IMG/VR virus record: IMGVR_UViG_3300033463_000038 | Span: 32,001-96,000 of that record | Reading direction: 5' to 3' (one strand) | DNA from: a virus | Lineage: Duplodnaviria; Caudoviricetes | DNA: 64,000 nucleotides | In this document: piece after piece, positions 1 through 64,000 of the stretch | Position numbering within the stretch: the stretch's first letter is position 1 | How the letters are laid out: each line of letters starts with the position of its first letter | Made by a program: the position numbers and the translations under genes | The notes under the pieces: generated by a model | Seen by the model: the letters and a program-made list of their open reading frames with translations, nothing else | Told to the model about the DNA's origin: nothing | Databases searched by the model: none

Positions 1-132
1 ATCGACGACATGGCTAAAGTGCTGGAGGTCGCTAAGTCTGGTGGATTCTCTATGGCTCCTATCCTTGAAGTCGACGGCAAAGCTATGGACTTCAAAGACG
101 GAATCGAGTGGATCAGGAAGAACGCTGAGTAG
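1..132 (+). CDS. glutaredoxin/NrdH-like redoxin, C-terminal fragment (5' truncated by window)
   Basis: Frame 1 reads IDDMAKVLEVAKSGGFSMAPILEVDGKAMDFKDGIEWIRKNAE*; the 'xP-hhh-DG' motif is typical of glutaredoxin fold; lies upstream of nrdD. Confidence 0.65.
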   Translation: MDDMAKVLEVAKSGGFSMAPILEVDGKAMDFKDGIEWIRKNAE

Positions 133-148
133 CTCGGAAAAGGTCAAT

Positions 149-176
149 TTTAGAAGATCCGACTCCTATATATAAT
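149..176 (+). promoter_or_regulatory. early-type promoter upstream of nrdD
   Basis: TTTAGA (149-154), N16, TATAAT (171-176); same -35 as the repeated early promoter. Confidence 0.55.
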
Positions 177-380
177 TGACACAACCGCTACAAACTGCAG
201 AGGAAAGGTTCTATGTTAGAAGCTAATGATGATGTTCTCGGCTTAAATTGGAAATATAAGAAGATTTTCTCAGCAGATTCTCCCGAAAAAGACTAGAAAT
301 TGACAAGCGAGACGCTATGACGGCGCTCGCCCTGTCAATGTTGTAGCTTCACTAAATTTTACGAACGTAAAGGAATTCAA

Positions 381-2378
381 ATGGCAGTCAACAATTCAGT
401 ATTCAACATTCCCCTAAAGGTCAACAAGGACTTCAGCAAGGCTCTAAACAATCTCGAAGAAGCATACGGCGAAGATTTTGAGATTCTCAACGGTTTTGCA
501 GAGAAGAACTTGAATTTCTCTGACTTCATCGACGCATTCACAGCGAAGAACTCGGTAACTGCAGACGTTACGATCGACGCTAACGCAAACGCTTCGACTA
601 AGGACATCAGAGCGCTTCTGAACGAGAAGGATAAGCCTCTCGACAAGATTTTCGCATTCAACAAGCTGTTCCTAGAGCTCAAGCAGAAGTACGGCCTCAA
701 GACCGCTAGAGAATGGCTCAATCAAGAGTACAGCGGCGGCTTCTATCTGCACGACGCATGCACTTCGACTTACATGGGCTACTGCTTCGCTTACGATCTC
801 ACTCGTCTCGCTAAAGAGGGTCTATTCTTCCTGAAGAACTACAACAACGTTCCTCCTAAGCACCTCACGACGTTCCTAGACGACGTGATCGAGTTCGTAT
901 CCTTCATGAGCAATCGCAGCTCTGGCGCTGTCGGTCTACCTAACGTGCTACTGTGGACCTATTATTTTTGGCGCAAAGACGTGCAGCAGGGCTTCTTTAC
1001 CAAGGACCCGGACAGTTACCTAAGACAGAGCTTCCAAAAGCTCATATACCGCCTGAATCAGCCCTTTATGCGCATCGACCAGACTGCATTCGTTAACGTG
1101 TCTATCTTCGACCACAACTACTGCGAAGCTCTGTTCGGTGGCGTAACATTCCCCGACGGCACTATGTTCATCGACTGTGTTGAAGAGTTCATCGAACATC
1201 AGAAGATCTTCATGGAAGTAGTATCGCAGATCAGAAGCGAGAACATGTTTACGTTCCCTGTTCTGACCATGTCTCTCCAGTACAAGGACGGCAAGTTCGT
1301 CGATGAAGAGTTCGCTCGCTGGTGCTCCGATCACAACACCCAGTGGAACGATTCTAACTTCTTCGTCTCTGAAGACATCAACAGCCTCTCCAACTGCTGT
1401 CGTTTGAGAAGTGACTTGAACGGACTGAAGAAAGACGGCGAGAAGCTCACTGGCTTCTCTAACTCTGTCGGAGGTACAGCTCTCCAGATTGGATCGATCA
1501 AGGTCAACACGATCAACCTCGTTCGTATCGCTATCGAAGCTATGGCTAACAAGCCGAAGGGAGAAGCTAAGATATCTTCGATCAACACATATCTCAAGCT
1601 GCTGAGAAAGAGAACTGAGCTCTGCTGCAAGCTTCTAGACGTACAGCGTGACATCATCCAGAAGAACGTCGAACGCGGTCTTCTTCCGAACTACTGCGAT
1701 GGAGGTATCGACATCACTCATCAGTACAGCACAGTCGGCATCCTTGGTCTGTACGAGACAATCAAGGAGTTCGGATTCGTAAAGATAGACGAATTCGGAA
1801 ATCACAGCTACACTGAAGAAGGTATCGAGCTCGCTAAGAAGATCTTCGAAGTCATCAACGACGTCAAGGACAACTTCACCGACCGATACAGCTTCAACAT
1901 CGAGTCTGTTCCTGCTGAACGTGCTGCAGTGATTCTCTGCCAGAAGGACAATCTGCTCTATGACCGAAACGACGACTTCATCTACTCTAACCAGTGGATT
2001 CCGTTGAAAGAGAAGTGCACGATTCAAGAGAAAGTCCGTCTCTCTGGCATTCTAGATGATCTCTGCTCTGGTGGTGCTATCGCTCACATCAACATCGAGA
2101 GCAACTTCCCGTCTAAGGACGTCGCTTGGGATATGCTGAACCGCATCGCTGAAAAGAAGGTCATATATTTTGCCTTCAACAACAAAGTGAACGTCTGCAA
2201 GAACCATCATGGATTCGTAGGTCGAGACACTTGTCCAGTCTGTGGTGAGCCAGTCTATGACCAGTTTACGAGAATCGTCGGCTTCCTTACGCCAACAAAA
2301 TCATACAGCAAGGATCGAAAGAAGGAATTCGACGCTCGAAAGTGGTACGACTACGCTACACAACTGAAAGATCTCTAA
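381..2378 (+). CDS. nrdD: anaerobic (class III) ribonucleoside-triphosphate reductase, no ATP-cone
   Basis: YLHD, SNCCRL finger loop, ESVPAE, GGAIAH, C-terminal Zn site CKNHH...CPVCG and glycyl-radical motif RIVGF. Confidence 0.95.
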   Translation: MAVNNSVFNIPLKVNKDFSKALNNLEEAYGEDFEILNGFAEKNLNFSDFIDAFTAKNSVTADVTIDANANASTKDIRALLNEKDKPLDKIFAFNKLFLELKQKYGLKTAREWLNQEYSGGFYLHDACTSTYMGYCFAYDLTRLAKEGLFFLKNYNNVPPKHLTTFLDDVIEFVSFMSNRSSGAVGLPNVLLWTYYFWRKDVQQGFFTKDPDSYLRQSFQKLIYRLNQPFMRIDQTAFVNVSIFDHNYCEALFGGVTFPDGTMFIDCVEEFIEHQKIFMEVVSQIRSENMFTFPVLTMSLQYKDGKFVDEEFARWCSDHNTQWNDSNFFVSEDINSLSNCCRLRSDLNGLKKDGEKLTGFSNSVGGTALQIGSIKVNTINLVRIAIEAMANKPKGEAKISSINTYLKLLRKRTELCCKLLDVQRDIIQKNVERGLLPNYCDGGIDITHQYSTVGILGLYETIKEFGFVKIDEFGNHSYTEEGIELAKKIFEVINDVKDNFTDRYSFNIESVPAERAAVILCQKDNLLYDRNDDFIYSNQWIPLKEKCTIQEKVRLSGILDDLCSGGAIAHINIESNFPSKDVAWDMLNRIAEKKVIYFAFNNKVNVCKNHHGFVGRDTCPVCGEPVYDQFTRIVGFLTPTKSYSKDRKKEFDARKWYDYATQLKDL

Positions 2379-2394
2379 AATATCTTGACTGCAC

Positions 2395-2438
2395 AAACAG
2401 AAAGAGAGGAAGACTTACATCTTCCTCTCTTTCTGTTT
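2395..2438. terminator. bidirectional intrinsic terminator
   Basis: 19-bp perfect stem AAACAGAAAGAGAGGAAGA / TCTTCCTCTCTTTCTGTTT between convergent genes. Confidence 0.85.
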
Positions 2439-2442
2439 ATAG

Positions 2443-2498
2443 AAAAGAGGTCCCGTCTCCTAAAGACAAGGACCAGTTGAATAGAAGGAGACGGGACC
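2443..2498 (-). terminator. large-loop terminator hairpin after AAA ATPase gene
   Basis: 13-bp stem 2449-2461/2486-2498, 24-nt loop, U-rich tail on minus strand. Confidence 0.7.
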
Positions 2499-2504
2499 GA
2501 AAGG

Positions 2505-3617
2505 TTATGCGACCTTGGAAGCGATCGTTTCCTCGTAGAAGGCCTGCAGAGAGTCGTCGGAGATCTGGAAGACCCAGTCTTCGCCGCTGATCATGTCCTG
2601 GTATACGAGGTTGTTGATGATAGCGACCTGAGATTCCTTGCTCATGCCTTCGCGGATGAAGCTGCCGAAGTTCTTCTTCCACTTGGCCGGAATGTCCTTC
2701 TTGTAGGACTGAACGAAGATCTTGATGTCGTTGGCGAGCTTGGTAGCCGTAGCCACGTCGAACTTCTCATCGTCGTTCGGCTTGACAGACGACCAGTCGC
2801 GGAGGATCTCTTCTGCGCCAACGGCAGAGGAAGCGTTCATGTAGAACGGAGCGAACTTGATAGCGATAGTGCTACCGATGTAGCCAGAACCGCCGAGGAT
2901 GACGAATTCGCGAGTGAGCTTCTTGACGCCCTTGACCTTCTCAGCGTTGTAGAGGAAGTCAGAGTAGTCGAACCAAGAACGGCGAGACGGAAGGACGGTG
3001 AGATCCTGACCATCCGTGTCGGCTCCAACGTTCATTGCCTTAGCGTTGCTGAACGGATCGAGATCGGACTTGTTCTTGTTGAGGTATTCCAGAATAGCCG
3101 GGTGGATCTTGCATTCCTTAGCGTGAGTGTACCATTCTTCGAAGGTCGGTTCGAGCCAGTAAGAAGCGTAGCGGGACAGCTGAGCCGGGTCAGGAATTTC
3201 GCCTTCGTAGCCGTGGAATCCCGGAGGGTTAGCAGCAGCGAAGACGCGAGATCCCGGAGCGAGTTTCTTGTCAGCGATAGTCTGGTCGAGGCAGAGGCTC
3301 ATGAGAGCGTTGCGGACGTCCGGGTTAGCACGGAAGACTTCGTCGAAGAAGAGCAGAACCGGAGTGTCCGGTTCATACCAGTAAGTCGGGTTGAAGACGG
3401 TCTTGCCATTGACGATGGACGGAAGACCGAGAATGTCGCCCACGTCGTTGAGGTGAGTGCAGTCGAAGCAGATGACCTTCAGGCCGAGCTTCTCGCCGAT
3501 CTGGCGGATAACCTGTGTTTTACCAATACCAAACTCACCCACGGCGAGCATAGCCTTGCGGGCGGGAGTGCAGATGGCGAGATCGATGAATTCTTTGACA
3601 GTTACTTTAGAGAGCAT
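2505..3617 (-). CDS. MoxR-like AAA+ ATPase
   Basis: Walker A GEFGIGKT, Walker B LFFDE, sensor AANP, DPAQLSRY arginine finger; paired with VWA gene. Confidence 0.88.
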   Translation of the reverse strand: MLSKVTVKEFIDLAICTPARKAMLAVGEFGIGKTQVIRQIGEKLGLKVICFDCTHLNDVGDILGLPSIVNGKTVFNPTYWYEPDTPVLLFFDEVFRANPDVRNALMSLCLDQTIADKKLAPGSRVFAAANPPGFHGYEGEIPDPAQLSRYASYWLEPTFEEWYTHAKECKIHPAILEYLNKNKSDLDPFSNAKAMNVGADTDGQDLTVLPSRRSWFDYSDFLYNAEKVKGVKKLTREFVILGGSGYIGSTIAIKFAPFYMNASSAVGAEEILRDWSSVKPNDDEKFDVATATKLANDIKIFVQSYKKDIPAKWKKNFGSFIREGMSKESQVAIINNLVYQDMISGEDWVFQISDDSLQAFYEETIASKVA

Positions 3618-3663
3618 AGTTATGGTCCTTGTTGAAGTTAGCTCTTTAGTTATTTACATAGTA

Positions 3664-3692
3664 AATATAAGAAAATCCAGAGAAACTCTAAA
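3664..3692 (-). promoter_or_regulatory. early promoter
   Basis: TTTAGA-N17-TATATT with A-rich UP region; leader ends ACAAGGACCATAACTATG. Confidence 0.8.
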
Positions 3693-3725
3693 CCCCAAAT
3701 CAAGATTTTTCTGATTTTTTTGAAT

Positions 3726-3953
3726 TTATTCCTTGTCTACACGGCTGAAGATGAGCAGCAGATCGGCAAAGTCCTTCTTGAACTGATCGATACCGATTCC
3801 GTACTTTTCGAGTACTGCATGACAGTTGAACCCGTACTTGTTGCTGTCAGGATAGTAGATCATAGCATTTTCGATCTCCTTATAAGCGATGAGATCGTGA
3901 TATTTCCATTCGACAAATTGATGGATAAAGTTAGCGATTTCTCTCTTGTTCAT
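3726..3953 (-). CDS. hypothetical protein (75 aa, MNKREIANF...)
   Basis: ATG at 3953 preceded by AAGAAGG; the longer ORF-track start overlaps the VWA gene. Confidence 0.7.
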   Translation of the reverse strand: MNKREIANFIHQFVEWKYHDLIAYKEIENAMIYYPDSNKYGFNCHAVLEKYGIGIDQFKKDFADLLLIFSRVDKE

Positions 3954-3964
3954 GTTTAACCTTC

Positions 3965-5584
3965 TTAGTCGTCGAAGATGTGAGTGAGCTGCTGGATGGA
4001 AGCGTGATGCTTGACGAAATTCGGCACGGTGTATTCCTTTTCGGAAGAGATCACGAAGATGTGCTGACCGAGGTTGTTTTCCGTCCATTCCCAGTAGCAG
4101 TCGGTGAAGATGACGACGCCGTCGTAGTGAGCGTTGTGAGCCTTGAGCCATTCGCCGATGCAGTGCGGATCAGTGCCGCCACGACCAGGAGCCGTAACCT
4201 TCTGGAAATTCTTAGTCAGCTTCTGCGGCTTGACCATCTGTGCGTCCCAGAATGCGAGATCGATTTCGGTCTTCTTGTAGAAGTTGTGCAGAATCTCGCA
4301 GCCCTTGCGGATGTCGGAGTCAGACATAGAGCCGCTAGAGTCGATGGCGAAGAGCATCTTGGTCTTGCGGTCGGTGCGGTAGCCAGGAAGATATTCGTAG
4401 CGCTTGTTGACGCGGAGACGTGTAGAGACACGCTTGCGGCAGCGGACAGAAGCGCCGAAGCCAGCGATGATGGGAGTGATGTTGACCTTGCGCTTGTTCT
4501 TGAGCATGATCTCTTCCACAGCATCGCCGCTCAGCTTGCCCCAGCCAGTGACCTTGCACTTATTCTCGATCACGTCGCGGATCATTTCGTCTACGATGTT
4601 GTTTGCGCCCCATTCTTCCGTGTTTTGGTCGCCGTTTTGGTTCCATTCGTCGAAGGCGTCTTTTTTCGGGTTTTGCTTTTTTGACTTTCCCTTGCCATCG
4701 CGTCCAGCAGAGCTAGGATTGCTTCCAGTTCCTCGACCCTCTCCAGAGCCCTGATCCCCAGCAGAGTCACCCGCCTCATCAGATTCTGAACCGGTTTCGG
4801 AGCCGTCTTGATCATCTGAAGTTCCTTGTCCGTTGGACCCATCTTCGCCAGTTCCTCGAGAGGAAGACTGAGAAGATCCGTCTTGTCCTTCTTGACCGTC
4901 TTGGTCTTGGTCGCTTTCGGAATCTTCGCCGTCTTGGCCTTCGTCGCCTTGATTGCTGGAGCTGGTTTCGTCGTTCTGGTCTTGATCATCTTGATCTCCT
5001 TCGCCGTCCTGAGAGGACGACTGCTGTTGTTGTTGCTTGCCCTGACCGTTCTGCTGGTCCTGGTCATGCTGTTGTTGCTGTTGCTGTTGTTCCTGATGCT
5101 GATTGAGCAGCTGGAAGACAGATTCGTAGTAATAGTCGTTTTCTGCGATCTTCTGGTTGATTTCATCTTCGATGAGCTTCTTGGACCAGACAGATTCGCG
5201 GACGTATTTAGCGATCTCTTCGGGTGCAGAAGCGAGGAAGATCTGAAGTTCCTTGCTGTTGCAAGTCGCAGTGGAAGCCTTGAAAGCGTTTGCGCCAGTG
5301 AGTTTACGGTGCGTGCAGTGATGATGGATGAAGCGGTACAGCTCGATAGAGAGAATGAAGACGAAGACAGCTCGGTCGCAGCTGCAGACCCAAGACTCGT
5401 TGTATTCGAGAACCGGAGTAACGTCAGTCTTGACGCAGATGCGGATAGTGTCGATGTCGTTGTTTACGCGCTTCGTGAAGAGAGCGTAGAAAGAGAGGAG
5501 GTTAGGAATATAGAGGCCGAAGTAGTCCACCGCGTTGGTGAACTGGAGCTCGATAGCCTTGTCTGAAACTTCTACGTTGGTCAT
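3965..5584 (-). CDS. VWA-domain protein (DUF2201-like) with degenerate N-terminal metallopeptidase-like domain and Q/D/G/S-rich linker
   Basis: MIDAS DSSGS, GRGGTD, IFTD; typical partner of MoxR ATPase. Confidence 0.85.
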   Translation of the reverse strand: MTNVEVSDKAIELQFTNAVDYFGLYIPNLLSFYALFTKRVNNDIDTIRICVKTDVTPVLEYNESWVCSCDRAVFVFILSIELYRFIHHHCTHRKLTGANAFKASTATCNSKELQIFLASAPEEIAKYVRESVWSKKLIEDEINQKIAENDYYYESVFQLLNQHQEQQQQQQQHDQDQQNGQGKQQQQQSSSQDGEGDQDDQDQNDETSSSNQGDEGQDGEDSESDQDQDGQEGQDGSSQSSSRGTGEDGSNGQGTSDDQDGSETGSESDEAGDSAGDQGSGEGRGTGSNPSSAGRDGKGKSKKQNPKKDAFDEWNQNGDQNTEEWGANNIVDEMIRDVIENKCKVTGWGKLSGDAVEEIMLKNKRKVNITPIIAGFGASVRCRKRVSTRLRVNKRYEYLPGYRTDRKTKMLFAIDSSGSMSDSDIRKGCEILHNFYKKTEIDLAFWDAQMVKPQKLTKNFQKVTAPGRGGTDPHCIGEWLKAHNAHYDGVVIFTDCYWEWTENNLGQHIFVISSEKEYTVPNFVKHHASIQQLTHIFDD

Positions 5585-5615
5585 TTTAGTGGTCCTTGTT
5601 TGTTTCTACATGTAT

Positions 5616-5644
5616 AATATAGGTAAATCCAAGAGAAATCTAAA
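5616..5644 (-). promoter_or_regulatory. early promoter
   Basis: TTTAGA-N17-TATATT; ACAAGGACCA leader at 5590-5599. Confidence 0.8.
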
Positions 5645-5676
5645 CCCCAAAATCAAGATTTTTCTTAATTTTTATA

Positions 5677-5705
5677 TTTAGATTTCTCCGAAAAATTCCT
5701 ATATT
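5677..5705 (+). promoter_or_regulatory. early promoter (divergent)
   Basis: TTTAGA-N17-TATATT; ACAAGGACCA leader at 5724-5733. Confidence 0.8.
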
Positions 5706-5736
5706 ATTACTGTAAAACCGTCAACAAGGACCAATT

Positions 5737-6342
5737 ATGATTGACAATCGCGAAATTTTCAGCCGCATAAAGGTAGCAAAGCTCGACATCGACAGCGATA
5801 ATCCTAGTTATCGCATCGCCTGGAATTTTATCCGTGGAAAGATCACGGGATCGAAATTCGCTTCGATCATCTTCCAAGACCAGGATGTTTTAGATAAAGC
5901 TGGAATCGGAGGATTCTATACTAATCGGTCGTTCGTCAACATCCTCTACCTCAGCAAGGACTATCTCAAGAACGGTAAAATCTGGTTCAAGGACGATGAA
6001 TCCGCTGCAGTATTTCTTCACGAATGCTCTCACTATATTCATCTCGTGAGCAATCAGGGCCGTTATTCACAAAAAGATGATGAGATCGTAACTAGCCTCC
6101 CTCCAGCTAATCCTACGAAAGTCAATCCGAAGAGCAGATATTACGCTGAACGAGAAGCCTGGTTCCTTTCGCTCAACATGAACAAAGTATTCAGGCTCAA
6201 CCTTCTCGACGAGATCAACAAGATCAACACACACAACATGCTGCTGGTCGAAAAGTCTCTCGGCCAGCGCAAGATCTCGATGGATGAAGTCAAGAAGATC
6301 GAAACATCAATGACGATCGACCAGTTCCACTGGAAAGCCTAG
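5737..6342 (+). CDS. putative zincin-type metallopeptidase
   Basis: FLHECSH (HExxH) plus downstream EREA. Confidence 0.6.
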   Translation: MIDNREIFSRIKVAKLDIDSDNPSYRIAWNFIRGKITGSKFASIIFQDQDVLDKAGIGGFYTNRSFVNILYLSKDYLKNGKIWFKDDESAAVFLHECSHYIHLVSNQGRYSQKDDEIVTSLPPANPTKVNPKSRYYAEREAWFLSLNMNKVFRLNLLDEINKINTHNMLLVEKSLGQRKISMDEVKKIETSMTIDQFHWKA

Positions 6343-7115
6343 ATGAACTCGCCGAGGATCTCGCAACGGAATTGATCCTTGTCGAAGTTCTTCTTCGCAG
6401 TCTCTAGCCATTCCTTTGAACGCTCAGGACGGCAGTTCCACTTCACTCGATGCGGAACCCACGAGTTCTTTTCATCTAGCGCATGTTCGTATATCTTGTA
6501 GAACGTAGTCTCTTTCTTATGCGGAGTCGATAGGAATATCGTCTGCGCATCTTTGCGAGCCATCATGACTGGCAGGATGCACTTCATCAGCTCTTCGAAG
6601 TCGAAGTCGTCGATATACGCTGCTTCGTCGATCACGAAGAGATCGATCGTGCGTCCATGAAGCATAGCAGAGTTCGCAGAGCAGGAGAAAATTCTGCTGT
6701 TGTTCTCGAACTGGATGATCTCCTTTCGGTTAAGCTTCGTATCGAGACGCATATACTCGGGCAGCTTTATGAGGATCTCTTTGACACGCTGCAAGATCTC
6801 GTTAGCCTGAGCCCATTTTCTAGACATCAAGCACACGTTACGATCATTGTGGAATAGAGCATACCATAGCGCATAGGCTGCGATCAAAGTCGTCTTACCA
6901 GACTGTCTTGGCGCAATTAGAACGTGTCCTCGCTTTGCGTTCGGATCGAAAGCCGTTTCCTTGAAAGACTTTAGAACCTTCTTCTGCCATCTGAACGGCT
7001 TGAACTCTTGGTCGCCCTCTGGGCCTAGAATCGTGCAAAACTTGAGAAATCTCGCCGGATTCTCACTGCACTTGTGGATTGTTTTCACTTGATTGAATGT
7101 GAGTTTCAAATTCAT
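6339..7115 (-). CDS. terminase large-subunit-like ATPase domain only (T4 gp17 N-terminal-like)
   Basis: Walker A PRQSGKTT, Walker B FVIDEAA, coupling motif LSTP, ends at FRCE; 258 aa with no nuclease domain. Confidence 0.8.
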   Translation of the reverse strand: MNLKLTFNQVKTIHKCSENPARFLKFCTILGPEGDQEFKPFRWQKKVLKSFKETAFDPNAKRGHVLIAPRQSGKTTLIAAYALWYALFHNDRNVCLMSRKWAQANEILQRVKEILIKLPEYMRLDTKLNRKEIIQFENNSRIFSCSANSAMLHGRTIDLFVIDEAAYIDDFDFEELMKCILPVMMARKDAQTIFLSTPHKKETTFYKIYEHALDEKNSWVPHRVKWNCRPERSKEWLETAKKNFDKDQFRCEILGEFI

Positions 7116-7229
7116 GAGTTACCTCTTCAAGTATTTATGATACTAGACGTCTGCTAAGGCATAGGACTTTCCTGATTCAAAGTAGACCTGGATTGCATTT
7201 CTACAACCGAACTATCTACTCTTGTCAAG

Positions 7230-7241
7230 TATTTATAAATA
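7230..7241. promoter_or_regulatory. bidirectional T4-type late promoter
   Basis: Palindrome TATTTATAAATA gives TATAAATA on both strands between divergent genes. Confidence 0.75.
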
Positions 7242-7257
7242 ACATGAGGTAAATTGC

Positions 7258-9954
7258 ATGAGCATAGATTATACGAAAGTCACGCACGAATCAATGCTTA
7301 CGGACTGGAACAACCGTGTTCTAGCAGACGAGAAGTACAAGAACTTGAGCAAAGCGAGCATCTATTCCTATATGCAGGAATTCATCGCTGGCGTGTTCGA
7401 CATGACTAACTACTATATTCAACGTACAGCAGAGGAGAACTATCTCGACACTGCTAAACTCGACTCGAGCAGCATAAAGCTCTCTCACAATCTTGGATAT
7501 CAGCCGAAGAGAGCAATTCCAGCGACTGGAAACGTTACGTTAGAACTGAGAGGTCCTCTTCCTGCTAATCTGAAGGCAGACGACGTGATCTGGCTCAACA
7601 ACGAAAGTCTCTCTTTCTCGTTCAACAATCACGACTTCATGCTTGACGCTTGCTACTCGTACAGGCTCACTGCAGAAGATATCGCTCAGGGCACGAGCAG
7701 CTCATGGAGCAAGAGAATCACGTACGCAGTGAACGGATACGAATCACAGAGAGACGGCTATATCGCTCTAGACGGAAAGAAGACCGTATCTTATGGAACT
7801 AAGCTTCATCCGATCCGTGTTCTCCAGGGCAAGAAAGTAACAAAGATAATCGATCCGGTGACCAATTCGAGCCAGGTTGGAATGGCTTATCAAGAGTATG
7901 ATATCGACGATCTGAGTTTCTCTAACTGGTACGGAAAGAGAGATCCGTTCGCTTATGTGAACGGACAGTATGACAAGAAATACGGCCTCTGCAAGATAGG
8001 CATCGGAAAGAACATCGAGTCTGCGTTCAGTGAAGAGAATCTCTACGAGATCGAAGACGAAGCAGTCGAATTGAACAGCACTGGAGCTTGGAACGTCGTA
8101 TGTCTCAAGTCCAACTGGGACAAGACTGTCCGTCTGTACTTCGGAAACGGCGTAAGCAGCTCATCTGGACTGGTAAGCATAGATGACCAGATATATGTGC
8201 AATATGTTGTTACTGACGGCTCTGACGCTAACTATCCCGATGCTCTCGAATCTGAGCTTCAGATGTCTGGAAGAGTTTACGCATCTTCTCCCGGAAAGAC
8301 GTACGAAGTCACTAGCAACGTCAGATTCATATTCACTGGACCGGTTCATGGCGGAACTGATTTCGAATCACGCGAAAGCATGAACAGAAACGCTAAGCTC
8401 TATTACGCATCGTCCGGAAAGCTCATCACGCTTCCTGACTACATGTCGTATCTTCTCACGATCACGGATCCGATCACAGTCAAGCACGCTATCGCATTTG
8501 GCGAGAATCAGCTCGAAGAGGCAGGAATCGAACACAGCTCTGCACTGTCGAATCTCGTCATATACAACGTCTTCTCAGACATCTACAGAGAATCAGATGG
8601 AAGATATCGTCCTTTGAACGTATTTGACGAAGATGAAGATGTCACTGGAGCTTCTCTATATTACGACTACGAGACGTACATGGCTCATCTTCTCGACATG
8701 ACAGAGTTTATGCTAGCTCCGAAGAAGTCAGTCGAAGCCCAGTATGGAGATCACACTACGTTCGGTCGATGGTGCGCTCAGATCCGTTCTGACGCTTCGG
8801 ACCGCATGATGATGAACAGCAAGCTCATCTCTATGCCTCCTCTATTCCACTATTATGACGTAGTAGGAGAGGTTCAGGTAGATAGACATGTCGACATGGC
8901 TGAATATCAGGCTGAACTAGAGAACAGCATCTATCGTTGGCTGTCTGTGAATACAACGTTCAAGACGCCCATCTTCAAGTCCGATATCGTCAACAAGATC
9001 CTCGAAAATCCTTCTTCAAAGCGTGTCAACATCGACATCAAGGTCTCAGAATGGATCAAGGGTGAAGAACACACGTATCGCTTCGAGCCAGGAACTGTCA
9101 GTAAGAGCATCAATATTCTAACTCTTCCAGCGAACGACATGAACGGAAACGACATGAGACCGATTCTGCAAGAGATGGTCGGCAAAGACGTCCTTCTCAC
9201 GATTCACGATGACGGAGAAGGAAGTGCAGAGAGATTCAGAATCGAAGATGTCAGTTTTGATGCTGATCACGTGTACTGCACGCTGAATGTAGAACCCGGA
9301 GACGTGAGCGATTCGTACGTCGATCTTACGTTCGACTCTACTTCGCTGTACAGCAAGGGAAATCTCACTGGAATCGACTACGACTTCATGATAGCGGTTC
9401 AGAGATGGATCAACAGCCGAACTACAGTGATAGGAACAAACGACAGACCGATTCCGCTCCCATATACAGTCGACTTCGGCATCGGAGATCTTCCAGAGAA
9501 TCTCAGAGGATTCGCAGAAGAGCTGAGCTGCGATGAAGCTCTGCTGGAAATGCTCCAAAACGGTCATATAGCGTCCATTTCAGGCACTACTAGGCAGTCG
9601 CTAATATTAGTCCTAAAGAACTCCATAAACATGCTAAAACTGCTCTTAAAGGGCAAGTTGGAATACTACCAGAAGGATATCGTCAGAAACGAGACGATGG
9701 AGAGAATGGGAGCTAACAACGTAGACCTCTCGTTGAATCTCAGTGAAGAAGCATTTAACTACTTCCTCGCCGACGCAGTAAAGGCTGGAACTGTCACATG
9801 GGACACAGTAAAGGCAGATTTCCCGTACATCTATCCTGCACTGAAGGTCGTATTCGACGACAACATCCTAGACGACAACAACAACATCGTCAACTTCAGC
9901 TCGGATCGAGACATTCCAGTCGTACGCCTTAGATTGAGATACAAATACGCTTAA
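7258..9954 (+). CDS. baseplate wedge protein, T4 gp6-like
   Basis: ENYLDTAK..S....HNLGYQP, LYFGNG, YVVTDG, GGTDFES, LIT..DY motifs of gp6/baseplate J family. Confidence 0.88.
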   Translation: MSIDYTKVTHESMLTDWNNRVLADEKYKNLSKASIYSYMQEFIAGVFDMTNYYIQRTAEENYLDTAKLDSSSIKLSHNLGYQPKRAIPATGNVTLELRGPLPANLKADDVIWLNNESLSFSFNNHDFMLDACYSYRLTAEDIAQGTSSSWSKRITYAVNGYESQRDGYIALDGKKTVSYGTKLHPIRVLQGKKVTKIIDPVTNSSQVGMAYQEYDIDDLSFSNWYGKRDPFAYVNGQYDKKYGLCKIGIGKNIESAFSEENLYEIEDEAVELNSTGAWNVVCLKSNWDKTVRLYFGNGVSSSSGLVSIDDQIYVQYVVTDGSDANYPDALESELQMSGRVYASSPGKTYEVTSNVRFIFTGPVHGGTDFESRESMNRNAKLYYASSGKLITLPDYMSYLLTITDPITVKHAIAFGENQLEEAGIEHSSALSNLVIYNVFSDIYRESDGRYRPLNVFDEDEDVTGASLYYDYETYMAHLLDMTEFMLAPKKSVEAQYGDHTTFGRWCAQIRSDASDRMMMNSKLISMPPLFHYYDVVGEVQVDRHVDMAEYQAELENSIYRWLSVNTTFKTPIFKSDIVNKILENPSSKRVNIDIKVSEWIKGEEHTYRFEPGTVSKSINILTLPANDMNGNDMRPILQEMVGKDVLLTIHDDGEGSAERFRIEDVSFDADHVYCTLNVEPGDVSDSYVDLTFDSTSLYSKGNLTGIDYDFMIAVQRWINSRTTVIGTNDRPIPLPYTVDFGIGDLPENLRGFAEELSCDEALLEMLQNGHIASISGTTRQSLILVLKNSINMLKLLLKGKLEYYQKDIVRNETMERMGANNVDLSLNLSEEAFNYFLADAVKAGTVTWDTVKADFPYIYPALKVVFDDNILDDNNNIVNFSSDRDIPVVRLRLRYKYA

Positions 9955-9966
9955 GGAACCTGAGAA

Positions 9967-10884
9967 ATGGCAGCGATAACGTATCAAAGACAGAAGAACA
10001 ACAAAGAGGTTACAGTAACCCGTTCTGCGACGAGAGATTCTCAGACATTGACCGAGACCGCAGTTCTGAAGCCGTACATGTATGACGTCACTACGATAAC
10101 GATCAGTGGAGACGAGAGCGTAACTCTAGAGAAACTCCATCTTGGGCTAAGCGAGGTCTTAGGAGACGAGAGAAAGTCGATCGACTTCAACATGATGACG
10201 AGATTTTCTGAAAATAGCGAAGATGAGTGGGACGAGAGAGTCTTCTACGGAAGATTAGTGCCCAACGAAGTTGTCGGCGGAAGCGACTTGACGATCTACA
10301 TACCTCATAAGTGCTATAGCGATGGAGTCGAGAGTGGCTATCTCGATTCTGTCGTCAGAATCTCGTTAGATCACGATGGAGAAGACATATCAGTAGCATA
10401 TCGAACGAATATTCCGCCTTGCGTCATAAACGGAGTTCCAAAGAAGAGAAACCCAGACGATGAAGATCCTGTGCTTCCAGCTGCAGCTGATCGAGTGGAC
10501 TTTGGAAAGGGCATTATTCCAAGCTATTACGATAACAGCAGAGGCTATCAAGCGGACTATCTGTTCACAAACTCGATTGCAGTGTACCAGATCGAAGCGA
10601 GCGGATTCATCCCAGAACAGATCAGTGGAGAGTACGGATTCACGTCAGTGAGCGCTTTCATGAGAAACCCAAACACGGACATGAAGGCATCTCTTCATAT
10701 CGTAAGCTCAGCTTCTGGGCAAAGTTCGATGGACGTGATGGAAATTGACGGGATATCTGCTCCGTTCACTGCCGATTTCGACGTTCACAGATGGACATAC
10801 AATCTGATTTCTGACGCTTATTCTGCGAGTTCTGGAGTAATATACTCCGATGCAGAGATTTCAGCAACGTTTGAAGAGATATAA
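9967..10884 (+). CDS. hypothetical virion/baseplate protein
   Basis: 305-aa ORF between gp6 and tail tube. Confidence 0.7.
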   Translation: MAAITYQRQKNNKEVTVTRSATRDSQTLTETAVLKPYMYDVTTITISGDESVTLEKLHLGLSEVLGDERKSIDFNMMTRFSENSEDEWDERVFYGRLVPNEVVGGSDLTIYIPHKCYSDGVESGYLDSVVRISLDHDGEDISVAYRTNIPPCVINGVPKKRNPDDEDPVLPAAADRVDFGKGIIPSYYDNSRGYQADYLFTNSIAVYQIEASGFIPEQISGEYGFTSVSAFMRNPNTDMKASLHIVSSASGQSSMDVMEIDGISAPFTADFDVHRWTYNLISDAYSASSGVIYSDAEISATFEEI

Positions 10885-10887
10885 ATA
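10880..10887 (+). promoter_or_regulatory. late promoter
   Basis: TATAAATA upstream of tail tube gene. Confidence 0.75.
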
Positions 10888-10918
10888 ACTAGTAAAAGAG
10901 TAAATTTAGGAGAATTTC

Positions 10919-11548
10919 ATGGCTGTAGAGAACGATATGAACGTATTCACGAGCGAGATCGACAACTTTCGTGACCTCGCTAAAGACTATCTATGGCAAG
11001 CAGTGATCATCCCAGAAGAGGGCACTCCGCTCGCAGAGCTGTTCAAGGCTCTCGGTGGAACTCGTCAGTTCACGTTGAGATGTCGTGCAGCAGCTCTTCC
11101 ACAGAGATCTGTCGAAAGTAAGCTAGAGACTCACTGGCAAGGATCCAAGAAGGTCTTCCCGGGTCGTACAAAGATGGACGGTTCAATTCCTCTGAAGTTC
11201 GACGAATTCCAGGACTGGACGACCTCTCACATGTTCCAAGCATGGATGAACCTGATTCACAACTGCGATATCGGCCAAGACGGCGGAGACTCTGCTGTGT
11301 ACTTCGACCAGAAGACTGGCGCTTCTGTGTCCAACTTCATGAAGGACTACAGCGCTAAGATTCGTCTCACATGCTTCGACTCGAGACTAGCAAAGGGTGC
11401 ACCTCATGACTACGTGTTGTACTACTGCTGGCCTGAAGATCTGGCACAGGTTACGCTAGATCAAGAAGGAAGTGGAAAGATCTCACGTGAAGTTACGATC
11501 TGCTACTCTACGTTCCAGGAAGTAAATCCTGAGCAGTACGACGTCTAA
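10919..11548 (+). CDS. tail tube protein, T4 gp19-like
   Basis: CRAAALP, WQG...FPGR, FQAWMN, CWP..L.QV.LD motifs. Confidence 0.8.
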   Translation: MAVENDMNVFTSEIDNFRDLAKDYLWQAVIIPEEGTPLAELFKALGGTRQFTLRCRAAALPQRSVESKLETHWQGSKKVFPGRTKMDGSIPLKFDEFQDWTTSHMFQAWMNLIHNCDIGQDGGDSAVYFDQKTGASVSNFMKDYSAKIRLTCFDSRLAKGAPHDYVLYYCWPEDLAQVTLDQEGSGKISREVTICYSTFQEVNPEQYDV

Positions 11549-11566
11549 TCAGATTAGAGGGATTCG

Positions 11567-12376
11567 ATGGCAGACACTAGCAATCCGAGAGTAAATCAGT
11601 GGTGCGGTCATCGTGACCAGTACTACGACATCGGCTGGATCGACAATATAGCCGCTCTGAAGGCTTATGTCCTTCGTCAATTGGGAGCTCCTCGTATCTG
11701 CGTAGAGCTATCAGACGAGCAGCTTACAGACTTGATCGGTGACTGCATCAGATATTTCTGGAAATACTACAGCCAAGGACATCGTGAAGACTATCTAGCG
11801 TTTCAGCTCGTTCCGGGTATGACCCACTACAAGATCTGCCAAGAGCTGGAAGAAGTCGTCGATCTGAATCTGCCGAACTATCTTGGACTGACAGACAATC
11901 TGCTGTCTCCAGTCACTAACGCTCTGATTTCACAATTCCCTTGGGGAGGCATGACTTTCCCTGGGCAGTGCTGGGGAGGTTCTGACTACGGAGACGTTCT
12001 GGGCAACTGGAACGCAACTCTGACTTGGTTGGAAGAAGCGAAAATGGACTTCGGTCGCAAGTATCAGGTCAAGTACATCAGAGAAGAGAAAGCTCTGTCA
12101 GTATGGCCCACTCCTAAGAATCCAGACCGTTGCTTATTGAGAGTCTATAAGCGCGAGCACTTCATGAATCTGATTCAGGATCCGCTCTTCCGCAAGTATC
12201 TTGTAGCAAAGGCTGGATGGCTGTGGACTCTCGCTTTGAGAAAATTTTCACTCCAGCTCGCGGGAGGAGGTCAGTTGAACGGAGATTCTCTAGCAGCAGA
12301 CTTCAAGCAAGACATAAAGGACATCGAGGAGCGTATCGATCTAGAGACTCCATATAACGAAATATTGGTTGGGTAA
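11567..12376 (+). CDS. neck protein, T4 gp13-like
   Basis: LKAYVLRQLGAPRICVELSDEQL; C-terminal KF...LAGGGQLNG. Confidence 0.9.
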   Translation: MADTSNPRVNQWCGHRDQYYDIGWIDNIAALKAYVLRQLGAPRICVELSDEQLTDLIGDCIRYFWKYYSQGHREDYLAFQLVPGMTHYKICQELEEVVDLNLPNYLGLTDNLLSPVTNALISQFPWGGMTFPGQCWGGSDYGDVLGNWNATLTWLEEAKMDFGRKYQVKYIREEKALSVWPTPKNPDRCLLRVYKREHFMNLIQDPLFRKYLVAKAGWLWTLALRKFSLQLAGGGQLNGDSLAADFKQDIKDIEERIDLETPYNEILVG

Positions 12377-12380
12377 GAAT

Positions 12381-12668
12381 ATGGGATATAAAAGACACAA
12401 GTGCATATACATCGGAGGAAACGACCAACCGATTCCAGATTCAGCGTTCAACGTATCGTCTTGGCTTGATGGCATCTACACACGCTTCGATCCGACTCTA
12501 TGTCCTGACGGATGGCCGGACATCCAGCCGTACAATCCTGAACCGGGACCAGTTCCTCCAGAACCGTCTGCTACGAGCGGTGAATTGATATACTCAGAGA
12601 ACGGCAGCGTAGACACTTACGTAGACGGTCACGGCAATACTCTGATATACAACGAAAACGAAGGCTAG
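12381..12668 (+). CDS. hypothetical Pro-rich virion protein
   Basis: ORF following gp13; ATG at 12381. Confidence 0.65.
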   Translation: MGYKRHKCIYIGGNDQPIPDSAFNVSSWLDGIYTRFDPTLCPDGWPDIQPYNPEPGPVPPEPSATSGELIYSENGSVDTYVDGHGNTLIYNENEG

Positions 12669-12674
12669 AGAAAG

Positions 12675-12682
12675 TATAAATA
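12675..12682 (+). promoter_or_regulatory. late promoter
   Basis: TATAAATA. Confidence 0.75.
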
Positions 12683-12704
12683 ATTTGTAAACTGGAGTTT
12701 ATCT

Positions 12705-13055
12705 ATGGCTAAGCAGAAACAGTTTCATCAGCTCGAGAACGAAGCAGAAAACTTCGCAGACGACGACGTCATCGCAATCGATGGCGCTACAAACAATACG
12801 AGAAAGATGAGCGCTGCTAAACTAGCCGAGATCATGGCTCAGAACGCGATCGCTGGAAATCTTGCACCAGGATTCGTAAAAGAGAAGAGCTATGAAGCTG
12901 GAGTAGTAGTCGCTTTCGAAGGAAAGACTTACAGATTCAAGAATCCGCATCAAGGAGAATGGGATCCGAACGACGTTGAGCCTTTCACGTTCGAGAAAGA
13001 AGCAGCTACTGAGGTTATTCCGAACGACACGATCGACGATCTCTTCGACGACTAA
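12705..13055 (+). CDS. small fibre-associated protein with CBM5/12-like module
   Basis: Y..G.VV.FEGKTY....H.GEW pattern; C-terminal IDDLF resembles IDNLF of next gene. Confidence 0.55.
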   Translation: MAKQKQFHQLENEAENFADDDVIAIDGATNNTRKMSAAKLAEIMAQNAIAGNLAPGFVKEKSYEAGVVVAFEGKTYRFKNPHQGEWDPNDVEPFTFEKEAATEVIPNDTIDDLFDD

Positions 13056-13155
13056 AGAATTTTAACTTTATTGATTTCTCCAACTTGAGCTTATAGATTA
13101 GCTCGATTTCTTGCAAGAAAAAAAGGTTGATTAACCAAAATATGAGAAACAAATC

Positions 13156-14706
13156 ATGGCACAATATCTTGACCAAGCGGGTCTACAAGAACTCGTAACC
13201 AAGACTAAAGAATATGCTCGTAAGAGCGCTAAGGATGCCGTAAACACTTCGGCTGCCGCTGCAAGCAAAACCATCATTGGATGGGACGCTACTACTAGCG
13301 CTGCTACTTATGGCAACATCTCTATCACGTCCGGCCAAGTCACCGACTTGGCTAACGCTATGGATCTCAAGGCAGATCTCGTTAGCCCGACATTCACTGG
13401 CGTTCCGACTGCTCCGACTGCTGCTCCTGGAACAAATACGACTCAGATCGCTACTACCGAATATGTCGTAACTGCAATCGGCAACATCGGCGAAGCTATG
13501 CACTACATTGGTGCTGTAAATAGCGAATCCGATCTTAGAACTTCAGGCGAAGCTGGAGATACTTACAAGGTAGCTACTGCTGGCACTTATCTCGGTTACA
13601 AGTGTGAAGTTGGCGATATGATCATCGCTAATAAAGACTACACTTCCGCTCTGACTAGCGCAGACATTGATGTGATCCAGACCAACATTGATGGCGCTGT
13701 CACTGGGCCGGAAACGGCCGTTTCCGGCAACATCGCCATCTTCAACGGTGCAACTGGCAAGGTCATCATGGATGCTGGTTATGGACTTGATCACTTCAAG
13801 GTCGTTCAGCAGACCTCTGCATACAGTGGTGGACCTCTGAAGACAGTCGATGGGATCTCTCAGAATACTAACGGTGAAATCTCCGTAACGTTCCAGGACA
13901 TTCAGTCTGCAACTGCTGGTCAGAAGGGCGTCGTCCAGCTCGCTACTTCTATCGGAACTCCAGAGACAGAGAACAATAAGGCTGCTACCGAAAAGGCTGT
14001 CCGTGACGCTATCAACGCTTTGGACGTGAACAACATCGATGGCTTCGGCGTTGATAAGACCCTTGCTACTTTGACTGAAACCGATGGCAAGATTGCTGCT
14101 ACCTTCCAGCCTATCCAGATCGCAGAATCTCAGGTTACTAACTTGACAATCGATCTTGCTAATATTGCAACAAGCGCTGATACTCTCAATACAAAGATAG
14201 ACGAAGTATCTGGCGCTGTCGCAACTAGCGCAGCTGCACTTGATGCAAAGATCGGTAATCTTATCGATGGTCTTGACTTTGGCCCTTATGACATCCCGAC
14301 TTCTGGAACGATTACGGCCATCTCCGAAACCAATGGTAAGATTTCAGTCACATCTGGCGCTATCAAGATCACTCACGATCAGGTCGAGGACTGGGCTACT
14401 GTTCTCGGTGGCTACAAGACCGTTCAGACTTCTGTGTCTGATCCGTCTGCTGATGGTACTGGACTCACGTTCATCGACAGCATCTCCCAGGATGTTAACG
14501 GCGTAATCACTCCGCACAAGAGGACCGTCCAGAGCGCTTCTAGCTCTCAGGACGGTCTCATGACTTCTGCTGACTTCAGCAAGTTGGCTGGAATCAGCTC
14601 TGGTGCTAAGAATGTCGCCGTGAACGCTGACGGCGTTCTGACTATCGATGGCACTAGCGCAATGGGTCCGATTTCTAAAACGGAAATCGACAATCTGTTC
14701 GCATAA
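13156..14706 (+). CDS. fibre protein (tail/collar fibre)
   Basis: Fibre repeat KADLVSPTFTGVPTAPTAAPGTNTTQIATTEYV, SAT..QKGVVQL, DGLMTSADF.KL. Confidence 0.8.
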   Translation: MAQYLDQAGLQELVTKTKEYARKSAKDAVNTSAAAASKTIIGWDATTSAATYGNISITSGQVTDLANAMDLKADLVSPTFTGVPTAPTAAPGTNTTQIATTEYVVTAIGNIGEAMHYIGAVNSESDLRTSGEAGDTYKVATAGTYLGYKCEVGDMIIANKDYTSALTSADIDVIQTNIDGAVTGPETAVSGNIAIFNGATGKVIMDAGYGLDHFKVVQQTSAYSGGPLKTVDGISQNTNGEISVTFQDIQSATAGQKGVVQLATSIGTPETENNKAATEKAVRDAINALDVNNIDGFGVDKTLATLTETDGKIAATFQPIQIAESQVTNLTIDLANIATSADTLNTKIDEVSGAVATSAAALDAKIGNLIDGLDFGPYDIPTSGTITAISETNGKISVTSGAIKITHDQVEDWATVLGGYKTVQTSVSDPSADGTGLTFIDSISQDVNGVITPHKRTVQSASSSQDGLMTSADFSKLAGISSGAKNVAVNADGVLTIDGTSAMGPISKTEIDNLFA

Positions 14707-14730
14707 TCGATAGGATAAAAAGATAAATAG

Positions 14731-14760
14731 AAGCTGTGGATCACAAGTCCACAGCTTTTT
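14731..14760. terminator. intrinsic terminator
   Basis: AAGCTGTGGA / TCCACAGCTT stem plus T-tract. Confidence 0.8.
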
Positions 14761-15046
14761 ATTTGCACTGTTGTTCAAGCATACGATCAAGCATATATGG
14801 AGCGACTCGATTGAGCTCTATCCTCTTCTCTTTATCGTACAATGGTCTACCGCTAACTCTTCGAGAAACGTGACGGTACTCGATCACGTATCGGTCGATG
14901 AGCATATCTCGCTGAAATGTGTCGCTATCGCCATACCAGACAGAGATGTGCTCAGTCATTCCAGTCATATCGTTCTCGATACGATATCGCTCCGGATTCT
15001 TCTCGAATCGCTGACAGATTAGAGTTTTCACCTGTTCGTACGTCAT
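14759..15046 (-). CDS. hypothetical early protein
   Basis: ORF with early promoter variant TTTACG-N17-TATATT at 15054-15082. Confidence 0.7.
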   Translation of the reverse strand: MTYEQVKTLICQRFEKNPERYRIENDMTGMTEHISVWYGDSDTFQRDMLIDRYVIEYRHVSRRVSGRPLYDKEKRIELNRVAPYMLDRMLEQQCK

Positions 15047-15139
15047 CAATTTGAATATAAGAAATTCTCAAGAAATCGTAAACCCTAATAAATAATCTGT
15101 AATAGAGTATCTTTCTATAGAATATCTTTGGAGTTTCAA

Positions 15140-16942
15140 ATGTCTATCAAGTATCCCGAAGAAGTACCAGGAACTGGAATCGAGCTGTATAGCGCAGCTC
15201 TCTGGAACCGAACGACTGTCGCTGACGGTAAATGGTTGCAGAACAACACTTTGAAGCCGTTGTACGACAACGAGCTAGTCTTGGCTTCAGCAATTCACAG
15301 CACGAGCGCTTCTCTTCAGGGAGAGGTTGACGATCTCAAGGCTGCTACTGACGTGATCGACGTAGTAGCTACATACAGCAGTCTTCAATCTTGGAGTCAT
15401 TCTGTCACTAGCGCAGACGTCATCAAGGTGCTGCACTGTGAGCCAGTAACTGCTGGTGGAGATACGTACAGCGGTCAGGTATATTTCAGATACGAAGGTC
15501 AAGATGCTCAGACAGCAGATCCATCTAAGTGGGTTCCGTTCGCATCGCTCGATCCATATTACAGCGAATCTCAGATCAACGAGATGTTCAACAATTTGAA
15601 TCCGGTTGCTTTCACCGGGTCATATAACGACTTGAGCGACAAGCCGACTATTCCGACCGTCAATGATGGAAAATTGACAATATCCAGAAACGGCACGGCT
15701 CTCGGCTCGTTCACCGCGAACCAATCTAGCCTTTTAGGCATTGACATTTCCGTACCAACCAAGACAAGCGACCTCGTAAACGATTCTTTATTGATTAACG
15801 ATGGAACGCTGACTATAAAGCAGAACGGGGTGAGTAAAGGTACTTTCTCCGCGAACCAATTAGGAAACGCCACGATAGACCTTGATGACACCACGACTGT
15901 TTCTAGCGTTGAAAAAACGGCTCTCGGAGAGATGAACACGTTGCCGGTGGCAAGTATGGTTTCTTCCGCTTTCAAGGCTGGTACTTTCTTATTGAAGGCA
16001 ACGGCAGACGGCGGCGAACCTTATGTATTCAACGACGTGACAATACCGAACAATCAATGGTACAGGTTCACTGTCAACGGCGAATCTTCGAACTATTGCG
16101 AGATTACGCTTGAAATCGTCGCGGGTAGTGCATCCTCCGCTTTCGGGACTTTCAAGCTGCTCGTGGATAACGGCAGCGTGAAGAATGTCGTGCGTGTTCC
16201 GTACGCCACGAAGACGGCGGCTGTCGGCTCCGTAACAACGCCTGTATATGTTGACGGAAACGGAGAAATCAAGGAATGCACAAGCGTGGCGCAAAAGGCA
16301 TCTTCCGGAAGCGGAAACCTTGCGGTTATTGACGGCAACGGGAATTATTCATCTAGCGGTATTAGTGCGTATGACCAAACTATGCTTAACGGACTCACGA
16401 GCAGACTTGGCTCGTTTGTAAGCGCGATAAACAGCTTTTCCCATTCCTTCAATGTCATATTCAATAGTTCGGATATTTCAAAAACCTTGGATTTTGAAAA
16501 TACCTATGCAAGCATAAAGTTCTTGAGATTTGGCATTTCTTACATCAGCGGAAAAATATCGTACAGATTGCCGTGGAGTGGCGCAAGTGCAGATTATAAC
16601 GGATGGATTATAGCACCGGACACGCAAACAAAAAATGGCAAATCAATCGTACATACCACACATACTTTCACCGTGGCAGGGAATACAAATACAGAAGAAC
16701 TTTATGAAGAAAACGAATTAGGGACAACGGGTCAAAGCGTAGCGTCAATTTTCGAAAAACAGATTACAACGTCGCAGACTGTGCGCGGTAGGCTATCTTC
16801 GGAAATACGACTTTATAACGGCATAAGCTACAAGGAGTTAATCGTCCATGTAGATATTGGATATGAAAGACTATCCTCAACTGGAGCATTTTATGCTTTT
16901 GGTACGGTAACTTGCAATACAGACTTGTTTGAAAACGACTAG
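15140..16942 (+). CDS. tail fibre / receptor-binding protein (chimeric)
   Basis: VAFTGSYNDLSDKPTIPTVNDG.LTI repeats, VPTKTSDL.ND, VGS.TTPVYV; compositional shift near 15.6 kb. Confidence 0.78.
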   Translation: MSIKYPEEVPGTGIELYSAALWNRTTVADGKWLQNNTLKPLYDNELVLASAIHSTSASLQGEVDDLKAATDVIDVVATYSSLQSWSHSVTSADVIKVLHCEPVTAGGDTYSGQVYFRYEGQDAQTADPSKWVPFASLDPYYSESQINEMFNNLNPVAFTGSYNDLSDKPTIPTVNDGKLTISRNGTALGSFTANQSSLLGIDISVPTKTSDLVNDSLLINDGTLTIKQNGVSKGTFSANQLGNATIDLDDTTTVSSVEKTALGEMNTLPVASMVSSAFKAGTFLLKATADGGEPYVFNDVTIPNNQWYRFTVNGESSNYCEITLEIVAGSASSAFGTFKLLVDNGSVKNVVRVPYATKTAAVGSVTTPVYVDGNGEIKECTSVAQKASSGSGNLAVIDGNGNYSSSGISAYDQTMLNGLTSRLGSFVSAINSFSHSFNVIFNSSDISKTLDFENTYASIKFLRFGISYISGKISYRLPWSGASADYNGWIIAPDTQTKNGKSIVHTTHTFTVAGNTNTEELYEENELGTTGQSVASIFEKQITTSQTVRGRLSSEIRLYNGISYKELIVHVDIGYERLSSTGAFYAFGTVTCNTDLFEND

Positions 16943-16949
16943 GTGAACA

Positions 16950-17201
16950 ATGAAGGACTTTTTCAAACTACTCGCTCCCTACATCGCCACCATCGGCTCC
17001 GCCATCGCACTTTACGCCAACTTCCAGACGATGGTCGGCGTGCTGGAGTACCGCACGAACGCGATGGAAGAACGCACGAAGGGCGTGGTGGAAGACATCG
17101 GAAGCATCAAAATCCTGATGCATACATCATATATGCGGGGATGGAAGCTTACGGATTCCACAATGCTTAAGCGTACATCCTTGCGCAATCATGAAGATTG
17201 A
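16950..17201 (+). CDS. small membrane/coiled-coil protein, possibly 3'-truncated
   Basis: N-terminal hydrophobic helix then coiled coil; 3' end overlaps convergent gene. Confidence 0.5.
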   Translation: MKDFFKLLAPYIATIGSAIALYANFQTMVGVLEYRTNAMEERTKGVVEDIGSIKILMHTSYMRGWKLTDSTMLKRTSLRNHED

Positions 17202-18465
17202 CAAGGTCAGTGTAGCCGACGTTGTAGCTGTTGAAGTAGTTTACGATGTCGAAATCCTTCTTGTACCAGAAGCTGAAGATTGAGTACGCAGACGAGTAGA
17301 TCTTGTTTCCTATCAGAATTCCCTTCTTCGTATCAGCTTCGTTAGTCTCGTCAAGTTCGATCGTGTACTCATCTGACTCGCTAGCATGGATATCAAGTTT
17401 GACGTTTCCTACGTATACTCCATCTCTCTCGAAGTGAAGGTCGTCAAGCAGCATATCGACTGTATTGTACTTCGTCTGGTCTCCGCTGCTACCCTTCCAA
17501 GCAGCTATCAAATCTTCCATAGTAGTCTTGCAGTACTTGTACACTGGAATGCATGACGCTTTTCCAGTCATCACGAACTTTCCTATTCCTTTGATGTGAC
17601 CAGCGATATTCAAGCAGTCCGAAGTAGGATGAACGTTGCTCGGATTGACGAACAGTCTCAGGCCGTTCTCTATCTTTCGTACGATGTCTGACAGCTCATC
17701 GATCTTGCTCCTCGCATAAGCTGTACACATATCTTCATAAGCGGGCTTGATGATCCAGTCGTTCGCTCTTGTGCAGTATAGCTTCATTCTCTCTGTGAAT
17801 GCTCGATAGTACGAAGATGCAGACTCTACGCTAGTACACAGCTCAGTCTCGTCTAGTACGCAGTTGAACATCGCCTTCAACTGATCTAGAAGATCGAATA
17901 CGCCGAGGCGTTTCAGAGTGTCGAGATAGTATCTCAAGAAGCGCTCGATAGCGTCTACCTTCCGTCTCAGCCAACGGATCCACTTGTTCATCTGTGACAA
18001 GAAGCTCTGGAACAGCCCAGTGATAGCCGATACCGTGAAATCAAGAGAAATCCCAGAACATATCTGTTCCTTGAACGCCTGAAAATCTCTCGTAATCTCA
18101 TGCAGTTCTCTTTGAACGTCTCCATTGATTCCGAGCATGTCACGTACAGCTTTAGAGAAGATGGAATCGGGATTGAGAAGATAGTCTCTGAAGAATTCGC
18201 AGTTGTACATGTTCTGGCACATCTTCGTATTAGAGAAATCCCGAATCCACAAGAAGTCCAGAGACTTCATCAGACTCGTTATAGACGACGCTATCAGCTT
18301 TATGACTGGATTCAGAACTTCACGGATCGAAAACAGCATCAACTTGACGATGCCGTAAATCGTATCGAGAATCTTGTCTGCGACAGCTTGTGCTATTTCT
18401 AAAGCCGTCTTGAGAGTGACAAATGTCTCGTAAATGTACGTGCAAATGATCGTAGATACGTTCAT
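17167..18465 (-). CDS. hypothetical Cys-containing alpha-helical protein
   Basis: 432-aa ORF with phage-typical codon usage. Confidence 0.75.
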   Translation of the reverse strand: MNVSTIICTYIYETFVTLKTALEIAQAVADKILDTIYGIVKLMLFSIREVLNPVIKLIASSITSLMKSLDFLWIRDFSNTKMCQNMYNCEFFRDYLLNPDSIFSKAVRDMLGINGDVQRELHEITRDFQAFKEQICSGISLDFTVSAITGLFQSFLSQMNKWIRWLRRKVDAIERFLRYYLDTLKRLGVFDLLDQLKAMFNCVLDETELCTSVESASSYYRAFTERMKLYCTRANDWIIKPAYEDMCTAYARSKIDELSDIVRKIENGLRLFVNPSNVHPTSDCLNIAGHIKGIGKFVMTGKASCIPVYKYCKTTMEDLIAAWKGSSGDQTKYNTVDMLLDDLHFERDGVYVGNVKLDIHASESDEYTIELDETNEADTKKGILIGNKIYSSAYSIFSFWYKKDFDIVNYFNSYNVGYTDLVNLHDCARMYA

Positions 18466-18485
18466 ATCAGTATATATATCGTGAT

Positions 18486-19391
18486 ATGTCTACCGATTTT
18501 CAAGAAGAGTTCAATCGAATATGGGGAGCTGCTGGAGGCTGCTCTGTTAGCGGATGGAACTGGAATCAGCCGATGCCGTTCGACGGCACTGATCCGAACA
18601 GCTGCTACGCGAATGAAGCTGCTCTCATGAGCTCGTTGACGTCCGAAGCCTACAATCAGTTCGGTTTCGAAATCGACTACTACATCAAGCAGATATCGAC
18701 AAAGAGAGATCGGCTGCTCGGTGAAGATCCGTTAGAGAATATCGTCAGACGCTTCAGACTATCAGTCTACACGGCGCAGATACCTAACTTGCAGAAGAAA
18801 TATCAGCTTCAGGGCATGCTGTACGAAGAAGTGTTCGATGTTCAAGCTACGATAGCTCACTTCAGCGAGGCGAGTCAATACAATTACGACCGCAGCAAGA
18901 TCCAGTACGAGATGTATAAGCCGAAGATAGGCGACTTGATGCACTTCACCTACAACAACAAGTACTACGAAGTGATAAACGTAAAGACTTTCGGCGAGAA
19001 CACAGCGTTCCTTGGCACACCGATCACATATACGTTCACTCTAAGAATCTGGAAGAACAATCACGAAGATGTCGACGTCATGAGTCAGAACGACGACGAG
19101 ATGCCGATCGAGAAGTTCACGTCGCTCGCAGAGACTTTCGACATCGAGAACAATACTGCTGAAGTCGGTTCACACTGTGACATTCTAGCTATCAACGACT
19201 ACGTGGATTCGAAGGATACGATCAATCCATACACTGAGAAAGAGAGAAAATCTCAAGGAAAAGAACCAGAGATTATCCAGAAAAAGAACGAAAATACAGA
19301 GATTTTCACGTATAAGCCCAACGATGAGCCTACCGAGATCGTAAAACAGAAGCGGGAAACTGACCCTTTCGATCCGTTCAACGGATGGTGA
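18486..19391 (+). CDS. neck protein, T4 gp14-like
   Basis: L.SEA.NQFG..IDYY......D.LLGEDP and PKIGDL.HF....YYEV motifs. Confidence 0.85.
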   Translation: MSTDFQEEFNRIWGAAGGCSVSGWNWNQPMPFDGTDPNSCYANEAALMSSLTSEAYNQFGFEIDYYIKQISTKRDRLLGEDPLENIVRRFRLSVYTAQIPNLQKKYQLQGMLYEEVFDVQATIAHFSEASQYNYDRSKIQYEMYKPKIGDLMHFTYNNKYYEVINVKTFGENTAFLGTPITYTFTLRIWKNNHEDVDVMSQNDDEMPIEKFTSLAETFDIENNTAEVGSHCDILAINDYVDSKDTINPYTEKERKSQGKEPEIIQKKNENTEIFTYKPNDEPTEIVKQKRETDPFDPFNGW

Positions 19392-19393
19392 GA

Positions 19394-19401
19394 TATAAAT
19401 A
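19394..19401 (+). promoter_or_regulatory. late promoter
   Basis: TATAAATA. Confidence 0.75.
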
Positions 19402-19425
19402 ACTAGTAAATACGAGGTAAAACCT

Positions 19426-19845
19426 ATGAAATGGAATGAATATCTGAAGATGATCAAGGAAGACGCTAACTACAATCCCGAAGTCTTCGAAGACGAGATC
19501 AACGGCACGGTTCCTGATGCTGGCAACACGGACGTATCGACTCCAGAACCAGTTCAACAGAAGAGCGCTATGGGCGACCTGATCGAGAAATATTTCTCTA
19601 AGGGCGAGTCCGACGCTATCGCTTCTCTTGACGGCTTCTCCAACGACTTCGTCAACGAGCTGTCCAACTACATCATGAAGGAATGGATCAATCCGGAAGA
19701 CTTCACTGGTCGTGATGACGCGCTCGCTCAGTTCAAGAAGAAGGTCGAAGGCATTCTCGACAGCCGCATCAACAAGATCGGTACCGGAATTCACGACCTC
19801 GGCGTACAGCTCGCTAACACTAAGAACCTGTTCTTGAAGAAGTAA
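19426..19845 (+). CDS. probable internal head protein
   Basis: Late promoter; N-terminus MKWNEYLKMIKE resembles T4 capsid-targeting/gp21-cleaved leader. Confidence 0.55.
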   Translation: MKWNEYLKMIKEDANYNPEVFEDEINGTVPDAGNTDVSTPEPVQQKSAMGDLIEKYFSKGESDAIASLDGFSNDFVNELSNYIMKEWINPEDFTGRDDALAQFKKKVEGILDSRINKIGTGIHDLGVQLANTKNLFLKK

Positions 19846-19878
19846 GTCACAGCGGACACCGACAGCTGAGGAGAATCG

Positions 19879-21243
19879 ATGGCAGATCAGAATGGAAATT
19901 TTCCACCAAATCCTCCGCATCATCCATGCGGACCTTGGCCTTCAGTGTTTCCTTACAATAAAGACTACCCAGGAGATCATCCTCACCGTCCTCCGCAGCA
20001 AGTGCCAGGAAACCTTTGGTGGAATGACACTGAGCCAGTGATGGGTGTCTATCCCTGGGAATCGTGCTGCGACAGCGGTGCTGCAGATCAATGCATGTGC
20101 ATCACTTCTGGAGAAGTCGAGACATGGAATCAGACATACTCCGCAGTCAGCGAAAACTCTGCGGCATGGTCTGAACAAGCTCCAGACAACAGCTGGAGAA
20201 CGTCTGCCGACAACTGGCAGAGCGCGTACGAGACGGTAAGCGCTTCATCTGGAACTTGGAACGAAGCTTACAGCATAGCTTCGGGTTGGGATTCAGCTTC
20301 GCTAGATTCTCTGAATACGATCGTTTCTGCTACTAGCGCATTCCTGTCTACTTACAGCGCTTCTCCTTACATTCACGTCAATAGCGCTTACTTCGACGGA
20401 AATGGCAGTGAACCAGATCCTCTCACTTTCTCTCGTGACCTTCAAGCCTTCTATCAAGATGTAACGAAGGCGATGAACCAGCTCTACTTGGCTGGACAAT
20501 GGGGAGAAGAAGCTTATCGCAACTGGCTAGAGAAGGCAGATCTGAACGATCTGTACTATCATCTAGAAAAGATCGACAAGCTCATGTGGGATGTCAAGCC
20601 AGGAATTACTTCTGGTACGAAAACGCCAGACGGCATCTTCCATCAGCTAGAGAATATCTGGGCAGTCTTGAATGCGCCAGACGGAGATCTTTATCTTCCG
20701 GGTGAATGGATCAGCATCGTAGATCGAGTGATATCGGTCTCTGGAATGAATCCAGAGCTATGGTACGAGACTTCAGACGTCGTATCTGCTAATTCAGGAC
20801 ATTGGTCCGAGGGCTACTCTGCATACGAGACACTATCTGAAAATTCCGGAAGTTGGAACGATAGCCGTGAAAAGACAGAGATTCTCTCAGAAAGTTCTGG
20901 AAACTGGGATTCGACTTATGACGTCGTATTGACAAACTCCGGAAAATGGAACGAGATTTACGACGTACTGACTGACACATCGGCTAACTGGAACGCTGGA
21001 TATGAAGCCTACTTGACTCTGAACAGCAACTCTGGACGTTATGACGAGGCGTGCGCTAAGATCGACGAGGTTTCTGAAGCATCTGGCTCTTGGAACTCTG
21101 CATACGACACAGTCAACGAAAATTCTGCATCTTGGTCTAGCGGATCTCACGAGACATGGGTATATGAAGGAAATCTCGACGTGACTAACTATTCTGCATA
21201 CAACGCGCCAAACACTATCTACTTCAGCTACTATCAAGAATAA
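19879..21243 (+). CDS. virion protein with ~14-aa (S/N)SG-x-W-N-x-x-Y repeats
   Basis: Repeats such as NSGHWSEGY, NSGSWND, SSGNWDSTY, NSGKWNEIY, TSANWNAGY, ASGSWNSAY. Confidence 0.7.
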   Translation: MADQNGNFPPNPPHHPCGPWPSVFPYNKDYPGDHPHRPPQQVPGNLWWNDTEPVMGVYPWESCCDSGAADQCMCITSGEVETWNQTYSAVSENSAAWSEQAPDNSWRTSADNWQSAYETVSASSGTWNEAYSIASGWDSASLDSLNTIVSATSAFLSTYSASPYIHVNSAYFDGNGSEPDPLTFSRDLQAFYQDVTKAMNQLYLAGQWGEEAYRNWLEKADLNDLYYHLEKIDKLMWDVKPGITSGTKTPDGIFHQLENIWAVLNAPDGDLYLPGEWISIVDRVISVSGMNPELWYETSDVVSANSGHWSEGYSAYETLSENSGSWNDSREKTEILSESSGNWDSTYDVVLTNSGKWNEIYDVLTDTSANWNAGYEAYLTLNSNSGRYDEACAKIDEVSEASGSWNSAYDTVNENSASWSSGSHETWVYEGNLDVTNYSAYNAPNTIYFSYYQE

Positions 21244-21267
21244 AGTTTAAACAGGAGCATCTAAGAG

Positions 21268-21693
21268 ATGAAAGAATACAAAAATTTACACGAATTCCTT
21301 CTAAACGAGTCTACAGTGCTCGACAAGAGAGAAGACACTAACCCGCTGTACTATATCTGGGCTGTGATCAAGAGCGTCAACGGAAAGACCGAAGACGAGA
21401 TCAAGAAAGACGATTCGCTGAAGGCTCTGTTCAAGAAGCTTGACAAGTTCTGCGACAACTACGACAAGTACACTAAGAAGCTAAAGGGTCGCTATTCTCC
21501 AGCTGAGCTGCAGCTCTCTTTCCAGAATCAGACCGTAGACCAGCAGAAGAAGACTGTCGACTGGTTGCTAGACAACATGAAGACTGCTATGTCGGCTGAC
21601 ATAAATGGCTTTAACGAGTGGAAAGAGTTCACAGACGCTTTCGACGAGCTCAGAAATTCTGAAGAGATGCAGGTCGTGATCAACTCACTGTAA
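21268..21693 (+). CDS. probable internal head protein
   Basis: MKEYKNLHEFLLNE leader (L-N-E site). Confidence 0.55.
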   Translation: MKEYKNLHEFLLNESTVLDKREDTNPLYYIWAVIKSVNGKTEDEIKKDDSLKALFKKLDKFCDNYDKYTKKLKGRYSPAELQLSFQNQTVDQQKKTVDWLLDNMKTAMSADINGFNEWKEFTDAFDELRNSEEMQVVINSL

Positions 21694-21741
21694 AGATCTT
21701 CTATAAATAACATAAAAGAAATACTAAAAAGGTGTTACAAC

Positions 21742-22692
21742 ATGACTAAAAAGAGAAAAGAGCTTCTAAACGAGGATTTTCTGTCCGACATGGAACAGAA
21801 GCCCGTCAGCGCTGAAGACGTAGCGGGTGCACCGGAAAACGTTGCTGATGACGACTTTGCTGATCTTCTCGGCGGAAAGACTGCTCAAGCTGAACCTCAG
21901 GTCAGTCCGTCTGCTCAGGAAGACTTCGCAGAGACAGTCTCTACTCTGAAGGACGCTGTCAACGGCCTTGCAGTCACTGTAAAGGAAATAAAGGACGCTA
22001 TGACAAAGCAAGCTGAACCAGCACCAGCAGAAGAACCTGTTGCTCCAGCTGAACCAGAAGCTGCACCAGACGCACCTCCTAACGTAGATCTCGACGCTGC
22101 TCCGGAGGGCAGCGAAGAGGCTGCTCCAGCTGAACCAGCTGCAGATAAGGCGGCACCAGAAGATAAGCCTATCGAAGACAAGCCAGCAGAAGGTGGAGAA
22201 GCACCAGCTGCTGAGACTGAAGAAGACGACTTCTCTCAGGATGAATCCCGTCCCGAAGACGCTACTAAGTCTGAAGCCTACCAGATGAACCGCAAGGCTG
22301 GAAAGCTGCTCAACAGCAACTCTGGCTCTATCATCGGCATCGTCGAGTCTGGAAAGCTCTATAAGCTAGACGAGATGATCATGGCTGCTGTCAAGGCTAA
22401 GATCCGTGAGAAGATCAACGAAGCGAAGGCTAACCTCAAGGCTGAGTTCTTGAGAGAAGCAGCAGAACTTCCGAAGTCCGAGCCAGAAGTGATCAACGAA
22501 GAAGAACAGAAGGTCGAAGAGGCTAAGTCCGAATCTAAGAAGCCTATGTCGTTCCTCGAAAAGCTCAAGGCCGCTAAGGCATGCAAGGGCTCTGAATGCA
22601 CTGAAGAGAAGTGCGACGAATCCAAGAAGTCTTCTGATAAGTTTTCTTCCAAGTGCGAAGAAGACGAGGATGGCAAGAAGAAGGAACACTAA
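21742..22692 (+). CDS. acidic Pro/Ala-rich protein, prohead core/scaffold-like
   Basis: TATAAATA at 21702; multiple (I/L)xE sites, coiled-coil and low-complexity segments. Confidence 0.55.
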   Translation: MTKKRKELLNEDFLSDMEQKPVSAEDVAGAPENVADDDFADLLGGKTAQAEPQVSPSAQEDFAETVSTLKDAVNGLAVTVKEIKDAMTKQAEPAPAEEPVAPAEPEAAPDAPPNVDLDAAPEGSEEAAPAEPAADKAAPEDKPIEDKPAEGGEAPAAETEEDDFSQDESRPEDATKSEAYQMNRKAGKLLNSNSGSIIGIVESGKLYKLDEMIMAAVKAKIREKINEAKANLKAEFLREAAELPKSEPEVINEEEQKVEEAKSESKKPMSFLEKLKAAKACKGSECTEEKCDESKKSSDKFSSKCEEDEDGKKKEH

Positions 22693-22695
22693 CTC

Positions 22696-23187
22696 GTGCT
22701 AAGCGAAACTCAAATGGGAGCTCTGAAAGTATTGGAAGCGCTGGAAGGTGAGGAAGAGACTGCATACACAGTCAACATCTCTAATCCAGTGTGTCCTTGC
22801 TGCGGAGCTAAACTCGTGATCAACGACGATGTCGAGCCTGGTCAGAACGAAGAGCTCAACACTGAGAATCTCGAAGAGAGCTACAGTGTCAACGAGCAGT
22901 TAGCTGATCCTTCAGTCATCATTCCGATGGTGCGTGAGACGGCTAACTACATCGTGGAAGGCTACACCGAGTACTGCGAACAGGCTGGTCTCGACCAGCG
23001 TCAGATCGCAAACTCGCTGTGCTATCCAGTCGATCCGGAACTTAAAGACGCTATCGTGAGAAAGGCGAAGGAATTGAAGTCCGTGTTTGCGAGCGCTTAC
23101 GGACTAATCGTAAACGAACAGATCATCGTCCAAGATCTTCGGGACGCGATCAAGAGAATCGTAACAGGCGGACGAAGATCAGTATAA
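22696..23187 (+). CDS. hypothetical head-associated protein with CPCCG motif
   Basis: ORF in late cluster, GTG start. Confidence 0.65.
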   Translation: MLSETQMGALKVLEALEGEEETAYTVNISNPVCPCCGAKLVINDDVEPGQNEELNTENLEESYSVNEQLADPSVIIPMVRETANYIVEGYTEYCEQAGLDQRQIANSLCYPVDPELKDAIVRKAKELKSVFASAYGLIVNEQIIVQDLRDAIKRIVTGGRRSV

Positions 23188-23218
23188 ATAAAAAGATTTT
23201 AACAACGAGGTTAACCAA

Positions 23219-23620
23219 ATGAAAGACTCTAAAATCACTAAAGAAATGCTCGATGAAGCAATCGAAGTGGCAGAGGCTCACGGCTACAAAGTGGTCGATG
23301 AGTCTGCTAAGGCTTATGCTGAGAAGTCCAAGAAGGAACTGATCAAGGAAGCTATTGAAGTCGCTAAGGCTCATGGCTACAAGGTCATCAAGGAAGACGA
23401 AGAAGAGGAAGTCGAGACTAATGTCGAAACTGAGACTCCGGAAGTCGAAGATGATGGCGAACTCATCACCATCCAGGTGACGAAGTCTGAGCTCGAAGCT
23501 ATCAAGTCTGTTCTCGACAAGATCGAATACGAAGATGACGGTTCCGCAGACGCTGAAGCTGCAGCTGCAGTAGTTAGCGCTATGGACAACGACAACATCT
23601 ACGGCGCTGCCGAAGACTAA
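23219..23620 (+). CDS. probable internal head protein with duplicated EAIEVA.AHGYKV..E motif
   Basis: TATAAATA at 23183; internal repeat. Confidence 0.6.
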   Translation: MKDSKITKEMLDEAIEVAEAHGYKVVDESAKAYAEKSKKELIKEAIEVAKAHGYKVIKEDEEEEVETNVETETPEVEDDGELITIQVTKSELEAIKSVLDKIEYEDDGSADAEAAAAVVSAMDNDNIYGAAED

Positions 23621-23648
23621 TTCGAAGCTTCGCGAAAAGCAATTAAAA

Positions 23649-23680
23649 GAGACTCTGGTTCATCGCCAGAGTCTTTCTTT
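23649..23680 (+). terminator. intrinsic terminator
   Basis: AGACTCTGG / CCAGAGTCT stem plus T-rich tail. Confidence 0.75.
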
Positions 23681-23709
23681 GCTTATAAATAACTTAAGAG
23701 GAATTTCTT

Positions 23710-24201
23710 ATGAAGAGATTTATGGATTTCAGAGAAAAGCGCATCGACGAGGCTGAACCAGTTCAACAGCAAGCCTCACCACAGCCTAAAGAAGCGCCAA
23801 AAGAGCCTGTAGAAGCTCCAAAAGCTGAGCCTCAGGATGCACCTAAGGAAGAGAAGCCAAAGAGCCTTAGAGAGACGTTAGCGGACAAAATTAAGCCGCA
23901 GATGGAATCTGCATTGAGCATCGTGAACGGCATTCAGACTGCATTCCAGGACAGATGCGCAAATACGACTAAGTATGACGCAATGGGTGACCAGATCAAG
24001 AACTTCGAGAAGCAGATCCGTGGCGCTTGTGAGCAGGTCATCGCGATGGTCGAACAGGAAAAGTTCGACTGGAAGAACTGGGACAACTGCTCTCCGAAGT
24101 CTTACAACGTGATCACGAAGTACAAAGATCGCGACTTCGACGTTCTGAAGCTCTCCGCTGCAGTGATCGTATTCTACAACAGCTTGATAGGAAAGAACTA
24201 A
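23710..24201 (+). CDS. probable internal head protein
   Basis: TATAAATA at 23684; MKRFMDFREKRIDE leader. Confidence 0.55.
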   Translation: MKRFMDFREKRIDEAEPVQQQASPQPKEAPKEPVEAPKAEPQDAPKEEKPKSLRETLADKIKPQMESALSIVNGIQTAFQDRCANTTKYDAMGDQIKNFEKQIRGACEQVIAMVEQEKFDWKNWDNCSPKSYNVITKYKDRDFDVLKLSAAVIVFYNSLIGKN

Positions 24202-24202
24202 C

Positions 24203-24604
24203 ATGAGATATCTAGTCGAAAAGCTACTACTCGAACAGCCACATGTCTTTCTCGACATGGACGAAGAGTCTGAAGATGCTGGCGGAATCTGGGATTTCTG
24301 TGCAGAAGATCGTCCGAAGACTTGGATCATTCAGTTGATCAAGCTATATGCGATGCACAAGCTAGAGACTCTGAATCCGAGAAAGAACAACTCGACCGTC
24401 TTGTATTTGACTCCAGACGAAGTCGAGATGTTCACACAGCACATGGCCGAAGATCCGTTCTTCATCATCCAGGCTAAGAGCTGCGTCGACAAGATGAAGA
24501 GAGATAATCAAGATAAAGCGATTCGATTGCTTCAGAAGTACCTACCAGACGCGCTTCTTTCGAAGATAGGAATCTCAAAAGAAGTTGAACTGGAGGAAGT
24601 ATGA
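24203..24604 (+). CDS. hypothetical protein
   Basis: 133-aa ORF coupled to upstream gene. Confidence 0.7.
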   Translation: MRYLVEKLLLEQPHVFLDMDEESEDAGGIWDFCAEDRPKTWIIQLIKLYAMHKLETLNPRKNNSTVLYLTPDEVEMFTQHMAEDPFFIIQAKSCVDKMKRDNQDKAIRLLQKYLPDALLSKIGISKEVELEEV

Positions 24605-24732
24605 GCGTAAGAGTCCGAAAGCCTATCAAAAAGGTTCAAGAGACAGAACCTAAGAAAATCTTAAAGGAAATTCCGATCCGTAAAAAGAAGAGTGAATCTA
24701 CTGTATCGAGTGACGTTGGTACAGCTCCTTGA
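24601..24732 (+). CDS. small basic hypothetical protein (43 aa)
   Basis: GGAGG SD, ATGA overlap; MSVRVRKPIKKVQETEPKK...; below ORF-track cutoff. Confidence 0.4.
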   Translation: MSVRVRKPIKKVQETEPKKILKEIPIRKKKSESTVSSDVGTAP

Positions 24733-25786
24733 ACGAGCTGAACACCTTGACTTTGTCACTGATATCTGAGCTGTCGTCGATATACTTCTTTGCTAGACTC
24801 AGCAGAGTGATTTTCGAGACATCGATCTTCTCTATCGATGTCTTTTCTTCTCTGCGCTGGTAGATCGGATTGACAGGATACGCTGGCTCGTAGCTTTCGA
24901 TCTTCTCAAGGTACTCGTTCACCTTGTTCATGTATTTCGAATCTTCCCAACCGATCTCGACATCAATTATGTTGCCCTGAATGAAGGTCTTTGGATCCTC
25001 GGGCATATCTGGGTACTTGAGCTTCTTGTACTCGATGCAGTGCTCGTTACGGATAAATTCCATCTCTTCCGTGTAAGTGTCGAGAATGTAGAATCCTTTA
25101 TCTTCGATCTCGGAGCGATTGAGCTGGTATGGAGAGCCCAAATAGGTCAGTTTGCAGTCACCCTGTGTAGTTTCCGAGTGAATGTGATAATGGCCCGTAT
25201 AGATGTGTTTCCAGTGCTTAAACAGCTCTTCTTTGTCGAATCCTTGCTCGGCGCGGTTGTTGAAGATGTCCATCTTTGCGCCTAGCACGTCCAAGTGACC
25301 GAATAGGCGCGTAATTCCACTCGTCATCGTGTGCTTTTTCTCGACAGTGTTTCTGAACTCTTCGTAGTCCGTAACCCACGGCAGAAGGAGTGTGTCGTGA
25401 TCTCTTCCCTCTTCTATGCAACGCTGAGGATCGAGACTAATTCTCAACGGCCTATCTATGATGCACACGTTCTTGATGCGGTCCAATACGACCAACGAAC
25501 TAATGTCCATCGAATTCTTGTAATAGAGGTCGTGATTGCCGAGAATGATGTACCAGATCACTTCGCCCTCGTGTCGCTTGAAGAAGTCGATCACTCTGTT
25601 TATCGTCAAAACGTTCACTGCATGACGAGTGTCGAACAGGTCGCCCAGAACGAAGATTTTCTCTATTCCTCGCTCTTTGCAGTCGTTGACCATCTGCTCC
25701 ATGAATGCGAATTGAGAATCTTGGAATTTCTTGTCTGAATCTTTTACGCCAAAGTGGATGTCGCTAACTAGGGCTACCTTGCTCAT
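24698..25786 (-). CDS. recombination nuclease, T4 gp47/Mre11/SbcD-like
   Basis: DIH, GDLFD, GNHD, GH, GHYH metallophosphoesterase motifs. Confidence 0.93.
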   Translation of the reverse strand: MSKVALVSDIHFGVKDSDKKFQDSQFAFMEQMVNDCKERGIEKIFVLGDLFDTRHAVNVLTINRVIDFFKRHEGEVIWYIILGNHDLYYKNSMDISSLVVLDRIKNVCIIDRPLRISLDPQRCIEEGRDHDTLLLPWVTDYEEFRNTVEKKHTMTSGITRLFGHLDVLGAKMDIFNNRAEQGFDKEELFKHWKHIYTGHYHIHSETTQGDCKLTYLGSPYQLNRSEIEDKGFYILDTYTEEMEFIRNEHCIEYKKLKYPDMPEDPKTFIQGNIIDVEIGWEDSKYMNKVNEYLEKIESYEPAYPVNPIYQRREEKTSIEKIDVSKITLLSLAKKYIDDSSDISDKVKVFSSFKELYQRHSIQ

Positions 25787-27545
25787 TTCTATCCTTTACC
25801 AACTGGCTGAAGCAGCCCTTCTTCTGGACTCTCAGCGTCTCGAACTTATATTGTATTTGACTAAAATTTAGATCATTTAGCTTGTGAGAAATTAGGTACA
25901 CGCCGAGATTGCTGTCGCCTTGAATCATCGTGATCAGCTCTTTCAGGAAGTCCGTAATGCCTTCGCCGTCGATGCCAGTGTCGAAGATCTCGTCCATGAA
26001 CAGAATAGAGCTAGACCAGTTAGACAGCTGTTTAGCGATATCGTAGAACGTGAGCAGCATAGCGACGTTCACTCTCGTCTTCTCGCCGTTCGATAGTCCG
26101 TTGTATTCCATTTCGAACGCGCCACGAGTGAGCGTATACTCGAGCATGCTGTCGAAAATGACTTCGACGTTCAAGCCGAACTTCTTGATGTACTCGTTGA
26201 TCTTGAGATTCAGAATCGGAACGATCTCCTCGAAGAAGTAGCGCTTGATTCCGCTGTCCGACAGAATCGTGATGAGATCCGTTGCGATCGCAATTCTCTC
26301 TGAGGTGTCGTCGAGAGTGTCGTTGCAGATTTTGAGCTGCTTTCGATACTCTTCTACGCGCTTTCTCTGGTCGGTCGGATCGAACCCGTTTGTCTCAGCC
26401 TCGATCTCTCTATACTGCTGCTCGTCGTAAGAAATGCCACGTTTCAATCCCTCGATGACCGTCTGCTCTGTCGAAATTCTGCTCTTCACTTTTTCGTAAA
26501 AAGCCTTAGAGTTGCGCATCTTCTCAGCGCTTTCCTCGTCTGCTTTCTGCTTCTCGTTCAGAGTGTCGTAGAATCTCTGCTCCATGTTGATCTCTGCGAG
26601 AATTCCGTCGAAATACTCTTTCGCGTGATCCGAGCAAAAATCTGTCCCGCATATCGGACACTTGTTCTTATCGTGGAAGTCGTAAATCTTCGTAAGGCTC
26701 GTCACCTTCGCCTTGTGATCTGCGAGTCCAGAGACGCGCTCACGGATCCTCGTCATCGTGTCATCGAGTTCCGCAAAGTCGGACTCGAGTTCGGCGCACT
26801 TCTCTTCGCACTTTTGAATGTTGCTCTCATGCTTCACCAAGTCGGATTTCTGCTGTTCGATATGCTCTTTCACCTTCTCTAGCCTGTCCGCTTTGTTCGT
26901 TTCGAAATTGCGGCTCTTCTGCTCCATGTCAGCGATGATCTGGATCAAGTCGTCTATCGAGTTCTCGAGGCCCTTCTTAGTTGCGCTCATCGTCTTGATG
27001 GTGATGTTGTCGTTAGAGCGTCGTTCCTTCACCTCGTCGAGCATATCCGCGATGTTCGTGAGTCCGAATATCGTCTCGAGCAGCTCCCTTCTATCTGACA
27101 GACACATATTGAAGAACGGCACGTTCGAGATTGCGCCGATACACATCACATTCTTGAACAGCAGATATTTGACGCCGAGCAGTTTGTCGATCTCGAGCTG
27201 ATTGAGCTTCTTCGAGCTCAGCGCCTCTACCATCTCTCCGTTCTTGTACAGTTCGAACTTAGACGGCGCAAGGCCTCTCAGCATGCGGTAGGAATCCTTG
27301 CCGATGTCGAACTGGATCTCTACCTCTAAGTGGCGCTTATTGATGTAGTTTACCAGGCTCTTCATTTTGATGTCACGATAGGGCTTACCGAAGAGCACGA
27401 ACGAGATAGCGTCAACGATTGTCGATTTTCCTGCGCCGTTCTGAGCGTTGATCAGGTTGAGTTTGTTGTTGAAGTTCAGGGTAGTCCACCCGTTGCCATA
27501 GGACAGGAAGTTCTTGAACTTGAGCGTATTAAACTTGATATACAT
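25764..27545 (-). CDS. recombination ATPase, T4 gp46/Rad50/SbcC-like
   Basis: KNFLSYGN, Walker A NGAGKST, Zn hook CPIC, signature LSNGE, Walker B FMDE; likely start ATG 27545. Confidence 0.93.
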   Translation of the reverse strand: MYIKFNTLKFKNFLSYGNGWTTLNFNNKLNLINAQNGAGKSTIVDAISFVLFGKPYRDIKMKSLVNYINKRHLEVEIQFDIGKDSYRMLRGLAPSKFELYKNGEMVEALSSKKLNQLEIDKLLGVKYLLFKNVMCIGAISNVPFFNMCLSDRRELLETIFGLTNIADMLDEVKERRSNDNITIKTMSATKKGLENSIDDLIQIIADMEQKSRNFETNKADRLEKVKEHIEQQKSDLVKHESNIQKCEEKCAELESDFAELDDTMTRIRERVSGLADHKAKVTSLTKIYDFHDKNKCPICGTDFCSDHAKEYFDGILAEINMEQRFYDTLNEKQKADEESAEKMRNSKAFYEKVKSRISTEQTVIEGLKRGISYDEQQYREIEAETNGFDPTDQRKRVEEYRKQLKICNDTLDDTSERIAIATDLITILSDSGIKRYFFEEIVPILNLKINEYIKKFGLNVEVIFDSMLEYTLTRGAFEMEYNGLSNGEKTRVNVAMLLTFYDIAKQLSNWSSSILFMDEIFDTGIDGEGITDFLKELITMIQGDSNLGVYLISHKLNDLNFSQIQYKFETLRVQKKGCFSQLVKDRNEQGSPS

Positions 27546-27598
27546 TTCGACAGTAAATATAAAATTCCTATTTTTACGCAAATTTCGAGCTTTCTGGG

Positions 27599-27627
27599 TT
27601 TAGAAAATCGTCAAAATTTGCTATATT
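27599..27627 (+). promoter_or_regulatory. early promoter
   Basis: TTTAGA-N17-TATATT. Confidence 0.75.
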
Positions 27628-27657
27628 GTATATGTAAACTTTGAAAGGAACTCAACT

Positions 27658-27840
27658 ATGAGCGATGAAGACAAGAAGCTGCTTATGGAGAAAATCAAAA
27701 AGTATGGCGAGTTGATGGCAGAAGGACGCTATTTTGCTGCTCGTCATAACCTCAAATTGATCGAAAAGTCGATCAAAACTGACAAAGAACAGTTCTTCGA
27801 TTGGGTGGACGAGAATAATGGATCAATTCGCAGATACTAG
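27658..27840 (+). CDS. hypothetical protein
   Basis: AAGGA SD, follows early promoter. Confidence 0.65.
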   Translation: MSDEDKKLLMEKIKKYGELMAEGRYFAARHNLKLIEKSIKTDKEQFFDWVDENNGSIRRY

Positions 27841-28033
27841 AAAACCTTATTTCAGCGAGCGCACTAGTGAGATGGTGTGCCCATACTGTGGCTACATTCA
27901 CGAGTGCAGTGAAGAGCTGTCTAGCGACAGCAGTGAGTACGAGTGCGAAGTATGTGGCCGCGAATTTCACTACGAAAGAGAAACTGAAGTGTACTATAGC
28001 ACTTACCGCAAAGAGGATAAAGAAGAATGCTAG
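27818..28033 (+). CDS. zinc-ribbon protein
   Basis: CPYC...CEVC. Confidence 0.7.
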   Translation: MDQFADTRKPYFSERTSEMVCPYCGYIHECSEELSSDSSEYECEVCGREFHYERETEVYYSTYRKEDKEEC

Positions 28034-28344
28034 GCTACGATTCTTATAGCAGAGAGGATCTCGAGTCTATGCTCGACAAAGAGCGCGAGAAGGTAAAAGA
28101 GCTCGAAAAGAAGATTGAAGATATGCAAGCCAACGAGTATGTCCGTTCAGTCGATGACGGAATGGAGATCCGTCGTTTGCACCGCTGCGTAGTCCGAATG
28201 ACAAGACAGTGGCTTAGCGCAGTCGACGACATGTATAGCCGTCTAGACGACGTTCACGGACTCGACGACCAAGATGTCTTAGACTGGGACAAAGTAACAA
28301 CCCTTCACGAAAAGTTGAAGAAAGTTTTAGAAAAGTGGAAGTGA
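28027..28344 (+). CDS. hypothetical coiled-coil protein
   Basis: ORF in operon. Confidence 0.7.
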   Translation: MLGYDSYSREDLESMLDKEREKVKELEKKIEDMQANEYVRSVDDGMEIRRLHRCVVRMTRQWLSAVDDMYSRLDDVHGLDDQDVLDWDKVTTLHEKLKKVLEKWK

Positions 28345-28345
28345 T

Positions 28346-28756
28346 ATGCTCAAAGAAGACTTTTTGAAATTTCAGGAAATGGCGCTCGAAGATGTAGTGA
28401 TGCCAGAGAACCCGGACGACATTCTGGAAAAGAATATGCAGATTCCGGGTATGAAGCAGAAGTATATCGACGCTTACCGCAAACAAGTAGCAGTCGTAGC
28501 TACACTAGAGACCAAGTTGGAAGAAGCTACAGCTCGAGCGAAGAACAAGTTGAAGGACGGCGGATACGCTTACACAGCGAAGGAAGCAACAGAGCAGACT
28601 GCGCTCGACGACGAGGTCGCAAAGATCAATCGTGCTTTGATCGAGCAGCGCTACTACATGGGTTGGCTCGAAGACACAGCAGCTAACATCACTTCACTGT
28701 CTTTCACGATCAAAAACTGGTTGAAGTGGAAAGAGATCATCTCTACCAACTACTAA
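28346..28756 (+). CDS. recombination mediator UvsY-like
   Basis: 136-aa helical protein with C-terminal SFTIKN...W resembling UvsY. Confidence 0.6.
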   Translation: MLKEDFLKFQEMALEDVVMPENPDDILEKNMQIPGMKQKYIDAYRKQVAVVATLETKLEEATARAKNKLKDGGYAYTAKEATEQTALDDEVAKINRALIEQRYYMGWLEDTAANITSLSFTIKNWLKWKEIISTNY

Positions 28757-28810
28757 GAGGTAAGTATGAGTAAGAGAGTTTCTAGAACGCTTAGCTAAAG
28801 AGATTACTTA

Positions 28811-29620
28811 TTAAGCCTTGACGTTAGTGTTTCCGCCGTTAGTAGGAGCACCAGTCACGAAACAGAAGGGATGAGCGCAGACCAACGTCTTCAGACTATT
28901 TCTACCCAGATTGACGTCTCCTAGAACAGCGTCTATGTTGACGTCTTTCCTCGCATTCAAGTTTACTACGCCGTTAGCTGTCAAGTCGAAATCTCCTTCG
29001 AGAGTAACTGACATCTTTGCAGCTCCATCCGTGTCAATCTTCTTGGACAGACTCTGTTCAACCGATATGCTGCCATTTGGATCAATCTGAATCTTCAATC
29101 CAGAACGATGATTTATCTTCATCAAACCAGTCTTTCGATTGAGCGTTACTCCTTCACCGTCGTCTGTCTTCATCAAGACCATCGTATTCGGATAGTCTGA
29201 ATTGACTGCGTCGTCCATGATGCTCTCACCTGGACTTCTCATTCCAAGGAATGATTCTACCGCTGCTACCAACGGGTTCTCTGCAGTGATTATTCCTGTG
29301 TAGATCGGCTTCATCAAGTCGCCGTTCTCGAAGTATCCTCGTACTATCGAATCAACGGGAGGAACGACTAGGTTAGAAGAGCTCGCTCCAAGATATGTTC
29401 CTTCTGGAATAGCCCACGGAAGCACTTCATCTTGAACATTGTCATAGTAGCCGAAGATTCGGATTCGTACTCTACCAAGCTTCAGAGAATCATTGTTGTT
29501 TACAACCTTTCCAGTCCATCGATCATGATTTTTCTCATTGCTTGATGCAGCGATATCGAAACCTTCCATAGGATCTTCAGTGATATTTCCATATCTCTCT
29601 GCTAACTCTTCATCTCTCAT
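28811..29620 (-). CDS. baseplate hub/spike protein, gp5 OB-fold without lysozyme domain
   Basis: WTGKVVNNNDSLKLGRVRIRIFG...LPWA, beta-helix region, C-terminal CFVTGAP. Confidence 0.85.
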   Translation of the reverse strand: MRDEELAERYGNITEDPMEGFDIAASSNEKNHDRWTGKVVNNNDSLKLGRVRIRIFGYYDNVQDEVLPWAIPEGTYLGASSSNLVVPPVDSIVRGYFENGDLMKPIYTGIITAENPLVAAVESFLGMRSPGESIMDDAVNSDYPNTMVLMKTDDGEGVTLNRKTGLMKINHRSGLKIQIDPNGSISVEQSLSKKIDTDGAAKMSVTLEGDFDLTANGVVNLNARKDVNIDAVLGDVNLGRNSLKTLVCAHPFCFVTGAPTNGGNTNVKA

Positions 29621-30477
29621 CGACTGACTCCTTTAGGTTTACTTCCCTTCTTGAGATTCTCCGATTCCTTCTGCGCCATATCGTTTACTGTAGCGATAAG
29701 AAGCTCTACTTCGTTGTACGGCATATCGTCATTGATCACGACACCGCAGTATTTGCTGACCTGAATCTGGTTTCTGATCATCGTAATCGTATTTACGCGA
29801 TTGAATAGATTTATATCTCGGATATCGACTCCTACTCTCAACTCTCTTCCGCAGTCAGTACAGATCAAATTAGTCCATGACTCGATACCGAACATCGCAT
29901 CTTCGGCTAAATGTTTCAATTTAGAGAACGTGTCTGCTGGTAGTTCTAGAATGTCACTCTCTATGTTCTCGTTGTCGAAATGATCGGCTATGTCGGTCCA
30001 GTTCAAGATGTTCTCGATGTCGTGATCCTTCGATACGTACTTTTTGTCAGAAATCTTTCTGTGTACGCCAGAGATCTTCACACCTCCGATATAGATGCTT
30101 CTCAGTACGCTCTCATCGATATTCTTGACATGAAGGCTGCTCATCTGGAATTCTGAGCTAACCCTAGATCTACAATATGGACACACAAATTCAGTCTGGT
30201 AGCTGTTAGAGAGCTGAAACGTGTTGGTCCTCAGATAGAATACCAACGTTAGCCGATCTCCTTCGAGAATGTCTTTGAATTCCAGATTCTCTATCAGCAA
30301 GCATCTCTCAAGGATCGAATTCACCATCTGCCTAGAGTTCTTTTCGTTAATAGCAGCTAGAAATTTGAGATCTCTGACATTGAGACATCGAAACTTTATG
30401 GTAGCGCTCTCTGGATATTCTTTTCCTCTGCTCGGCAGTGCAGCCAAAGGTATATCCCAATAGTTGAATTCGTTCAT
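29617..30477 (-). CDS. baseplate hub assembly protein, gp26-like
   Basis: LPSRGK.YP, GDRL.L.FYLR, CPYC and CTDC. Confidence 0.7.
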   Translation of the reverse strand: MNEFNYWDIPLAALPSRGKEYPESATIKFRCLNVRDLKFLAAINEKNSRQMVNSILERCLLIENLEFKDILEGDRLTLVFYLRTNTFQLSNSYQTEFVCPYCRSRVSSEFQMSSLHVKNIDESVLRSIYIGGVKISGVHRKISDKKYVSKDHDIENILNWTDIADHFDNENIESDILELPADTFSKLKHLAEDAMFGIESWTNLICTDCGRELRVGVDIRDINLFNRVNTITMIRNQIQVSKYCGVVINDDMPYNEVELLIATVNDMAQKESENLKKGSKPKGVSR

Positions 30478-30524
30478 GAGTTATATTCGATCCATGTATA
30501 TAAGAATATATAGCGAGGTTTGAA

Positions 30525-31547
30525 ATGTCAGAGAGCAACTGGAAGACTGAAGGATATAATCCGGAAGAGCATGGCTGGTGGAAAGCCACACTTGACGATA
30601 AAGATAATCTGGGTTATCCGACTGGCTATTACTATGCTGACACTATGCGAGCAATCATGGTCGCATTCACTAAATTCTTCAACGACGTGTATGTGATCCG
30701 ATACGACGAACAGGGTTATCCCAGAAAGAGCATTAGAGTTCCGATCAAGTTCGGTCCGAGATCGAAGGCTCACGACTTCAGAAAAGAAGAAGAGTCTGGA
30801 GAGGATTACACTATTCCTCTACCGAACATGTACTACAAGTTCACTGGTTTCCAGTACGACAGCACTAGAGCTGCATCTTCGAATTCGATACGCACATTCT
30901 ATGAGAACTATCTCTTGTCTAAAGGAATCGAAGAGGGCGAGTGTCAGCTTCTATGGGAGGACACTCAGCCAGTTCCATACAACATCACTTTCGAGATGAC
31001 CGCAAAAACTGAGCTCTTCGCAGATCTACTGCAGATCATCGAGCAGATATCTTCGAGATTCAATCCAGACGCATTCCTGTTCATCAAGGAATTCTGGTTC
31101 ATGAACATCCGTAGAGATATCAAGATGAAGCTAGACAGCGTCTCGATAGACTTTCAGGACGAGTTTGGAGAGCAAGATAAGCGAGAGCTAGAAGCTAAAT
31201 TCTCTTTCACGATCGAGGGCCAGGTCTACACGAAGATCGAGCATGGCGCTATCATCGACCGCATCATCGCTGTTCTGAATCCTGCTATCGCAGTATACAA
31301 GGACGGATCCGACGTTCCAGACAGATACAAGTCGATCATCGACGTATCAGGAAACTACAGAGAAGAGCCAGGAACATACGATCCAGATACGAACACTTGG
31401 CAAGGCAGCATGACGGATCGCTACGATTTCGCTAACGTAACAGAGGAAAGCATCACGAATTCTGGACGTAAGGATTTCCTAAATAGCGCAAACGAGAAGG
31501 TCGATACCCAGTGGGCTAGCAGACATACTATCGAAGATGCTCAATAA
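30525..31547 (+). CDS. tail sheath stabiliser/terminator, T4 gp15-like
   Basis: YY..T.R...VAF..FFND, IRVPIKFGP, PVPYNI.FE, LQIIEQI...FNP. Confidence 0.88.
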   Translation: MSESNWKTEGYNPEEHGWWKATLDDKDNLGYPTGYYYADTMRAIMVAFTKFFNDVYVIRYDEQGYPRKSIRVPIKFGPRSKAHDFRKEEESGEDYTIPLPNMYYKFTGFQYDSTRAASSNSIRTFYENYLLSKGIEEGECQLLWEDTQPVPYNITFEMTAKTELFADLLQIIEQISSRFNPDAFLFIKEFWFMNIRRDIKMKLDSVSIDFQDEFGEQDKRELEAKFSFTIEGQVYTKIEHGAIIDRIIAVLNPAIAVYKDGSDVPDRYKSIIDVSGNYREEPGTYDPDTNTWQGSMTDRYDFANVTEESITNSGRKDFLNSANEKVDTQWASRHTIEDAQ

Positions 31548-31590
31548 ATCACTATAAATAAGCTGTAAAGACTGAAAGAAGAGTACCCTA

Positions 31591-32955
31591 ATGGAAGATC
31601 AAGCTAGAAGATTAAAGGAGCTTAAATCGTCGCTAGACCGCATTGGCGATCTGGTTCTCTGGAATACGGAGAAATTAGGCACAATTATCGCTTCTGAAAG
31701 CAAAGACGAGCAAAAATCGATGAATCTCGTATATGGCAACATCGTCGACAGCATAAAGTCAGAGACGGAGCCTTTGAGAAACATAGTCATCGACCTGAAG
31801 TACTACTTCGATCGTCAAAATAACGAGATCACAGCGATTCTCAAGAATTCTTCTGTAATCATAGATACTGTCAAAGCTTCTGTAAAGAACGAAGATGAGC
31901 GTAACGCTGTCGAAGCGGATATCGAACGCAAGAACTCATTAGTTACGACAAGTCCAGTCGTAGAGAGCGTAGGAAAAGTCCAATCTACGGGTCTCGATCC
32001 GGAGCTGCAAAACAAGTTGAGCTTAGTCCTCGATTCTGCTGCTGGATTCTTCAAAAGCTGGGGAAATCCCGTCGAAGTTGGCGCAGCTCTCGCACTTCCA
32101 GTCGTCGGAGCTCTCGGAGTCGCTTTCGGCGGAGTCGTTCTGACCGTCAATAAGCTAGTTGACGGCATAACTGACATTATCGGAAAGGTGACTGACATGC
32201 CTTCTGGTATCGCTACAGCAGTAGGCGGAGCAGTCACTGGAGTTTTCAAAGCAACATCGAATCCGACAAATATTGACGGATCGACGCTGAATTCTGCGAT
32301 ACTGATAGGCACTAAGCCGATATTGGATCAACTGACAAATATTGACGGATCAATCAAGAACGTCAAGATCGAAAATGCATCTCTAGGAGTAAATCTTGAT
32401 CCAGTGTTGAGAGCTATCGACAACGTATCTTCATCGATCTCCTCTTCTATAGGTAATTGGAGTTTCTCTGCTCCAGTCGCTTATCCCGTAGTCGAAGAGC
32501 CGAAAGATGACATATCGTTCAAGACAAGGGTCATATCACTGCTAGAGAATCCAGTTCCAGTCGAAGTCATCGTACGTGAAGATTTGAGAAACTCTAATGG
32601 ACAGCAGATTCGCGAAGACGTGTTCGCAGATGCAGTCCGTCCTCTAGTCAGAAACCAAGAAGCGATGTACAATATGCTCTCTAGCAGTCTCAGAGAGCTC
32701 AGTCAGGCAGTCGCTACATTGAGCGTTCCTCCAGAAGTCGGAAGAACAGATCGTGTCACACGACTGAACGACAACGTCAACATGACTGTCAATGACACAG
32801 CTATCGAGTTGATATTGACAGAGACTAGAACGATTGCACAAGCGATCGCTGGATTCCGTTCCGATTTTGGAACTTTCAGTACAAATTGGACTGCTGCTAA
32901 CTCCGAAAAGCGTCAAGAGCGTACCGGAGGCGAAACTGTCCTGTCTGGAGATTGA
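31591..32955 (+). CDS. hypothetical tail/baseplate protein (tape-measure or hub-like)
   Basis: TATAAATA at 31553; helical with Gly/Ala/Val hydrophobic segment. Confidence 0.5.
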   Translation: MEDQARRLKELKSSLDRIGDLVLWNTEKLGTIIASESKDEQKSMNLVYGNIVDSIKSETEPLRNIVIDLKYYFDRQNNEITAILKNSSVIIDTVKASVKNEDERNAVEADIERKNSLVTTSPVVESVGKVQSTGLDPELQNKLSLVLDSAAGFFKSWGNPVEVGAALALPVVGALGVAFGGVVLTVNKLVDGITDIIGKVTDMPSGIATAVGGAVTGVFKATSNPTNIDGSTLNSAILIGTKPILDQLTNIDGSIKNVKIENASLGVNLDPVLRAIDNVSSSISSSIGNWSFSAPVAYPVVEEPKDDISFKTRVISLLENPVPVEVIVREDLRNSNGQQIREDVFADAVRPLVRNQEAMYNMLSSSLRELSQAVATLSVPPEVGRTDRVTRLNDNVNMTVNDTAIELILTETRTIAQAIAGFRSDFGTFSTNWTAANSEKRQERTGGETVLSGD

Positions 32956-32968
32956 TGGAGGCTAGCTG

Positions 32969-33994
32969 ATGTTTGATATCATAAACATCTGGGGTGGAAG
33001 AGCTAGAGAAGGCCTAGTATACATAGAGCCGTTCTCTGATCAAGCATCTCTGCCAGAAAAAGACAACATGCCTCCGATGATCGCTTACCTGACTAAGTTT
33101 CCGACGATGAGCTATGGAACGGACTGGGGCGACTGGAATCACAGCAACACCGAGTTCGTATCAAGCAAGATCCAGGGATTAGCTGGAGGAGGAACCGTAT
33201 CTGTCGGAAAAGAAAGCCGTGGAATAAAGACTGACTTCTTAGCTCTGCTAGCTGGATCTGAGTACAAAAATCCTATCTTGACTGACCAATGGACTCAGTT
33301 GATAGCGCAGAACGACCAAAAGAGCTACATCAATCTCGATCTAGAGCTTGTAGCATTTCCAGTCATTAGACCGAATACCAGAGCACATGTCGAAGGAATG
33401 AGATATGACTCCAGAAACATGGATGCAGTTCTAAACGTAAAGTACGACGGAAACACGAGAAGAGTGAACAGCTTCTGGGACTGGCTGAAGTTCGGAAAGA
33501 CTGCTATGATGCCTTTAGAGAAATTCTCTTCTGCTGTAGTGCCACAGAATATGAATGCTATCTACAACAATATGAACGGAACAAATGGAAAGATGGTCAA
33601 GCACGGCATTCACTCTATGGCTCACTTCGTCGACGGCTTCATTCCATCTTCTAAGACTACGATCTCAGACTCGATGAGAGATACGATCAAGGGAGCTGAA
33701 GAGGTAGCACAGGGTCTAGCAATCAATGGAACAAGAATCGGACATACGTTCACTGTTCAGCTGTTCGACTGCAATAGAAAGAAACTGTTGAATTCGAAAG
33801 CTCCAGCCTGTCCGATCGACTTCTATGTGACAAGCCTGAAGTTCAAGTTCTCTCCCAAAGTCGTCAAGATAATCGACGACAACGGCAAAAGAAAAGGCGC
33901 AGCTCCAGAATGGTGCGAGATTTCTCTGTCTTTGACCAGCGTAACTATGCTCTCTATCGATCAAGTATTGGACATGTGCAGCTATGAATATTGA
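32969..33994 (+). CDS. baseplate-tail tube junction protein (gp48/gp54-like)
   Basis: C-terminal tube-fold pattern YVTSLKFKFS...PEWCEISLSL. Confidence 0.45.
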   Translation: MFDIINIWGGRAREGLVYIEPFSDQASLPEKDNMPPMIAYLTKFPTMSYGTDWGDWNHSNTEFVSSKIQGLAGGGTVSVGKESRGIKTDFLALLAGSEYKNPILTDQWTQLIAQNDQKSYINLDLELVAFPVIRPNTRAHVEGMRYDSRNMDAVLNVKYDGNTRRVNSFWDWLKFGKTAMMPLEKFSSAVVPQNMNAIYNNMNGTNGKMVKHGIHSMAHFVDGFIPSSKTTISDSMRDTIKGAEEVAQGLAINGTRIGHTFTVQLFDCNRKKLLNSKAPACPIDFYVTSLKFKFSPKVVKIIDDNGKRKGAAPEWCEISLSLTSVTMLSIDQVLDMCSYEY

Positions 33995-35102
33995 TGATAT
34001 AGAAGAAGTACGTGAAGATGAAGCTGTAGCGTTTCAAGCTCCGGAAGATGTCGTTGTAGAGTACAGCGCTCGTCAGAGAGACATGTTCAACGGATTTAGC
34101 GAAGATCTGTACGGAAACAACTGGTTCATACTGACTACGAACGAAGCTGGTCCACAGGGTACGACAGGAAAAGCTAGATCGATATGCGGAATTCTGGAAG
34201 AGGTTCCAGATCTAAGCTTCAACACCGATGTAGTTGATGGTCCGCAAAAATTCATGGTTGATGCTATGCAGAGCTTCTTGGGTAGAAGAAGCAGCGGTAA
34301 TAGCAATCTGCTCTCTGCTGTGACTGGAAAGTTTGGATTCTATTCCAAGCTGGCTAACTCTATGGGAGCAAATCTGAATGTCCAGTTAGCTGGAAACTAT
34401 ACGAAGAGAATCTCTAATACTAAGGATTTCCAGAAAGACGGCTTCAAGCTAAAGTTCAAGACATGGAAATACCCCGAGCAGCTCTTTGATCCATCATGCA
34501 TACCCTCTTCACAGAAAGAAGTTATCGACTATCTGTCGAAATATGCTACTGTCTACACACGACCGAGCATATTTGGAACACTGGACAAGGCAGTAGATCA
34601 GACTATGGCAGCATTTGGAACTCTAGCGCCGGTCGGAAAGAAACTACTGTTCGGTGCAGTCGGTGGAGCAGTTGACGCTATTGGTACTGGCATCGGAGCT
34701 ACGTTCGGCACAGAAGCTAAAGCATATTACGACTGGGCTGCTAGAGAACAACTAGGTAGAGAATTCACTGCTAATAATCAAGCTCCAAAGTCTCCAGAAG
34801 AGCTCATAAAAGCGATGGGAGACACTGTAGACAGTGTCCTAGTCAGATCTTGGAATGACAAGCAGAGAATCACTCATGGCCAAGAGAAGTTCAATGAATC
34901 TCTGCATCGTCTCGACATATTGAGAGCTGGAATTCTGGACACTTACCTTATCGTTGGCGTATCTAACTGGAGCTATACTCTAGAGCAGGAGACTCTTGGC
35001 GAGTCGATGGAAGTTACGATAGATGTTAAGCTAGATCAGAGAATGAGCCGCGACAGGCTGAAGCTGTACGGCGAAAGAGAAGATATTTTCGGGAAATCCT
35101 AA
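33984..35102 (+). CDS. baseplate-tail tube junction-like protein
   Basis: Overlapping start, similar architecture to preceding gene. Confidence 0.4.
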   Translation: MNIDDIEEVREDEAVAFQAPEDVVVEYSARQRDMFNGFSEDLYGNNWFILTTNEAGPQGTTGKARSICGILEEVPDLSFNTDVVDGPQKFMVDAMQSFLGRRSSGNSNLLSAVTGKFGFYSKLANSMGANLNVQLAGNYTKRISNTKDFQKDGFKLKFKTWKYPEQLFDPSCIPSSQKEVIDYLSKYATVYTRPSIFGTLDKAVDQTMAAFGTLAPVGKKLLFGAVGGAVDAIGTGIGATFGTEAKAYYDWAAREQLGREFTANNQAPKSPEELIKAMGDTVDSVLVRSWNDKQRITHGQEKFNESLHRLDILRAGILDTYLIVGVSNWSYTLEQETLGESMEVTIDVKLDQRMSRDRLKLYGEREDIFGKS

Positions 35103-35275
35103 TCGTCGAACTTCTCGCCAGACGGATTATTAGCTTCTCTGAACTCTTCAGCGTGCTTCTTTATCCATTCGCGAACGAACTCTTCTCCAGGATCACGCCC
35201 TATCCGCTCTCCCTCAAGCCACTTCTCACGCTCGATCTCAGCAATCTGCTTCTGCATGAATTCTTTCTCATCCAT
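35099..35275 (-). CDS. small protein, DUF4032-like (58 aa)
   Basis: MDEKEFMQKQIAEIEREKWLEGERIGRDPGEEFVREWIKKHAEEFR...; GGAGG SD; below ORF-track cutoff. Confidence 0.7.
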   Translation of the reverse strand: MDEKEFMQKQIAEIEREKWLEGERIGRDPGEEFVREWIKKHAEEFREANNPSGEKFDD

Positions 35276-35284
35276 GTGAGCCTC

Positions 35285-35668
35285 CTAGAGTTTCGAGCTG
35301 TCGTGCTCGCTGTTGACGTCTGGAAATTTCTTGTCGTAGTGTTTGAGTCCAGCAGCTTTGCGCTTCTTCATGCTCTGTTCCCAACTCTTCTTTCTGGCAG
35401 TTTCCTTAGCTGCTCTCTTCTTCTGACCAGTGATGCGTCCTCTTGCTCCATCTTCGCTACTATCTCCGCCACGCTTACGATGAAGAATTTCTTGCTGAGT
35501 CATCCTCACTTCTCTAGGATTGCCATACTCGTCATACTCTACACGCTTTACCCCAGGTTCAGTCGTCTTCCACTTGGTGACGACCTTGCCATCTCGAATC
35601 ATCTTCTTACGCTTCAGTGATTCATTTAGCTCTTGGTTTTCCTTAGTAAATTCGAGAAATCGCAGCAT
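35285..35668 (-). CDS. basic prohead core protein-like
   Basis: MLRFLEF...LNE leader then K/R-rich body with IRDGKVV, reminiscent of T4-like prohead core proteins. Confidence 0.55.
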   Translation of the reverse strand: MLRFLEFTKENQELNESLKRKKMIRDGKVVTKWKTTEPGVKRVEYDEYGNPREVRMTQQEILHRKRGGDSSEDGARGRITGQKKRAAKETARKKSWEQSMKKRKAAGLKHYDKKFPDVNSEHDSSKL

Positions 35669-35727
35669 ATAGTCCTCCTTTGGAGTAAAGCGGTCTAATT
35701 TATTTATTCGACAGATAAATACAGTAT

Positions 35728-37632
35728 ATGGGAAGATTTTTCGAGCATAGCGACATAGAGCAGCGTACTATAGAGCGACACGGAACGATCAGTGGCGTAG
35801 AAGTCGGAAGTACACAGCAGAGTCAAGTCGACAAGATGCGTGAAGATATGCGAGAGCGATATGGTTGGCTCTCGCCGAGTCAGTACTATTCAGGACAGTA
35901 CGACTCGCAGTTTATTCCGAATGAGCTGTTCATATCGCTAACTGACATAGAAGAGTATCGAAAAGGAACTGGAGAGCTGCCCACTGAAGCGGCAGACAGA
36001 ACAGAGATACCGCACTACTTCTGGATAGACAGTCTGAGCAACTGGTGTTACTTCAAGATCACAGACGATATGACAGCCTTCAAGAAGACCACGTCTCGTT
36101 TCGGAAAAGCTGGAAATGCTCTCCTCAATATTGCTTTCTTCGGACTTCCTGGAGCTATCGACGCTATGCAGCAGGGCAGCTGGTGGAATTTCTTCACTAG
36201 CTGGTCTTACAATCTCGCTCTATCTTACGCCGATTTGTCCACTACGACTATCGAAGGCATAGATCAGATCGAAAGCTTCATATCAGACAACATATTCGGT
36301 TTCGAGGAAGAGCTGTTCGGAACAAGCGTACTGAAGAACATGTACTCCAGAATGAACTCGGAGAAATTGACTCTGGGCGCTATGATGCTCGGTGCTGCTA
36401 GCGAGCTCATGTCGACGCGTAGGTCTGCTGCTGTAGGAATTCTATGGGGATGGATTCAATCTGCTTACGATCTAGCGACTTCAGACGTAGATGCTGAGCC
36501 TTACATAGAAGAATTGGCATCAGGAAGTAAGCTTCACAATCTTCCCAGAAACTGCATAAGCTTGTACATGTGGAACGGATATAAGCGAAACTGGATGCCA
36601 GTGAAACAGCTTATCGAAATATACGAGCGTTATTGCAAGCGTTCTAGTTACGATCTAGTCTATACGACAGTCAAGAATTTCTACGCTCTATTGATAACTA
36701 CAGGAGAAGACGATATTCTTGACAAATTCCTTGAAACTATCGGACTTCCAATCAACACAGAAGACGAGACGATAGAGAATTTCAGACAGAGAGCAAACGA
36801 CATAAGAGACACTTATGGAAGCAGTGAAAATCTCTTCTGCTCCAAATTTACCGATTTGATAATGGAGATTCCTCAGGGCATCAACTACTGCTCTCGTTTC
36901 CTGTTCATCAACATCTACGGAATCGATCCCGCTTGCATAGAAGCTATCCAGGCAAGATCTCCACTGTCTAAGAAGCAAACGCTGTACAACTGGGACACTG
37001 ACGGAGGTTCATGGAGCCAGAAGAAATGGCAAGAGAATATGAGCTTCTGGATCGCATTGCCAAACGACAGCGCTAAGTTGAAGCTGTACGCGATAGACAC
37101 ATATCAACTCATAAATCGTCCGACTGCGTACAAGTATTGGTTTAATCGAGACTTGAAGGGATATCTTCACAAGAATATCGGACATCCTTGCTTCATGAGA
37201 GGCAATGACGACGTTCTGTGGATGTGCTACTGGATGAGATGGTCAAGCTCTAGAGGTCCTGAGAAGAGTGGTGGAAGTCTGTTGACTGAAGAGATAACAG
37301 TTGAAGGGCTTCAAGACATCATGAAGCTTGACGTTGATAACTGGGAATGCATAGTCGATTCCATGTTCCAGAAGCACGACGAGTACGGCTTCGAAGACTG
37401 GCTGATCAACGGCAACTATACTCTCAACTACAGCAAGTTCACGATCGATGAAGAACAGCCTTCCGAAGTGCTGTCGTTCGAAGACTCTACTCTAGCTCCT
37501 AATAAAGCCGAGCTCGTGAACTCTATCGACGACTACGACGGCGAGACGTTGACTCTGTCTCTATCGAGTGGAACTGTCGTATCGAGAGACGATGGAAACG
37601 AATACATAGATACTGCTAAGCGTTGGAGATAA
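35728..37632 (+). CDS. hypothetical late protein
   Basis: 634-aa ORF after GATAAATA. Confidence 0.75.
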   Translation: MGRFFEHSDIEQRTIERHGTISGVEVGSTQQSQVDKMREDMRERYGWLSPSQYYSGQYDSQFIPNELFISLTDIEEYRKGTGELPTEAADRTEIPHYFWIDSLSNWCYFKITDDMTAFKKTTSRFGKAGNALLNIAFFGLPGAIDAMQQGSWWNFFTSWSYNLALSYADLSTTTIEGIDQIESFISDNIFGFEEELFGTSVLKNMYSRMNSEKLTLGAMMLGAASELMSTRRSAAVGILWGWIQSAYDLATSDVDAEPYIEELASGSKLHNLPRNCISLYMWNGYKRNWMPVKQLIEIYERYCKRSSYDLVYTTVKNFYALLITTGEDDILDKFLETIGLPINTEDETIENFRQRANDIRDTYGSSENLFCSKFTDLIMEIPQGINYCSRFLFINIYGIDPACIEAIQARSPLSKKQTLYNWDTDGGSWSQKKWQENMSFWIALPNDSAKLKLYAIDTYQLINRPTAYKYWFNRDLKGYLHKNIGHPCFMRGNDDVLWMCYWMRWSSSRGPEKSGGSLLTEEITVEGLQDIMKLDVDNWECIVDSMFQKHDEYGFEDWLINGNYTLNYSKFTIDEEQPSEVLSFEDSTLAPNKAELVNSIDDYDGETLTLSLSSGTVVSRDDGNEYIDTAKRWR

Positions 37633-37649
37633 CTGCGTGTAAATAATAC

Positions 37650-40600
37650 ATGCGGCAAGTATTCTTCAACAGCTTTAAAGAGAAAATACTGAAAGGTCAG
37701 ATTCCGGATGTCATAACAGCGTCCGGAATTCCGTTCACTTCTGAATTTCTAGACACTTACGACAATACGGACATTTCGATCGAGCAGTTTAGAACGCTGT
37801 CCGACTTCGACGCTTATTCGAACGGAAATAGCGCTACTAAGTTCGAAGACACTAAGTTTCAATACACTGAATATGGAGTTGAGTACAGCGCCTATTACGA
37901 CAACGACGTATCCGAGAAGCCTCTATTCATCAACCCAGACAATTATCAAGAGTTTCTCCAGATCTACAGCGGAGAGATCCGTTATGAAGATTCATACGTA
38001 AAAGACAAGTTTGACGGCTACGTCTCAGGTGATGCAAACGTCAACTCCGGATTCTACTATGTCGCAAAGAAGTCGCAGTTGAAGTGGATCGCTGATAGAT
38101 GCAACGATGAGAACAACTTCAACAACAGAATCACTGTCGTACTTGGAGACGACATCGGAAATCCTGATGGAAGCAATCCGGTCGTTCTTGACACTGTTAT
38201 AGGAAAGAATCCGAACAAGCCGTTCGCTGGAACGTTCGACATGAACGGACATAAGCTGTCTAACCTGATCTTCAGCTGTAAAGAGAATTCGAACGGACTT
38301 ATCGGATATCTCGCACCAGACGGAATCGTGAGAGACGCTATCGTCCAAGATCTGACGTTCCGATGCATGAACAAAATTTCTCTCGATAAGATTCGCAACG
38401 ACTGCTCAGACGTAGTCGTCGGAGGTCTTGTCGGTACGAACTATGGTACGGTCGAGAACGTAATCACTTCTGGAGCATTCCAGTTCAACGAATTCTGCCC
38501 AGAAGTGTACTTGACTGAGAATAAGTACGAATATGAGCCTTACGACAACGTTGTCAACAACCGAGATTACAACTGCTTCTTCCCGAGCAAATTCTGCATC
38601 AACTCGATCAACAACGTCATCCCTTATGTAGGCTACTTCTGTGAAGGTGCAGACAGCTACTTCAACGATATCGGAAATCCTCTGCTGACTGTGTCTGGCA
38701 GCTTCAATCCGACTTATCTGTACATGAATACGCAGAACAATATCAACTGTCTGCTAGGATTGAAGTTCAAGACTCATGGATCGAATGACGATAAGCTGTT
38801 CGACAAGTCTTACAACTACGACCACTATCTGGAAGGAAAGCTAGCTAACTCAGTCATGTACGACCAGAGCACAGTCGAATTAGCTCACGTCATTCCAGAG
38901 AACAACTTCTATGTATCGAAGTCATACAACGGAGACGGCTATCACCCTTATAACGACAACTCATACTTCGCAGACGCTTATCGTCAAAAAGAGATAGACG
39001 GCGACGTATGGCTTCTGCCGCCGTTGATTACCCTAGAGAATGACCAGAGAATTCCAGAAAGAGTGCTCACGAACACCATCAACAATCTCGGAAGCATAAA
39101 GTCTTGGAACGAGAAGCAAGATCAGTCGATAGGAGAGGCGTCGACATATTATCAATATGCTGGTCTCGATACTGAGTACGGCTCTTACATAGCTAGACAG
39201 ATTCGTGACCAGATCCTGATGTATATCAAATCTGGCGAAAAGGTTACGACTCACCAGAAGATGAACCCTTACAGCCGCATCGCTTACTTCTGCTCACCAA
39301 TCGTCGGAAACAACTTTGGAACGATTCGAGAGATCGACTGCCGTCATACGATCAAGGAAACTCGAGATACGTTTGTCGGCTTCATCGGAAACGTATGCGG
39401 AAAAGAGAACTGCGGCGACATATATGACGTCAACTCTATTCTCGACATAGAGGCTATCCCTACATCTGCGCATTCTGAACGTACTAACGTCTACACGAAC
39501 AATCTCAACTTCAAGCCGACCTATCCAGACGACTACGCTAACCTAGTCAACGTATTCGGCTATAACTGGGACTATTATCAGATCGACAATGGACTCAGTC
39601 CAGAAGACATGGAGAAATACTCTGCCGTATCGGCTTCAGCTGTAAGCGTATCAGACCGCTTCTACCGCTATCACGATCTAGGAACTGGAACATATTCAGG
39701 AGTTCAAAGAAACAAGCTAGATGACTACGTATTCAATCGCATTCCTTACGTAGACACTTATGAAGCTAACGAATACTGCAACTTCAACCTTCCAGAGGGA
39801 GAAACCAGCGCAGCATCGTCTAAGATTCCTTCTGCGATCAGAAACAGCAAGCTAAAGCTAGACATCGAAGGAGGAAACGCAAAGCCTGACACATTTACGC
39901 TTCAGATGAGCGTAGATCCTGAAGACGTATCGAAATATTCGACATTCAAGCTGTTCAACCCATACGATGCAGACAAGAGAGACAACGTATATGAGAAGCT
40001 GAATATCTCTTCAGCTGACGTAGAAGACGGATTTAGCAGAATCTCTGTCGAGCATCTGGACTACAGTCAAATTGGAGATGCATGCAAATACACGTCGTTG
40101 CAAGATAAGCCGAATTTCGGTTCCATCGGAGATCACAAGATCACGATGGAAGACGTCATGACGTACTGCACAGCATTCACTGGAACACTCGGAAAGACGA
40201 TCGACAACGCTTATGAGTTCGCAAAGAACCTGATGGACGCTAAAGTCGCTATCGGATGCGAGATGTTGGCTAATCCGAAGCTCGACGTCAATTACGTATT
40301 CCCAGGAGGAAATGAACCTTTCGCTACTGACGCTGGTCTCTTCGGTACTACGAATAACAACGGTCCATACATCATTCCAGCTCACACTGGGCCAAATGAC
40401 ACTGATACAGATAAAGATCTCGGCTCTGACATAGCCGACATGTGCTGGTTCATGCAGCCTGGAGTATATCAGAATGCGACGAACGGACCGAAGGCTTATG
40501 ATCCAGCGGTCATTCAATACGTAGGATCGAACTGCGACGAAGTTACTCTGAACAGCGGAAATACTGCTAACCGTCTCAACTACTTCTGCAGCATATCTCC

Positions 40601-42959
40601 TAACGGCCGTTGGGATCTGTACGGCAAGTGTCCATCGAATCCCATCGATCTGCCGGATACATTCAACGAGCAAGAGAACTACGCTAAGGCTTCAATACCG
40701 AGATCGACTGTAGAGATCGACATCAGAAGCGGCGCAGACGAGCTCATCGAGAAGATCACAGAAGCTGCTTCTACATCAAGCGGATGGAGTGAGTTGATCG
40801 GAAATCAAGAATACGAAGCTTCGATCAACAAGATATACGTTCCTGTCGCTAACAGGACTCAGAACGACGCTTATCAGTCTCAAACGTTCGAGGGAGTAAA
40901 CGTATCGGGCATCTATCTACATGAGGTCGCACAGCAGAGAAGATGGCGTGATTCTGGAAATTTCCCATCCACGCCAGAAGATGCGAATCCAGATCAAGTC
41001 GGCAACCTAGACAAGATGTACATCGATCTGTCAATCGCTGTCAAGAAGGACGATGACTATCTCGTCTATCCGATGATAGTCGAGATTCCAGTCAAGGAGA
41101 TGTATCTGCCAATATCTTGCGTGAAGGGATCTGAGCCTTGGGAATTTACGATCAACTACTACTCAGAAGATCTCGCTAATACGATAAACGAAGATATCGC
41201 AATCAATAGAAGAGATGTCGAATACTATCACCTGATTCCTGCATACGACATGTATGACGTAGCCGAAGAGGAATTAGCATACCTTCTCAAGTCGATATAC
41301 AACGTCGGCGGAATCTGCGGAATGATCAACCATTCTCAACGATTCATCGAGCACGGAAACTACGATCTCACAAGCAACGGATATACTTCAGATGTCGATA
41401 ATCGAGTGACCAACAGAGCAGAGACTGGCTCAATCAGAAACTGTTGCGTAAAGATCACAGACAAGACAGTCAAATTCATCAATGATACTCTTCTCAACGA
41501 GAAGGTCGATGGAGAACTGGTAGAGAAGAACGACCATACTATCGCTATCGCTAACAAGTTCGGTGGCGTAGCTGCTATCTACGAATATCGTCAAAACGAC
41601 ATGGGAACAAGTCCGAAGACTATGATTCCTGGAGCAGATCTTGATGGTCTGCAGCGTATCGACTTCCAGAAATTCAAGATCGAGAATGTCGTCGTAGCTG
41701 GTTCTGACAATTTCTACACAGGAACGACAGTGACTCCAGCAGAGGCAGCGAACCGTTCACTGTTCAAGATATTCAGCAAGGTATTCTCTCCGTTGGTCGA
41801 ATGGAGCAACATAAGCAACATTCTCGATACTACTAACTTCTATCTAATCAACGACGAGAGATCATACTCTATCAATTACTGCTCTAGACAGAGTTCAAAC
41901 TTCCCGATCGCTGGAAACGTTCATCAGGACTTCGGCGTATCAGACTGGGAGATGGTCAACGGACCAGGAACGTTCATCGGTACGACAGACGCTCGTCTCC
42001 TAGCAGACGCATGGCCAGTCATAGACGTCGACAGAGCTGCTCCGACTCAAGACGAAGATCTGCACTCGATGAAGATATACGAGAGAAAGTTCAATCGGGT
42101 CGGAAGCAATTCGACTGGCGTAGACACTATGGTCTTCTCAAGCGACAGATATCCTCGATTGAGCTTCACAAAGAGATACGATCTGATGCCGTCTGTTCTC
42201 TTCTCGATCAACGGCTTCAATCTCTACGGCGACATCGACGATCCGGATTACGAGATGGATTCTCACATGAGTCCAGTCGCTAACGCGTCTTGCAGCGAGT
42301 ACAACGACATCTATGAACAGATGCTGTCTGGAAATGGCCACTACGTCAACAGAAAGTTGAGTAAGCCAATCATGCATGCTCCTCTGAAGATGAACGGCGA
42401 TTCTTACCATCTAGCTCTAGCGATGAGAGTCCAGTTAATGCCTATAATCAACTACCGCTTGATCGAGTTCTTCGAGTGGAGATATCAGGAGAACGGCGGA
42501 ATCACAGACAGATACTTCACGTGGGATTACGATACACAGGAAGTAGAGAAATCTGAGCTGAGATTTACGATAAGATACTGGCAGCATGCTCTGTGGATCC
42601 ATCAGCATGACCGAGCAGACTACGATCCGATACTGCGCTATCCGATGAGAGATGACGAAGTGACTAACGACGGATCGAACATTCATCTCGGCTACATGCC
42701 GTCGAGATACGGCATCGTTCGTCTGCTCAACACCCTCGATCTTGACATCGGAGAAGATCTGTACGACGAAGGAAGAGCTATAGAGGGCGAGGACTTCAGA
42801 GGAATTCTTCTCTTCGACTTATCGGACAATTCGCTGATCGCTCTCTTCGACCGTGGCTATGGAGCTGATATGAACAACGGAACTTATGTCGCAGAGCTGA
42901 AGAACAAGATGAGCATCGGACCTCTTCGCTACGGAAGATTAGCTGAGCTGACAGTGTAA
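37650..42959 (+). CDS. large virion protein with GLUG-like beta-helix motifs
   Basis: FAGTFDMNGHKLSNL, GLIGY, VGGLVGTNYGTVEN, VGGICG; 1769 aa. Confidence 0.7.
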   Translation: MRQVFFNSFKEKILKGQIPDVITASGIPFTSEFLDTYDNTDISIEQFRTLSDFDAYSNGNSATKFEDTKFQYTEYGVEYSAYYDNDVSEKPLFINPDNYQEFLQIYSGEIRYEDSYVKDKFDGYVSGDANVNSGFYYVAKKSQLKWIADRCNDENNFNNRITVVLGDDIGNPDGSNPVVLDTVIGKNPNKPFAGTFDMNGHKLSNLIFSCKENSNGLIGYLAPDGIVRDAIVQDLTFRCMNKISLDKIRNDCSDVVVGGLVGTNYGTVENVITSGAFQFNEFCPEVYLTENKYEYEPYDNVVNNRDYNCFFPSKFCINSINNVIPYVGYFCEGADSYFNDIGNPLLTVSGSFNPTYLYMNTQNNINCLLGLKFKTHGSNDDKLFDKSYNYDHYLEGKLANSVMYDQSTVELAHVIPENNFYVSKSYNGDGYHPYNDNSYFADAYRQKEIDGDVWLLPPLITLENDQRIPERVLTNTINNLGSIKSWNEKQDQSIGEASTYYQYAGLDTEYGSYIARQIRDQILMYIKSGEKVTTHQKMNPYSRIAYFCSPIVGNNFGTIREIDCRHTIKETRDTFVGFIGNVCGKENCGDIYDVNSILDIEAIPTSAHSERTNVYTNNLNFKPTYPDDYANLVNVFGYNWDYYQIDNGLSPEDMEKYSAVSASAVSVSDRFYRYHDLGTGTYSGVQRNKLDDYVFNRIPYVDTYEANEYCNFNLPEGETSAASSKIPSAIRNSKLKLDIEGGNAKPDTFTLQMSVDPEDVSKYSTFKLFNPYDADKRDNVYEKLNISSADVEDGFSRISVEHLDYSQIGDACKYTSLQDKPNFGSIGDHKITMEDVMTYCTAFTGTLGKTIDNAYEFAKNLMDAKVAIGCEMLANPKLDVNYVFPGGNEPFATDAGLFGTTNNNGPYIIPAHTGPNDTDTDKDLGSDIADMCWFMQPGVYQNATNGPKAYDPAVIQYVGSNCDEVTLNSGNTANRLNYFCSISPNGRWDLYGKCPSNPIDLPDTFNEQENYAKASIPRSTVEIDIRSGADELIEKITEAASTSSGWSELIGNQEYEASINKIYVPVANRTQNDAYQSQTFEGVNVSGIYLHEVAQQRRWRDSGNFPSTPEDANPDQVGNLDKMYIDLSIAVKKDDDYLVYPMIVEIPVKEMYLPISCVKGSEPWEFTINYYSEDLANTINEDIAINRRDVEYYHLIPAYDMYDVAEEELAYLLKSIYNVGGICGMINHSQRFIEHGNYDLTSNGYTSDVDNRVTNRAETGSIRNCCVKITDKTVKFINDTLLNEKVDGELVEKNDHTIAIANKFGGVAAIYEYRQNDMGTSPKTMIPGADLDGLQRIDFQKFKIENVVVAGSDNFYTGTTVTPAEAANRSLFKIFSKVFSPLVEWSNISNILDTTNFYLINDERSYSINYCSRQSSNFPIAGNVHQDFGVSDWEMVNGPGTFIGTTDARLLADAWPVIDVDRAAPTQDEDLHSMKIYERKFNRVGSNSTGVDTMVFSSDRYPRLSFTKRYDLMPSVLFSINGFNLYGDIDDPDYEMDSHMSPVANASCSEYNDIYEQMLSGNGHYVNRKLSKPIMHAPLKMNGDSYHLALAMRVQLMPIINYRLIEFFEWRYQENGGITDRYFTWDYDTQEVEKSELRFTIRYWQHALWIHQHDRADYDPILRYPMRDDEVTNDGSNIHLGYMPSRYGIVRLLNTLDLDIGEDLYDEGRAIEGEDFRGILLFDLSDNSLIALFDRGYGADMNNGTYVAELKNKMSIGPLRYGRLAELTV

Positions 42960-42969
42960 AGGAGAAACT

Positions 42970-43689
42970 ATGAAATACATCACTTACGACTCTTTCATCG
43001 ACTATCTCTTCTCAGACGACAGCAAATCGGATACGTACAACAAGCTGACGGCTTGGCTGATCAAGTCGGGAGGTGTCGAGACGTTCCGTATAACGAACGG
43101 AGATTTCAGCATACCAGTCGAGACAGTAGAGAGATTCTCTGTTCCGAACAGTGACTTCGAAAAGTCTCCGTATTCGTACGACTGCAGGCCATCAGTCTCT
43201 AATTCGAACGGAATGATGTCAGAGACAGACAAGACATATCAAGAGATATTCAACATTCCGGCGAAAGAGAACCTATCAGAGTGCAAGTACATCAATTCGT
43301 TCGTACAGAAACAGCAATGGAACGAACTGCTGAAAGAAGATGAGAGTGGTTCAAGTCAGGGCAGCGGTCCTCGTGTCGACAACGACAGCGATGATCCAGC
43401 GTACCAGACTCTCAAAGGAGAAATTCCGTTCAAAGACGAGTACGACGAAGCAGAGTACGACTCCTATGGAATTCCTCTGGACTTTCTCAACAGCGACGAT
43501 CCAGCAGTCATCGCAGAAGAGCTGTTGAAGTTCTACGGCAACAAGATAACGACTCCGATAGGATGCTTGATCGGAGTCTTGAAGAACGATCTAGTGTTTC
43601 CTATCGGGTATATCGACTTCGAGAACGTGAAGCCGTCTACAAGGATCGAGATCAAGTTCGATCCGAGAGGTTTTCTTCAGTTGAAATGA
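42970..43689 (+). CDS. hypothetical virion protein, termini similar to preceding gene
   Basis: N-term YDSF vs FNSF; C-term IGYIDF vs LIALFD. Confidence 0.65.
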   Translation: MKYITYDSFIDYLFSDDSKSDTYNKLTAWLIKSGGVETFRITNGDFSIPVETVERFSVPNSDFEKSPYSYDCRPSVSNSNGMMSETDKTYQEIFNIPAKENLSECKYINSFVQKQQWNELLKEDESGSSQGSGPRVDNDSDDPAYQTLKGEIPFKDEYDEAEYDSYGIPLDFLNSDDPAVIAEELLKFYGNKITTPIGCLIGVLKNDLVFPIGYIDFENVKPSTRIEIKFDPRGFLQLK

Positions 43690-44091
43690 TCAGAGAAGCT
43701 GACGAGCGGTGACGGGCATGACGTAGTAGACCACTCGGCCTTTAGTGCCCTTGTCACGACGGAGAGCGAATCTTGCAGCGCCTCTGATGTAAGCTGGCAG
43801 CTTCTTAGAGTCGTACTTGTCGCACATCACTACGGCAGTGACCTGAGCGACGACGTCGTCATTAGAGAGATTATCCAAAGGTATCTGCTCTTCCCAGAGA
43901 GAGCGGTGCATCGTGATCTCGCAGTTCTTGTCTCCTCGCTGGATAGACTTGAACTCGGCTTCGAACTGCTTATAGAGAATGTCGTTGTTGATCAGCTCGC
44001 ATGCGAAAGCGTCGCAGAATGCGATATCTTCAGCCCAGCTCATCGAGACGAGGAGCGCGAGCGCGAGAATGATAGAGTTGAGCAGTTTCAT
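43690..44091 (-). CDS. exported protein with Sec signal peptide
   Basis: MKLLNSIILALALLVSMSWA|ED; early promoter TTTAGA-N17-TATATT at 44127-44155. Confidence 0.7.
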   Translation of the reverse strand: MKLLNSIILALALLVSMSWAEDIAFCDAFACELINNDILYKQFEAEFKSIQRGDKNCEITMHRSLWEEQIPLDNLSNDDVVAQVTAVVMCDKYDSKKLPAYIRGAARFALRRDKGTKGRVVYYVMPVTARQLL

Positions 44092-44243
44092 TTGAGTTTC
44101 TCCGGTTAAAGTTCTTTTACATATACAATATAAGTATTTTCAAGAGAAATCTAAACAGAAAATTGAGATTTTCTCATTTTTTCTGAATATGAGACGAAAT
44201 ATGCCATTATGCTTAAATTGAGTATATTTGACGTTTGAGCTAT

Positions 44244-44380
44244 TATAAATAACAGGACGAACTGCTGAGAAGTCGAAATAGTCTATATTTTAAACAAAGA
44301 GTTTACGATACGACCCATTGGTGCATCTTTCTTAGCAGTTCCTTTGCACTAGTGGGTCGTATTTCTTTAGGAACTGCTGA
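44244..44380 (+). promoter_or_regulatory. late promoter plus structured 5' leader (switchable pseudoknot)
   Basis: TATAAATA 44244-44251; 18-bp stem 44308-44325/44345-44362; loop complementary to 44259-44272 and to RBS 44369-44380. Confidence 0.7.
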
Positions 44381-45832
44381 ATGGAAAAGTACACAGAATA
44401 TCTCCAATACTCGCTATGGATCAGCGATGTGAAGACGAAGGAGATAAGAGTCGGAAAGAATGGCCGGACAAAATATGATCACGAGTGCATCAGGGGAATT
44501 TGGAACTCTTCTGGATCTCACGGGATCTTTCCAGTCGGAGTGAAGCGCTGCACGTTCGAAGACTACATCGAACTTATCACGACAGGACACTCAGTCAAGA
44601 GAATCCAGAAGATCGAAAATGAAGTGTTCACGTCGAGATTTCTCTTTATCGATCTAGACAACGACAACGGAGAGAACGTGACTGAATATGACCTGGAAGC
44701 GTTGAAACTGATCACTAACAACCGCATCGTGTACTTCCCGTCGACTTCAGGAACGCCCTTCCGGTGGCACTTGTACATCGAGACCGCGAACCCCATGTTC
44801 GTTGTCAAGGATCTGAAACGAGAGACGTTCAAGATCATATCCGAGCTAGAGTCTGTCTGTAAAAGAAAAGTTACATGTGACTCGAAGTGCTACCAGAACT
44901 GGCATCAAGTCTGCTACGGAATGCCGCAGAAAGAGCACTACAAGCTCTCGATCCCCGATGGAACTGAGTTCTTCTGTCACCAGATTCTGAAGCCGAAAGA
45001 CGACAAAGAGACAGTCATCGTCCAAAAGTTCACAGAGTACGTTGAGTTCAGGAGGAAGTCGAATGATAAAGAACAGAAAGAGGTGAGAATCGTACCATAC
45101 AACTCCAAGATGCTAGCGAGAGCTCTCGGAATCGGAGAGCTCCAAGACAAGCCGTTCTCGATCTACCCGCCGTTCACGTACAAGAATCGCGTCAAGGGAG
45201 ACTGGCACATCCGCGAGGGAAACCGGTACAAGACAGCTTGCAACTGGATCCTACACTTAGTCCCGCAGTGGTACAAGTGCAACCTCAAGTACGACATGGG
45301 ATACTCTGTCGAAGATCTAGTTCACACCCTCAAGTGTCTCTGCAGGACTAACTTCGCCAGCTTCGAGACGTTCGACTGGAACTCAGCTCAGCGAGCTCTG
45401 TTCAGCAAGATAAACGCTCTCGATGGAAAGTCGTGGGAAGAGATCGAAGCCGAATCCGAAGCTAAGATCCGCACGTACAGGACCCAGAACTACACTTGGG
45501 ATCTAATGATGAAGCTCAAAGACGAGTTCGCGTACGACGACTGGACGATCGCTTTCCAAGACCGAAAACAGCTCAGAGAAGCGCTGAGAAAGTACAAAGT
45601 CTCGATCAAGACAGTGAAGAAGTATCTCCACGAAGAGGCGGGATTCGACATCGTCATTAAGAACGAGAAGAGAGCAGAGCGATCCGACAAGGGAAAGACG
45701 AAGTTCGACTTCACGAGATACCCTCAAAACGAGAAAGGACAATACTTGATCCCGTCAAGAGAGATCACCTCATACATAAGAAACTTAGCTTCGAAGATGA
45801 AAATAAAGATAAAGTCGGTTAGAGAATGTTAG
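44381..45832 (+). CDS. AEP primase-polymerase-like replication initiator (AEP + PriCT-like + HTH-like)
   Basis: FLFIDLDN (motif I), STSG...RWHLY (motif II), CD.KC..WHQ.CYG (motif III), EGNRY, basic C-terminus RAERSDKGK. Confidence 0.6.
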   Translation: MEKYTEYLQYSLWISDVKTKEIRVGKNGRTKYDHECIRGIWNSSGSHGIFPVGVKRCTFEDYIELITTGHSVKRIQKIENEVFTSRFLFIDLDNDNGENVTEYDLEALKLITNNRIVYFPSTSGTPFRWHLYIETANPMFVVKDLKRETFKIISELESVCKRKVTCDSKCYQNWHQVCYGMPQKEHYKLSIPDGTEFFCHQILKPKDDKETVIVQKFTEYVEFRRKSNDKEQKEVRIVPYNSKMLARALGIGELQDKPFSIYPPFTYKNRVKGDWHIREGNRYKTACNWILHLVPQWYKCNLKYDMGYSVEDLVHTLKCLCRTNFASFETFDWNSAQRALFSKINALDGKSWEEIEAESEAKIRTYRTQNYTWDLMMKLKDEFAYDDWTIAFQDRKQLREALRKYKVSIKTVKKYLHEEAGFDIVIKNEKRAERSDKGKTKFDFTRYPQNEKGQYLIPSREITSYIRNLASKMKIKIKSVREC

Positions 45833-45859
45833 AGAAGGCGAACGAAGTGAGCAAAATAG

Positions 45860-45959
45860 CGTTTGATTTGAATGTGATTTTGTCACATTTTAATCAAACG
45901 TGTTGTTCCCATTTCTCTCTTCTTGAATATATTTTGTCCAGATTAAAATGTGACAAAAT
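45860..45959. repeat. nested inverted repeats, candidate origin
   Basis: Perfect 19-bp IR 45877-45895/45941-45959 and near-perfect hairpin 45860-45900. Confidence 0.8.
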
Positions 45960-46035
45960 TCTGTAAAGGAAACTTTACACTATATCAAGTTCAAAAAATG
46001 AGCTCTATAAATAAACTCAACAAGGAGAATCAACT

Positions 46036-46236
46036 ATGACTCGATTCGTTATCACTGGAAAAGTATCAAATCCGCTAGCGGGATCTTCGCTCAACGAAGA
46101 TCTCGTCATCTCTGGTCGTCTGGACTCGAAGCTCGCACAGCTCAACCTGGAAGTCGAGAAGATCGAGACTGTCGGAGACGAAGTCACTTACTACCTGAAA
46201 GAATCGACATCTAGACCTAAGCTCCTGTGCGACTAA
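46036..46236 (+). CDS. hypothetical late protein
   Basis: TATAAATA at 46006, AAGGAG SD. Confidence 0.7.
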   Translation: MTRFVITGKVSNPLAGSSLNEDLVISGRLDSKLAQLNLEVEKIETVGDEVTYYLKESTSRPKLLCD

Positions 46237-46251
46237 CAAAAGGAAACACCA

Positions 46252-47046
46252 ATGAACAACATGGTTTATATCGGAAACGCTGGATCCAAGAATCCAGGTA
46301 TCACTTGTCTTCTCAGATGCGCAATCTTCAATCTAGAAGAGAATTCCGACTGGGAAGGAATCGACTACGTCAAGAACGCTTGGTTCAACGAGGACGGCAT
46401 CTCTGTCGAGATCGATCAGGAGGGCTGGGACAAGCCGATGTCCGATGAGGAGTTCGCTGAGCTGCCTGTCGATCTCATCAATCAGATCATCCGTGAAATT
46501 CCAAAGGTTATATCCGGAATCATGATAAACAGCGAGCAGCAGACTGAAGAAGATAAGATCGCTGAGCTGGAAGACATCATAAACAACTCCGAAGAGACAA
46601 CCGTCAAGGGAGGAGGAAACTTCGAATATGGGGACGAGAAGATCGCACTTCGTCTTCTGAGACAGGCTAAAGCTAGATATTCCGCTAAAGGTCCGGTCGA
46701 GTCTATGAAGTTCGGAGAAGCTAAGAGAATTCTCGAAGCTGAGGGACTCAAACTATCTAAGGACTGCTGCTCTAAGAAGCGCAAGAGAACTCTGAAGGAA
46801 TCTAGCCTGACTATCTGGGACTATCTTGACGAGCTAGAAGAGATCGATCCGTCTGCTAGAGAAATGATGATCGAGGAGCTGATCGAGAACTCCGACACTA
46901 TCGTTCGTGGAGATGACGGCTGCTACTACGACACTTCGATCGGCAGAGACAGCATGACCGATGATCCGATGGAATTGATCCAAGACATCAGCTATGATGA
47001 TCTAGTCGCCGATTACGGAACACCAGAAGAGTTCGCAAACAACTAG
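46252..47046 (+). CDS. acidic probable head-associated protein
   Basis: Contains MKFGEAKRILEAEGLKL and LKE motifs like the head-protein cluster. Confidence 0.65.
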   Translation: MNNMVYIGNAGSKNPGITCLLRCAIFNLEENSDWEGIDYVKNAWFNEDGISVEIDQEGWDKPMSDEEFAELPVDLINQIIREIPKVISGIMINSEQQTEEDKIAELEDIINNSEETTVKGGGNFEYGDEKIALRLLRQAKARYSAKGPVESMKFGEAKRILEAEGLKLSKDCCSKKRKRTLKESSLTIWDYLDELEEIDPSAREMMIEELIENSDTIVRGDDGCYYDTSIGRDSMTDDPMELIQDISYDDLVADYGTPEEFANN

Positions 47047-47107
47047 TCGAAATCTGGAAACTCTGATAAATAAGTAAATTTCTAGAACTCTACAAGGAGA
47101 ATCATAT

Positions 47108-47332
47108 ATGATCACTAACTCTACTGACGCAACCATCGACAGCAACGACTTCATCATTCAGTCTATGCGCAAGCTCAAGCAGCGCCTCGAGATCGAAGAG
47201 AACGACATCAAGTCCTACAAGATTCCGGAAGGACTCCAGGGCTCTGCTCTCGCTTCTGAGAAGGCCTACATCAAGGGCGCTCTCGACGAGATCCAGAAGT
47301 TCCGCCAGTTCATCAAAGAGATGGGCGTCTAA
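47108..47332 (+). CDS. hypothetical protein
   Basis: GATAAATA, AAGGAG SD, strongly biased codons. Confidence 0.75.
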   Translation: MITNSTDATIDSNDFIIQSMRKLKQRLEIEENDIKSYKIPEGLQGSALASEKAYIKGALDEIQKFRQFIKEMGV

Positions 47333-47362
47333 CGCAACTTACATAAAGTCTGTTGTCTCCAT

Positions 47363-47394
47363 GAAGCGCTGGTCGAGAGACCAGCGCTTCTTTT
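47363..47394 (+). terminator. intrinsic terminator
   Basis: GAAGCGCTGGTC-GAGA-GACCAGCGCTTC-TTTT. Confidence 0.9.
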
Positions 47395-47500
47395 GTACCC
47401 AGACCTCGTCATAAATGCGGTTTTGAGGCGGTTTTAAGACGTTTTAAGCCTGTACCCTAGTAACTATACTGGTGAGCCGTAAAACTCCTATAAATGGCCC

Positions 47501-47626
47501 TTATGCGCAATTAACCGCATGTTCGCTTTTTCTCTTCTCGAAATAGTCTTTAACGTTCTCTGTGCGATCGGCTCTGATCTCTTCTTCGCTGCGATCGACT
47601 TCAATTTCGATTCCGTCTGGTCCCAT
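47501..47626 (-). CDS. small hypothetical protein (41 aa)
   Basis: AAGGAG SD; MGPDGIEIEVDRSEEEIRADRTENVKDYFEKRKSEHAVNCA*. Confidence 0.5.
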   Translation of the reverse strand: MGPDGIEIEVDRSEEEIRADRTENVKDYFEKRKSEHAVNCA

Positions 47627-47635
47627 GATTACTCC

Positions 47636-47974
47636 TTATGCGATAGAGCGCTTCTCGTAGACACGAACTGTGATCACATCGTACTTCTTCAATTTCTGCA
47701 GACGCTTGAAGAGCTCTTCGACACTCTTGACGCTCTTGCGTTCATCCTGCTTGTCGTTGTCGTACGTGATGAGGGCTTTGTCTCTTAGGTTCTCGTCCAT
47801 GACGAAGCCGACCTCTTCGAACTGTTCACTTTCCTCCTTCTCGCCATCGATGTAGATAATGGTCCAAATGCTTTTCTTGAGAGCCTTTGGAAGCTTCGCT
47901 TTCGGAAATACCGAATTAACAGCGTTGCGGTAGATGTTGTAGACGTCTTGGGCGGTTTCGGCGAGATATTTCAT
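47636..47974 (-). CDS. hypothetical early protein
   Basis: Early promoter 48008-48036 and AAGGACCA leader. Confidence 0.75.
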   Translation of the reverse strand: MKYLAETAQDVYNIYRNAVNSVFPKAKLPKALKKSIWTIIYIDGEKEESEQFEEVGFVMDENLRDKALITYDNDKQDERKSVKSVEELFKRLQKLKKYDVITVRVYEKRSIA

Positions 47975-48108
47975 AGTTTTGGTCCTTTTTGTTAAGTTTA
48001 CATGAGTAATATAGGTATTTTCATGAGAAATCTAAACCCATAAACACGAATTTTTATGCTGCAAATAGTTTCTAAATTAACTATTGAAAAGCGCTAAAAC
48101 GAGAATTT

Positions 48109-51100
48109 ATGTACAAAAACGTCTACTACGACCGTGAGTCCAATTCGATTTTCGAACGTGAAGTTGGCTCGACAGAATACGTCAAGCATCCGTACACTTT
48201 CAAGTACTTTATGCCCGACTCGACGGGACAGAGTCCGATTCGAGACTGCTTCGGCGTACCGATGAAAGAGGTCGTATGCAAGACGAAAGAGGACTATCAA
48301 ATCTATCGCGTGATGTCGAAGAAGATGCGCTTAGCGGAGTCCGACCTCAAACCTCCCGTAAAATACATTCACGAGAAATACGACACCGCAGAATTGAACT
48401 ACGAAGAGTACAAGGACTACCGCATCGCCTTCTATGATATCGAAACGCAGACTTCGAGACGCTATTACCTCAACAAAGAAGTGAAACTTCGCTTGATCGA
48501 GGACGGACACGAAGAGACGATGACCCTGTATCAGTTCGAGCACACTTGCAAGACGAGAAAATGGGAAGTCTGGGACATCGTCCGTAACGAGTGGCGCAAA
48601 TACTACGACAGCTGCTTCATAAATCAGGAATTTCCTAATCCGGAGGAAGCGAACTATCCGATCAACCTGATCACTGTCTACTCGACGGTCGCTGGCGAGA
48701 CTTTCACTTGGGGTCTGGAGCCGTATGAGGGCAACTCTCCAGAAGTGACAAACTACAAATGGTTCGAGTCCGAGCTAGAGATGATGAAGGACTTCTATGT
48801 ATGGTTCTGGCAGCAGAAGTTCGATATTCTGACTGGCTGGAATTCTGAGAAGTTCGATGACGCGTATATCATCGGCCGTATGCAGAAGATCCAACGAGAG
48901 AACGGCGTCAAGCTCGATTACACACGTCTGCTTTCTCCGCTCAAACTTCCGCCTCAGAAGCGCCCAATCACCGACGACAAGGGTAAAGTAACGGGATTCC
49001 ACTTCTCGTCTCCAGGCCTGTATATGATCGACTATCTCCAGCTCTACAAATTCATCGGCTTCGTGAAGAACTCGCCGTCGTGGAAGTTGGACTACATCGG
49101 CAAGAAGGAAACTGGAGAAGGAAAGGTCAAACTGGAATATGGTCTTACCGAGCACTATATCAAGGACTACACGACCTACGTCGAGTATAACGTGCAGGAC
49201 GTTCGATTGATGGTGAAGATCGAAGAGAAAAAGCGTCTGTGGCCGACGACTATCGCCTACGCCAATGAAGCTCTAATCACTCTTGACTCCGTCTTCGCGA
49301 TGACGGCCGCACACGACGGCTATATCATGAAATTCCTCCATGCGCAGAATCAGGTCTACAACGACCGCTACGAAAAGCCGAACGACTGGTGGTACGAGGA
49401 AGGATATTGGAAGAAGGATTTAGGAAACGGTATCATCGAGTATCAGAACTGCCCGCTGGAAACGCCGACTTCGTTCGAGCCGTATGCTGTGAAGGCAGGT
49501 TACTGCTACGCTGATCCAGGCCGTTATCAGCACAACATGAGCGGCGACATTACGTCATCCTATCCGAATCACATCATCATGTACAACATCTCTCCCGAGA
49601 CTCGTGTCATTAAGCCGAGTCAAGAGGATATTGATTCCGGAAAGGTTATCTGTTCGGAAGTCAACGGAGTCGGATTCATCAACAACGACTGCGCTATTCT
49701 GCCGTCTGTCGTTTCCAAGATCTTCGACGAACGTCTCAAGTTCAAGCTGCTCATGCAGGATGCCGAGAAGGCGGGCGACAAGATCGCTGCCGACCGCTAC
49801 CGCACACTGCAGCTCACCCGTAAGAAGCTCATCAACTCTCTATACGGCGCTTGTCTGTTCCCGCAGTTCCACCTCTTCAACATCGACTGCGCTCGCTCCA
49901 TCACCCGTTGCGCTCGCGTCACCATCCGCTACCTCAAGGACAACACGGACCGCTACTATCGCTCCAAGTATATCCTCAAGGATTCGATGGACTTCTTCCC
50001 TGTCATCAAGATCAACACCAAGTGGTACAAGAAGGAAGACGAAGTCGAAACGGATCAGGGCAAGATTCTCGCGAAGGACGTAACGACCGCCAATACTATC
50101 AACGGTGCGGCTGTAACCGTCTTCGTGAACGACCTCACTAAGAAAGACCTTCTCAATCCTATCAAGAAGATCACGACCGAGCGTATCATCAACGTGGTCT
50201 ACGACGGCGACTGCCACTACTTCAAACCGGGCGACGAAATCGAAGTCGAGATGGATGGAAAGAAGATCAAGATGCAGTTGGGCGTCAAGGACGGCGGTGC
50301 AAGATTCACAGGCGAAGAGACCATCATGGAAGAGCTCAAGGCCAACTTCAAACATCCTGATGGCTCTACAATTTCCGGTTTCGATCTGCAGCGCAACGCT
50401 AAGATCAACGGCCGTCCAATCGACAACGTGAACGTGATCGAGAAGCCTATCAAGTTCGTGGATCGTGCGTCTGTCGTCGTTCAGGTCGACACCGACTCTA
50501 ACTACTACTGCTTCGACGAGCACAAGATCAACCTCTTCCCGTACATGGACGACATGGAATGGTTCTACTGCATGGAGAAGCAGATGAACTGGTTCTGGAA
50601 GCGCATTCTGGACGCGAAGGCCGAGAAGAACAAGATGCACAACCGCATCATCTTCACTCGCGAGAATATGTTCTCGAACTTCATCTCTTACGGAAAGAAG
50701 CTCTACCTCGGATCCGTCGTCGACAAGGACGGCAAGTATTTCGGATACGAGGAAGATCCTCACAAGCACTTGAAGATTCAGGGTCTAATTCTAAAGAAGG
50801 CCGAGTTCCCTCCGTTCTGTCAGGAATATGCAGTCAACATCACGGCTGCCGTTCTGCTCGGTCAGGACAAGGAAGAGACGACGAAACAAATTCAAGACGC
50901 TTACATGAAATTCAAGGCGTCCAAGCCAGAGGATATTTCGTCGTCCCGCACTATCGGCGACCTCTCGGTTATGCCTCACGAAATCGACTGGTACGTCAAG
51001 AACGGCCTCTCATATCCGGACCGCATTCACTACGCGGCAAAGATCGGCGTGAACTTCAACTACGTGAACGCTAAAGAGAAGCTCGGTTACGACCCGCTGC

Positions 51101-51345
51101 AGCGTGGCTCGAAGGGTAAGTATCTCTTCCTCTATCCGCGAAACAAATACGGTTTCGACCAGATCGCTTTCGAAAAGTGGCCGAAGGAATTTGACCAAAT
51201 GTTCGAGATCGACTACGACACTACCTTCGAAAAATTCTTCATGTCCAACTTCCACGCGCTATTCGAGGTCGTTGGATGGGCGGACTCAAGAAAAGACTAT
51301 ATTGAGTATAAGATGACGAAGGCGAAAAAGAAGTTCCTGAGGTAA
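48109..51345 (+). CDS. family B DNA polymerase, T4 gp43-like, with insertions
   Basis: ExoI DIET, ExoII GWNSEKFD, ExoIII YNVQD, motif A DITSSYP, motif B KKLINSLYG, motif C DTDS. Confidence 0.95.
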   Translation: MYKNVYYDRESNSIFEREVGSTEYVKHPYTFKYFMPDSTGQSPIRDCFGVPMKEVVCKTKEDYQIYRVMSKKMRLAESDLKPPVKYIHEKYDTAELNYEEYKDYRIAFYDIETQTSRRYYLNKEVKLRLIEDGHEETMTLYQFEHTCKTRKWEVWDIVRNEWRKYYDSCFINQEFPNPEEANYPINLITVYSTVAGETFTWGLEPYEGNSPEVTNYKWFESELEMMKDFYVWFWQQKFDILTGWNSEKFDDAYIIGRMQKIQRENGVKLDYTRLLSPLKLPPQKRPITDDKGKVTGFHFSSPGLYMIDYLQLYKFIGFVKNSPSWKLDYIGKKETGEGKVKLEYGLTEHYIKDYTTYVEYNVQDVRLMVKIEEKKRLWPTTIAYANEALITLDSVFAMTAAHDGYIMKFLHAQNQVYNDRYEKPNDWWYEEGYWKKDLGNGIIEYQNCPLETPTSFEPYAVKAGYCYADPGRYQHNMSGDITSSYPNHIIMYNISPETRVIKPSQEDIDSGKVICSEVNGVGFINNDCAILPSVVSKIFDERLKFKLLMQDAEKAGDKIAADRYRTLQLTRKKLINSLYGACLFPQFHLFNIDCARSITRCARVTIRYLKDNTDRYYRSKYILKDSMDFFPVIKINTKWYKKEDEVETDQGKILAKDVTTANTINGAAVTVFVNDLTKKDLLNPIKKITTERIINVVYDGDCHYFKPGDEIEVEMDGKKIKMQLGVKDGGARFTGEETIMEELKANFKHPDGSTISGFDLQRNAKINGRPIDNVNVIEKPIKFVDRASVVVQVDTDSNYYCFDEHKINLFPYMDDMEWFYCMEKQMNWFWKRILDAKAEKNKMHNRIIFTRENMFSNFISYGKKLYLGSVVDKDGKYFGYEEDPHKHLKIQGLILKKAEFPPFCQEYAVNITAAVLLGQDKEETTKQIQDAYMKFKASKPEDISSSRTIGDLSVMPHEIDWYVKNGLSYPDRIHYAAKIGVNFNYVNAKEKLGYDPLQRGSKGKYLFLYPRNKYGFDQIAFEKWPKEFDQMFEIDYDTTFEKFFMSNFHALFEVVGWADSRKDYIEYKMTKAKKKFLR

Positions 51346-51346
51346 T

Positions 51347-51532
51347 ATGCTCACGGTGACACTGACAACACCAACGATAATTCTGATCATCCTGGCGCTC
51401 GTTCTGGGCGTCTGGATCTTCTCTTGCGACAATACAGACACATTCCTCGGCTCTAACAGGTCTTGGGCCGTGTTGGCTTCTATTTTTATCATGGCTTTCG
51501 CGGTAGCGATAGTAGGAGGTATCTGGTGGTGA
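51347..51532 (+). CDS. small two-TM membrane protein
   Basis: Two hydrophobic helices; GAGG SD. Confidence 0.65.
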   Translation: MLTVTLTTPTIILIILALVLGVWIFSCDNTDTFLGSNRSWAVLASIFIMAFAVAIVGGIWW

Positions 51533-51537
51533 GAGAA

Positions 51538-51834
51538 ATGGAAAGTCCGAATCAAATCACGTTCGAAGCTGCAAAGCTAAAGAATCGAGACTTTATGAAG
51601 TCTATCATTCTGAGAACAGGTCCAATCATAGCAGCGACAAGGCCGCTTATTTGGAACAAGAAACTGAAGAGATATGTCGAAGGTCACGTAACTGGATCTG
51701 TTACGAACTACGATGGCCGAGTGACGTGTTTCTCATCAGACGAACAAGCGAGAAGAGTGATAGCCGATGAGCGAGCTCGTTGGCACTATTACAAGTCGTT
51801 CTCAGATCGTTTCGCTCCAGAAGAATGGCCATAA
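51538..51834 (+). CDS. hypothetical protein
   Basis: ATG at 51538 in frame with ORF-track ORF. Confidence 0.65.
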   Translation: MESPNQITFEAAKLKNRDFMKSIILRTGPIIAATRPLIWNKKLKRYVEGHVTGSVTNYDGRVTCFSSDEQARRVIADERARWHYYKSFSDRFAPEEWP

Positions 51835-51858
51835 ATACTGGAACTGAAGGTAAGTATC

Positions 51859-53364
51859 ATGGGACGAATAACTGCAACTAAGATCAACGAGACGCACTTC
51901 TTTATTCAGGTCAATGATGGAGATCTGCTCTACGCTCTGGATAGCGCTTTCGCTATCCACAAGGACGGTTATCAGTTCGTTCCTGCTTACAAGAATCACA
52001 CTTGGGACGGAAAGACTCACTTCTTCAAGGCTACAACGCACAAGTTCCCTATCGGACTCGTGGACGAGTTGATCAAGTGGTGCGACAGCAAGAAGTACGA
52101 GCTCAAGTTCGAGAACTACGAAAAAGAACCTGTAGAATGGCTGTCCAGAGAGAAGTTCGAAGCCAACTGCAAGCAGATCATGGCAGGATCGAAATATCAG
52201 CCTAGAGACTATCAGCTCGAAGCCGCGTTCGCTGCACTGAACGGAAAACGTGGAATTCTAGAGTGCTGCACCTCTTCAGGTAAGTCACTCATGATCTATC
52301 TGATCATGCGCAATTTGATGATGGAACGAGGCTACAAGAAGATGCTGTTGATTGTTCCGTCCATCATGCTAGTGACTCAGATGTACAAGGACTTCGAAGA
52401 CTACGGATGGTCAGACCTCGGCAAGTGGTGCGAACTGCAGGACAAGGATCACGTTCCGACTTACCAGAAGACGATCTTGATCACGACTTGGCAGTCTTTG
52501 ATGAAGCAGTCAGCTGACTACTTCGAGGATGTGAACGTGGCTATCTGCGACGAGTGCCACGGACTCAGAGGAGTGAAGCTGTCCACGATGATGCAGTTCT
52601 GTATCAACGCGGACTTCAAGATCGGCACGACCGGCACCCTTCCGACGTCTGCGGTCGAGAAATATGACGTGAAATCTGTTCTCGGTAGAACTCTGTACAA
52701 GATCAGTTCGGAAGAGTTGATCAGCAGAGGATTCCTAACTGACATCATCGTGGCTAACTTGTTCCTTCAGTATCCGATCGACTTCATCAAGGAAAATCAA
52801 GAAAGGACATATCCGGAAGAGGTCAGACTCACGGAAGAGTACGAAGACCGAATGCATATCCTCGACATCATCTTGAGAAAGACCGACTTGAATCACAACA
52901 TGCTCATTCTGTGCAATCACGTCGACCATCTAGAAGCTACGATCGACTATCTGAAGGAGCACGCGAAGGATCGAAAAGTTGTCAAGATCACTGGATCCGT
53001 GAAGTCGGCTGAGCGAGAATTCATCAGAATTTCCGCAGAAGAGTCGGACGGATTGATCATCGTGGCGACTTACGGCACCATGTCAACTGGCGTCAATATC
53101 AAGAAGATCCACGAGATCGTTCTGTTCGCTGACTCGAAGTCCAAAATCAAGGTTCTTCAGTCTATCGGTCGTGGACTTAGAAAGCATCCAGAGAAGTCGA
53201 AAGTCATCATTTACGACATTGTCGACGACATGCGGTACAAGTCGAAGAGAGGCAAAGTTCACTCAAACTATCTCTACGACCATTGGCTAGAGCGCTCAAA
53301 ATACTACATTGAGCAGAAATTTAAGCAGAAATCCGCGATTTTGCCTATCTCCAAGTTAGTATAA
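51859..53364 (+). CDS. uvsW: SF2 DNA helicase, UvsW-like
   Basis: WDGK, PRDYQ, TSSGKS, DECH, GTTGT, STGVNI, LQSIGRGLR. Confidence 0.93.
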   Translation: MGRITATKINETHFFIQVNDGDLLYALDSAFAIHKDGYQFVPAYKNHTWDGKTHFFKATTHKFPIGLVDELIKWCDSKKYELKFENYEKEPVEWLSREKFEANCKQIMAGSKYQPRDYQLEAAFAALNGKRGILECCTSSGKSLMIYLIMRNLMMERGYKKMLLIVPSIMLVTQMYKDFEDYGWSDLGKWCELQDKDHVPTYQKTILITTWQSLMKQSADYFEDVNVAICDECHGLRGVKLSTMMQFCINADFKIGTTGTLPTSAVEKYDVKSVLGRTLYKISSEELISRGFLTDIIVANLFLQYPIDFIKENQERTYPEEVRLTEEYEDRMHILDIILRKTDLNHNMLILCNHVDHLEATIDYLKEHAKDRKVVKITGSVKSAEREFIRISAEESDGLIIVATYGTMSTGVNIKKIHEIVLFADSKSKIKVLQSIGRGLRKHPEKSKVIIYDIVDDMRYKSKRGKVHSNYLYDHWLERSKYYIEQKFKQKSAILPISKLV

Positions 53365-53367
53365 ATA
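53360..53367 (+). promoter_or_regulatory. late promoter
   Basis: TATAAATA upstream of sheath gene. Confidence 0.8.
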
Positions 53368-53433
53368 ACTTAGAAAGATTGACTGGTACCTAGTTATCAG
53401 TCTCTAAAGCTATTATACTAGGAGATTTTAAAC

Positions 53434-56364
53434 ATGGCTAATACGGCTTACAACGTCCCAGGAGTTGGCTACACTGAAGTCGACAACACTGTGATGCCGA
53501 ATGCTACTCCAGGTGAGGGAATTGGAGCTATCGTTATCAACGCAAACAGAGGATATCCTAACCAGCGTGTTCTCTGTACGTCGATCGACAAGTTTCACGA
53601 GTATTTCGGCACACCAGACGATCCGAATCAATATGGACACTTCGCTGCTCAGGTCTATTTCGAGCAGGGTGGTGCTACTCAGCTTCTCGCTGTGAGAGCT
53701 ACTCAGGGTGATGAAGGCTACGCTCAGATTCAGTACCCTTACACTGACTCTATCGATAAGCAAGATCTAAACAAGATTCATCAGAGACTCGATTTCGTCG
53801 ACAACGGTATGCTTGACAATCTGAAGATCGTCGAAGCTGTTACATCTGGTGATATTTCTCACGATTTGAGTAAACAAGAAGGATTCGAAGGAGCTGGATT
53901 CTCTGACAACGAAGGCGTATTCGAGTATCGAGCTAAGTCGAGGGTCGGAACAGTCAATGATATCTTCAACAGTGCATACGACTACGGCGACATCTACGTC
54001 TATCGTGATACCGAATATGACGACAATGAAGAGGGCAAGGCTTACTACGACGGAACTGGCAAGGCCATGTTCGCTGTTACCAGCGGCGATATCACGCTAA
54101 CGTCTGGCGATACGTTCAACCAGTCTCTCACTTCTGCTTACGCAGTTGGTAATGCTGCTTACTACGAGACTATGATCGCTATCGAGAGCTCTGCATCACT
54201 TTCTGGAGAAACTCTAACTCAGAAGGTTTATGCAAAGAAGATCGAAGGAACGACTGTCAATCTCGATTCTCTCATGGGAGATGCTCAGATGCCTCAGAAG
54301 ACAGACGTCAGTTCTGAAACTGTCAAGAAGCTGACTCTAGTCGACTGGGATGACAGCTTGATCAAGTCGTTCATCGTCAAGAAATCTGAATGGAATCCTG
54401 AAGACGTCAAGGCTCTGCAGTTCACAGAATATGGCACTGCCGACAGCCGTTATCTTCTCGTCAAGGCAGATGGACTCAGCGTTCAGAACTGCAATGACGC
54501 AACAGACTCTGATCTGCGCTACGTAGCAGATGAATACGGAGTTCAGGTAGCGGACATCAACAACGTTAATTACGCTATCATCAAGTATAAGCTCGCAAAG
54601 AGCGAGGATGACGAAATTCAGATCATCTTGGCTGTCGTCGACAAGTCTAAGTATGGCACTCAGCCGTCTGGATCTCATGTCGAATCTCTCGCTGACGCAG
54701 CTCTCGCTTACGAGTACACTTGGTCTCTGTTCAAGGAAGTCAATCAGAAGAAGATCACTATCGTTCCGACTTACGGAAGCCCGATAACGAAGTCTATCAT
54801 CAAGCCGTGGCAGATCGGAGACGTCGATTCTGATATCGATCCGTTGGTCGCTATCTCTTCGACAGAAGTCTTCTCGGATCCGACTGGCATCTGGAAGGAC
54901 GGCTATACACCAGCTTGCGAAACAGATGGCGAACCTGGTAACGGCGACATCGAGTCTTATCAGTCTAACAAGAAGGATCAGCTCGTGATCGCTGCAATCG
55001 GTCCTGGCGAATTCGGTAACGATGTCGGCATCTCCGTCATCACTCCTGAAGCTGCTAAGATTCCTGCTCTCTATGGTCCTAACGCGTTCTCTTGGCTATA
55101 TCGCTATGACGATGAAGACAAGGTTGACGCAGACGGCCTCGACTATACGCAGAATCCGGACAACCTGACTTGGAAGAAAGTCTACAAGATCAACGTCTAC
55201 GTGAAGGCCCACTCTAAGACAGCTGCAGTCTGGGGATTCGGTCTTGATGCTCTGTCAAGCTCTCCAGTCGAATCTTGGCTCGTCTCTAACGATCCTTCTG
55301 CAAAGGACGAGAACGGCAACAGCCTCTGGGCTCCTTACGTGATCAACGGCAAGTCCAACTACATCTACGTATCTAAGAAGTCAGTTGAAGCTGCTAAGGA
55401 TCGCTTCGGCAACTACTCTATGCCGGAAATGACATGGTCTATCTACCAGATGACCGGTGGTACGAATTCTAAGCTGAACAACGTCAAGGAAAAGACGAAG
55501 GGTCTAGATCTGTACAAGAATAGAAAGAAAGCTACGCTTGACTATCTGTTCAACGTCGAACCTATCGAGACTTTCTCTGGAAAGCAGAAGTACATGGCTA
55601 TGCAGACTCGTATCGGTCAGATCGCTTCTGACAGAAAAATGGACCTCGGCATCATCCAGTGTACGTCTAAGGAAGCTAAGACGATCCGTCTCAAGGTTTC
55701 CGAGGGTAAGATGTTCAGCTTCGGCAATGGCTCTTACGTCGCTGGATATGATGACTATGATCGTTACTTCGATCCGTTCACCAGCACTTACGTGATGCTT
55801 CCTAAGTCGGTAGCTGCTGCAGTCGCTTGCTGCTTCTGCGATACCTATCTTCAGCCTTGGATGGCTCCTGCTGGTACGACACAGGGACGTATCGCTTATT
55901 CTGACCGTACGATGACGAGACTCGACGATGATGAATTTGGACAGCTGTTCGACATCAACGTCAATGCTTCTCAGTTCTTCCAGGGCTCTGGCGAGTGCTT
56001 GATGGCACAGAAGACGATGTTGAAGAAGGAGTCTGCTTTCAACAGAATCGACATCAGAAAACTATGCAATTATATTGAGAAGTATCTCGAAGGCAAGCTG
56101 ACTCCTTATCTCTATCGTAAGAACACGTCTACAGAGCGTTCTTCTATGAAGACTGCTGTCGATACCTTCATCGGTCGCATTCAGTCTGCTGGTGGAATCA
56201 TCTGGCGAGACGTCAAGGTCATCCCTGACGAGAAGAACACTCATCTCGTCTACGTGAAGATCAAGTTCATTCCAGCAGAATCGATCGAGAGAATCGAAGT
56301 TGTGCTCGACCTGAACAGAAATACTGGAACTATTACTGCTACTGAGGCAGTAACTCGTCTCTAA
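53434..56364 (+). CDS. tail sheath protein, T4 gp18-like, enlarged
   Basis: PGVGYTEVD, FGTP, GPGEFGN, PWMAPAG..QG, SAFNRIDIRKL, FIPAESIERI. Confidence 0.93.
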   Translation: MANTAYNVPGVGYTEVDNTVMPNATPGEGIGAIVINANRGYPNQRVLCTSIDKFHEYFGTPDDPNQYGHFAAQVYFEQGGATQLLAVRATQGDEGYAQIQYPYTDSIDKQDLNKIHQRLDFVDNGMLDNLKIVEAVTSGDISHDLSKQEGFEGAGFSDNEGVFEYRAKSRVGTVNDIFNSAYDYGDIYVYRDTEYDDNEEGKAYYDGTGKAMFAVTSGDITLTSGDTFNQSLTSAYAVGNAAYYETMIAIESSASLSGETLTQKVYAKKIEGTTVNLDSLMGDAQMPQKTDVSSETVKKLTLVDWDDSLIKSFIVKKSEWNPEDVKALQFTEYGTADSRYLLVKADGLSVQNCNDATDSDLRYVADEYGVQVADINNVNYAIIKYKLAKSEDDEIQIILAVVDKSKYGTQPSGSHVESLADAALAYEYTWSLFKEVNQKKITIVPTYGSPITKSIIKPWQIGDVDSDIDPLVAISSTEVFSDPTGIWKDGYTPACETDGEPGNGDIESYQSNKKDQLVIAAIGPGEFGNDVGISVITPEAAKIPALYGPNAFSWLYRYDDEDKVDADGLDYTQNPDNLTWKKVYKINVYVKAHSKTAAVWGFGLDALSSSPVESWLVSNDPSAKDENGNSLWAPYVINGKSNYIYVSKKSVEAAKDRFGNYSMPEMTWSIYQMTGGTNSKLNNVKEKTKGLDLYKNRKKATLDYLFNVEPIETFSGKQKYMAMQTRIGQIASDRKMDLGIIQCTSKEAKTIRLKVSEGKMFSFGNGSYVAGYDDYDRYFDPFTSTYVMLPKSVAAAVACCFCDTYLQPWMAPAGTTQGRIAYSDRTMTRLDDDEFGQLFDINVNASQFFQGSGECLMAQKTMLKKESAFNRIDIRKLCNYIEKYLEGKLTPYLYRKNTSTERSSMKTAVDTFIGRIQSAGGIIWRDVKVIPDEKNTHLVYVKIKFIPAESIERIEVVLDLNRNTGTITATEAVTRL

Positions 56365-56381
56365 TCTCCTACTATAACTAG

Positions 56382-56413
56382 AAAATCCCGCTTAACCACA
56401 GCGGGATTTTTTT
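56382..56413 (+). terminator. intrinsic terminator
   Basis: AAAATCCCGCT / AGCGGGATTTT plus T-tract. Confidence 0.85.
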
Positions 56414-56426
56414 GTATAAATATTCT

Positions 56427-56837
56427 ATGCTTCCTATAACAGAATCATCGGACTTCAAGCGCGTAGGCGATACCGTAGAGGCTGGCTACTACGATCTGAC
56501 GTTGTTTAATGACAGTGAGATGTACGAATGCTCTAACTTCTACGCGATGGATCAGGCTATCGAAAACTATCTGTTGACGATTCCTGGAGAACGGCTATTC
56601 AATCTGACGTTTGGTAGTCCATTATATTCAGTATTGTACAAGAAGAATAGCAACACTGAAGAGCTAAGAGAGATGATATACAGCGATGTCGAGAACGCAT
56701 TGAGAATCTCTATCGACAGAAGCACAGCTGAGCTCGGGAGCACAGAGGATCCGCATATTTTAAAAATCCACTTCAGATATTCTACACTAGACGGAGCAAT
56801 CTTAAATCATGAATTCGTTAGAAGATTCAGCAAATAG
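56427..56837 (+). CDS. baseplate wedge/sheath initiator, gp25-like
   Basis: AIENYLLTIPGERLFNLTFGS; TATAAATA at 56415. Confidence 0.88.
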   Translation: MLPITESSDFKRVGDTVEAGYYDLTLFNDSEMYECSNFYAMDQAIENYLLTIPGERLFNLTFGSPLYSVLYKKNSNTEELREMIYSDVENALRISIDRSTAELGSTEDPHILKIHFRYSTLDGAILNHEFVRRFSK

Positions 56838-57219
56838 AGTAGCAGAAGCTTACAAATCTTTTAAGATCGAAGATACTAAATTAGGCAAACACTGCTCCTA
56901 TAATCCATATACCGACGAGATTACACTCAGTTTCGAGACAATTAAGCGCTATCTAGACATCTTCAAGATTCTTCATGAATTAGCGCACAGAGATCAGAGA
57001 GATGTAGAGCTTTTATACTCGGCTACAGGCTTGATAGAGTTGAACGCTAACAAGATAGCCTCTGAAGCATATCAGCTACTTGGATATCCTCTTACGTACG
57101 AAGTCACAAGATATATCAACTACAACAACTTGTATTGGCTCAACTCTGATCTTACGCAGCGAGAGATAATGAGAAAGATCGCTGGAAAGAAGGAACTTAT
57201 ATGGCGTCTACCTGCATAG
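56809..57219 (+). CDS. ImmA/IrrE-like metallopeptidase
   Basis: LHELAH and downstream ELNAN. Confidence 0.55.
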   Translation: MNSLEDSANRVAEAYKSFKIEDTKLGKHCSYNPYTDEITLSFETIKRYLDIFKILHELAHRDQRDVELLYSATGLIELNANKIASEAYQLLGYPLTYEVTRYINYNNLYWLNSDLTQREIMRKIAGKKELIWRLPA

Positions 57220-58010
57220 AACAAGCAAAGGAAGAACTAAAGAAATTCAACGACATCTCGATCGAACCGGTCGCACACAAGTACAGCGACTCTAAAGGCA
57301 CTAAGTACACTTCCGTGACTACTTTCGTCGGTAAGTTCGCTGTTCCGTTCGACAAGGGCAAAATGGCTCTTAAATGCGCTCTACGGGACGCAAGACCAGT
57401 CAATGAAGTGTTGGATGAGTGGGAACAGAAAGGAGCTTACGCTCGCTGTCTGGGCACTGAAGTGCACGCTGTGATGGAACATCTGTGGAAACAGGACGAG
57501 AACAAGCCTGACTACGACGCGATGAGCAAGTTTCCTGGAATGATCGAAGATTTTGAGTACCGCAAGGGAATCTGCGTGGACTTGTACGAGAAGATGAAGA
57601 ACGTGTACGAGCCGATCGCGAACGAAGTCATCGTGAACGACTCAGCGCTCGGCCTCTCTGGAACGATCGACTTCGTCGCTTACAACAAGCGCACTGACAC
57701 GATCGACATTCTTGACTGGAAGACTTCTAAGCAGTTCTCTGTAAGCTCTGGATCACAGATGATGAAGGATCCGTTTGGCGCATTTCCGAACACTAACGTG
57801 TCTGAGTACAGCCTACAGCTAAGCTTATATAAGTACATCGTTGAGAAACACACGGACCTGAAGATTAACGAGCTTCGCCTCTTCCAGATACCAGGAAAGG
57901 GAAAGATGAAGACGATCAAGTGCTACGACATGGTCGACATCTTGAAGTCCAAGCTATTCAATGCAGAGACTCTGTCGAACGGAGAAATACTAGAATTCGC
58001 ACAGAAATAA
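57201..58010 (+). CDS. PD-(D/E)xK exonuclease (RecB/Cas4-like)
   Basis: SVTT, GTEVH, E...SGTID...DWKT, YSLQLSLY. Confidence 0.85.
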   Translation: MASTCIEQAKEELKKFNDISIEPVAHKYSDSKGTKYTSVTTFVGKFAVPFDKGKMALKCALRDARPVNEVLDEWEQKGAYARCLGTEVHAVMEHLWKQDENKPDYDAMSKFPGMIEDFEYRKGICVDLYEKMKNVYEPIANEVIVNDSALGLSGTIDFVAYNKRTDTIDILDWKTSKQFSVSSGSQMMKDPFGAFPNTNVSEYSLQLSLYKYIVEKHTDLKINELRLFQIPGKGKMKTIKCYDMVDILKSKLFNAETLSNGEILEFAQK

Positions 58011-58084
58011 GAAAACTTCTTTAAAAGATGTAAAGCATTTTACAAATTCGGTTTGAAATTCGATAAATATATAAAAGACGAAAG

Positions 58085-58596
58085 ATTAAGATTTTCTGAA
58101 AAATCTATTTAGATTTCTCTTGAAAATACTTATATTATTCTTGGAAAATCAAAGGGAGTTTAAGATGGATAAGGACTATATCAAAACAGCTTACAACGAG
58201 ATCTGCTCGGTCATGTACAACGGAGAAACCCCGGTTATTACCGTTGAATACGGCAGTCCTGAGCTCAATAAGCTTAAGAAAGAGTTTGAGAAAGATGGTT
58301 TCTATTCGACTCTCATCAATCTTGACGACAAGAACGTGGAAGAGATCAGAAAAGACCTCGGCGTTCTGAAAGACACAATTCGTATGCTAGACGCAAAAAG
58401 CGTCGTATTCATCGAATTCCGTGGTGGAAACGAAGCTAAGTACAAAGAAGCTCTCGTCGTAAAGGAGCATCTCAGCGGTTTCTGCATTATCGTCAAGAAG
58501 ATTTGGAAGCAAGAAGGGATCGAAATCGGAAAAATCTAAAAAAAATTAAGATTTTCTGAAAAATCTATTTAGATTTCTCTTGAAAATACTTATATT
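58085..58596 (+). repeat. identical 52-bp direct repeats (58085-58136, 58545-58596) each containing an early promoter
   Basis: ATTAAGATTTTCTGAAAAATCTATTTAGATTTCTCTTGAAAATACTTATATT twice. Confidence 0.95.
58165..58539 (+). CDS. hypothetical early protein
   Basis: GGGAG SD, ATG 58165, between direct repeats. Confidence 0.7.
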   Translation: MDKDYIKTAYNEICSVMYNGETPVITVEYGSPELNKLKKEFEKDGFYSTLINLDDKNVEEIRKDLGVLKDTIRMLDAKSVVFIEFRGGNEAKYKEALVVKEHLSGFCIIVKKIWKQEGIEIGKI

Positions 58597-58642
58597 TACT
58601 ATGTAAACAACAAAAGATCTAACTTCAACAAGGACCATAACT

Positions 58643-59164
58643 ATGATCAACACTGCCGCACTCTCCGCCCTCAAGGGAACTCACAACTCTGTCAAGATCA
58701 TCACGACCAAGCAGGGTTCTCCGTTCAACGAAACTAAGAAGAACAAGGCTGCTCTTCTCGAACTCGGCATCGACGTCGACAAGATGGTCAAGGTCACCAC
58801 TTTCGACTGCTTCGCTGGTTCCGACATCGACTACAAGGAACTCTACAAAGAACGCGCTGGTGAAGAAAAGGAATCCCGTCCGATCAACACCAACAACACT
58901 TGGGTCGAAGGTCTCGAAGGCATCCTCATGACCAACTCCACGACTGGCAACAAGCTCGTCCGCATCTACACGGACAACAACCATCGCGCTAAGTCTGTCT
59001 ACATCTACAACGGCGAAATCTTCGACAACTACAAAGAAAAGTACGCCGAATACCTCAAGAAGCCCCGCGTGGTAAACGAAAAGGCTGAAGGACTCTGCCC
59101 CATGTCCCTCACCCTCGAAACCATCACCTCCATCGAAGTCGACGGTCAGAAGGTCGCTCTCTAA
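58643..59164 (+). CDS. hypothetical highly expressed early protein
   Basis: Early promoter, ACAAGGACCA leader, extreme C-ending codon bias. Confidence 0.8.
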   Translation: MINTAALSALKGTHNSVKIITTKQGSPFNETKKNKAALLELGIDVDKMVKVTTFDCFAGSDIDYKELYKERAGEEKESRPINTNNTWVEGLEGILMTNSTTGNKLVRIYTDNNHRAKSVYIYNGEIFDNYKEKYAEYLKKPRVVNEKAEGLCPMSLTLETITSIEVDGQKVAL

Positions 59165-59204
59165 TCCGTCTCGCTTCGCTAAAGTCAACGTAGTCATAAC
59201 CTCA

Positions 59205-59233
59205 AAGAGGACCTTACCTCAGGTCCTCTTTTC
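59205..59233 (+). terminator. intrinsic terminator
   Basis: AAGAGGACCT-TACCTC-AGGTCCTCTT-TT. Confidence 0.85.
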
Positions 59234-59381
59234 CGTGTTCGTAGCGAAAATTTTAGCACTTAAATAATGTTAAATTGTTTTTTAAGAAGTCCTCATAATT
59301 TCGTTTAACCTGAGAATTTTCGATCCGCTCTATCGCTTGGACTTCTTGATCGAAATTCTCTTCAGCTTGAGGAAAATATCG

Positions 59382-59840
59382 ATGGCAATCGCACGATATA
59401 ACCTAAAGATCGTCGCAAATGGAAAGGTGCTTATCGCACTTCCAACGACATCCAAGACGGCTGGGCACAATGACTGGGTTCTTCCCAGTGATCTAATGAC
59501 AGTCGAAAATCCAGCAAACGACGTCAGAAAGCTGTTCAGCAGACTGACTGGCCGCGACATTGAAGAAGTCGCTCGCAACTATCACGCTCTTCAGTACGTT
59601 CAGCGTGTTGAAGACGAGAAGATCAACTATCGCACAGAGATCTATCTCGATGAAGAACTTCCGATGAGCTTCTCTACTTGCTCTCTCACTCGCTATGACA
59701 AGGCGAACGAGATGAGAATTCCGAAGTATGTCAAGTTCAAGTGGGTCGATGAAGATGAGCTGTACTACTGGCTGACCCGTCAGTACTGCCGTCTCGAAGA
59801 TATCCGTATCTCTTACTTCTATCCCGAGAACGGCCGATAA
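59382..59840 (+). CDS. degenerate Nudix-fold-like protein
   Basis: KVLI...W.LP....E.P.......LTG and FKWVDEDEL; catalytic Nudix glutamates absent. Confidence 0.4.
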   Translation: MAIARYNLKIVANGKVLIALPTTSKTAGHNDWVLPSDLMTVENPANDVRKLFSRLTGRDIEEVARNYHALQYVQRVEDEKINYRTEIYLDEELPMSFSTCSLTRYDKANEMRIPKYVKFKWVDEDELYYWLTRQYCRLEDIRISYFYPENGR

Positions 59841-59852
59841 GGAGCTCGTTCT

Positions 59853-60131
59853 ATGGAATGTGAGAATATTGATTTTCTAGTAGATACAGCGAAAGAACAC
59901 GTTGTTCTGAAGAACGAAGAGATCAAGGAAATCGTAGAGAAACGCTACTATTCCGAAGTGATCGACTTGGTTAGAGGAATGACGCAGGCAGAGCTGCAGA
60001 TTCTCTACTATTGGGGATTCAGGCTCCGCAACTTCATCTTCTGCTCGGCTGCATCTCAGGAACTGAGAGAACATTACGGCCTTACGCCGAACTATGAGCT
60101 GTGCAGCGAACGTATGTCTGAATACACTTAG
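59853..60131 (+). CDS. hypothetical protein
   Basis: AAGGAG SD. Confidence 0.7.
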   Translation: MECENIDFLVDTAKEHVVLKNEEIKEIVEKRYYSEVIDLVRGMTQAELQILYYWGFRLRNFIFCSAASQELREHYGLTPNYELCSERMSEYT

Positions 60132-60271
60132 AAGACAGAGAAAGTCCAGTTATAAATAAACTGGACGAAGCAATAAGAGGCGCTTCTCCACTTGAGGCGC
60201 TTCTTTTGTATGAGCTCCAGGCAAACTGCTGAATAGCTGCATGATCGTCCTAACAACTGTGCGAACTGCAC

Positions 60272-60745
60272 ATGGAGAATAATACAATGGAAGGCATCCT
60301 TAATAATGGTCTCACGCTAGCTGACCAGCTTCAAAACGCACTCAATCACTTCGACAGCTACATGCCGTCGTCTTTCGAAAAGGCTATCAAGTCCGAATTC
60401 CCATCTAACTGCCATTGGCCGTACAACGTCGTCGAGGAAGAAGATGGCTCTATCACGTACGAAGTCGCCGTCGTTGGAAAGACTAAAGACGACATCACCG
60501 TAACGTCTAAGGAAACGGATACGATCCCTATGCTCATCATCGAAGTCGAAGACGACAAGAAAGATTCTAAGCGCAAGATGATCGAAGAGAGAATCAAGCG
60601 CGGTCATCTCAGACTAGAGATCAGCGTCGAACCGAAGTACGATCTGTCTCAGATCAAGGCTAAGGTGCAGAACGGCCTCTTGACCGTCAACGTTCCTCTC
60701 GCCAAGATCCCAGAACCGAAAGTGACTAAGTACACTATCGAATAA
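60272..60745 (+). CDS. small heat-shock protein Hsp20 (start may be 60287)
   Basis: WPYNVVE, EVAVVG.TKDDI.V, AKVQNGLLTV.VP. Confidence 0.9.
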   Translation: MENNTMEGILNNGLTLADQLQNALNHFDSYMPSSFEKAIKSEFPSNCHWPYNVVEEEDGSITYEVAVVGKTKDDITVTSKETDTIPMLIIEVEDDKKDSKRKMIEERIKRGHLRLEISVEPKYDLSQIKAKVQNGLLTVNVPLAKIPEPKVTKYTIE

Positions 60746-60761
60746 AAAGCACCTAGAGAAC

Positions 60762-61463
60762 ATGGCAAATTTCGGAACAATAACGCTGTCTAATCTAACA
60801 GACCCACAGCCTTCTTACGAATGGACGAGAAAGGCTCTCACGAGCTCTATAAACGAGTATATCAGTAAATCTCTATCAGAGAACGTGAATATACCTTTGT
60901 TCGGCGTAGAAGGCTCTATTCTGTATCCTACAGCGGGTACTGTTCCGTATGCCTGTTCTCCAGGATCTTCTCAATGTGGAAGATTGATCTCTTTAGTTCC
61001 TGGGACAATTTCTGAGTCGGAATACGACTCTGTGGCTGCTAAAGCGCGCGAAGGAAGCGACTACTGGACGGAGTTCTTCGTCCTGATAGGGAAGGCATTG
61101 TTTAGATCGAAATTGACGGTAGCTCCGTATGTTCCAGATATAGGAAAATCTGGCTATTCGACAAGGATCGTCTATACGTCAGATACGTTGACAGCGATAT
61201 CCTCTAAGTACAAGAAGAGCACATTCACGCTAGCGAGCGTACTTTATGACTGGCGTGCTGCTGGATCTAAGATTAGCATCGAGATCGCTGAAAGTAAGCC
61301 GAGCGAATCTGCTCAATTGTGGAATTTCGTATCGGAACGTGTTCGCAACGCTGCTATAGCTACTACGAATATAAAGAGAAAGTATGTCGGCAACGTACAG
61401 AGAAGCACAGACCCTGAACCTGGATTGCTAAACGGATATATCTACGGAAGCTTAAAATTCTGA
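60762..61463 (+). CDS. hypothetical protein
   Basis: 233-aa ORF. Confidence 0.7.
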   Translation: MANFGTITLSNLTDPQPSYEWTRKALTSSINEYISKSLSENVNIPLFGVEGSILYPTAGTVPYACSPGSSQCGRLISLVPGTISESEYDSVAAKAREGSDYWTEFFVLIGKALFRSKLTVAPYVPDIGKSGYSTRIVYTSDTLTAISSKYKKSTFTLASVLYDWRAAGSKISIEIAESKPSESAQLWNFVSERVRNAAIATTNIKRKYVGNVQRSTDPEPGLLNGYIYGSLKF

Positions 61464-61470
61464 GGAAAAC

Positions 61471-62088
61471 ATGGCAGACACATTTCAGAAAAACGTAAAC
61501 AACTTCTCTAAGAACAAGTATCTCTTGTCAATAAGCAATATTCCGAACTTGACCGTCATTCCTGATGACGAAGTCGATCTGTCTGTATTCAACACTTCCG
61601 TAAAGTCTGTAGAGATCCCAAACATCACTCTCGCTCTACTTCATTCATATTTCAACCACGAGGACCAGAAGCATCCGAATCCTCAAGGCGCAAGAGAGAC
61701 TAATACTCTCAACGTTGAGTGGATGCTAGACTCTAAGTTCATGAACTACATTCTGTTCGCTGCTTGGGCTCAGGGCTCTCGCTACGGCATACCAGCTAGA
61801 GAACCGAGAGAAGATCTAGGAGAGGCTCTTCTCCGTGACAACTGCATCGACAGAATTGACATATATTCACTCGACAACACGGGCTTTCCGACTGCAAAGC
61901 TGTCGTTCTTTAGGGCATTCTTGACTGGATTAGGAAATCTTCCTCTCGAATTCGGTGACGCTTCGATTGTCACTTTTAATACTACGTTCGAATACGAGAA
62001 GTTTGGTCTCACTGTTCAACAAAAATTGGCTGATGGCACATGGGCCATCGAACCTTTAAAGAACAAGACTATCTCCGCTAAATCCTAG
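61471..62088 (+). CDS. tail tube terminator/tube-fold protein, T4 gp3-like
   Basis: VKSVEIPNITL, L.VEW.LD.KF.NY.....W, TF.TTFEYE. Confidence 0.65.
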   Translation: MADTFQKNVNNFSKNKYLLSISNIPNLTVIPDDEVDLSVFNTSVKSVEIPNITLALLHSYFNHEDQKHPNPQGARETNTLNVEWMLDSKFMNYILFAAWAQGSRYGIPAREPREDLGEALLRDNCIDRIDIYSLDNTGFPTAKLSFFRAFLTGLGNLPLEFGDASIVTFNTTFEYEKFGLTVQQKLADGTWAIEPLKNKTISAKS

Positions 62089-62837
62089 ATCTCTGGAAGG
62101 AAGAATTCTGGAGACATAGAAATCTCGGCGTAAGCTTTTTCACCACATTCGCACTTATATTCAGCGTACGGAATAGCGCCGAACGTGTATTTTCTGAGTG
62201 TGCTTACTAGACGTGAGAAATCCTTTGCGCTGCCATTGCCTCTCGTAAAGTACGTATAAGCTTCGTAGATGCTTACTGGACTGCCGTTGATAGTCTTCAC
62301 GTTTGATGCGACAGTCAACATGTCAGAGTCGATATTCTCGATGAAAGCTGGATTTGCTTTTGTCCTCTCGACTTCGATCTCTGTCTCGATGTCCGGAAAT
62401 TCCAGTGTCAGCTTGTCGCCATTTGGAAGTTCGAGCTCTTCAGGCAGTTCGTTTTCGAGATATACTACGATCAAGTCGGACAGCCGATAGTCGTACAGCT
62501 TCTCTGCGCCGCACTTCTTGCACTTGCCTATAACCTTCATCGGCTGGTCATCGTAAGTGATCGAGCGCAGATAGTAGATCAACCATAGCTTGTCGTTCAC
62601 CTTGATCTTTCCTACGCTTATTCCGTCTAGAGCGCTGTTCAGAATCTTGTTGAAGATATTATTAGCGTTCTCCTTACGTACTTTAGAAAGCTCTTTCATT
62701 TCGATTGCGCTAAGCTTTCTGGCAGTGATGTCGCCGTCATAATAACGGCCTTTCGAAGGCAATAGCGACTTATTGATCGTTACTCTTCTAGGAGAGCTGA
62801 TTTTTGATACTTCACTCACTTCACGGATAGACTTCAT
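62085..62837 (-). CDS. baseplate hub assembly protein, gp26-like paralog
   Basis: LPSKGRYY, DKLWLIYYLR, CKKC and CEC, FFLP end. Confidence 0.7.
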   Translation of the reverse strand: MKSIREVSEVSKISSPRRVTINKSLLPSKGRYYDGDITARKLSAIEMKELSKVRKENANNIFNKILNSALDGISVGKIKVNDKLWLIYYLRSITYDDQPMKVIGKCKKCGAEKLYDYRLSDLIVVYLENELPEELELPNGDKLTLEFPDIETEIEVERTKANPAFIENIDSDMLTVASNVKTINGSPVSIYEAYTYFTRGNGSAKDFSRLVSTLRKYTFGAIPYAEYKCECGEKAYAEISMSPEFFLPEI

Positions 62838-62865
62838 AGTTGAAAACTCCTGTTCAAGTTATAAG

Positions 62866-63114
62866 CTATTTATGCTTTCTTCTGATCTCTTTCTGTTTCT
62901 TGGGCATTTCGATCTTTAGATCTCGGCCAGTTATATCTACGATAGTGCCATCTGGTTTGTAAACTCTTAGAAACTTATCACCAGAAAATGTCTTCAGCCA
63001 CTCGTATTTAGCTGCTTCGATCTGCTGTTCATAGCACGTTCTGTCGTTGCAGATGTGTATAGTAGCTGCAAATGCGAAGGCAGCGAACAATAGTACAAAG
63101 TTGATAGTCTTCAT
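62866..63114 (-). CDS. small exported protein with signal peptide
   Basis: MKTINFVLLFAAFAFA|A; minus-strand TATAAATA at 63122-63129. Confidence 0.65.
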   Translation of the reverse strand: MKTINFVLLFAAFAFAATIHICNDRTCYEQQIEAAKYEWLKTFSGDKFLRVYKPDGTIVDITGRDLKIEMPKKQKEIRRKHK

Positions 63115-63121
63115 AGTATAC

Positions 63122-63144
63122 TATTTATAGCGCTCATATAAATA
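63122..63144. promoter_or_regulatory. back-to-back divergent late promoters
   Basis: TATTTATA 63122-63129 and TATAAATA 63137-63144. Confidence 0.75.
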
Positions 63145-63169
63145 AACAGATAAAACCGGAGAATTTAGC

Positions 63170-64000
63170 ATGGGAATCATGGAAAAGCTTTCAGATATGA
63201 GAAGAAGAGTCGATGAAGACTGGAGAGATGACGCCAGAGCCGCTATATCTGCGAAATCGGTAAAAGACTTTCATAAGAAAAGACTAGATAAATTGAGCTT
63301 CTCGATAGATACCAGTTTTGGTTACTTCAGATTGAATATACAGCCTACTAAATGGGGGGATGGACTCGATCTAAGGGTATATTTGGGAGAAGATTATCTA
63401 TTTTACGAGATTTTCAATGGTGTCAAAGAACTGAAAGAATTTATCGAGAACAAAGTGATTGACAAGATCTATGAAAGAGTCCGCGAGAAGTTCTACTACA
63501 AGATCCAGAAGATGCCGAGGGATGAAGCGAAGTCGATATTGAAGAGGTTTGACATTCTTCTTGACGAGCTTGCCGAAGGCATCAAGATGGAGATCGACTT
63601 CGATAAACTTGAAAAAGATCTTCATCGCTATGCTGTCTATTCGAAAGCTTTGAACGATAGAAGCAGCAACAAGTCAAACTTGGAGACACGCGCTAGAAGA
63701 AACTTCGAGAAGGAACACGGATTCGAAGTCGGTGACGTAGTCTATGGAACTCACAGATCCGATCTGAGAGACGGAAAGGCTTACGTCGTTACCGAAATCG
63801 TTGATGACGCCAGTGATAAGAAGTTCTGGAAGTATAAGCTAAAACCAGAGAACGGCCGTGGTCAGGGAGCCACAGTTTACGGCTATCAGATATATCTTGC
63901 TAGTGAAGTGATCGACTCAGCAGTCAACAATCCCGATGATCCGAAGTATACACCGAAGTTCGACCAGCAGCAGTACATGATGGACCGATATAGCGCTGAT
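63170..64000 (+). CDS. hypothetical late protein, 3' truncated by window
   Basis: GGAG SD, ATG 63170, open for 277 codons to window end (MGIMEKLSDMRRRVDED...). Confidence 0.8.
   Translation, partial: MGIMEKLSDMRRRVDEDWRDDARAAISAKSVKDFHKKRLDKLSFSIDTSFGYFRLNIQPTKWGDGLDLRVYLGEDYLFYEIFNGVKELKEFIENKVIDKIYERVREKFYYKIQKMPRDEAKSILKRFDILLDELAEGIKMEIDFDKLEKDLHRYAVYSKALNDRSSNKSNLETRARRNFEKEHGFEVGDVVYGTHRSDLRDGKAYVVTEIVDDASDKKFWKYKLKPENGRGQGATVYGYQIYLASEVIDSAVNNPDDPKYTPKFDQQQYMMDRYSAD

Follow-up and report, generated by a model that had tools for sequence, protein, structure and literature searches.

T4-type phages are the textbook case of replication that fires from R-loops at origins, passes to a recombination-dependent mode and uses a DnaG-type primase. 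Among plasmid systems, the ori of ColE2 is short and asymmetric, and the RSF1010 primase RepB′ works with a separate RepA helicase and RepC iteron-binding proteins. The T4 origins oriF(uvsY) and oriG(34) combine an activator-box promoter with an unwinding element (PMC3016281), and T4-related jumbo phages have been described as DnaG users (PMC7824862). ColE2 Rep has an AEP-PriCT-1-HTH organisation, with PriCT-1 and HTH unwinding the DNA (PMC5862659). A 2016 survey reported the distant T4-type Rhodothermus phage RM378 as the only dsDNA virus with both an archaeo-eukaryotic primase (AEP) and DnaG (PMC4889955).

Here we describe a locus in a 64,000-nucleotide stretch of a Caudoviricetes genome (positions 32,001 to 96,000 of IMG/VR record IMGVR_UViG_3300033463_000038; hereafter the window). 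The locus appears to carry a plasmid-style initiator primase gene that had not been recognised before, and may well be a module dedicated to starting replication. Its features are collected in Table 1.

Table 1. Features of the AEP locus, with positions counted from the first nucleotide of the window.
Feature	Position	Strand	Remarks
Sigma70-like promoter candidate, ATGCCA-16-TATATT	44201-44228	+	upstream of the late box; putative function
T4-type late promoter box TATAAATA	44244-44251	+	octamer overrepresentation
Leader element A, 5′ decoy complementary to loop B	44259-44271	+	complementarity, duplex energies
Leader hairpin, 18-bp stem	44308-44362	+	arms 44308-44325 and 44345-44362, 19-nt loop
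Element B, in the hairpin loop	44329-44343	+	complementary to both A and C
Element C, Shine-Dalgarno AGGA and AUG	44369-44383	+	complementary to loop B over 44369-44380
ORF	44381-45832	+	483 aa
AEP catalytic domain, residues 1-215	44381-45025	+	D91, D93, S123, H130, D167
PriCT-like helical region, residues ~250-385	45128-45535	+	EGNR 279-282, QWYKCNLKY motif; approximate boundaries
HTH-like strand-helix-helix-strand unit, residues ~386-430	45536-45670	+	model secondary structure, HTH neighbours
Conserved basic tail module, residues 441-483	45701-45829	+	candidate specificity determinant
Long imperfect palindrome	45833-45923	.	directly after the stop codon; X/Y hairpin at its apex
Purine box GAACGAAGTGAGC	45840-45852	.	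pairs with CT tract 45912-45924
Box copy X, degenerate, inverted relative to Y	45860-45877	.	inverted-repeat search
Box copy Y, core GTCACA	45877-45895	.	inverted-repeat search
Box copy Z, perfect inverted copy of Y	45941-45959	.	inverted-repeat search
Promoter-like GTCACA-17-TATATT, pointing toward the gene	45926-45954	-	a polypurine stretch follows
Late promoter of the next gene (66 aa)	46006-46013	+	right boundary of the module

Invariant residues, fold matches and language-model neighbours point to the ORF product being a very divergent AEP. The motifs named in the original prediction are present, with FIDLD at residues 89-93, PSTSG..RWH at 120-130, an EGNR and a basic tail. Across 20 sequences reaching down to ~22% identity, D91 and D93 of the DxD motif I, together with S123 and H130, are each kept in at least 90%, and D167 is invariant. 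From their order and strand placement in the model, S123, H130 and D167 probably occupy the AEP motif II/III catalytic positions. The proposed AEP fold was also borne out. The N-domain model has a pLDDT of 92, and the viral structure library BFVD gave 31 matches at E ≤ 1e-3, headed by ‘Primase, C-terminal 2’ (E 1.8e-7, probability 1.0) and followed by VirE-N and phage/plasmid primases. Full-domain PDB matches are all AEPs (HP0184, the LigD polymerase domain, Prim-PolC and RepB′), with modest scores (Foldseek E 2e-3 to 5e-2, probability up to 0.97; VIA Z 5.5-6.5 over ~140 residues, and always below 8). The Z-score alone cannot single out AEPs, because many unrelated ferredoxin-like folds align with the RRM-like core (residues 84-177) at a Z of 6-7 (VIA-align, PDB representatives). 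Language-model neighbours of the N-domain are the RepB_primase, AEP-TOTE and BT4734 clusters, RepB_primase being the closest of those with a name. Pfam returned no match for the ORF or for any of 20 family members; PHROG searches with the protein and the family profile, and PDB sequence searches (phmmer; family profile against PDB chains), gave nothing meaningful.

The C-terminal part has replication protein, HTH and PriCT_1 clusters as its language-model neighbours, the PriCT_1 cluster scoring 0.89 by features. BFVD matches to PriCT-bearing primases span ~390-435 columns, without any Pfam PriCT match. These structural and feature neighbours point to a probable PriCT-like region and a basic tail that may bind DNA, as predicted, and residues ~386-430 are modelled as what may be an HTH-like unit, with its strand-helix-helix-strand order at residues 389-426.

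Immediately 3′ of the gene, the nested inverted repeats noted earlier are confirmed. The arms at 45860-45877 and 45883-45900 are 18 nt long and 89% complementary, and the Y and Z arms, 19 nt each and separated by a 45-nt spacer, are 100% complementary. Chance would give 0.02 copies of the 19-mer, which is present twice, and the entire 119.7-kb contig has only five perfect inverted repeats of at least 14 nt within 90 nt. Folding of the long palindrome gave z-scores of -6.5 and -4.7; its minus-strand RNA has a dG of -23.4 (z -6.5). The terminator scan called no canonical terminator at the long hairpin, and Rfam assigned no family, the near matches being only to a plant microRNA precursor model on both strands of that hairpin. 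With proteins 39-92% identical, 17 of the 19 loci have, 3′ of the gene, an inverted repeat accompanied by a CT tract and an AT-rich spacer, so that loss of the repeats in homologues, which would have told against the original interpretation, is not what is seen. The 248-kb relative, whose assembly is circular, has three copies of the box, always within 100 nt of the AEP gene, and box-N17-TATATT is found at the AEP locus only. GTCACA-17-TATATT has, at the level of sequence only, the layout of a factor box plus a sigma70 -10 element, a layout that recurs in other unit types and at this locus only. A promoter with a structured RNA is a reading that also fits the downstream unit. Units vary from one to three per genome and are exchanged between distant relatives; in several relatives, inverted copies of the element flank the AEP gene.

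The boxes change together with the protein. In natural recombinants, the box core is altered in all three copies along with the last ~55 residues of the protein. Locus L032 differs from L009 only in tail codons and the three box cores, with identical flanks and 43-nt spacer, and all 14 L032-specific substitutions fall within residues 428-479. Box type was predicted correctly from tail type in two of two cases (L037, ATTACC; L038, GTCACA). Where another box type is present, the AEP domain is 87-92% identical and the C-terminal half 43-46%. ATTACC-type upstream boxes accompany four different tails, and a genome may have a second or third unit whose box type differs; L004 carries a GTCACA unit with a non-matching tail. 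Part of the co-variation is co-inheritance by recombination, since tail and unit adjoin. The natural swaps nevertheless likely indicate which part of the protein reads which bases.

Upstream of the gene, the structured and switchable leader that had been predicted is present, its hairpin loop being complementary to both a decoy and the Shine-Dalgarno region. Leaders were compared through per-sequence duplex energies and shuffles; the MAFFT alignment is not structure-consistent across sequence types. The duplex energies are better than all or nearly all of 200 shuffles, B:C pairing has a dG of -15 to -20 kcal/mol in 12 of 12 leaders, and stem and loop of the hairpin covary across 12 loci. Five leader sequence types keep a hairpin whose loop is able to pair with decoy or ribosome-binding site, and in all five element A begins 4-7 nt past the late box. 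By these comparisons, the leader is a real RNA device acting in cis. Its conservation is less complete than that of the repeats: about one third of loci lack it, which does tell against the original interpretation there, and box-promoter elements stand in its place. Folding gave no support to a longer early transcript that hides decoy A. A purine-rich minus-strand RNA targeting the leader loop was also rejected, the complementarity being partial here and absent in L005-type loci.

The window has 16 copies of the octamer TATAAATA, where 0.9 would be expected; they lie mostly 5′ of plus-strand genes, and the late transcript presumably starts near 44257, as judged from T4. Expression from a late promoter is odd for an initiator and counts against the initiator reading. 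The original prediction had called it unexpected; the oddity is softened by the sigma70-like candidate ~20 nt upstream of the late box and by the other promoters that relatives carry. A TATATT -10-like element lies at the equivalent position in most relatives.

The relatives form an uncultured clade of distant T4-like phages of ~250 kb; blastn and tblastn found no match in cultured phages. In every relative found, the AEP gene is single-copy and has the same neighbourhood, between a giant structural gene and the DNA polymerase. In L040 the cassette lies at another position among the small genes. Across these loci the protein ranges from 39 to 92% identity, and no transposase or integrase adjoins the gene. 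A gp61-like primase (phrog_47, E 1e-45) and a gp41-type helicase (DnaB_C) are encoded on the same contig. Because the phage also has this gp61-type DnaG primase and gp41, the AEP would be an extra, specialised primase rather than the general one. The IMG/VR search gave no remote homologues of the AEP protein. Remote relatives of 28-34% identity adjoin tyrosine integrases in Fibrobacterales (5 of 151 genomes sampled), where the downstream layout resembles that of the phage. Fibrobacter is the leading candidate for the host. Neither the 119.7-kb contig nor the 248-kb relative has a turning point of cumulative GC skew at the AEP locus; since skew tracks gene orientation, this speaks neither for nor against an origin.

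Compared with ColE2-P9 Rep, RepE/RepS and PrimHYQ, the phage protein has the same order of AEP, probable PriCT-like helical region and putative DNA-binding C-terminus, and no helicase domain. As in ColE2-type Reps, a candidate cognate cis site lies directly 3′ of the gene, and the swap data suggest that specificity is C-terminal and exchanged as a module. The phage gene, however, resides in a lytic-type T4-like genome of 250 kb that encodes PolB, gp41 and gp61 of its own; its translation would be controlled by a cis leader switch and not by an antisense RNA; and the site, with its palindrome, three boxes and polypyrimidine tract, is unlike the ColE2 ori. The original likening to ColE2 is not borne out by homology to ColE2/ColE3 Rep, as a tblastn search of 72,556 plasmids with the N-domain had no relevant match at E ≤ 10, nor by antisense control, as a promoter scan of the locus found no antisense promoter facing the leader. 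The plasmid-like carrier state raised there found no support either. What is supported of that interpretation is the AEP, the probable PriCT-like region and DNA-binding tail, the leader and the gene-linked repeats.

RSF1010 RepB′ is the top Foldseek PDB match of the full model (3h20, E 3e-3), a weak one with a Z of 5.3-5.5. RSF1010 uses hairpin sites, ssiA and ssiB, and the phage palindrome is likewise able to form hairpins on both strands; unlike RepB′, a single phage protein seems to carry the recognition module itself. T4 oriF and oriG resemble the phage unit in size (~100 bp) and in having a factor box at -30/-35 and a sigma70-type -10 (PMC3016281). At the T4 origins the transcript can stay hybridised downstream (PMC3016281), and the phage unit may be likened to that, as a transcript rich in purines, copied from a pyrimidine template, would tend to stay stably hybridised. 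Unlike the genome-wide MotA box of T4, the phage box is private to one locus. The phage unit also differs in having a purine-rich transcript region and a structured palindrome downstream, not a plain A+T-rich unwinding element, and in the dedicated AEP encoded alongside it. RM378 is likened to this phage by its primase pair alone; the sections of the survey drawn on here describe no linked cis elements or leader (PMC4889955).

We give even chances to the view that the protein is an initiator primase which acts at one specific site, an origin or priming site of its own. Its tail would recognise a short box, with the core GTCACA in this genome, at the three boxes of a ~100-bp element just 3′ of the gene. 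The protein would then open the adjoining AT-rich and polypyrimidine stretch and may make, or help to make, the first primer there, so that the element would be an origin or priming site private to the AEP protein. The leader would govern translation, presumably being off when the loop sits on the ribosome-binding site and on when it sits on the decoy at the extreme 5′ end of the late transcript.

A purely regulatory role for the repeats is possible, although we consider it somewhat unlikely. The locus would then have two promoters of its own, with the boxes as operators in their -35 positions, and the site of action of the primase would be a different one. The downstream promoter, facing the gene, would make a structured, purine-rich antisense or small RNA of ~70-90 nt, the second would drive the AEP gene in some relatives, and expression levels would be tuned by the AEP tail or by some other factor. 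In keeping with this, GTCACA-17-TATATT was called promoter-like, and box-N15-17-TATA(T/A)T followed by purines is seen by eye in nearly all unit types. The same architecture lies 5′ of the gene in L009, L032, L033 and others, and the minus-strand RNA folds strongly. That RNA, however, comes without a canonical terminator or Rfam family, no complementarity between purine tract and leader was seen on inspection to hold across loci, and the conserved polypyrimidine template and AT-rich core suit a priming or unwinding site equally well. Regulation would also be compatible with an origin, given that both T4 origins, oriF and oriG, are promoters too.

It is improbable that the locus is a selfish replicon cassette, derived from a host mobile element and persisting without serving phage replication. 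The integrase-linked Fibrobacterales relatives, the inverted element copies around the gene, the displaced L040 cassette and the variable, exchanged units would fit such a history; the conserved catalytic residues, the single-copy gene kept in its neighbourhood in every relative over the 39-92% span, and the lack of an adjoining transposase or integrase in the phage loci argue against it. Very unlikely, in our view, is a general repair, repriming or anti-defence primase-polymerase followed by ordinary terminators or RNA-stability elements. A long hairpin does directly follow the stop codon, and PrimPol-type AEPs act in damage tolerance (PMC4538821). Against this, the boxes, which co-vary with the tail of the protein, are unique to the locus in 248 kb, the hairpin is not among the terminators called by the scan, and the putative C-terminal DNA-recognition modules argue for a site-specific enzyme.

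The initiator reading can be taken further, to a form we regard as unlikely. Here the private origin has a tail/box-core pair that is swapped among co-circulating phages, and the AEP starts or extends a purine-rich primer or R-loop, made at a promoter-like site that depends on the box. If true, plasmid-type and T4-type initiation would be joined in one element, and a lytic T4-like lineage would contain replicon specificity groups, so that in a mixed infection no initiator would fire any origin but its own. The initiator of a co-infecting relative could then be exploited by orphan units, for example the L004 GTCACA unit.

If this clade of phages does have a conserved plasmid-type initiator primase and a recognisable DNA site for it, the clade would gain a defined origin, and the AEPs a new family to which current profile libraries are blind. 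The leader, in turn, adds a small, self-contained case of a loop choosing either a decoy or the ribosome-binding site.

The module centres on an ATG-initiated ORF encoding a 483-aa protein, whose translation contains the motifs named in the original prediction: FIDLD (residues 89–93), PSTSG..RWH (120–130), EGNR (279–282) and a basic tail. Searches of Pfam, PHROGs, cultured phages, plasmids and PDB sequences found no match to the protein. Its 24 close relatives (39–92% identity) come exclusively from metagenomes, and an exhaustive search added distant relatives at 27–34% identity. Across 20 sequences, down to about 22% identity, three N-terminal positions and G69, R74, D91, D93, S123, H130, D167, G180 and Q183 are fixed. 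Judged by sequence, the order D-x-D, a small residue then His, then Asp is how the catalytic residues of archaeo-eukaryotic primases (AEPs) are arranged.

The predicted structure has a mean pLDDT of 83, and of 92 for the N-domain alone (residues 1–215). All PDB structures matching the whole N-domain are AEPs (HP0184, LigD polymerase domain, Prim-PolC, RepB', CAPP, ASFV PrimPol and S-2L PrimPol), with modest scores: Foldseek E from 2e-3, probability up to 0.97–0.99, and VIA Z of 5.5–6.5 over ~140 residues, not above those of many ferredoxin-like folds that match just the core. A viral structure library was clearer, giving 31 hits at E ≤ 1e-3, headed by ‘Primase, C-terminal 2’ (1.8e-7) and including VirE-N proteins and phage/plasmid primases, with many alignments spanning ~400 columns. 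Language-model neighbours of residues 1–215 are RepB_primase, AEP-TOTE and BT4734-like clusters. Together with the fixed residues, these matches support the predicted AEP identity, which we hold with high confidence. Beyond the AEP domain, a PriCT-like region and DNA-binding C-terminus are likely candidates: residues 236–483 neighbour ‘replication protein’, HTH and PriCT_1 clusters and EGNR is present, although Pfam is silent.

Coordinates of features in the window and, where a locus is named, in relatives
Feature	Position	Strand
AEP gene	44381–45832	+
Sigma70-like site	44201–44228	
Late-type octamer TATAAATA	44244–44251	
Leader element A (5' decoy)	44259–44271	
Leader hairpin arms	44308–44325 / 44345–44362	
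Leader element C (Shine-Dalgarno region)	44369–44380	
Imperfect palindrome	45833–45923	
Purine box GAACGAAGTGAGC	45840–45852	
X/Y hairpin arms	45860–45877 / 45883–45900	
Y, inverted-repeat copy	45877–45895	
Z, inverted-repeat copy	45941–45959	
66-aa gene (MTRF...KLLCD)	46036–46236	
Early-promoter layout, copy adjoining AEP gene	44127–44155	-
Early-promoter layout, other copies	47975–48108	-
	3618–3725; 5585–5736; 27582–27650	
L040, AEP gene and unit	1415–2851	
L001, IS605 OrfB/TnpB-type gene	1–1017	
L004, third unit	~7010–7100	
L042, distant relative	6001–7689	

On one flank of the AEP gene lie large late genes without family match (634, 1769 and 239 aa) and a short divergent early gene; on the other, a B-family DNA polymerase, a UvsW-type helicase and a tail sheath. 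The polymerase shares only 25–28% identity with gp43 from cultured T4-like cyanophages, which places the phage, represented by a 119.7-kb contig of estimated completeness 47%, very far out within the T4 superfamily. The window has 16 copies of the octamer that lies upstream of the AEP gene, against 0.9 expected, and most of them precede plus-strand genes; a T4-type late promoter system is therefore plausible. A recurrent early-promoter layout (GTTTAGA, 17-nt spacer, TATATT, then ATGTAAA and a ACAAGGACCA ribosome site) was also seen; the copy adjoining the AEP gene would drive a divergent 133-aa signal-peptide gene.

The AEP gene keeps its neighbours in relatives. Loci L001–L007, L009–L011 and L032–L041 share the order giant gene, ~235-aa gene, sometimes a minus-strand gene, AEP gene, non-coding gap (180–780 nt) and ~66-aa gene, onward to the DNA polymerase. 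The exception is L040, where the AEP gene and its downstream element (‘unit’) follow the 66-, 169- and 74-aa genes and immediately precede the polymerase, a local rearrangement of either the cassette or the small genes. The 66-aa gene, which lacks a family match, is strongly conserved in all relatives and always has its own octamer and an AAGGAG ribosome site. At L001, in a 247-kb relative from a different sample, the AEP gene has an IS605 OrfB/TnpB-type gene ~9 kb upstream of it.

Besides the AEP, the 119.7-kb phage contig encodes a DnaG-type primase resembling gp61 (phrog_47, E 1e-45) and a helicase of the DnaB/gp41 type, as does the 247,923-bp relative genome G001 (loci L018–L030), whose AEP protein is 92% identical. 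The ends of G001 overlap by 246 nt, indicating a circular, near-complete assembly that is useful as a reference genome for the clade. Each of the three viral records searched has one copy of the AEP gene, and the AEP is an extra primase beside the DnaG-type enzyme. A 2016 survey found the two together in one dsDNA virus only, the far T4-like phage RM378 (PMC4889955), and T4-related jumbo phages have been described as DnaG users (PMC7824862).

Immediately 3' of the stop codon lies an imperfect palindrome of ~90 nt, with the X/Y hairpin at its apex and the conserved purine box pairing with a CT tract inside it. On either strand the predicted fold is far more stable than that of shuffled sequences (z -4.7 and -6.5). 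Y is a perfect 19-nt inverted copy of Z, 45 nt away, and on the minus strand Z provides the leading hexamer of a promoter-like sequence (GTCACA-17-TATATT) followed by a polypurine run. Repeats downstream of the gene recur in relatives: 17 of 19 loci have an inverted repeat (11–26 nt) with a CT-rich run and an AT-rich core between its arms, the other two weaker versions, while arm sequences vary widely. As homopurine/homopyrimidine runs of at least 13 occur at a background of ~0.35 per kb, the constant run in the 45-nt spacer is not due to chance. Separately, at the edge nearest the gene, most units have the purine box as their best-conserved sequence, although the unit types differ in other respects. 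In the complete 248-kb relative, a 16-nt box occurs three times, always <100 nt from the AEP gene, the arms of a second unit are confined to that locus, and box-N17-TATATT is found solely there, with two copies behind the gene that point towards it and two ahead of it in sense orientation. Cumulative GC skew is flat across the locus in both this relative and the phage contig; as the skew follows gene orientation, it speaks neither for nor against an origin.

The protein tail and the boxes co-vary. L032 and L009 share at least 90% identity along the gene up to about codon 425; identity falls to 57–72% over the tail codons and is nearly complete again just past the stop. All 14 L032-specific substitutions lie in residues 428–479 and none in 1–427. 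Differences within the unit are confined to the three box cores (GTCACA to ATTACC, and complements); its 43-nt spacer and flanks are the same in both loci. Two predictions derived from this comparison were borne out: homolog P0009, with an L032-like tail, has ATTACC boxes, and P0007, with a window-like tail, GTCACA boxes. The L001 and L002 proteins, 87–92% identical to the window's in the AEP domain and only 43–46% in the C-terminal half, accompany a further box type. Tail and unit are neighbours, so linkage accounts for part of this pattern; upstream ATTACC-type boxes also occur with four different tails, and several genomes carry additional units of other types. Downstream of the L004 AEP gene, whose product is only 49% identical to the window's and differs in its tail, a third unit nearly matches the GTCACA unit of the window, and units appear to have been exchanged between distant relatives. 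We consider it more likely than not that the C-terminal part recognises the box sequence-specifically.

Upstream, the leader contains an 18-bp hairpin whose 19-nt loop, carrying element B, is complementary both to element A (13 bp, one G-U) and to element C, with its AGGA Shine-Dalgarno just 5' of the AUG (12 bp). This three-part leader occurs in 12 loci and five sequence versions, in each of which 5' element, loop and Shine-Dalgarno region are altered jointly with both pairings preserved. Duplex energies (A:B, -16 to -29 kcal/mol; B:C, -15 to -20 kcal/mol) beat all or nearly all of 200 shuffles. Element A always starts 4–7 nt past the late box, at the extreme 5' end of the predicted late transcript. 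In nested folding of the window leader the most stable state is the hairpin (-38.5 kcal/mol, against -33.7 for A:B and -30.3 for B:C), so the alternative pairings would be loop pseudoknots, to which the programs used give no score. The idea that a longer transcript hides A found no support, as folding from the upstream sigma70-like site leaves A exposed. The claim of RNA control thus survives in spirit, through a structured leader that could pair with the Shine-Dalgarno region, but such control acts in cis, and a promoter scan found no antisense promoter facing the leader. Nor is the leader universal: six relatives lack it entirely and have other promoter-like elements in its place.

The module resembles ColE2 Rep-like initiator primases in predicted domain order, absence of a helicase domain and a private site adjoining the gene; in ColE2 Rep, organised as AEP-PriCT-1-HTH, PriCT-1 and HTH serve to unwind DNA (PMC5862659). 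The unit also mirrors T4 oriF/oriG (~100 bp; PMC3016281) in combining a factor box with a sigma70-type -10, and in having a stretch on whose pyrimidine template a purine-rich product would lie. Our best reading, to which we give an even chance as a whole, is that the AEP protein would bind the boxes, open the AT-rich core and start leftward DNA synthesis on the CT-rich strand, with the phage helicase, gp61 primase and polymerase then taking over. The unit could instead serve regulation alone, as an operator with a small RNA, a possible but distinctly less probable explanation, or the module a selfish cassette, which is less likely again; both are compatible with an origin. Least likely is a general repair primase accompanied by ordinary hairpins. 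The analysis turned up no evidence in favour of a plasmid-like carrier state, nor any that speaks against one.

The wider family bears on where this initiator-like primase came from. One relative, which shares 62% identity with the distant homolog P0029, lies beside two tyrosine integrases on a contig binned to a Fibrobacter genome, and full-length relatives occur in 5 of 151 sampled genomes of the order Fibrobacterales. The distant relatives in Fibrobacterales genomes (L042–L047, 28–34% identity) adjoin tyrosine integrases, and the Fibrobacterales downstream regions have inverted arms, an imperfect repeat (75%), that flank a CT-rich stretch and a CAATTATT core. This is consistent with the rule that AEPs of such type reside on mobile elements (PMC5862659). 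These relatives hint at the host of the phage and at a mobile-element source of its AEP gene.

Follow-up and report, generated by a model that had tools for sequence, protein, structure and literature searches.

The DNA analysed here, called the window, comprises 64,000 nucleotides (bases 32001–96000) of a 119.7-kb viral record with an estimated completeness of 47%. It codes for a family-B DNA polymerase, a helicase, a tail sheath, a baseplate wedge protein and NrdD, and we therefore attribute it to a large myovirus. The public sequencing runs containing this stretch are bovine gut metagenomes, one of which, from another study, has a 90–95% identical relative; the phage GenBank collection gave no match at the protein or the DNA level. 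The element described below lies in a 289-bp gap between a leftward gene for a 133-aa protein (43690–44091), for which a search of IMG/VR returned no relatives, and a rightward gene for a 483-aa protein (44381–45832, + strand). Just 3' of the latter gene, and separate from its leader, lies a triple repeat that resembles protein-binding sites.

The 483-aa protein had no sequence match in Pfam, PHROG or PDB, and profile searches of PDB and Pfam gave nothing meaningful. Its N-terminal domain is weakly similar to AEP primase-polymerases. Foldseek searches with an AF2 model (pLDDT 83) gave as top match the RepB' primase 3h20 (E 1.3e-3), followed by LigD PolDom and PrimPols, with E-values from 1e-3 to 1e-1, and VIA returned a Z of ~6 over residues 5–190, a score that is common between unrelated folds. 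Residues D91, D93 and H130 are invariant among the homologues, and the AEP fold has acidic DxD and histidine motifs. The gene lies near the polymerase and helicase genes. The protein is probably a DNA primase or replication initiator.

Upstream of this gene, the + strand carries a long hairpin whose loop has two complementary partners. From 5' to 3', the leader consists of a 5'-proximal segment that we call the decoy (anti-anti-SD; 44259–44272), a linker (44273–44306), the main hairpin hp2 (44307–44363), a short U-rich tail (44364–44368) that joins the hairpin to the RBS segment, and the ribosome-binding region itself, from the AGGA Shine-Dalgarno sequence to position −1 (44369–44380). The linker contains a conserved core, TTTAGAYCAAAGAWTTYAC, without a second copy in the genome, and a small hairpin, hp1 (GTCTA 44281–44285 / TAAAC 44291–44295), which is weak in the window copy and is predicted in five of the six leader families described below. 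The arms of hp2 (5' arm 44307–44325, 3' arm 44345–44363) enclose the anti-SD loop (44326–44344). The preliminary description had read an 18-bp stem with two G-U pairs (44308–44325/44345–44362) and a 19-nt loop from the sequence, and a repeat search agrees; a further G-U pair (44307/44363) brings the stem to 19. The hairpin (dG −30 kcal/mol) is present in both the MFE and the centroid structures of RNAfold, and the T-rich run TTTCTTT follows 3' of the stem.

Both pairings that had been proposed for the loop were borne out. Loop positions 44328–44341 are complementary to the decoy over 14 bp, two of them G-U, and positions 44332–44343 are complementary to the RBS segment 44369–44380 over 12 bp with one G-U, abutting the ATG at 44381. 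The loop–RBS duplex has a predicted energy of −19.9 kcal/mol against a mean of −6.7 for shuffled loops, and the loop–decoy duplex −20.8 kcal/mol against −8.9; in neither case was any of 1000 shuffles as good. The five mismatches in the window are all G-U on the + strand and none is A-C. The 11-mer GGAACTGCTGA occurs a single time in the 119.7-kb record. These results confirm that the hairpin with its two-partner loop is real and far above chance.

Homologues of the 483-aa protein were gathered from IMG/VR, JGI metagenomes and public assemblies, and 19 distinct upstream regions were read. The device is present in 13 of them, all preceding homologues of the 483-aa gene, and the loop codes of these 13 leaders comprise four unrelated types and two close variants of the window's own. 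Family a is the window itself, with the decoy GAACTGCTGAGAAG, the loop TTTCTTAGCAGTTCCT and the RBS segment AGGAACTGCTGA. In family b (L011, L014, L021 and L023) the corresponding segments are AATCGCTAAGAA, TTCTTAGCGGTTCCT and AGGAACTGCTAA; family c (L019 and L020) has the same loop as family b, as well as its decoy and RBS segment except that a CU/UC dinucleotide is swapped between the two. Family d (L018 and L028) has the decoy TTTGCGATACTGACAGA, the loop TTTGTCAGTATCGCAAAATCCC and the RBS segment GGGATTTTGC, family e (L029 and L030) has GATGACGCTA, TAGCGTCATCC and GGATGACG, and family f (L003 and L032) has GATTTGCGAAACAGAAA, TTTCTGTTTCGCAAATCCT and AGGATTTGC. Five further regions (L001, L010, L002, L012 and L027) have a short plain leader without the device, and in the L024-26 lineage the AUG of the same gene is masked by a 16-bp helix that belongs to another kind of structure.

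Across the 13 leaders, the letters change but the hairpin and the two loop pairings persist, which is the covariation that the preliminary description had named as a check. Cognate loop–RBS and loop–decoy duplexes range from −16 to −32 kcal/mol, against −6 to −10 kcal/mol for shuffled loops (0–14 of 1000 match the cognate energy across the families) and −6 to −15 kcal/mol for loops taken from unrelated families. In seven close leaders, 97–98% of the cells are paired, compared with 30–50% when the partner is slid. For hp2 in all 13 leaders these values are 87.8% and 37–47%, compensatory changes occur at 9 of the 19 pairs, and the covariation score of 0.437 (0.25 in shuffles) was reached by none of 500 shuffles. 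Changes in the loop are answered by its partners: between L018 and L028 a decoy G>A is coupled with a loop C>U, and the loop A>G that distinguishes families b and c from family a is answered by U>C, in the decoy for family b and in the RBS segment for family c, the other partner retaining its pairing as G-U. Among close relatives, the decoy shows one compensatory pair and several G-U transitions. In each of the 13 leaders the loop–RBS pairing comprises 8–12 bp, and 0–3 nt separate its end from the ATG. Sequence conservation is seen in the stem core (GRCCCAYTGG) and in the linker core TTTAGAYCAAAGAWTTYAC, while the decoy, loop and RBS segments are hypervariable; every family retains a U-rich flank 3' of the GC-rich stem core. 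The decoy and RBS segments share a core of 5–10 nt as partners of the loop, and are therefore mutually exclusive.

The mismatches also indicate on which strand selection acts. In a strand-neutral tally, ~19 distinct positions were G-U and two were A-C, the latter two located at helix ends, and the mismatches in the hp2 stems across the families are G-U only, with zero A-C. Since this bias is one-sided on the + strand, we conclude that selection has acted on the + strand RNA. The claim of RNA-level selection, made earlier from the G-U mismatches of the window, is thus upheld by the tally and by the covariation in relatives.

Two promoter-like words precede the leader on the + strand. The upstream one, P1, is a −10-like TATATT (44223–44228) that may act as a promoter; it is kept as TTGAGTATATTT or TTGATTATATTT in relatives having the − strand gene, and an arrangement paralogous to the P1 region is found at genome position 4985. 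The second is a late-type promoter word, ATAAATA (44245–44251), which is associated with gene starts: 29 of its 44 sites in the record lie at most 60 nt upstream of a same-strand ORF start, compared with 0–4 sites at ORF starts for unrelated words of equal composition. ATAAATA resembles the T4 late promoter TATAAATA and, by analogy with the T4 late-promoter paradigm, we infer a transcript start at ~44257 (PMC3014915). The word ends 7 nt before the decoy in the window, so that the decoy is expected at the 5' end of the transcript; in all 13 leaders this interval is 4–10 nt, and the same prediction extends to them. At 129 nt from ATAAATA to ATG, the leader is the longest among the ATAAATA-to-ORF distances of up to 150 nt. 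The phage also has a sigma-70-like early-type promoter, in which TTTAGA is followed after 17 nt by TATATT and then by TGTAAAC and a AAGGACCA ribosome site; about 14 occur in the record, and the copy at 44108–44156 is directed leftward and belongs to the 133-aa gene rather than to the 483-aa gene.

No promoter of a recognised class was found between the decoy and the hairpin; the recognisable promoter words are all located 5' of the decoy. The word TATATTT in this interval is an unlikely general source of decoy-less RNA, being without a −35 and not kept in family e. GAAAT-N-TATATT has no other promoter-like occurrence in the genome, and the TATATTT word probably belongs to a small RNA hairpin. 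Likewise, no antisense promoter was found in the leader.

The element is gene-specific, occurring once per genome and solely at this gene. A covariance model found the element once each in this record and in that of L003 (G003), and not at all in a 98%-complete relative without the device. A loose scan for the linker pattern gave at least 118 chance matches and, among the matches listed, none was followed by a hairpin of the right type; the strict pattern matched only the contig of L003. In an Rfam cmscan of 43000–46000 with E up to 10, the leader gave only a chance-level hit to SpF11 (21.8 bits against a threshold of 54), and int-alpA (RF02996) was not matched in the same region. The device is absent from close relatives with 90–92% identical proteins, and is therefore dispensable. 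A single clade of the protein tree, whose members share at least 87% identity, includes leaders of families a, b, c and d as well as leaders without the device, and families b and d reappear in distant clades, from which we conclude that the leader is exchanged as a co-adapted module. The leader element is thus real, conserved and gene-specific.

We propose, with a probability of about 0.6, that this conserved leader RNA is a translational switch that operates through its anti-SD loop, with the intact RNA in the ON state. The stretch from ~44257 to 44380 would form the 5' leader RNA of the probable primase or replication-initiator gene, in which the long conserved hairpin would present an anti-Shine-Dalgarno loop. 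In the OFF state, the loop would pair with its own RBS, covering AGGA to −1 and blocking 30S binding; in the ON state, it would instead pair with the decoy, presumed to be the first ~14 nt of the late-promoter transcript, and leave the RBS free. The decoy duplex is at least as stable as the RBS duplex (−29.5 versus −19.5 kcal/mol in family f and −31.9 versus −17.1 kcal/mol in family d), it is made first, and the linker, 31–36 nt in the 13 leaders, is of sufficient length to span the stem; for these reasons the intact transcript is predicted to be ON. Loss, masking or displacement of the 5' segment would switch the leader OFF. As to the trigger, our guess is either loss of the 5' end or recognition of the conserved linker by a factor, which might be the gene product itself. 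The conserved linker may be the site of a conserved factor, perhaps the gene product, by analogy with T4 genes 32 and 43 (PMC3014915), or it may instead make tertiary contacts with the conserved stem core. The effect of the loop pairing on translation is one that we infer from these observations. The preliminary description had proposed a two-state switch in which transcripts containing the decoy free the RBS and others are blocked; the two partners are indeed exclusive and conserved, but a route through decoy-less transcripts was not found, with all promoter words lying upstream.

The geometry of the OFF state poses a difficulty. In the window, 5 nt separate the base of the 19-bp stem from the RBS segment, and in families a, b, c and e the distance between the base of the 19–21 bp stem and this segment is just 2–7 nt; in families d and f the stem is shorter and the tail measures 13 nt. 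For a pseudoknot within the same molecule, the AU/GU-rich lower stem of families a, b, c and e must open at a cost of ~12–16 kcal/mol (lower-stem melting costs ~12 kcal/mol in the window), and the OFF state is therefore marginal in cis in these families. The loop–RBS pseudoknot that had been described for the window is accordingly conserved as a pairing, but its same-molecule form with an intact stem is sterically doubtful given the 5-nt link. The purely translational model also does not explain the conservation of the U-rich 3' flank, and the tight tail and this flank together keep trans-acting and attenuation models alive. Partners of other kinds were searched for: no fbi-like or anti-decoy partner was detected downstream (up to 2.1 kb in seven leaders, no better than shuffled decoys) or upstream, and no pairing between the linker and the coding sequence was found. 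Among the assembled contigs of three metatranscriptome runs and one DNA run, an 11-kb contig from an RNA library spans a family-b leader, such contigs carrying no start or strand information. Readings of the repeats as an invertible promoter or as a MITE or target duplication were discarded, since the repeats stand too close together and leaders with unrelated sequences show the same architecture.

An action in trans would make the short-tail steric problem disappear. Here, a hairpin RNA derived from the leader, terminated or cut, would pair with the RBS of messages from other genome copies and form a copy-number-type brake on the replication gene, similar to plasmid antisense control but from the same strand. 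We consider this unlikely, though it agrees with the preservation of the U-rich flank in all families and with the likeness of the gene to plasmid-type primases, which are commonly RNA-controlled (PMC5304414; PMC8053102). The differing loop codes would then stop cross-talk among co-infecting relatives. The mixture of codes a, b, c, d and none within the clade of at least 87% identity, with b and d also in distant clades, is the pattern of a portable specificity module; however, mosaicism of modules is common in phages without any trans specificity. A short RNA begun at the late-type promoter would, moreover, include its own decoy and therefore inhibit itself, and the loops of 17–33 nt exceed those of the phage's clear terminators (6–7 nt), a terminator scan passing over the hairpin. 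That the leader is a portable, specificity-coded control module, in which the dose of the trans hairpin reports genome copy number and the codes act as 'incompatibility' codes, seems to us improbable. Still less probable is that the leader acts as an attenuator only, with the hairpin as an intrinsic terminator and pairing of the 5' segment with the loop hindering its closure and causing read-through. An intrinsic terminator has a GC-rich stem, a loop of 3–8 nt and a U tract directly after the stem. With its GC-rich core, A-rich 5' flank and U-rich 3' flank the hairpin resembles the phage's real terminators, and the decoy, to which the loop is complementary, precedes the hairpin in the order of transcription. 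Attenuation, raised in the preliminary description on account of the U-rich run, may still occur: the flank is kept in all families, but the loop, at 17–33 nt, is far above the 6–7 nt of the terminators. The U tract of family f is weak (UUGUUGAU), that of the other families is partly paired, and the scan made no call. The decoy overlaps neither arm, unlike the 5' segments of classical antiterminators, and the loop–RBS match in every family, ending 0–3 nt before the ATG, would be left unexplained.

The complementarities could also serve at the DNA level, with the three copies as operators or iterons, or with a single-stranded DNA hairpin as a priming signal for the primase-like protein. In RSF1010, ssi hairpins serve RepB' as priming signals, and the RepB' primase is the best structural match of the 483-aa protein. 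The separate triple repeat just past the gene resembles protein-binding sites, and G-T wobbles are tolerated in DNA hairpins as well. We nevertheless regard this reading as very unlikely. Four unrelated repeat sequences would need repeated changes of specificity next to a protein that is 87–92% identical, the positions of the sites are fixed to the ATG and the promoter word and not to one another, and mismatches that are one-sided, as G-U on the + strand only, are unexpected for double-stranded sites.

For the translational switch that we favour, the nearest logic is that of the hok mRNA of plasmid R1, in which the 5' tac element and the mok SD compete for the anti-SD element ucb and the tac-held form is translatable (PMC9841398). 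The 3'-terminal fbi element and 3' processing set that switch, and Sok antisense RNA acts on the open form (PMC9841398). The leader studied here shares the three-way complementarity and the ON/OFF logic: an element at the predicted 5' end is complementary to the anti-SD in 13/13 leaders, and so is the Shine-Dalgarno region. It differs in that no 3' fbi fold-back element was detected, that a 483-aa AEP-like protein takes the place of a small toxin with a cis-encoded antisense RNA, and that a long, stable hairpin carries the anti-SD in its apical loop, which would make both states pseudoknot-like. If the model holds, the leader constitutes an RNA family without an Rfam counterpart, in which the competition of an anti-SD with the 5' end is known and its hairpin-loop version is new.

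Replication-initiator leaders in which a loop pairs near the RBS and a competing RNA partner decides the outcome are also known from IncI-alpha/IncB plasmids. In repZ/repA of ColIb-P9 and pMU720, a loop-distal pseudoknot beside the RBS activates, an antisense RNA competes, and translation of a leader peptide is also required (PMC8053102). There the competitor is an antisense RNA from the opposite strand, whereas here it belongs to the same RNA. Because the loop here covers the SD itself (AGGA to −1), repression is predicted, unlike the activation in IncI-alpha/IncB; moreover, upstream reading frames occur in some families only and are not conserved as a leader peptide of the repZ type would be. 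The ColE2 Rep protein, a primase-type initiator, is controlled via its 5' leader by antisense RNA I from the opposite strand (PMC5304414). This is likewise a post-transcriptional leader control with an exchangeable control region; in our case, however, the one-sided G-U pairs point to the sense strand only, in line with the lack of a detected antisense promoter.

Further parallels are found in phage T4. The RBS of T4 e, soc, 49 and I-TevI is masked in long early RNAs and free in late RNAs that start from TATAAATA, which lies within the structure (PMC3014915). There, as is proposed here, the late promoter word has a fixed position relative to an RBS-masking structure, and the 5' end sets translatability; in T4 the late start drops an inhibitory strand, whereas here it would add an activating strand, which longer RNAs would also carry. 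The autogenous operators of T4 genes 32 and 43 combine a leader pseudoknot or hairpin with protein binding near the RBS (PMC3014915). They are also leaders of replication genes in large myoviruses, and the conserved sequence adjacent to the hairpin here is a possible protein site, but the T4 operators are without an anti-SD loop with two RNA partners.

If the model holds, these leaders represent a well-conserved family of cis-regulatory RNAs that controls a replication gene in uncultured large phages of the rumen and gut, and in which hok-type competition between an anti-SD and the 5' end has been rebuilt upon a hairpin loop. The four unrelated matching sets of loop, decoy and RBS, together with two variants, on one scaffold make the mechanism testable by part swaps, and such sets could be used as orthogonal translational switches. 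The element furthermore offers a way to study how a primase-like initiator is dosed in large phages.

The homologues of the 483-aa gene at loci L024, L025 and L026 form a lineage in which the protein is 62% identical and the leader, about 150 nt before the gene, is a different one. There, a 16-bp long-range helix forms between the AUG region and a local hairpin's 5' arm, and this 5' arm can alternatively pair with its own 3' arm. This leader is a second, independent means to mask the start of the gene. At another homologue locus, L028 (1201-1234), the public gene call begins at an in-frame ATG within the 3' arm of the hairpin; alignment of the family places the true start 33 nt downstream of that call.

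Two more copies of the word shared by the decoy and the ribosome-binding site were observed on the plus strand within other genes, up to 1.1 kb upstream (window 43324-43333 and 43963-43972), one an exact copy, GAACTGCTGA, and the other, GAACTGCTTA, with one change; possibly, these are chance occurrences. The tail-sheath gene, too, has a long leader after an ATAAATA word (about 70 nt; window 53368-53436); it contains a hairpin with a loop, CCTAGT, that matches ACTAGG at the ribosome-binding site. This match comprises 6 nt only and may be due to chance.

A strongly conserved promoter-like unit recurs in the viral record, consisting of GGTTTAGATTTCTC, 10 nt, CYTATATT, approximately 6 nt, TGTAAAC and then AAGGACCA ahead of the ATG. 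It was found at window positions 44108-44156, 5604-5717 and 58529-58579 and at about 11 further places in the record. Frequently, two units stand back to back in divergent orientation. The unit is a probable mark of early promoters in this phage. The 133-aa gene on the minus strand (window 43690-44091), the product of which has a signal-peptide-like N-terminus, has its own early-type promoter. This gene was found in the window and at homologue loci L003, L019, L020, L027 and L032. L001, L010, L011 and L014 lack it, and their upstream gene continues straight on. The 133-aa gene behaves as an inserted, moron-like cassette.

Directly 3' of the 483-aa gene, the window (45860-45959) and most close relatives carry an inverted pair of TCACATTTTAATC, with copies about 70 bp apart. 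Relatives without the minus-strand gene (L001, L010, L011 and L014) have a third copy of this type upstream of the homologue. The word has changed in concert in L010, where TTACCTTTTAATC replaces TCACATTTTAATC in each of the three copies; this pattern resembles that of binding sites for a single protein, possibly iterons, or an origin adjoining the primase-like gene.
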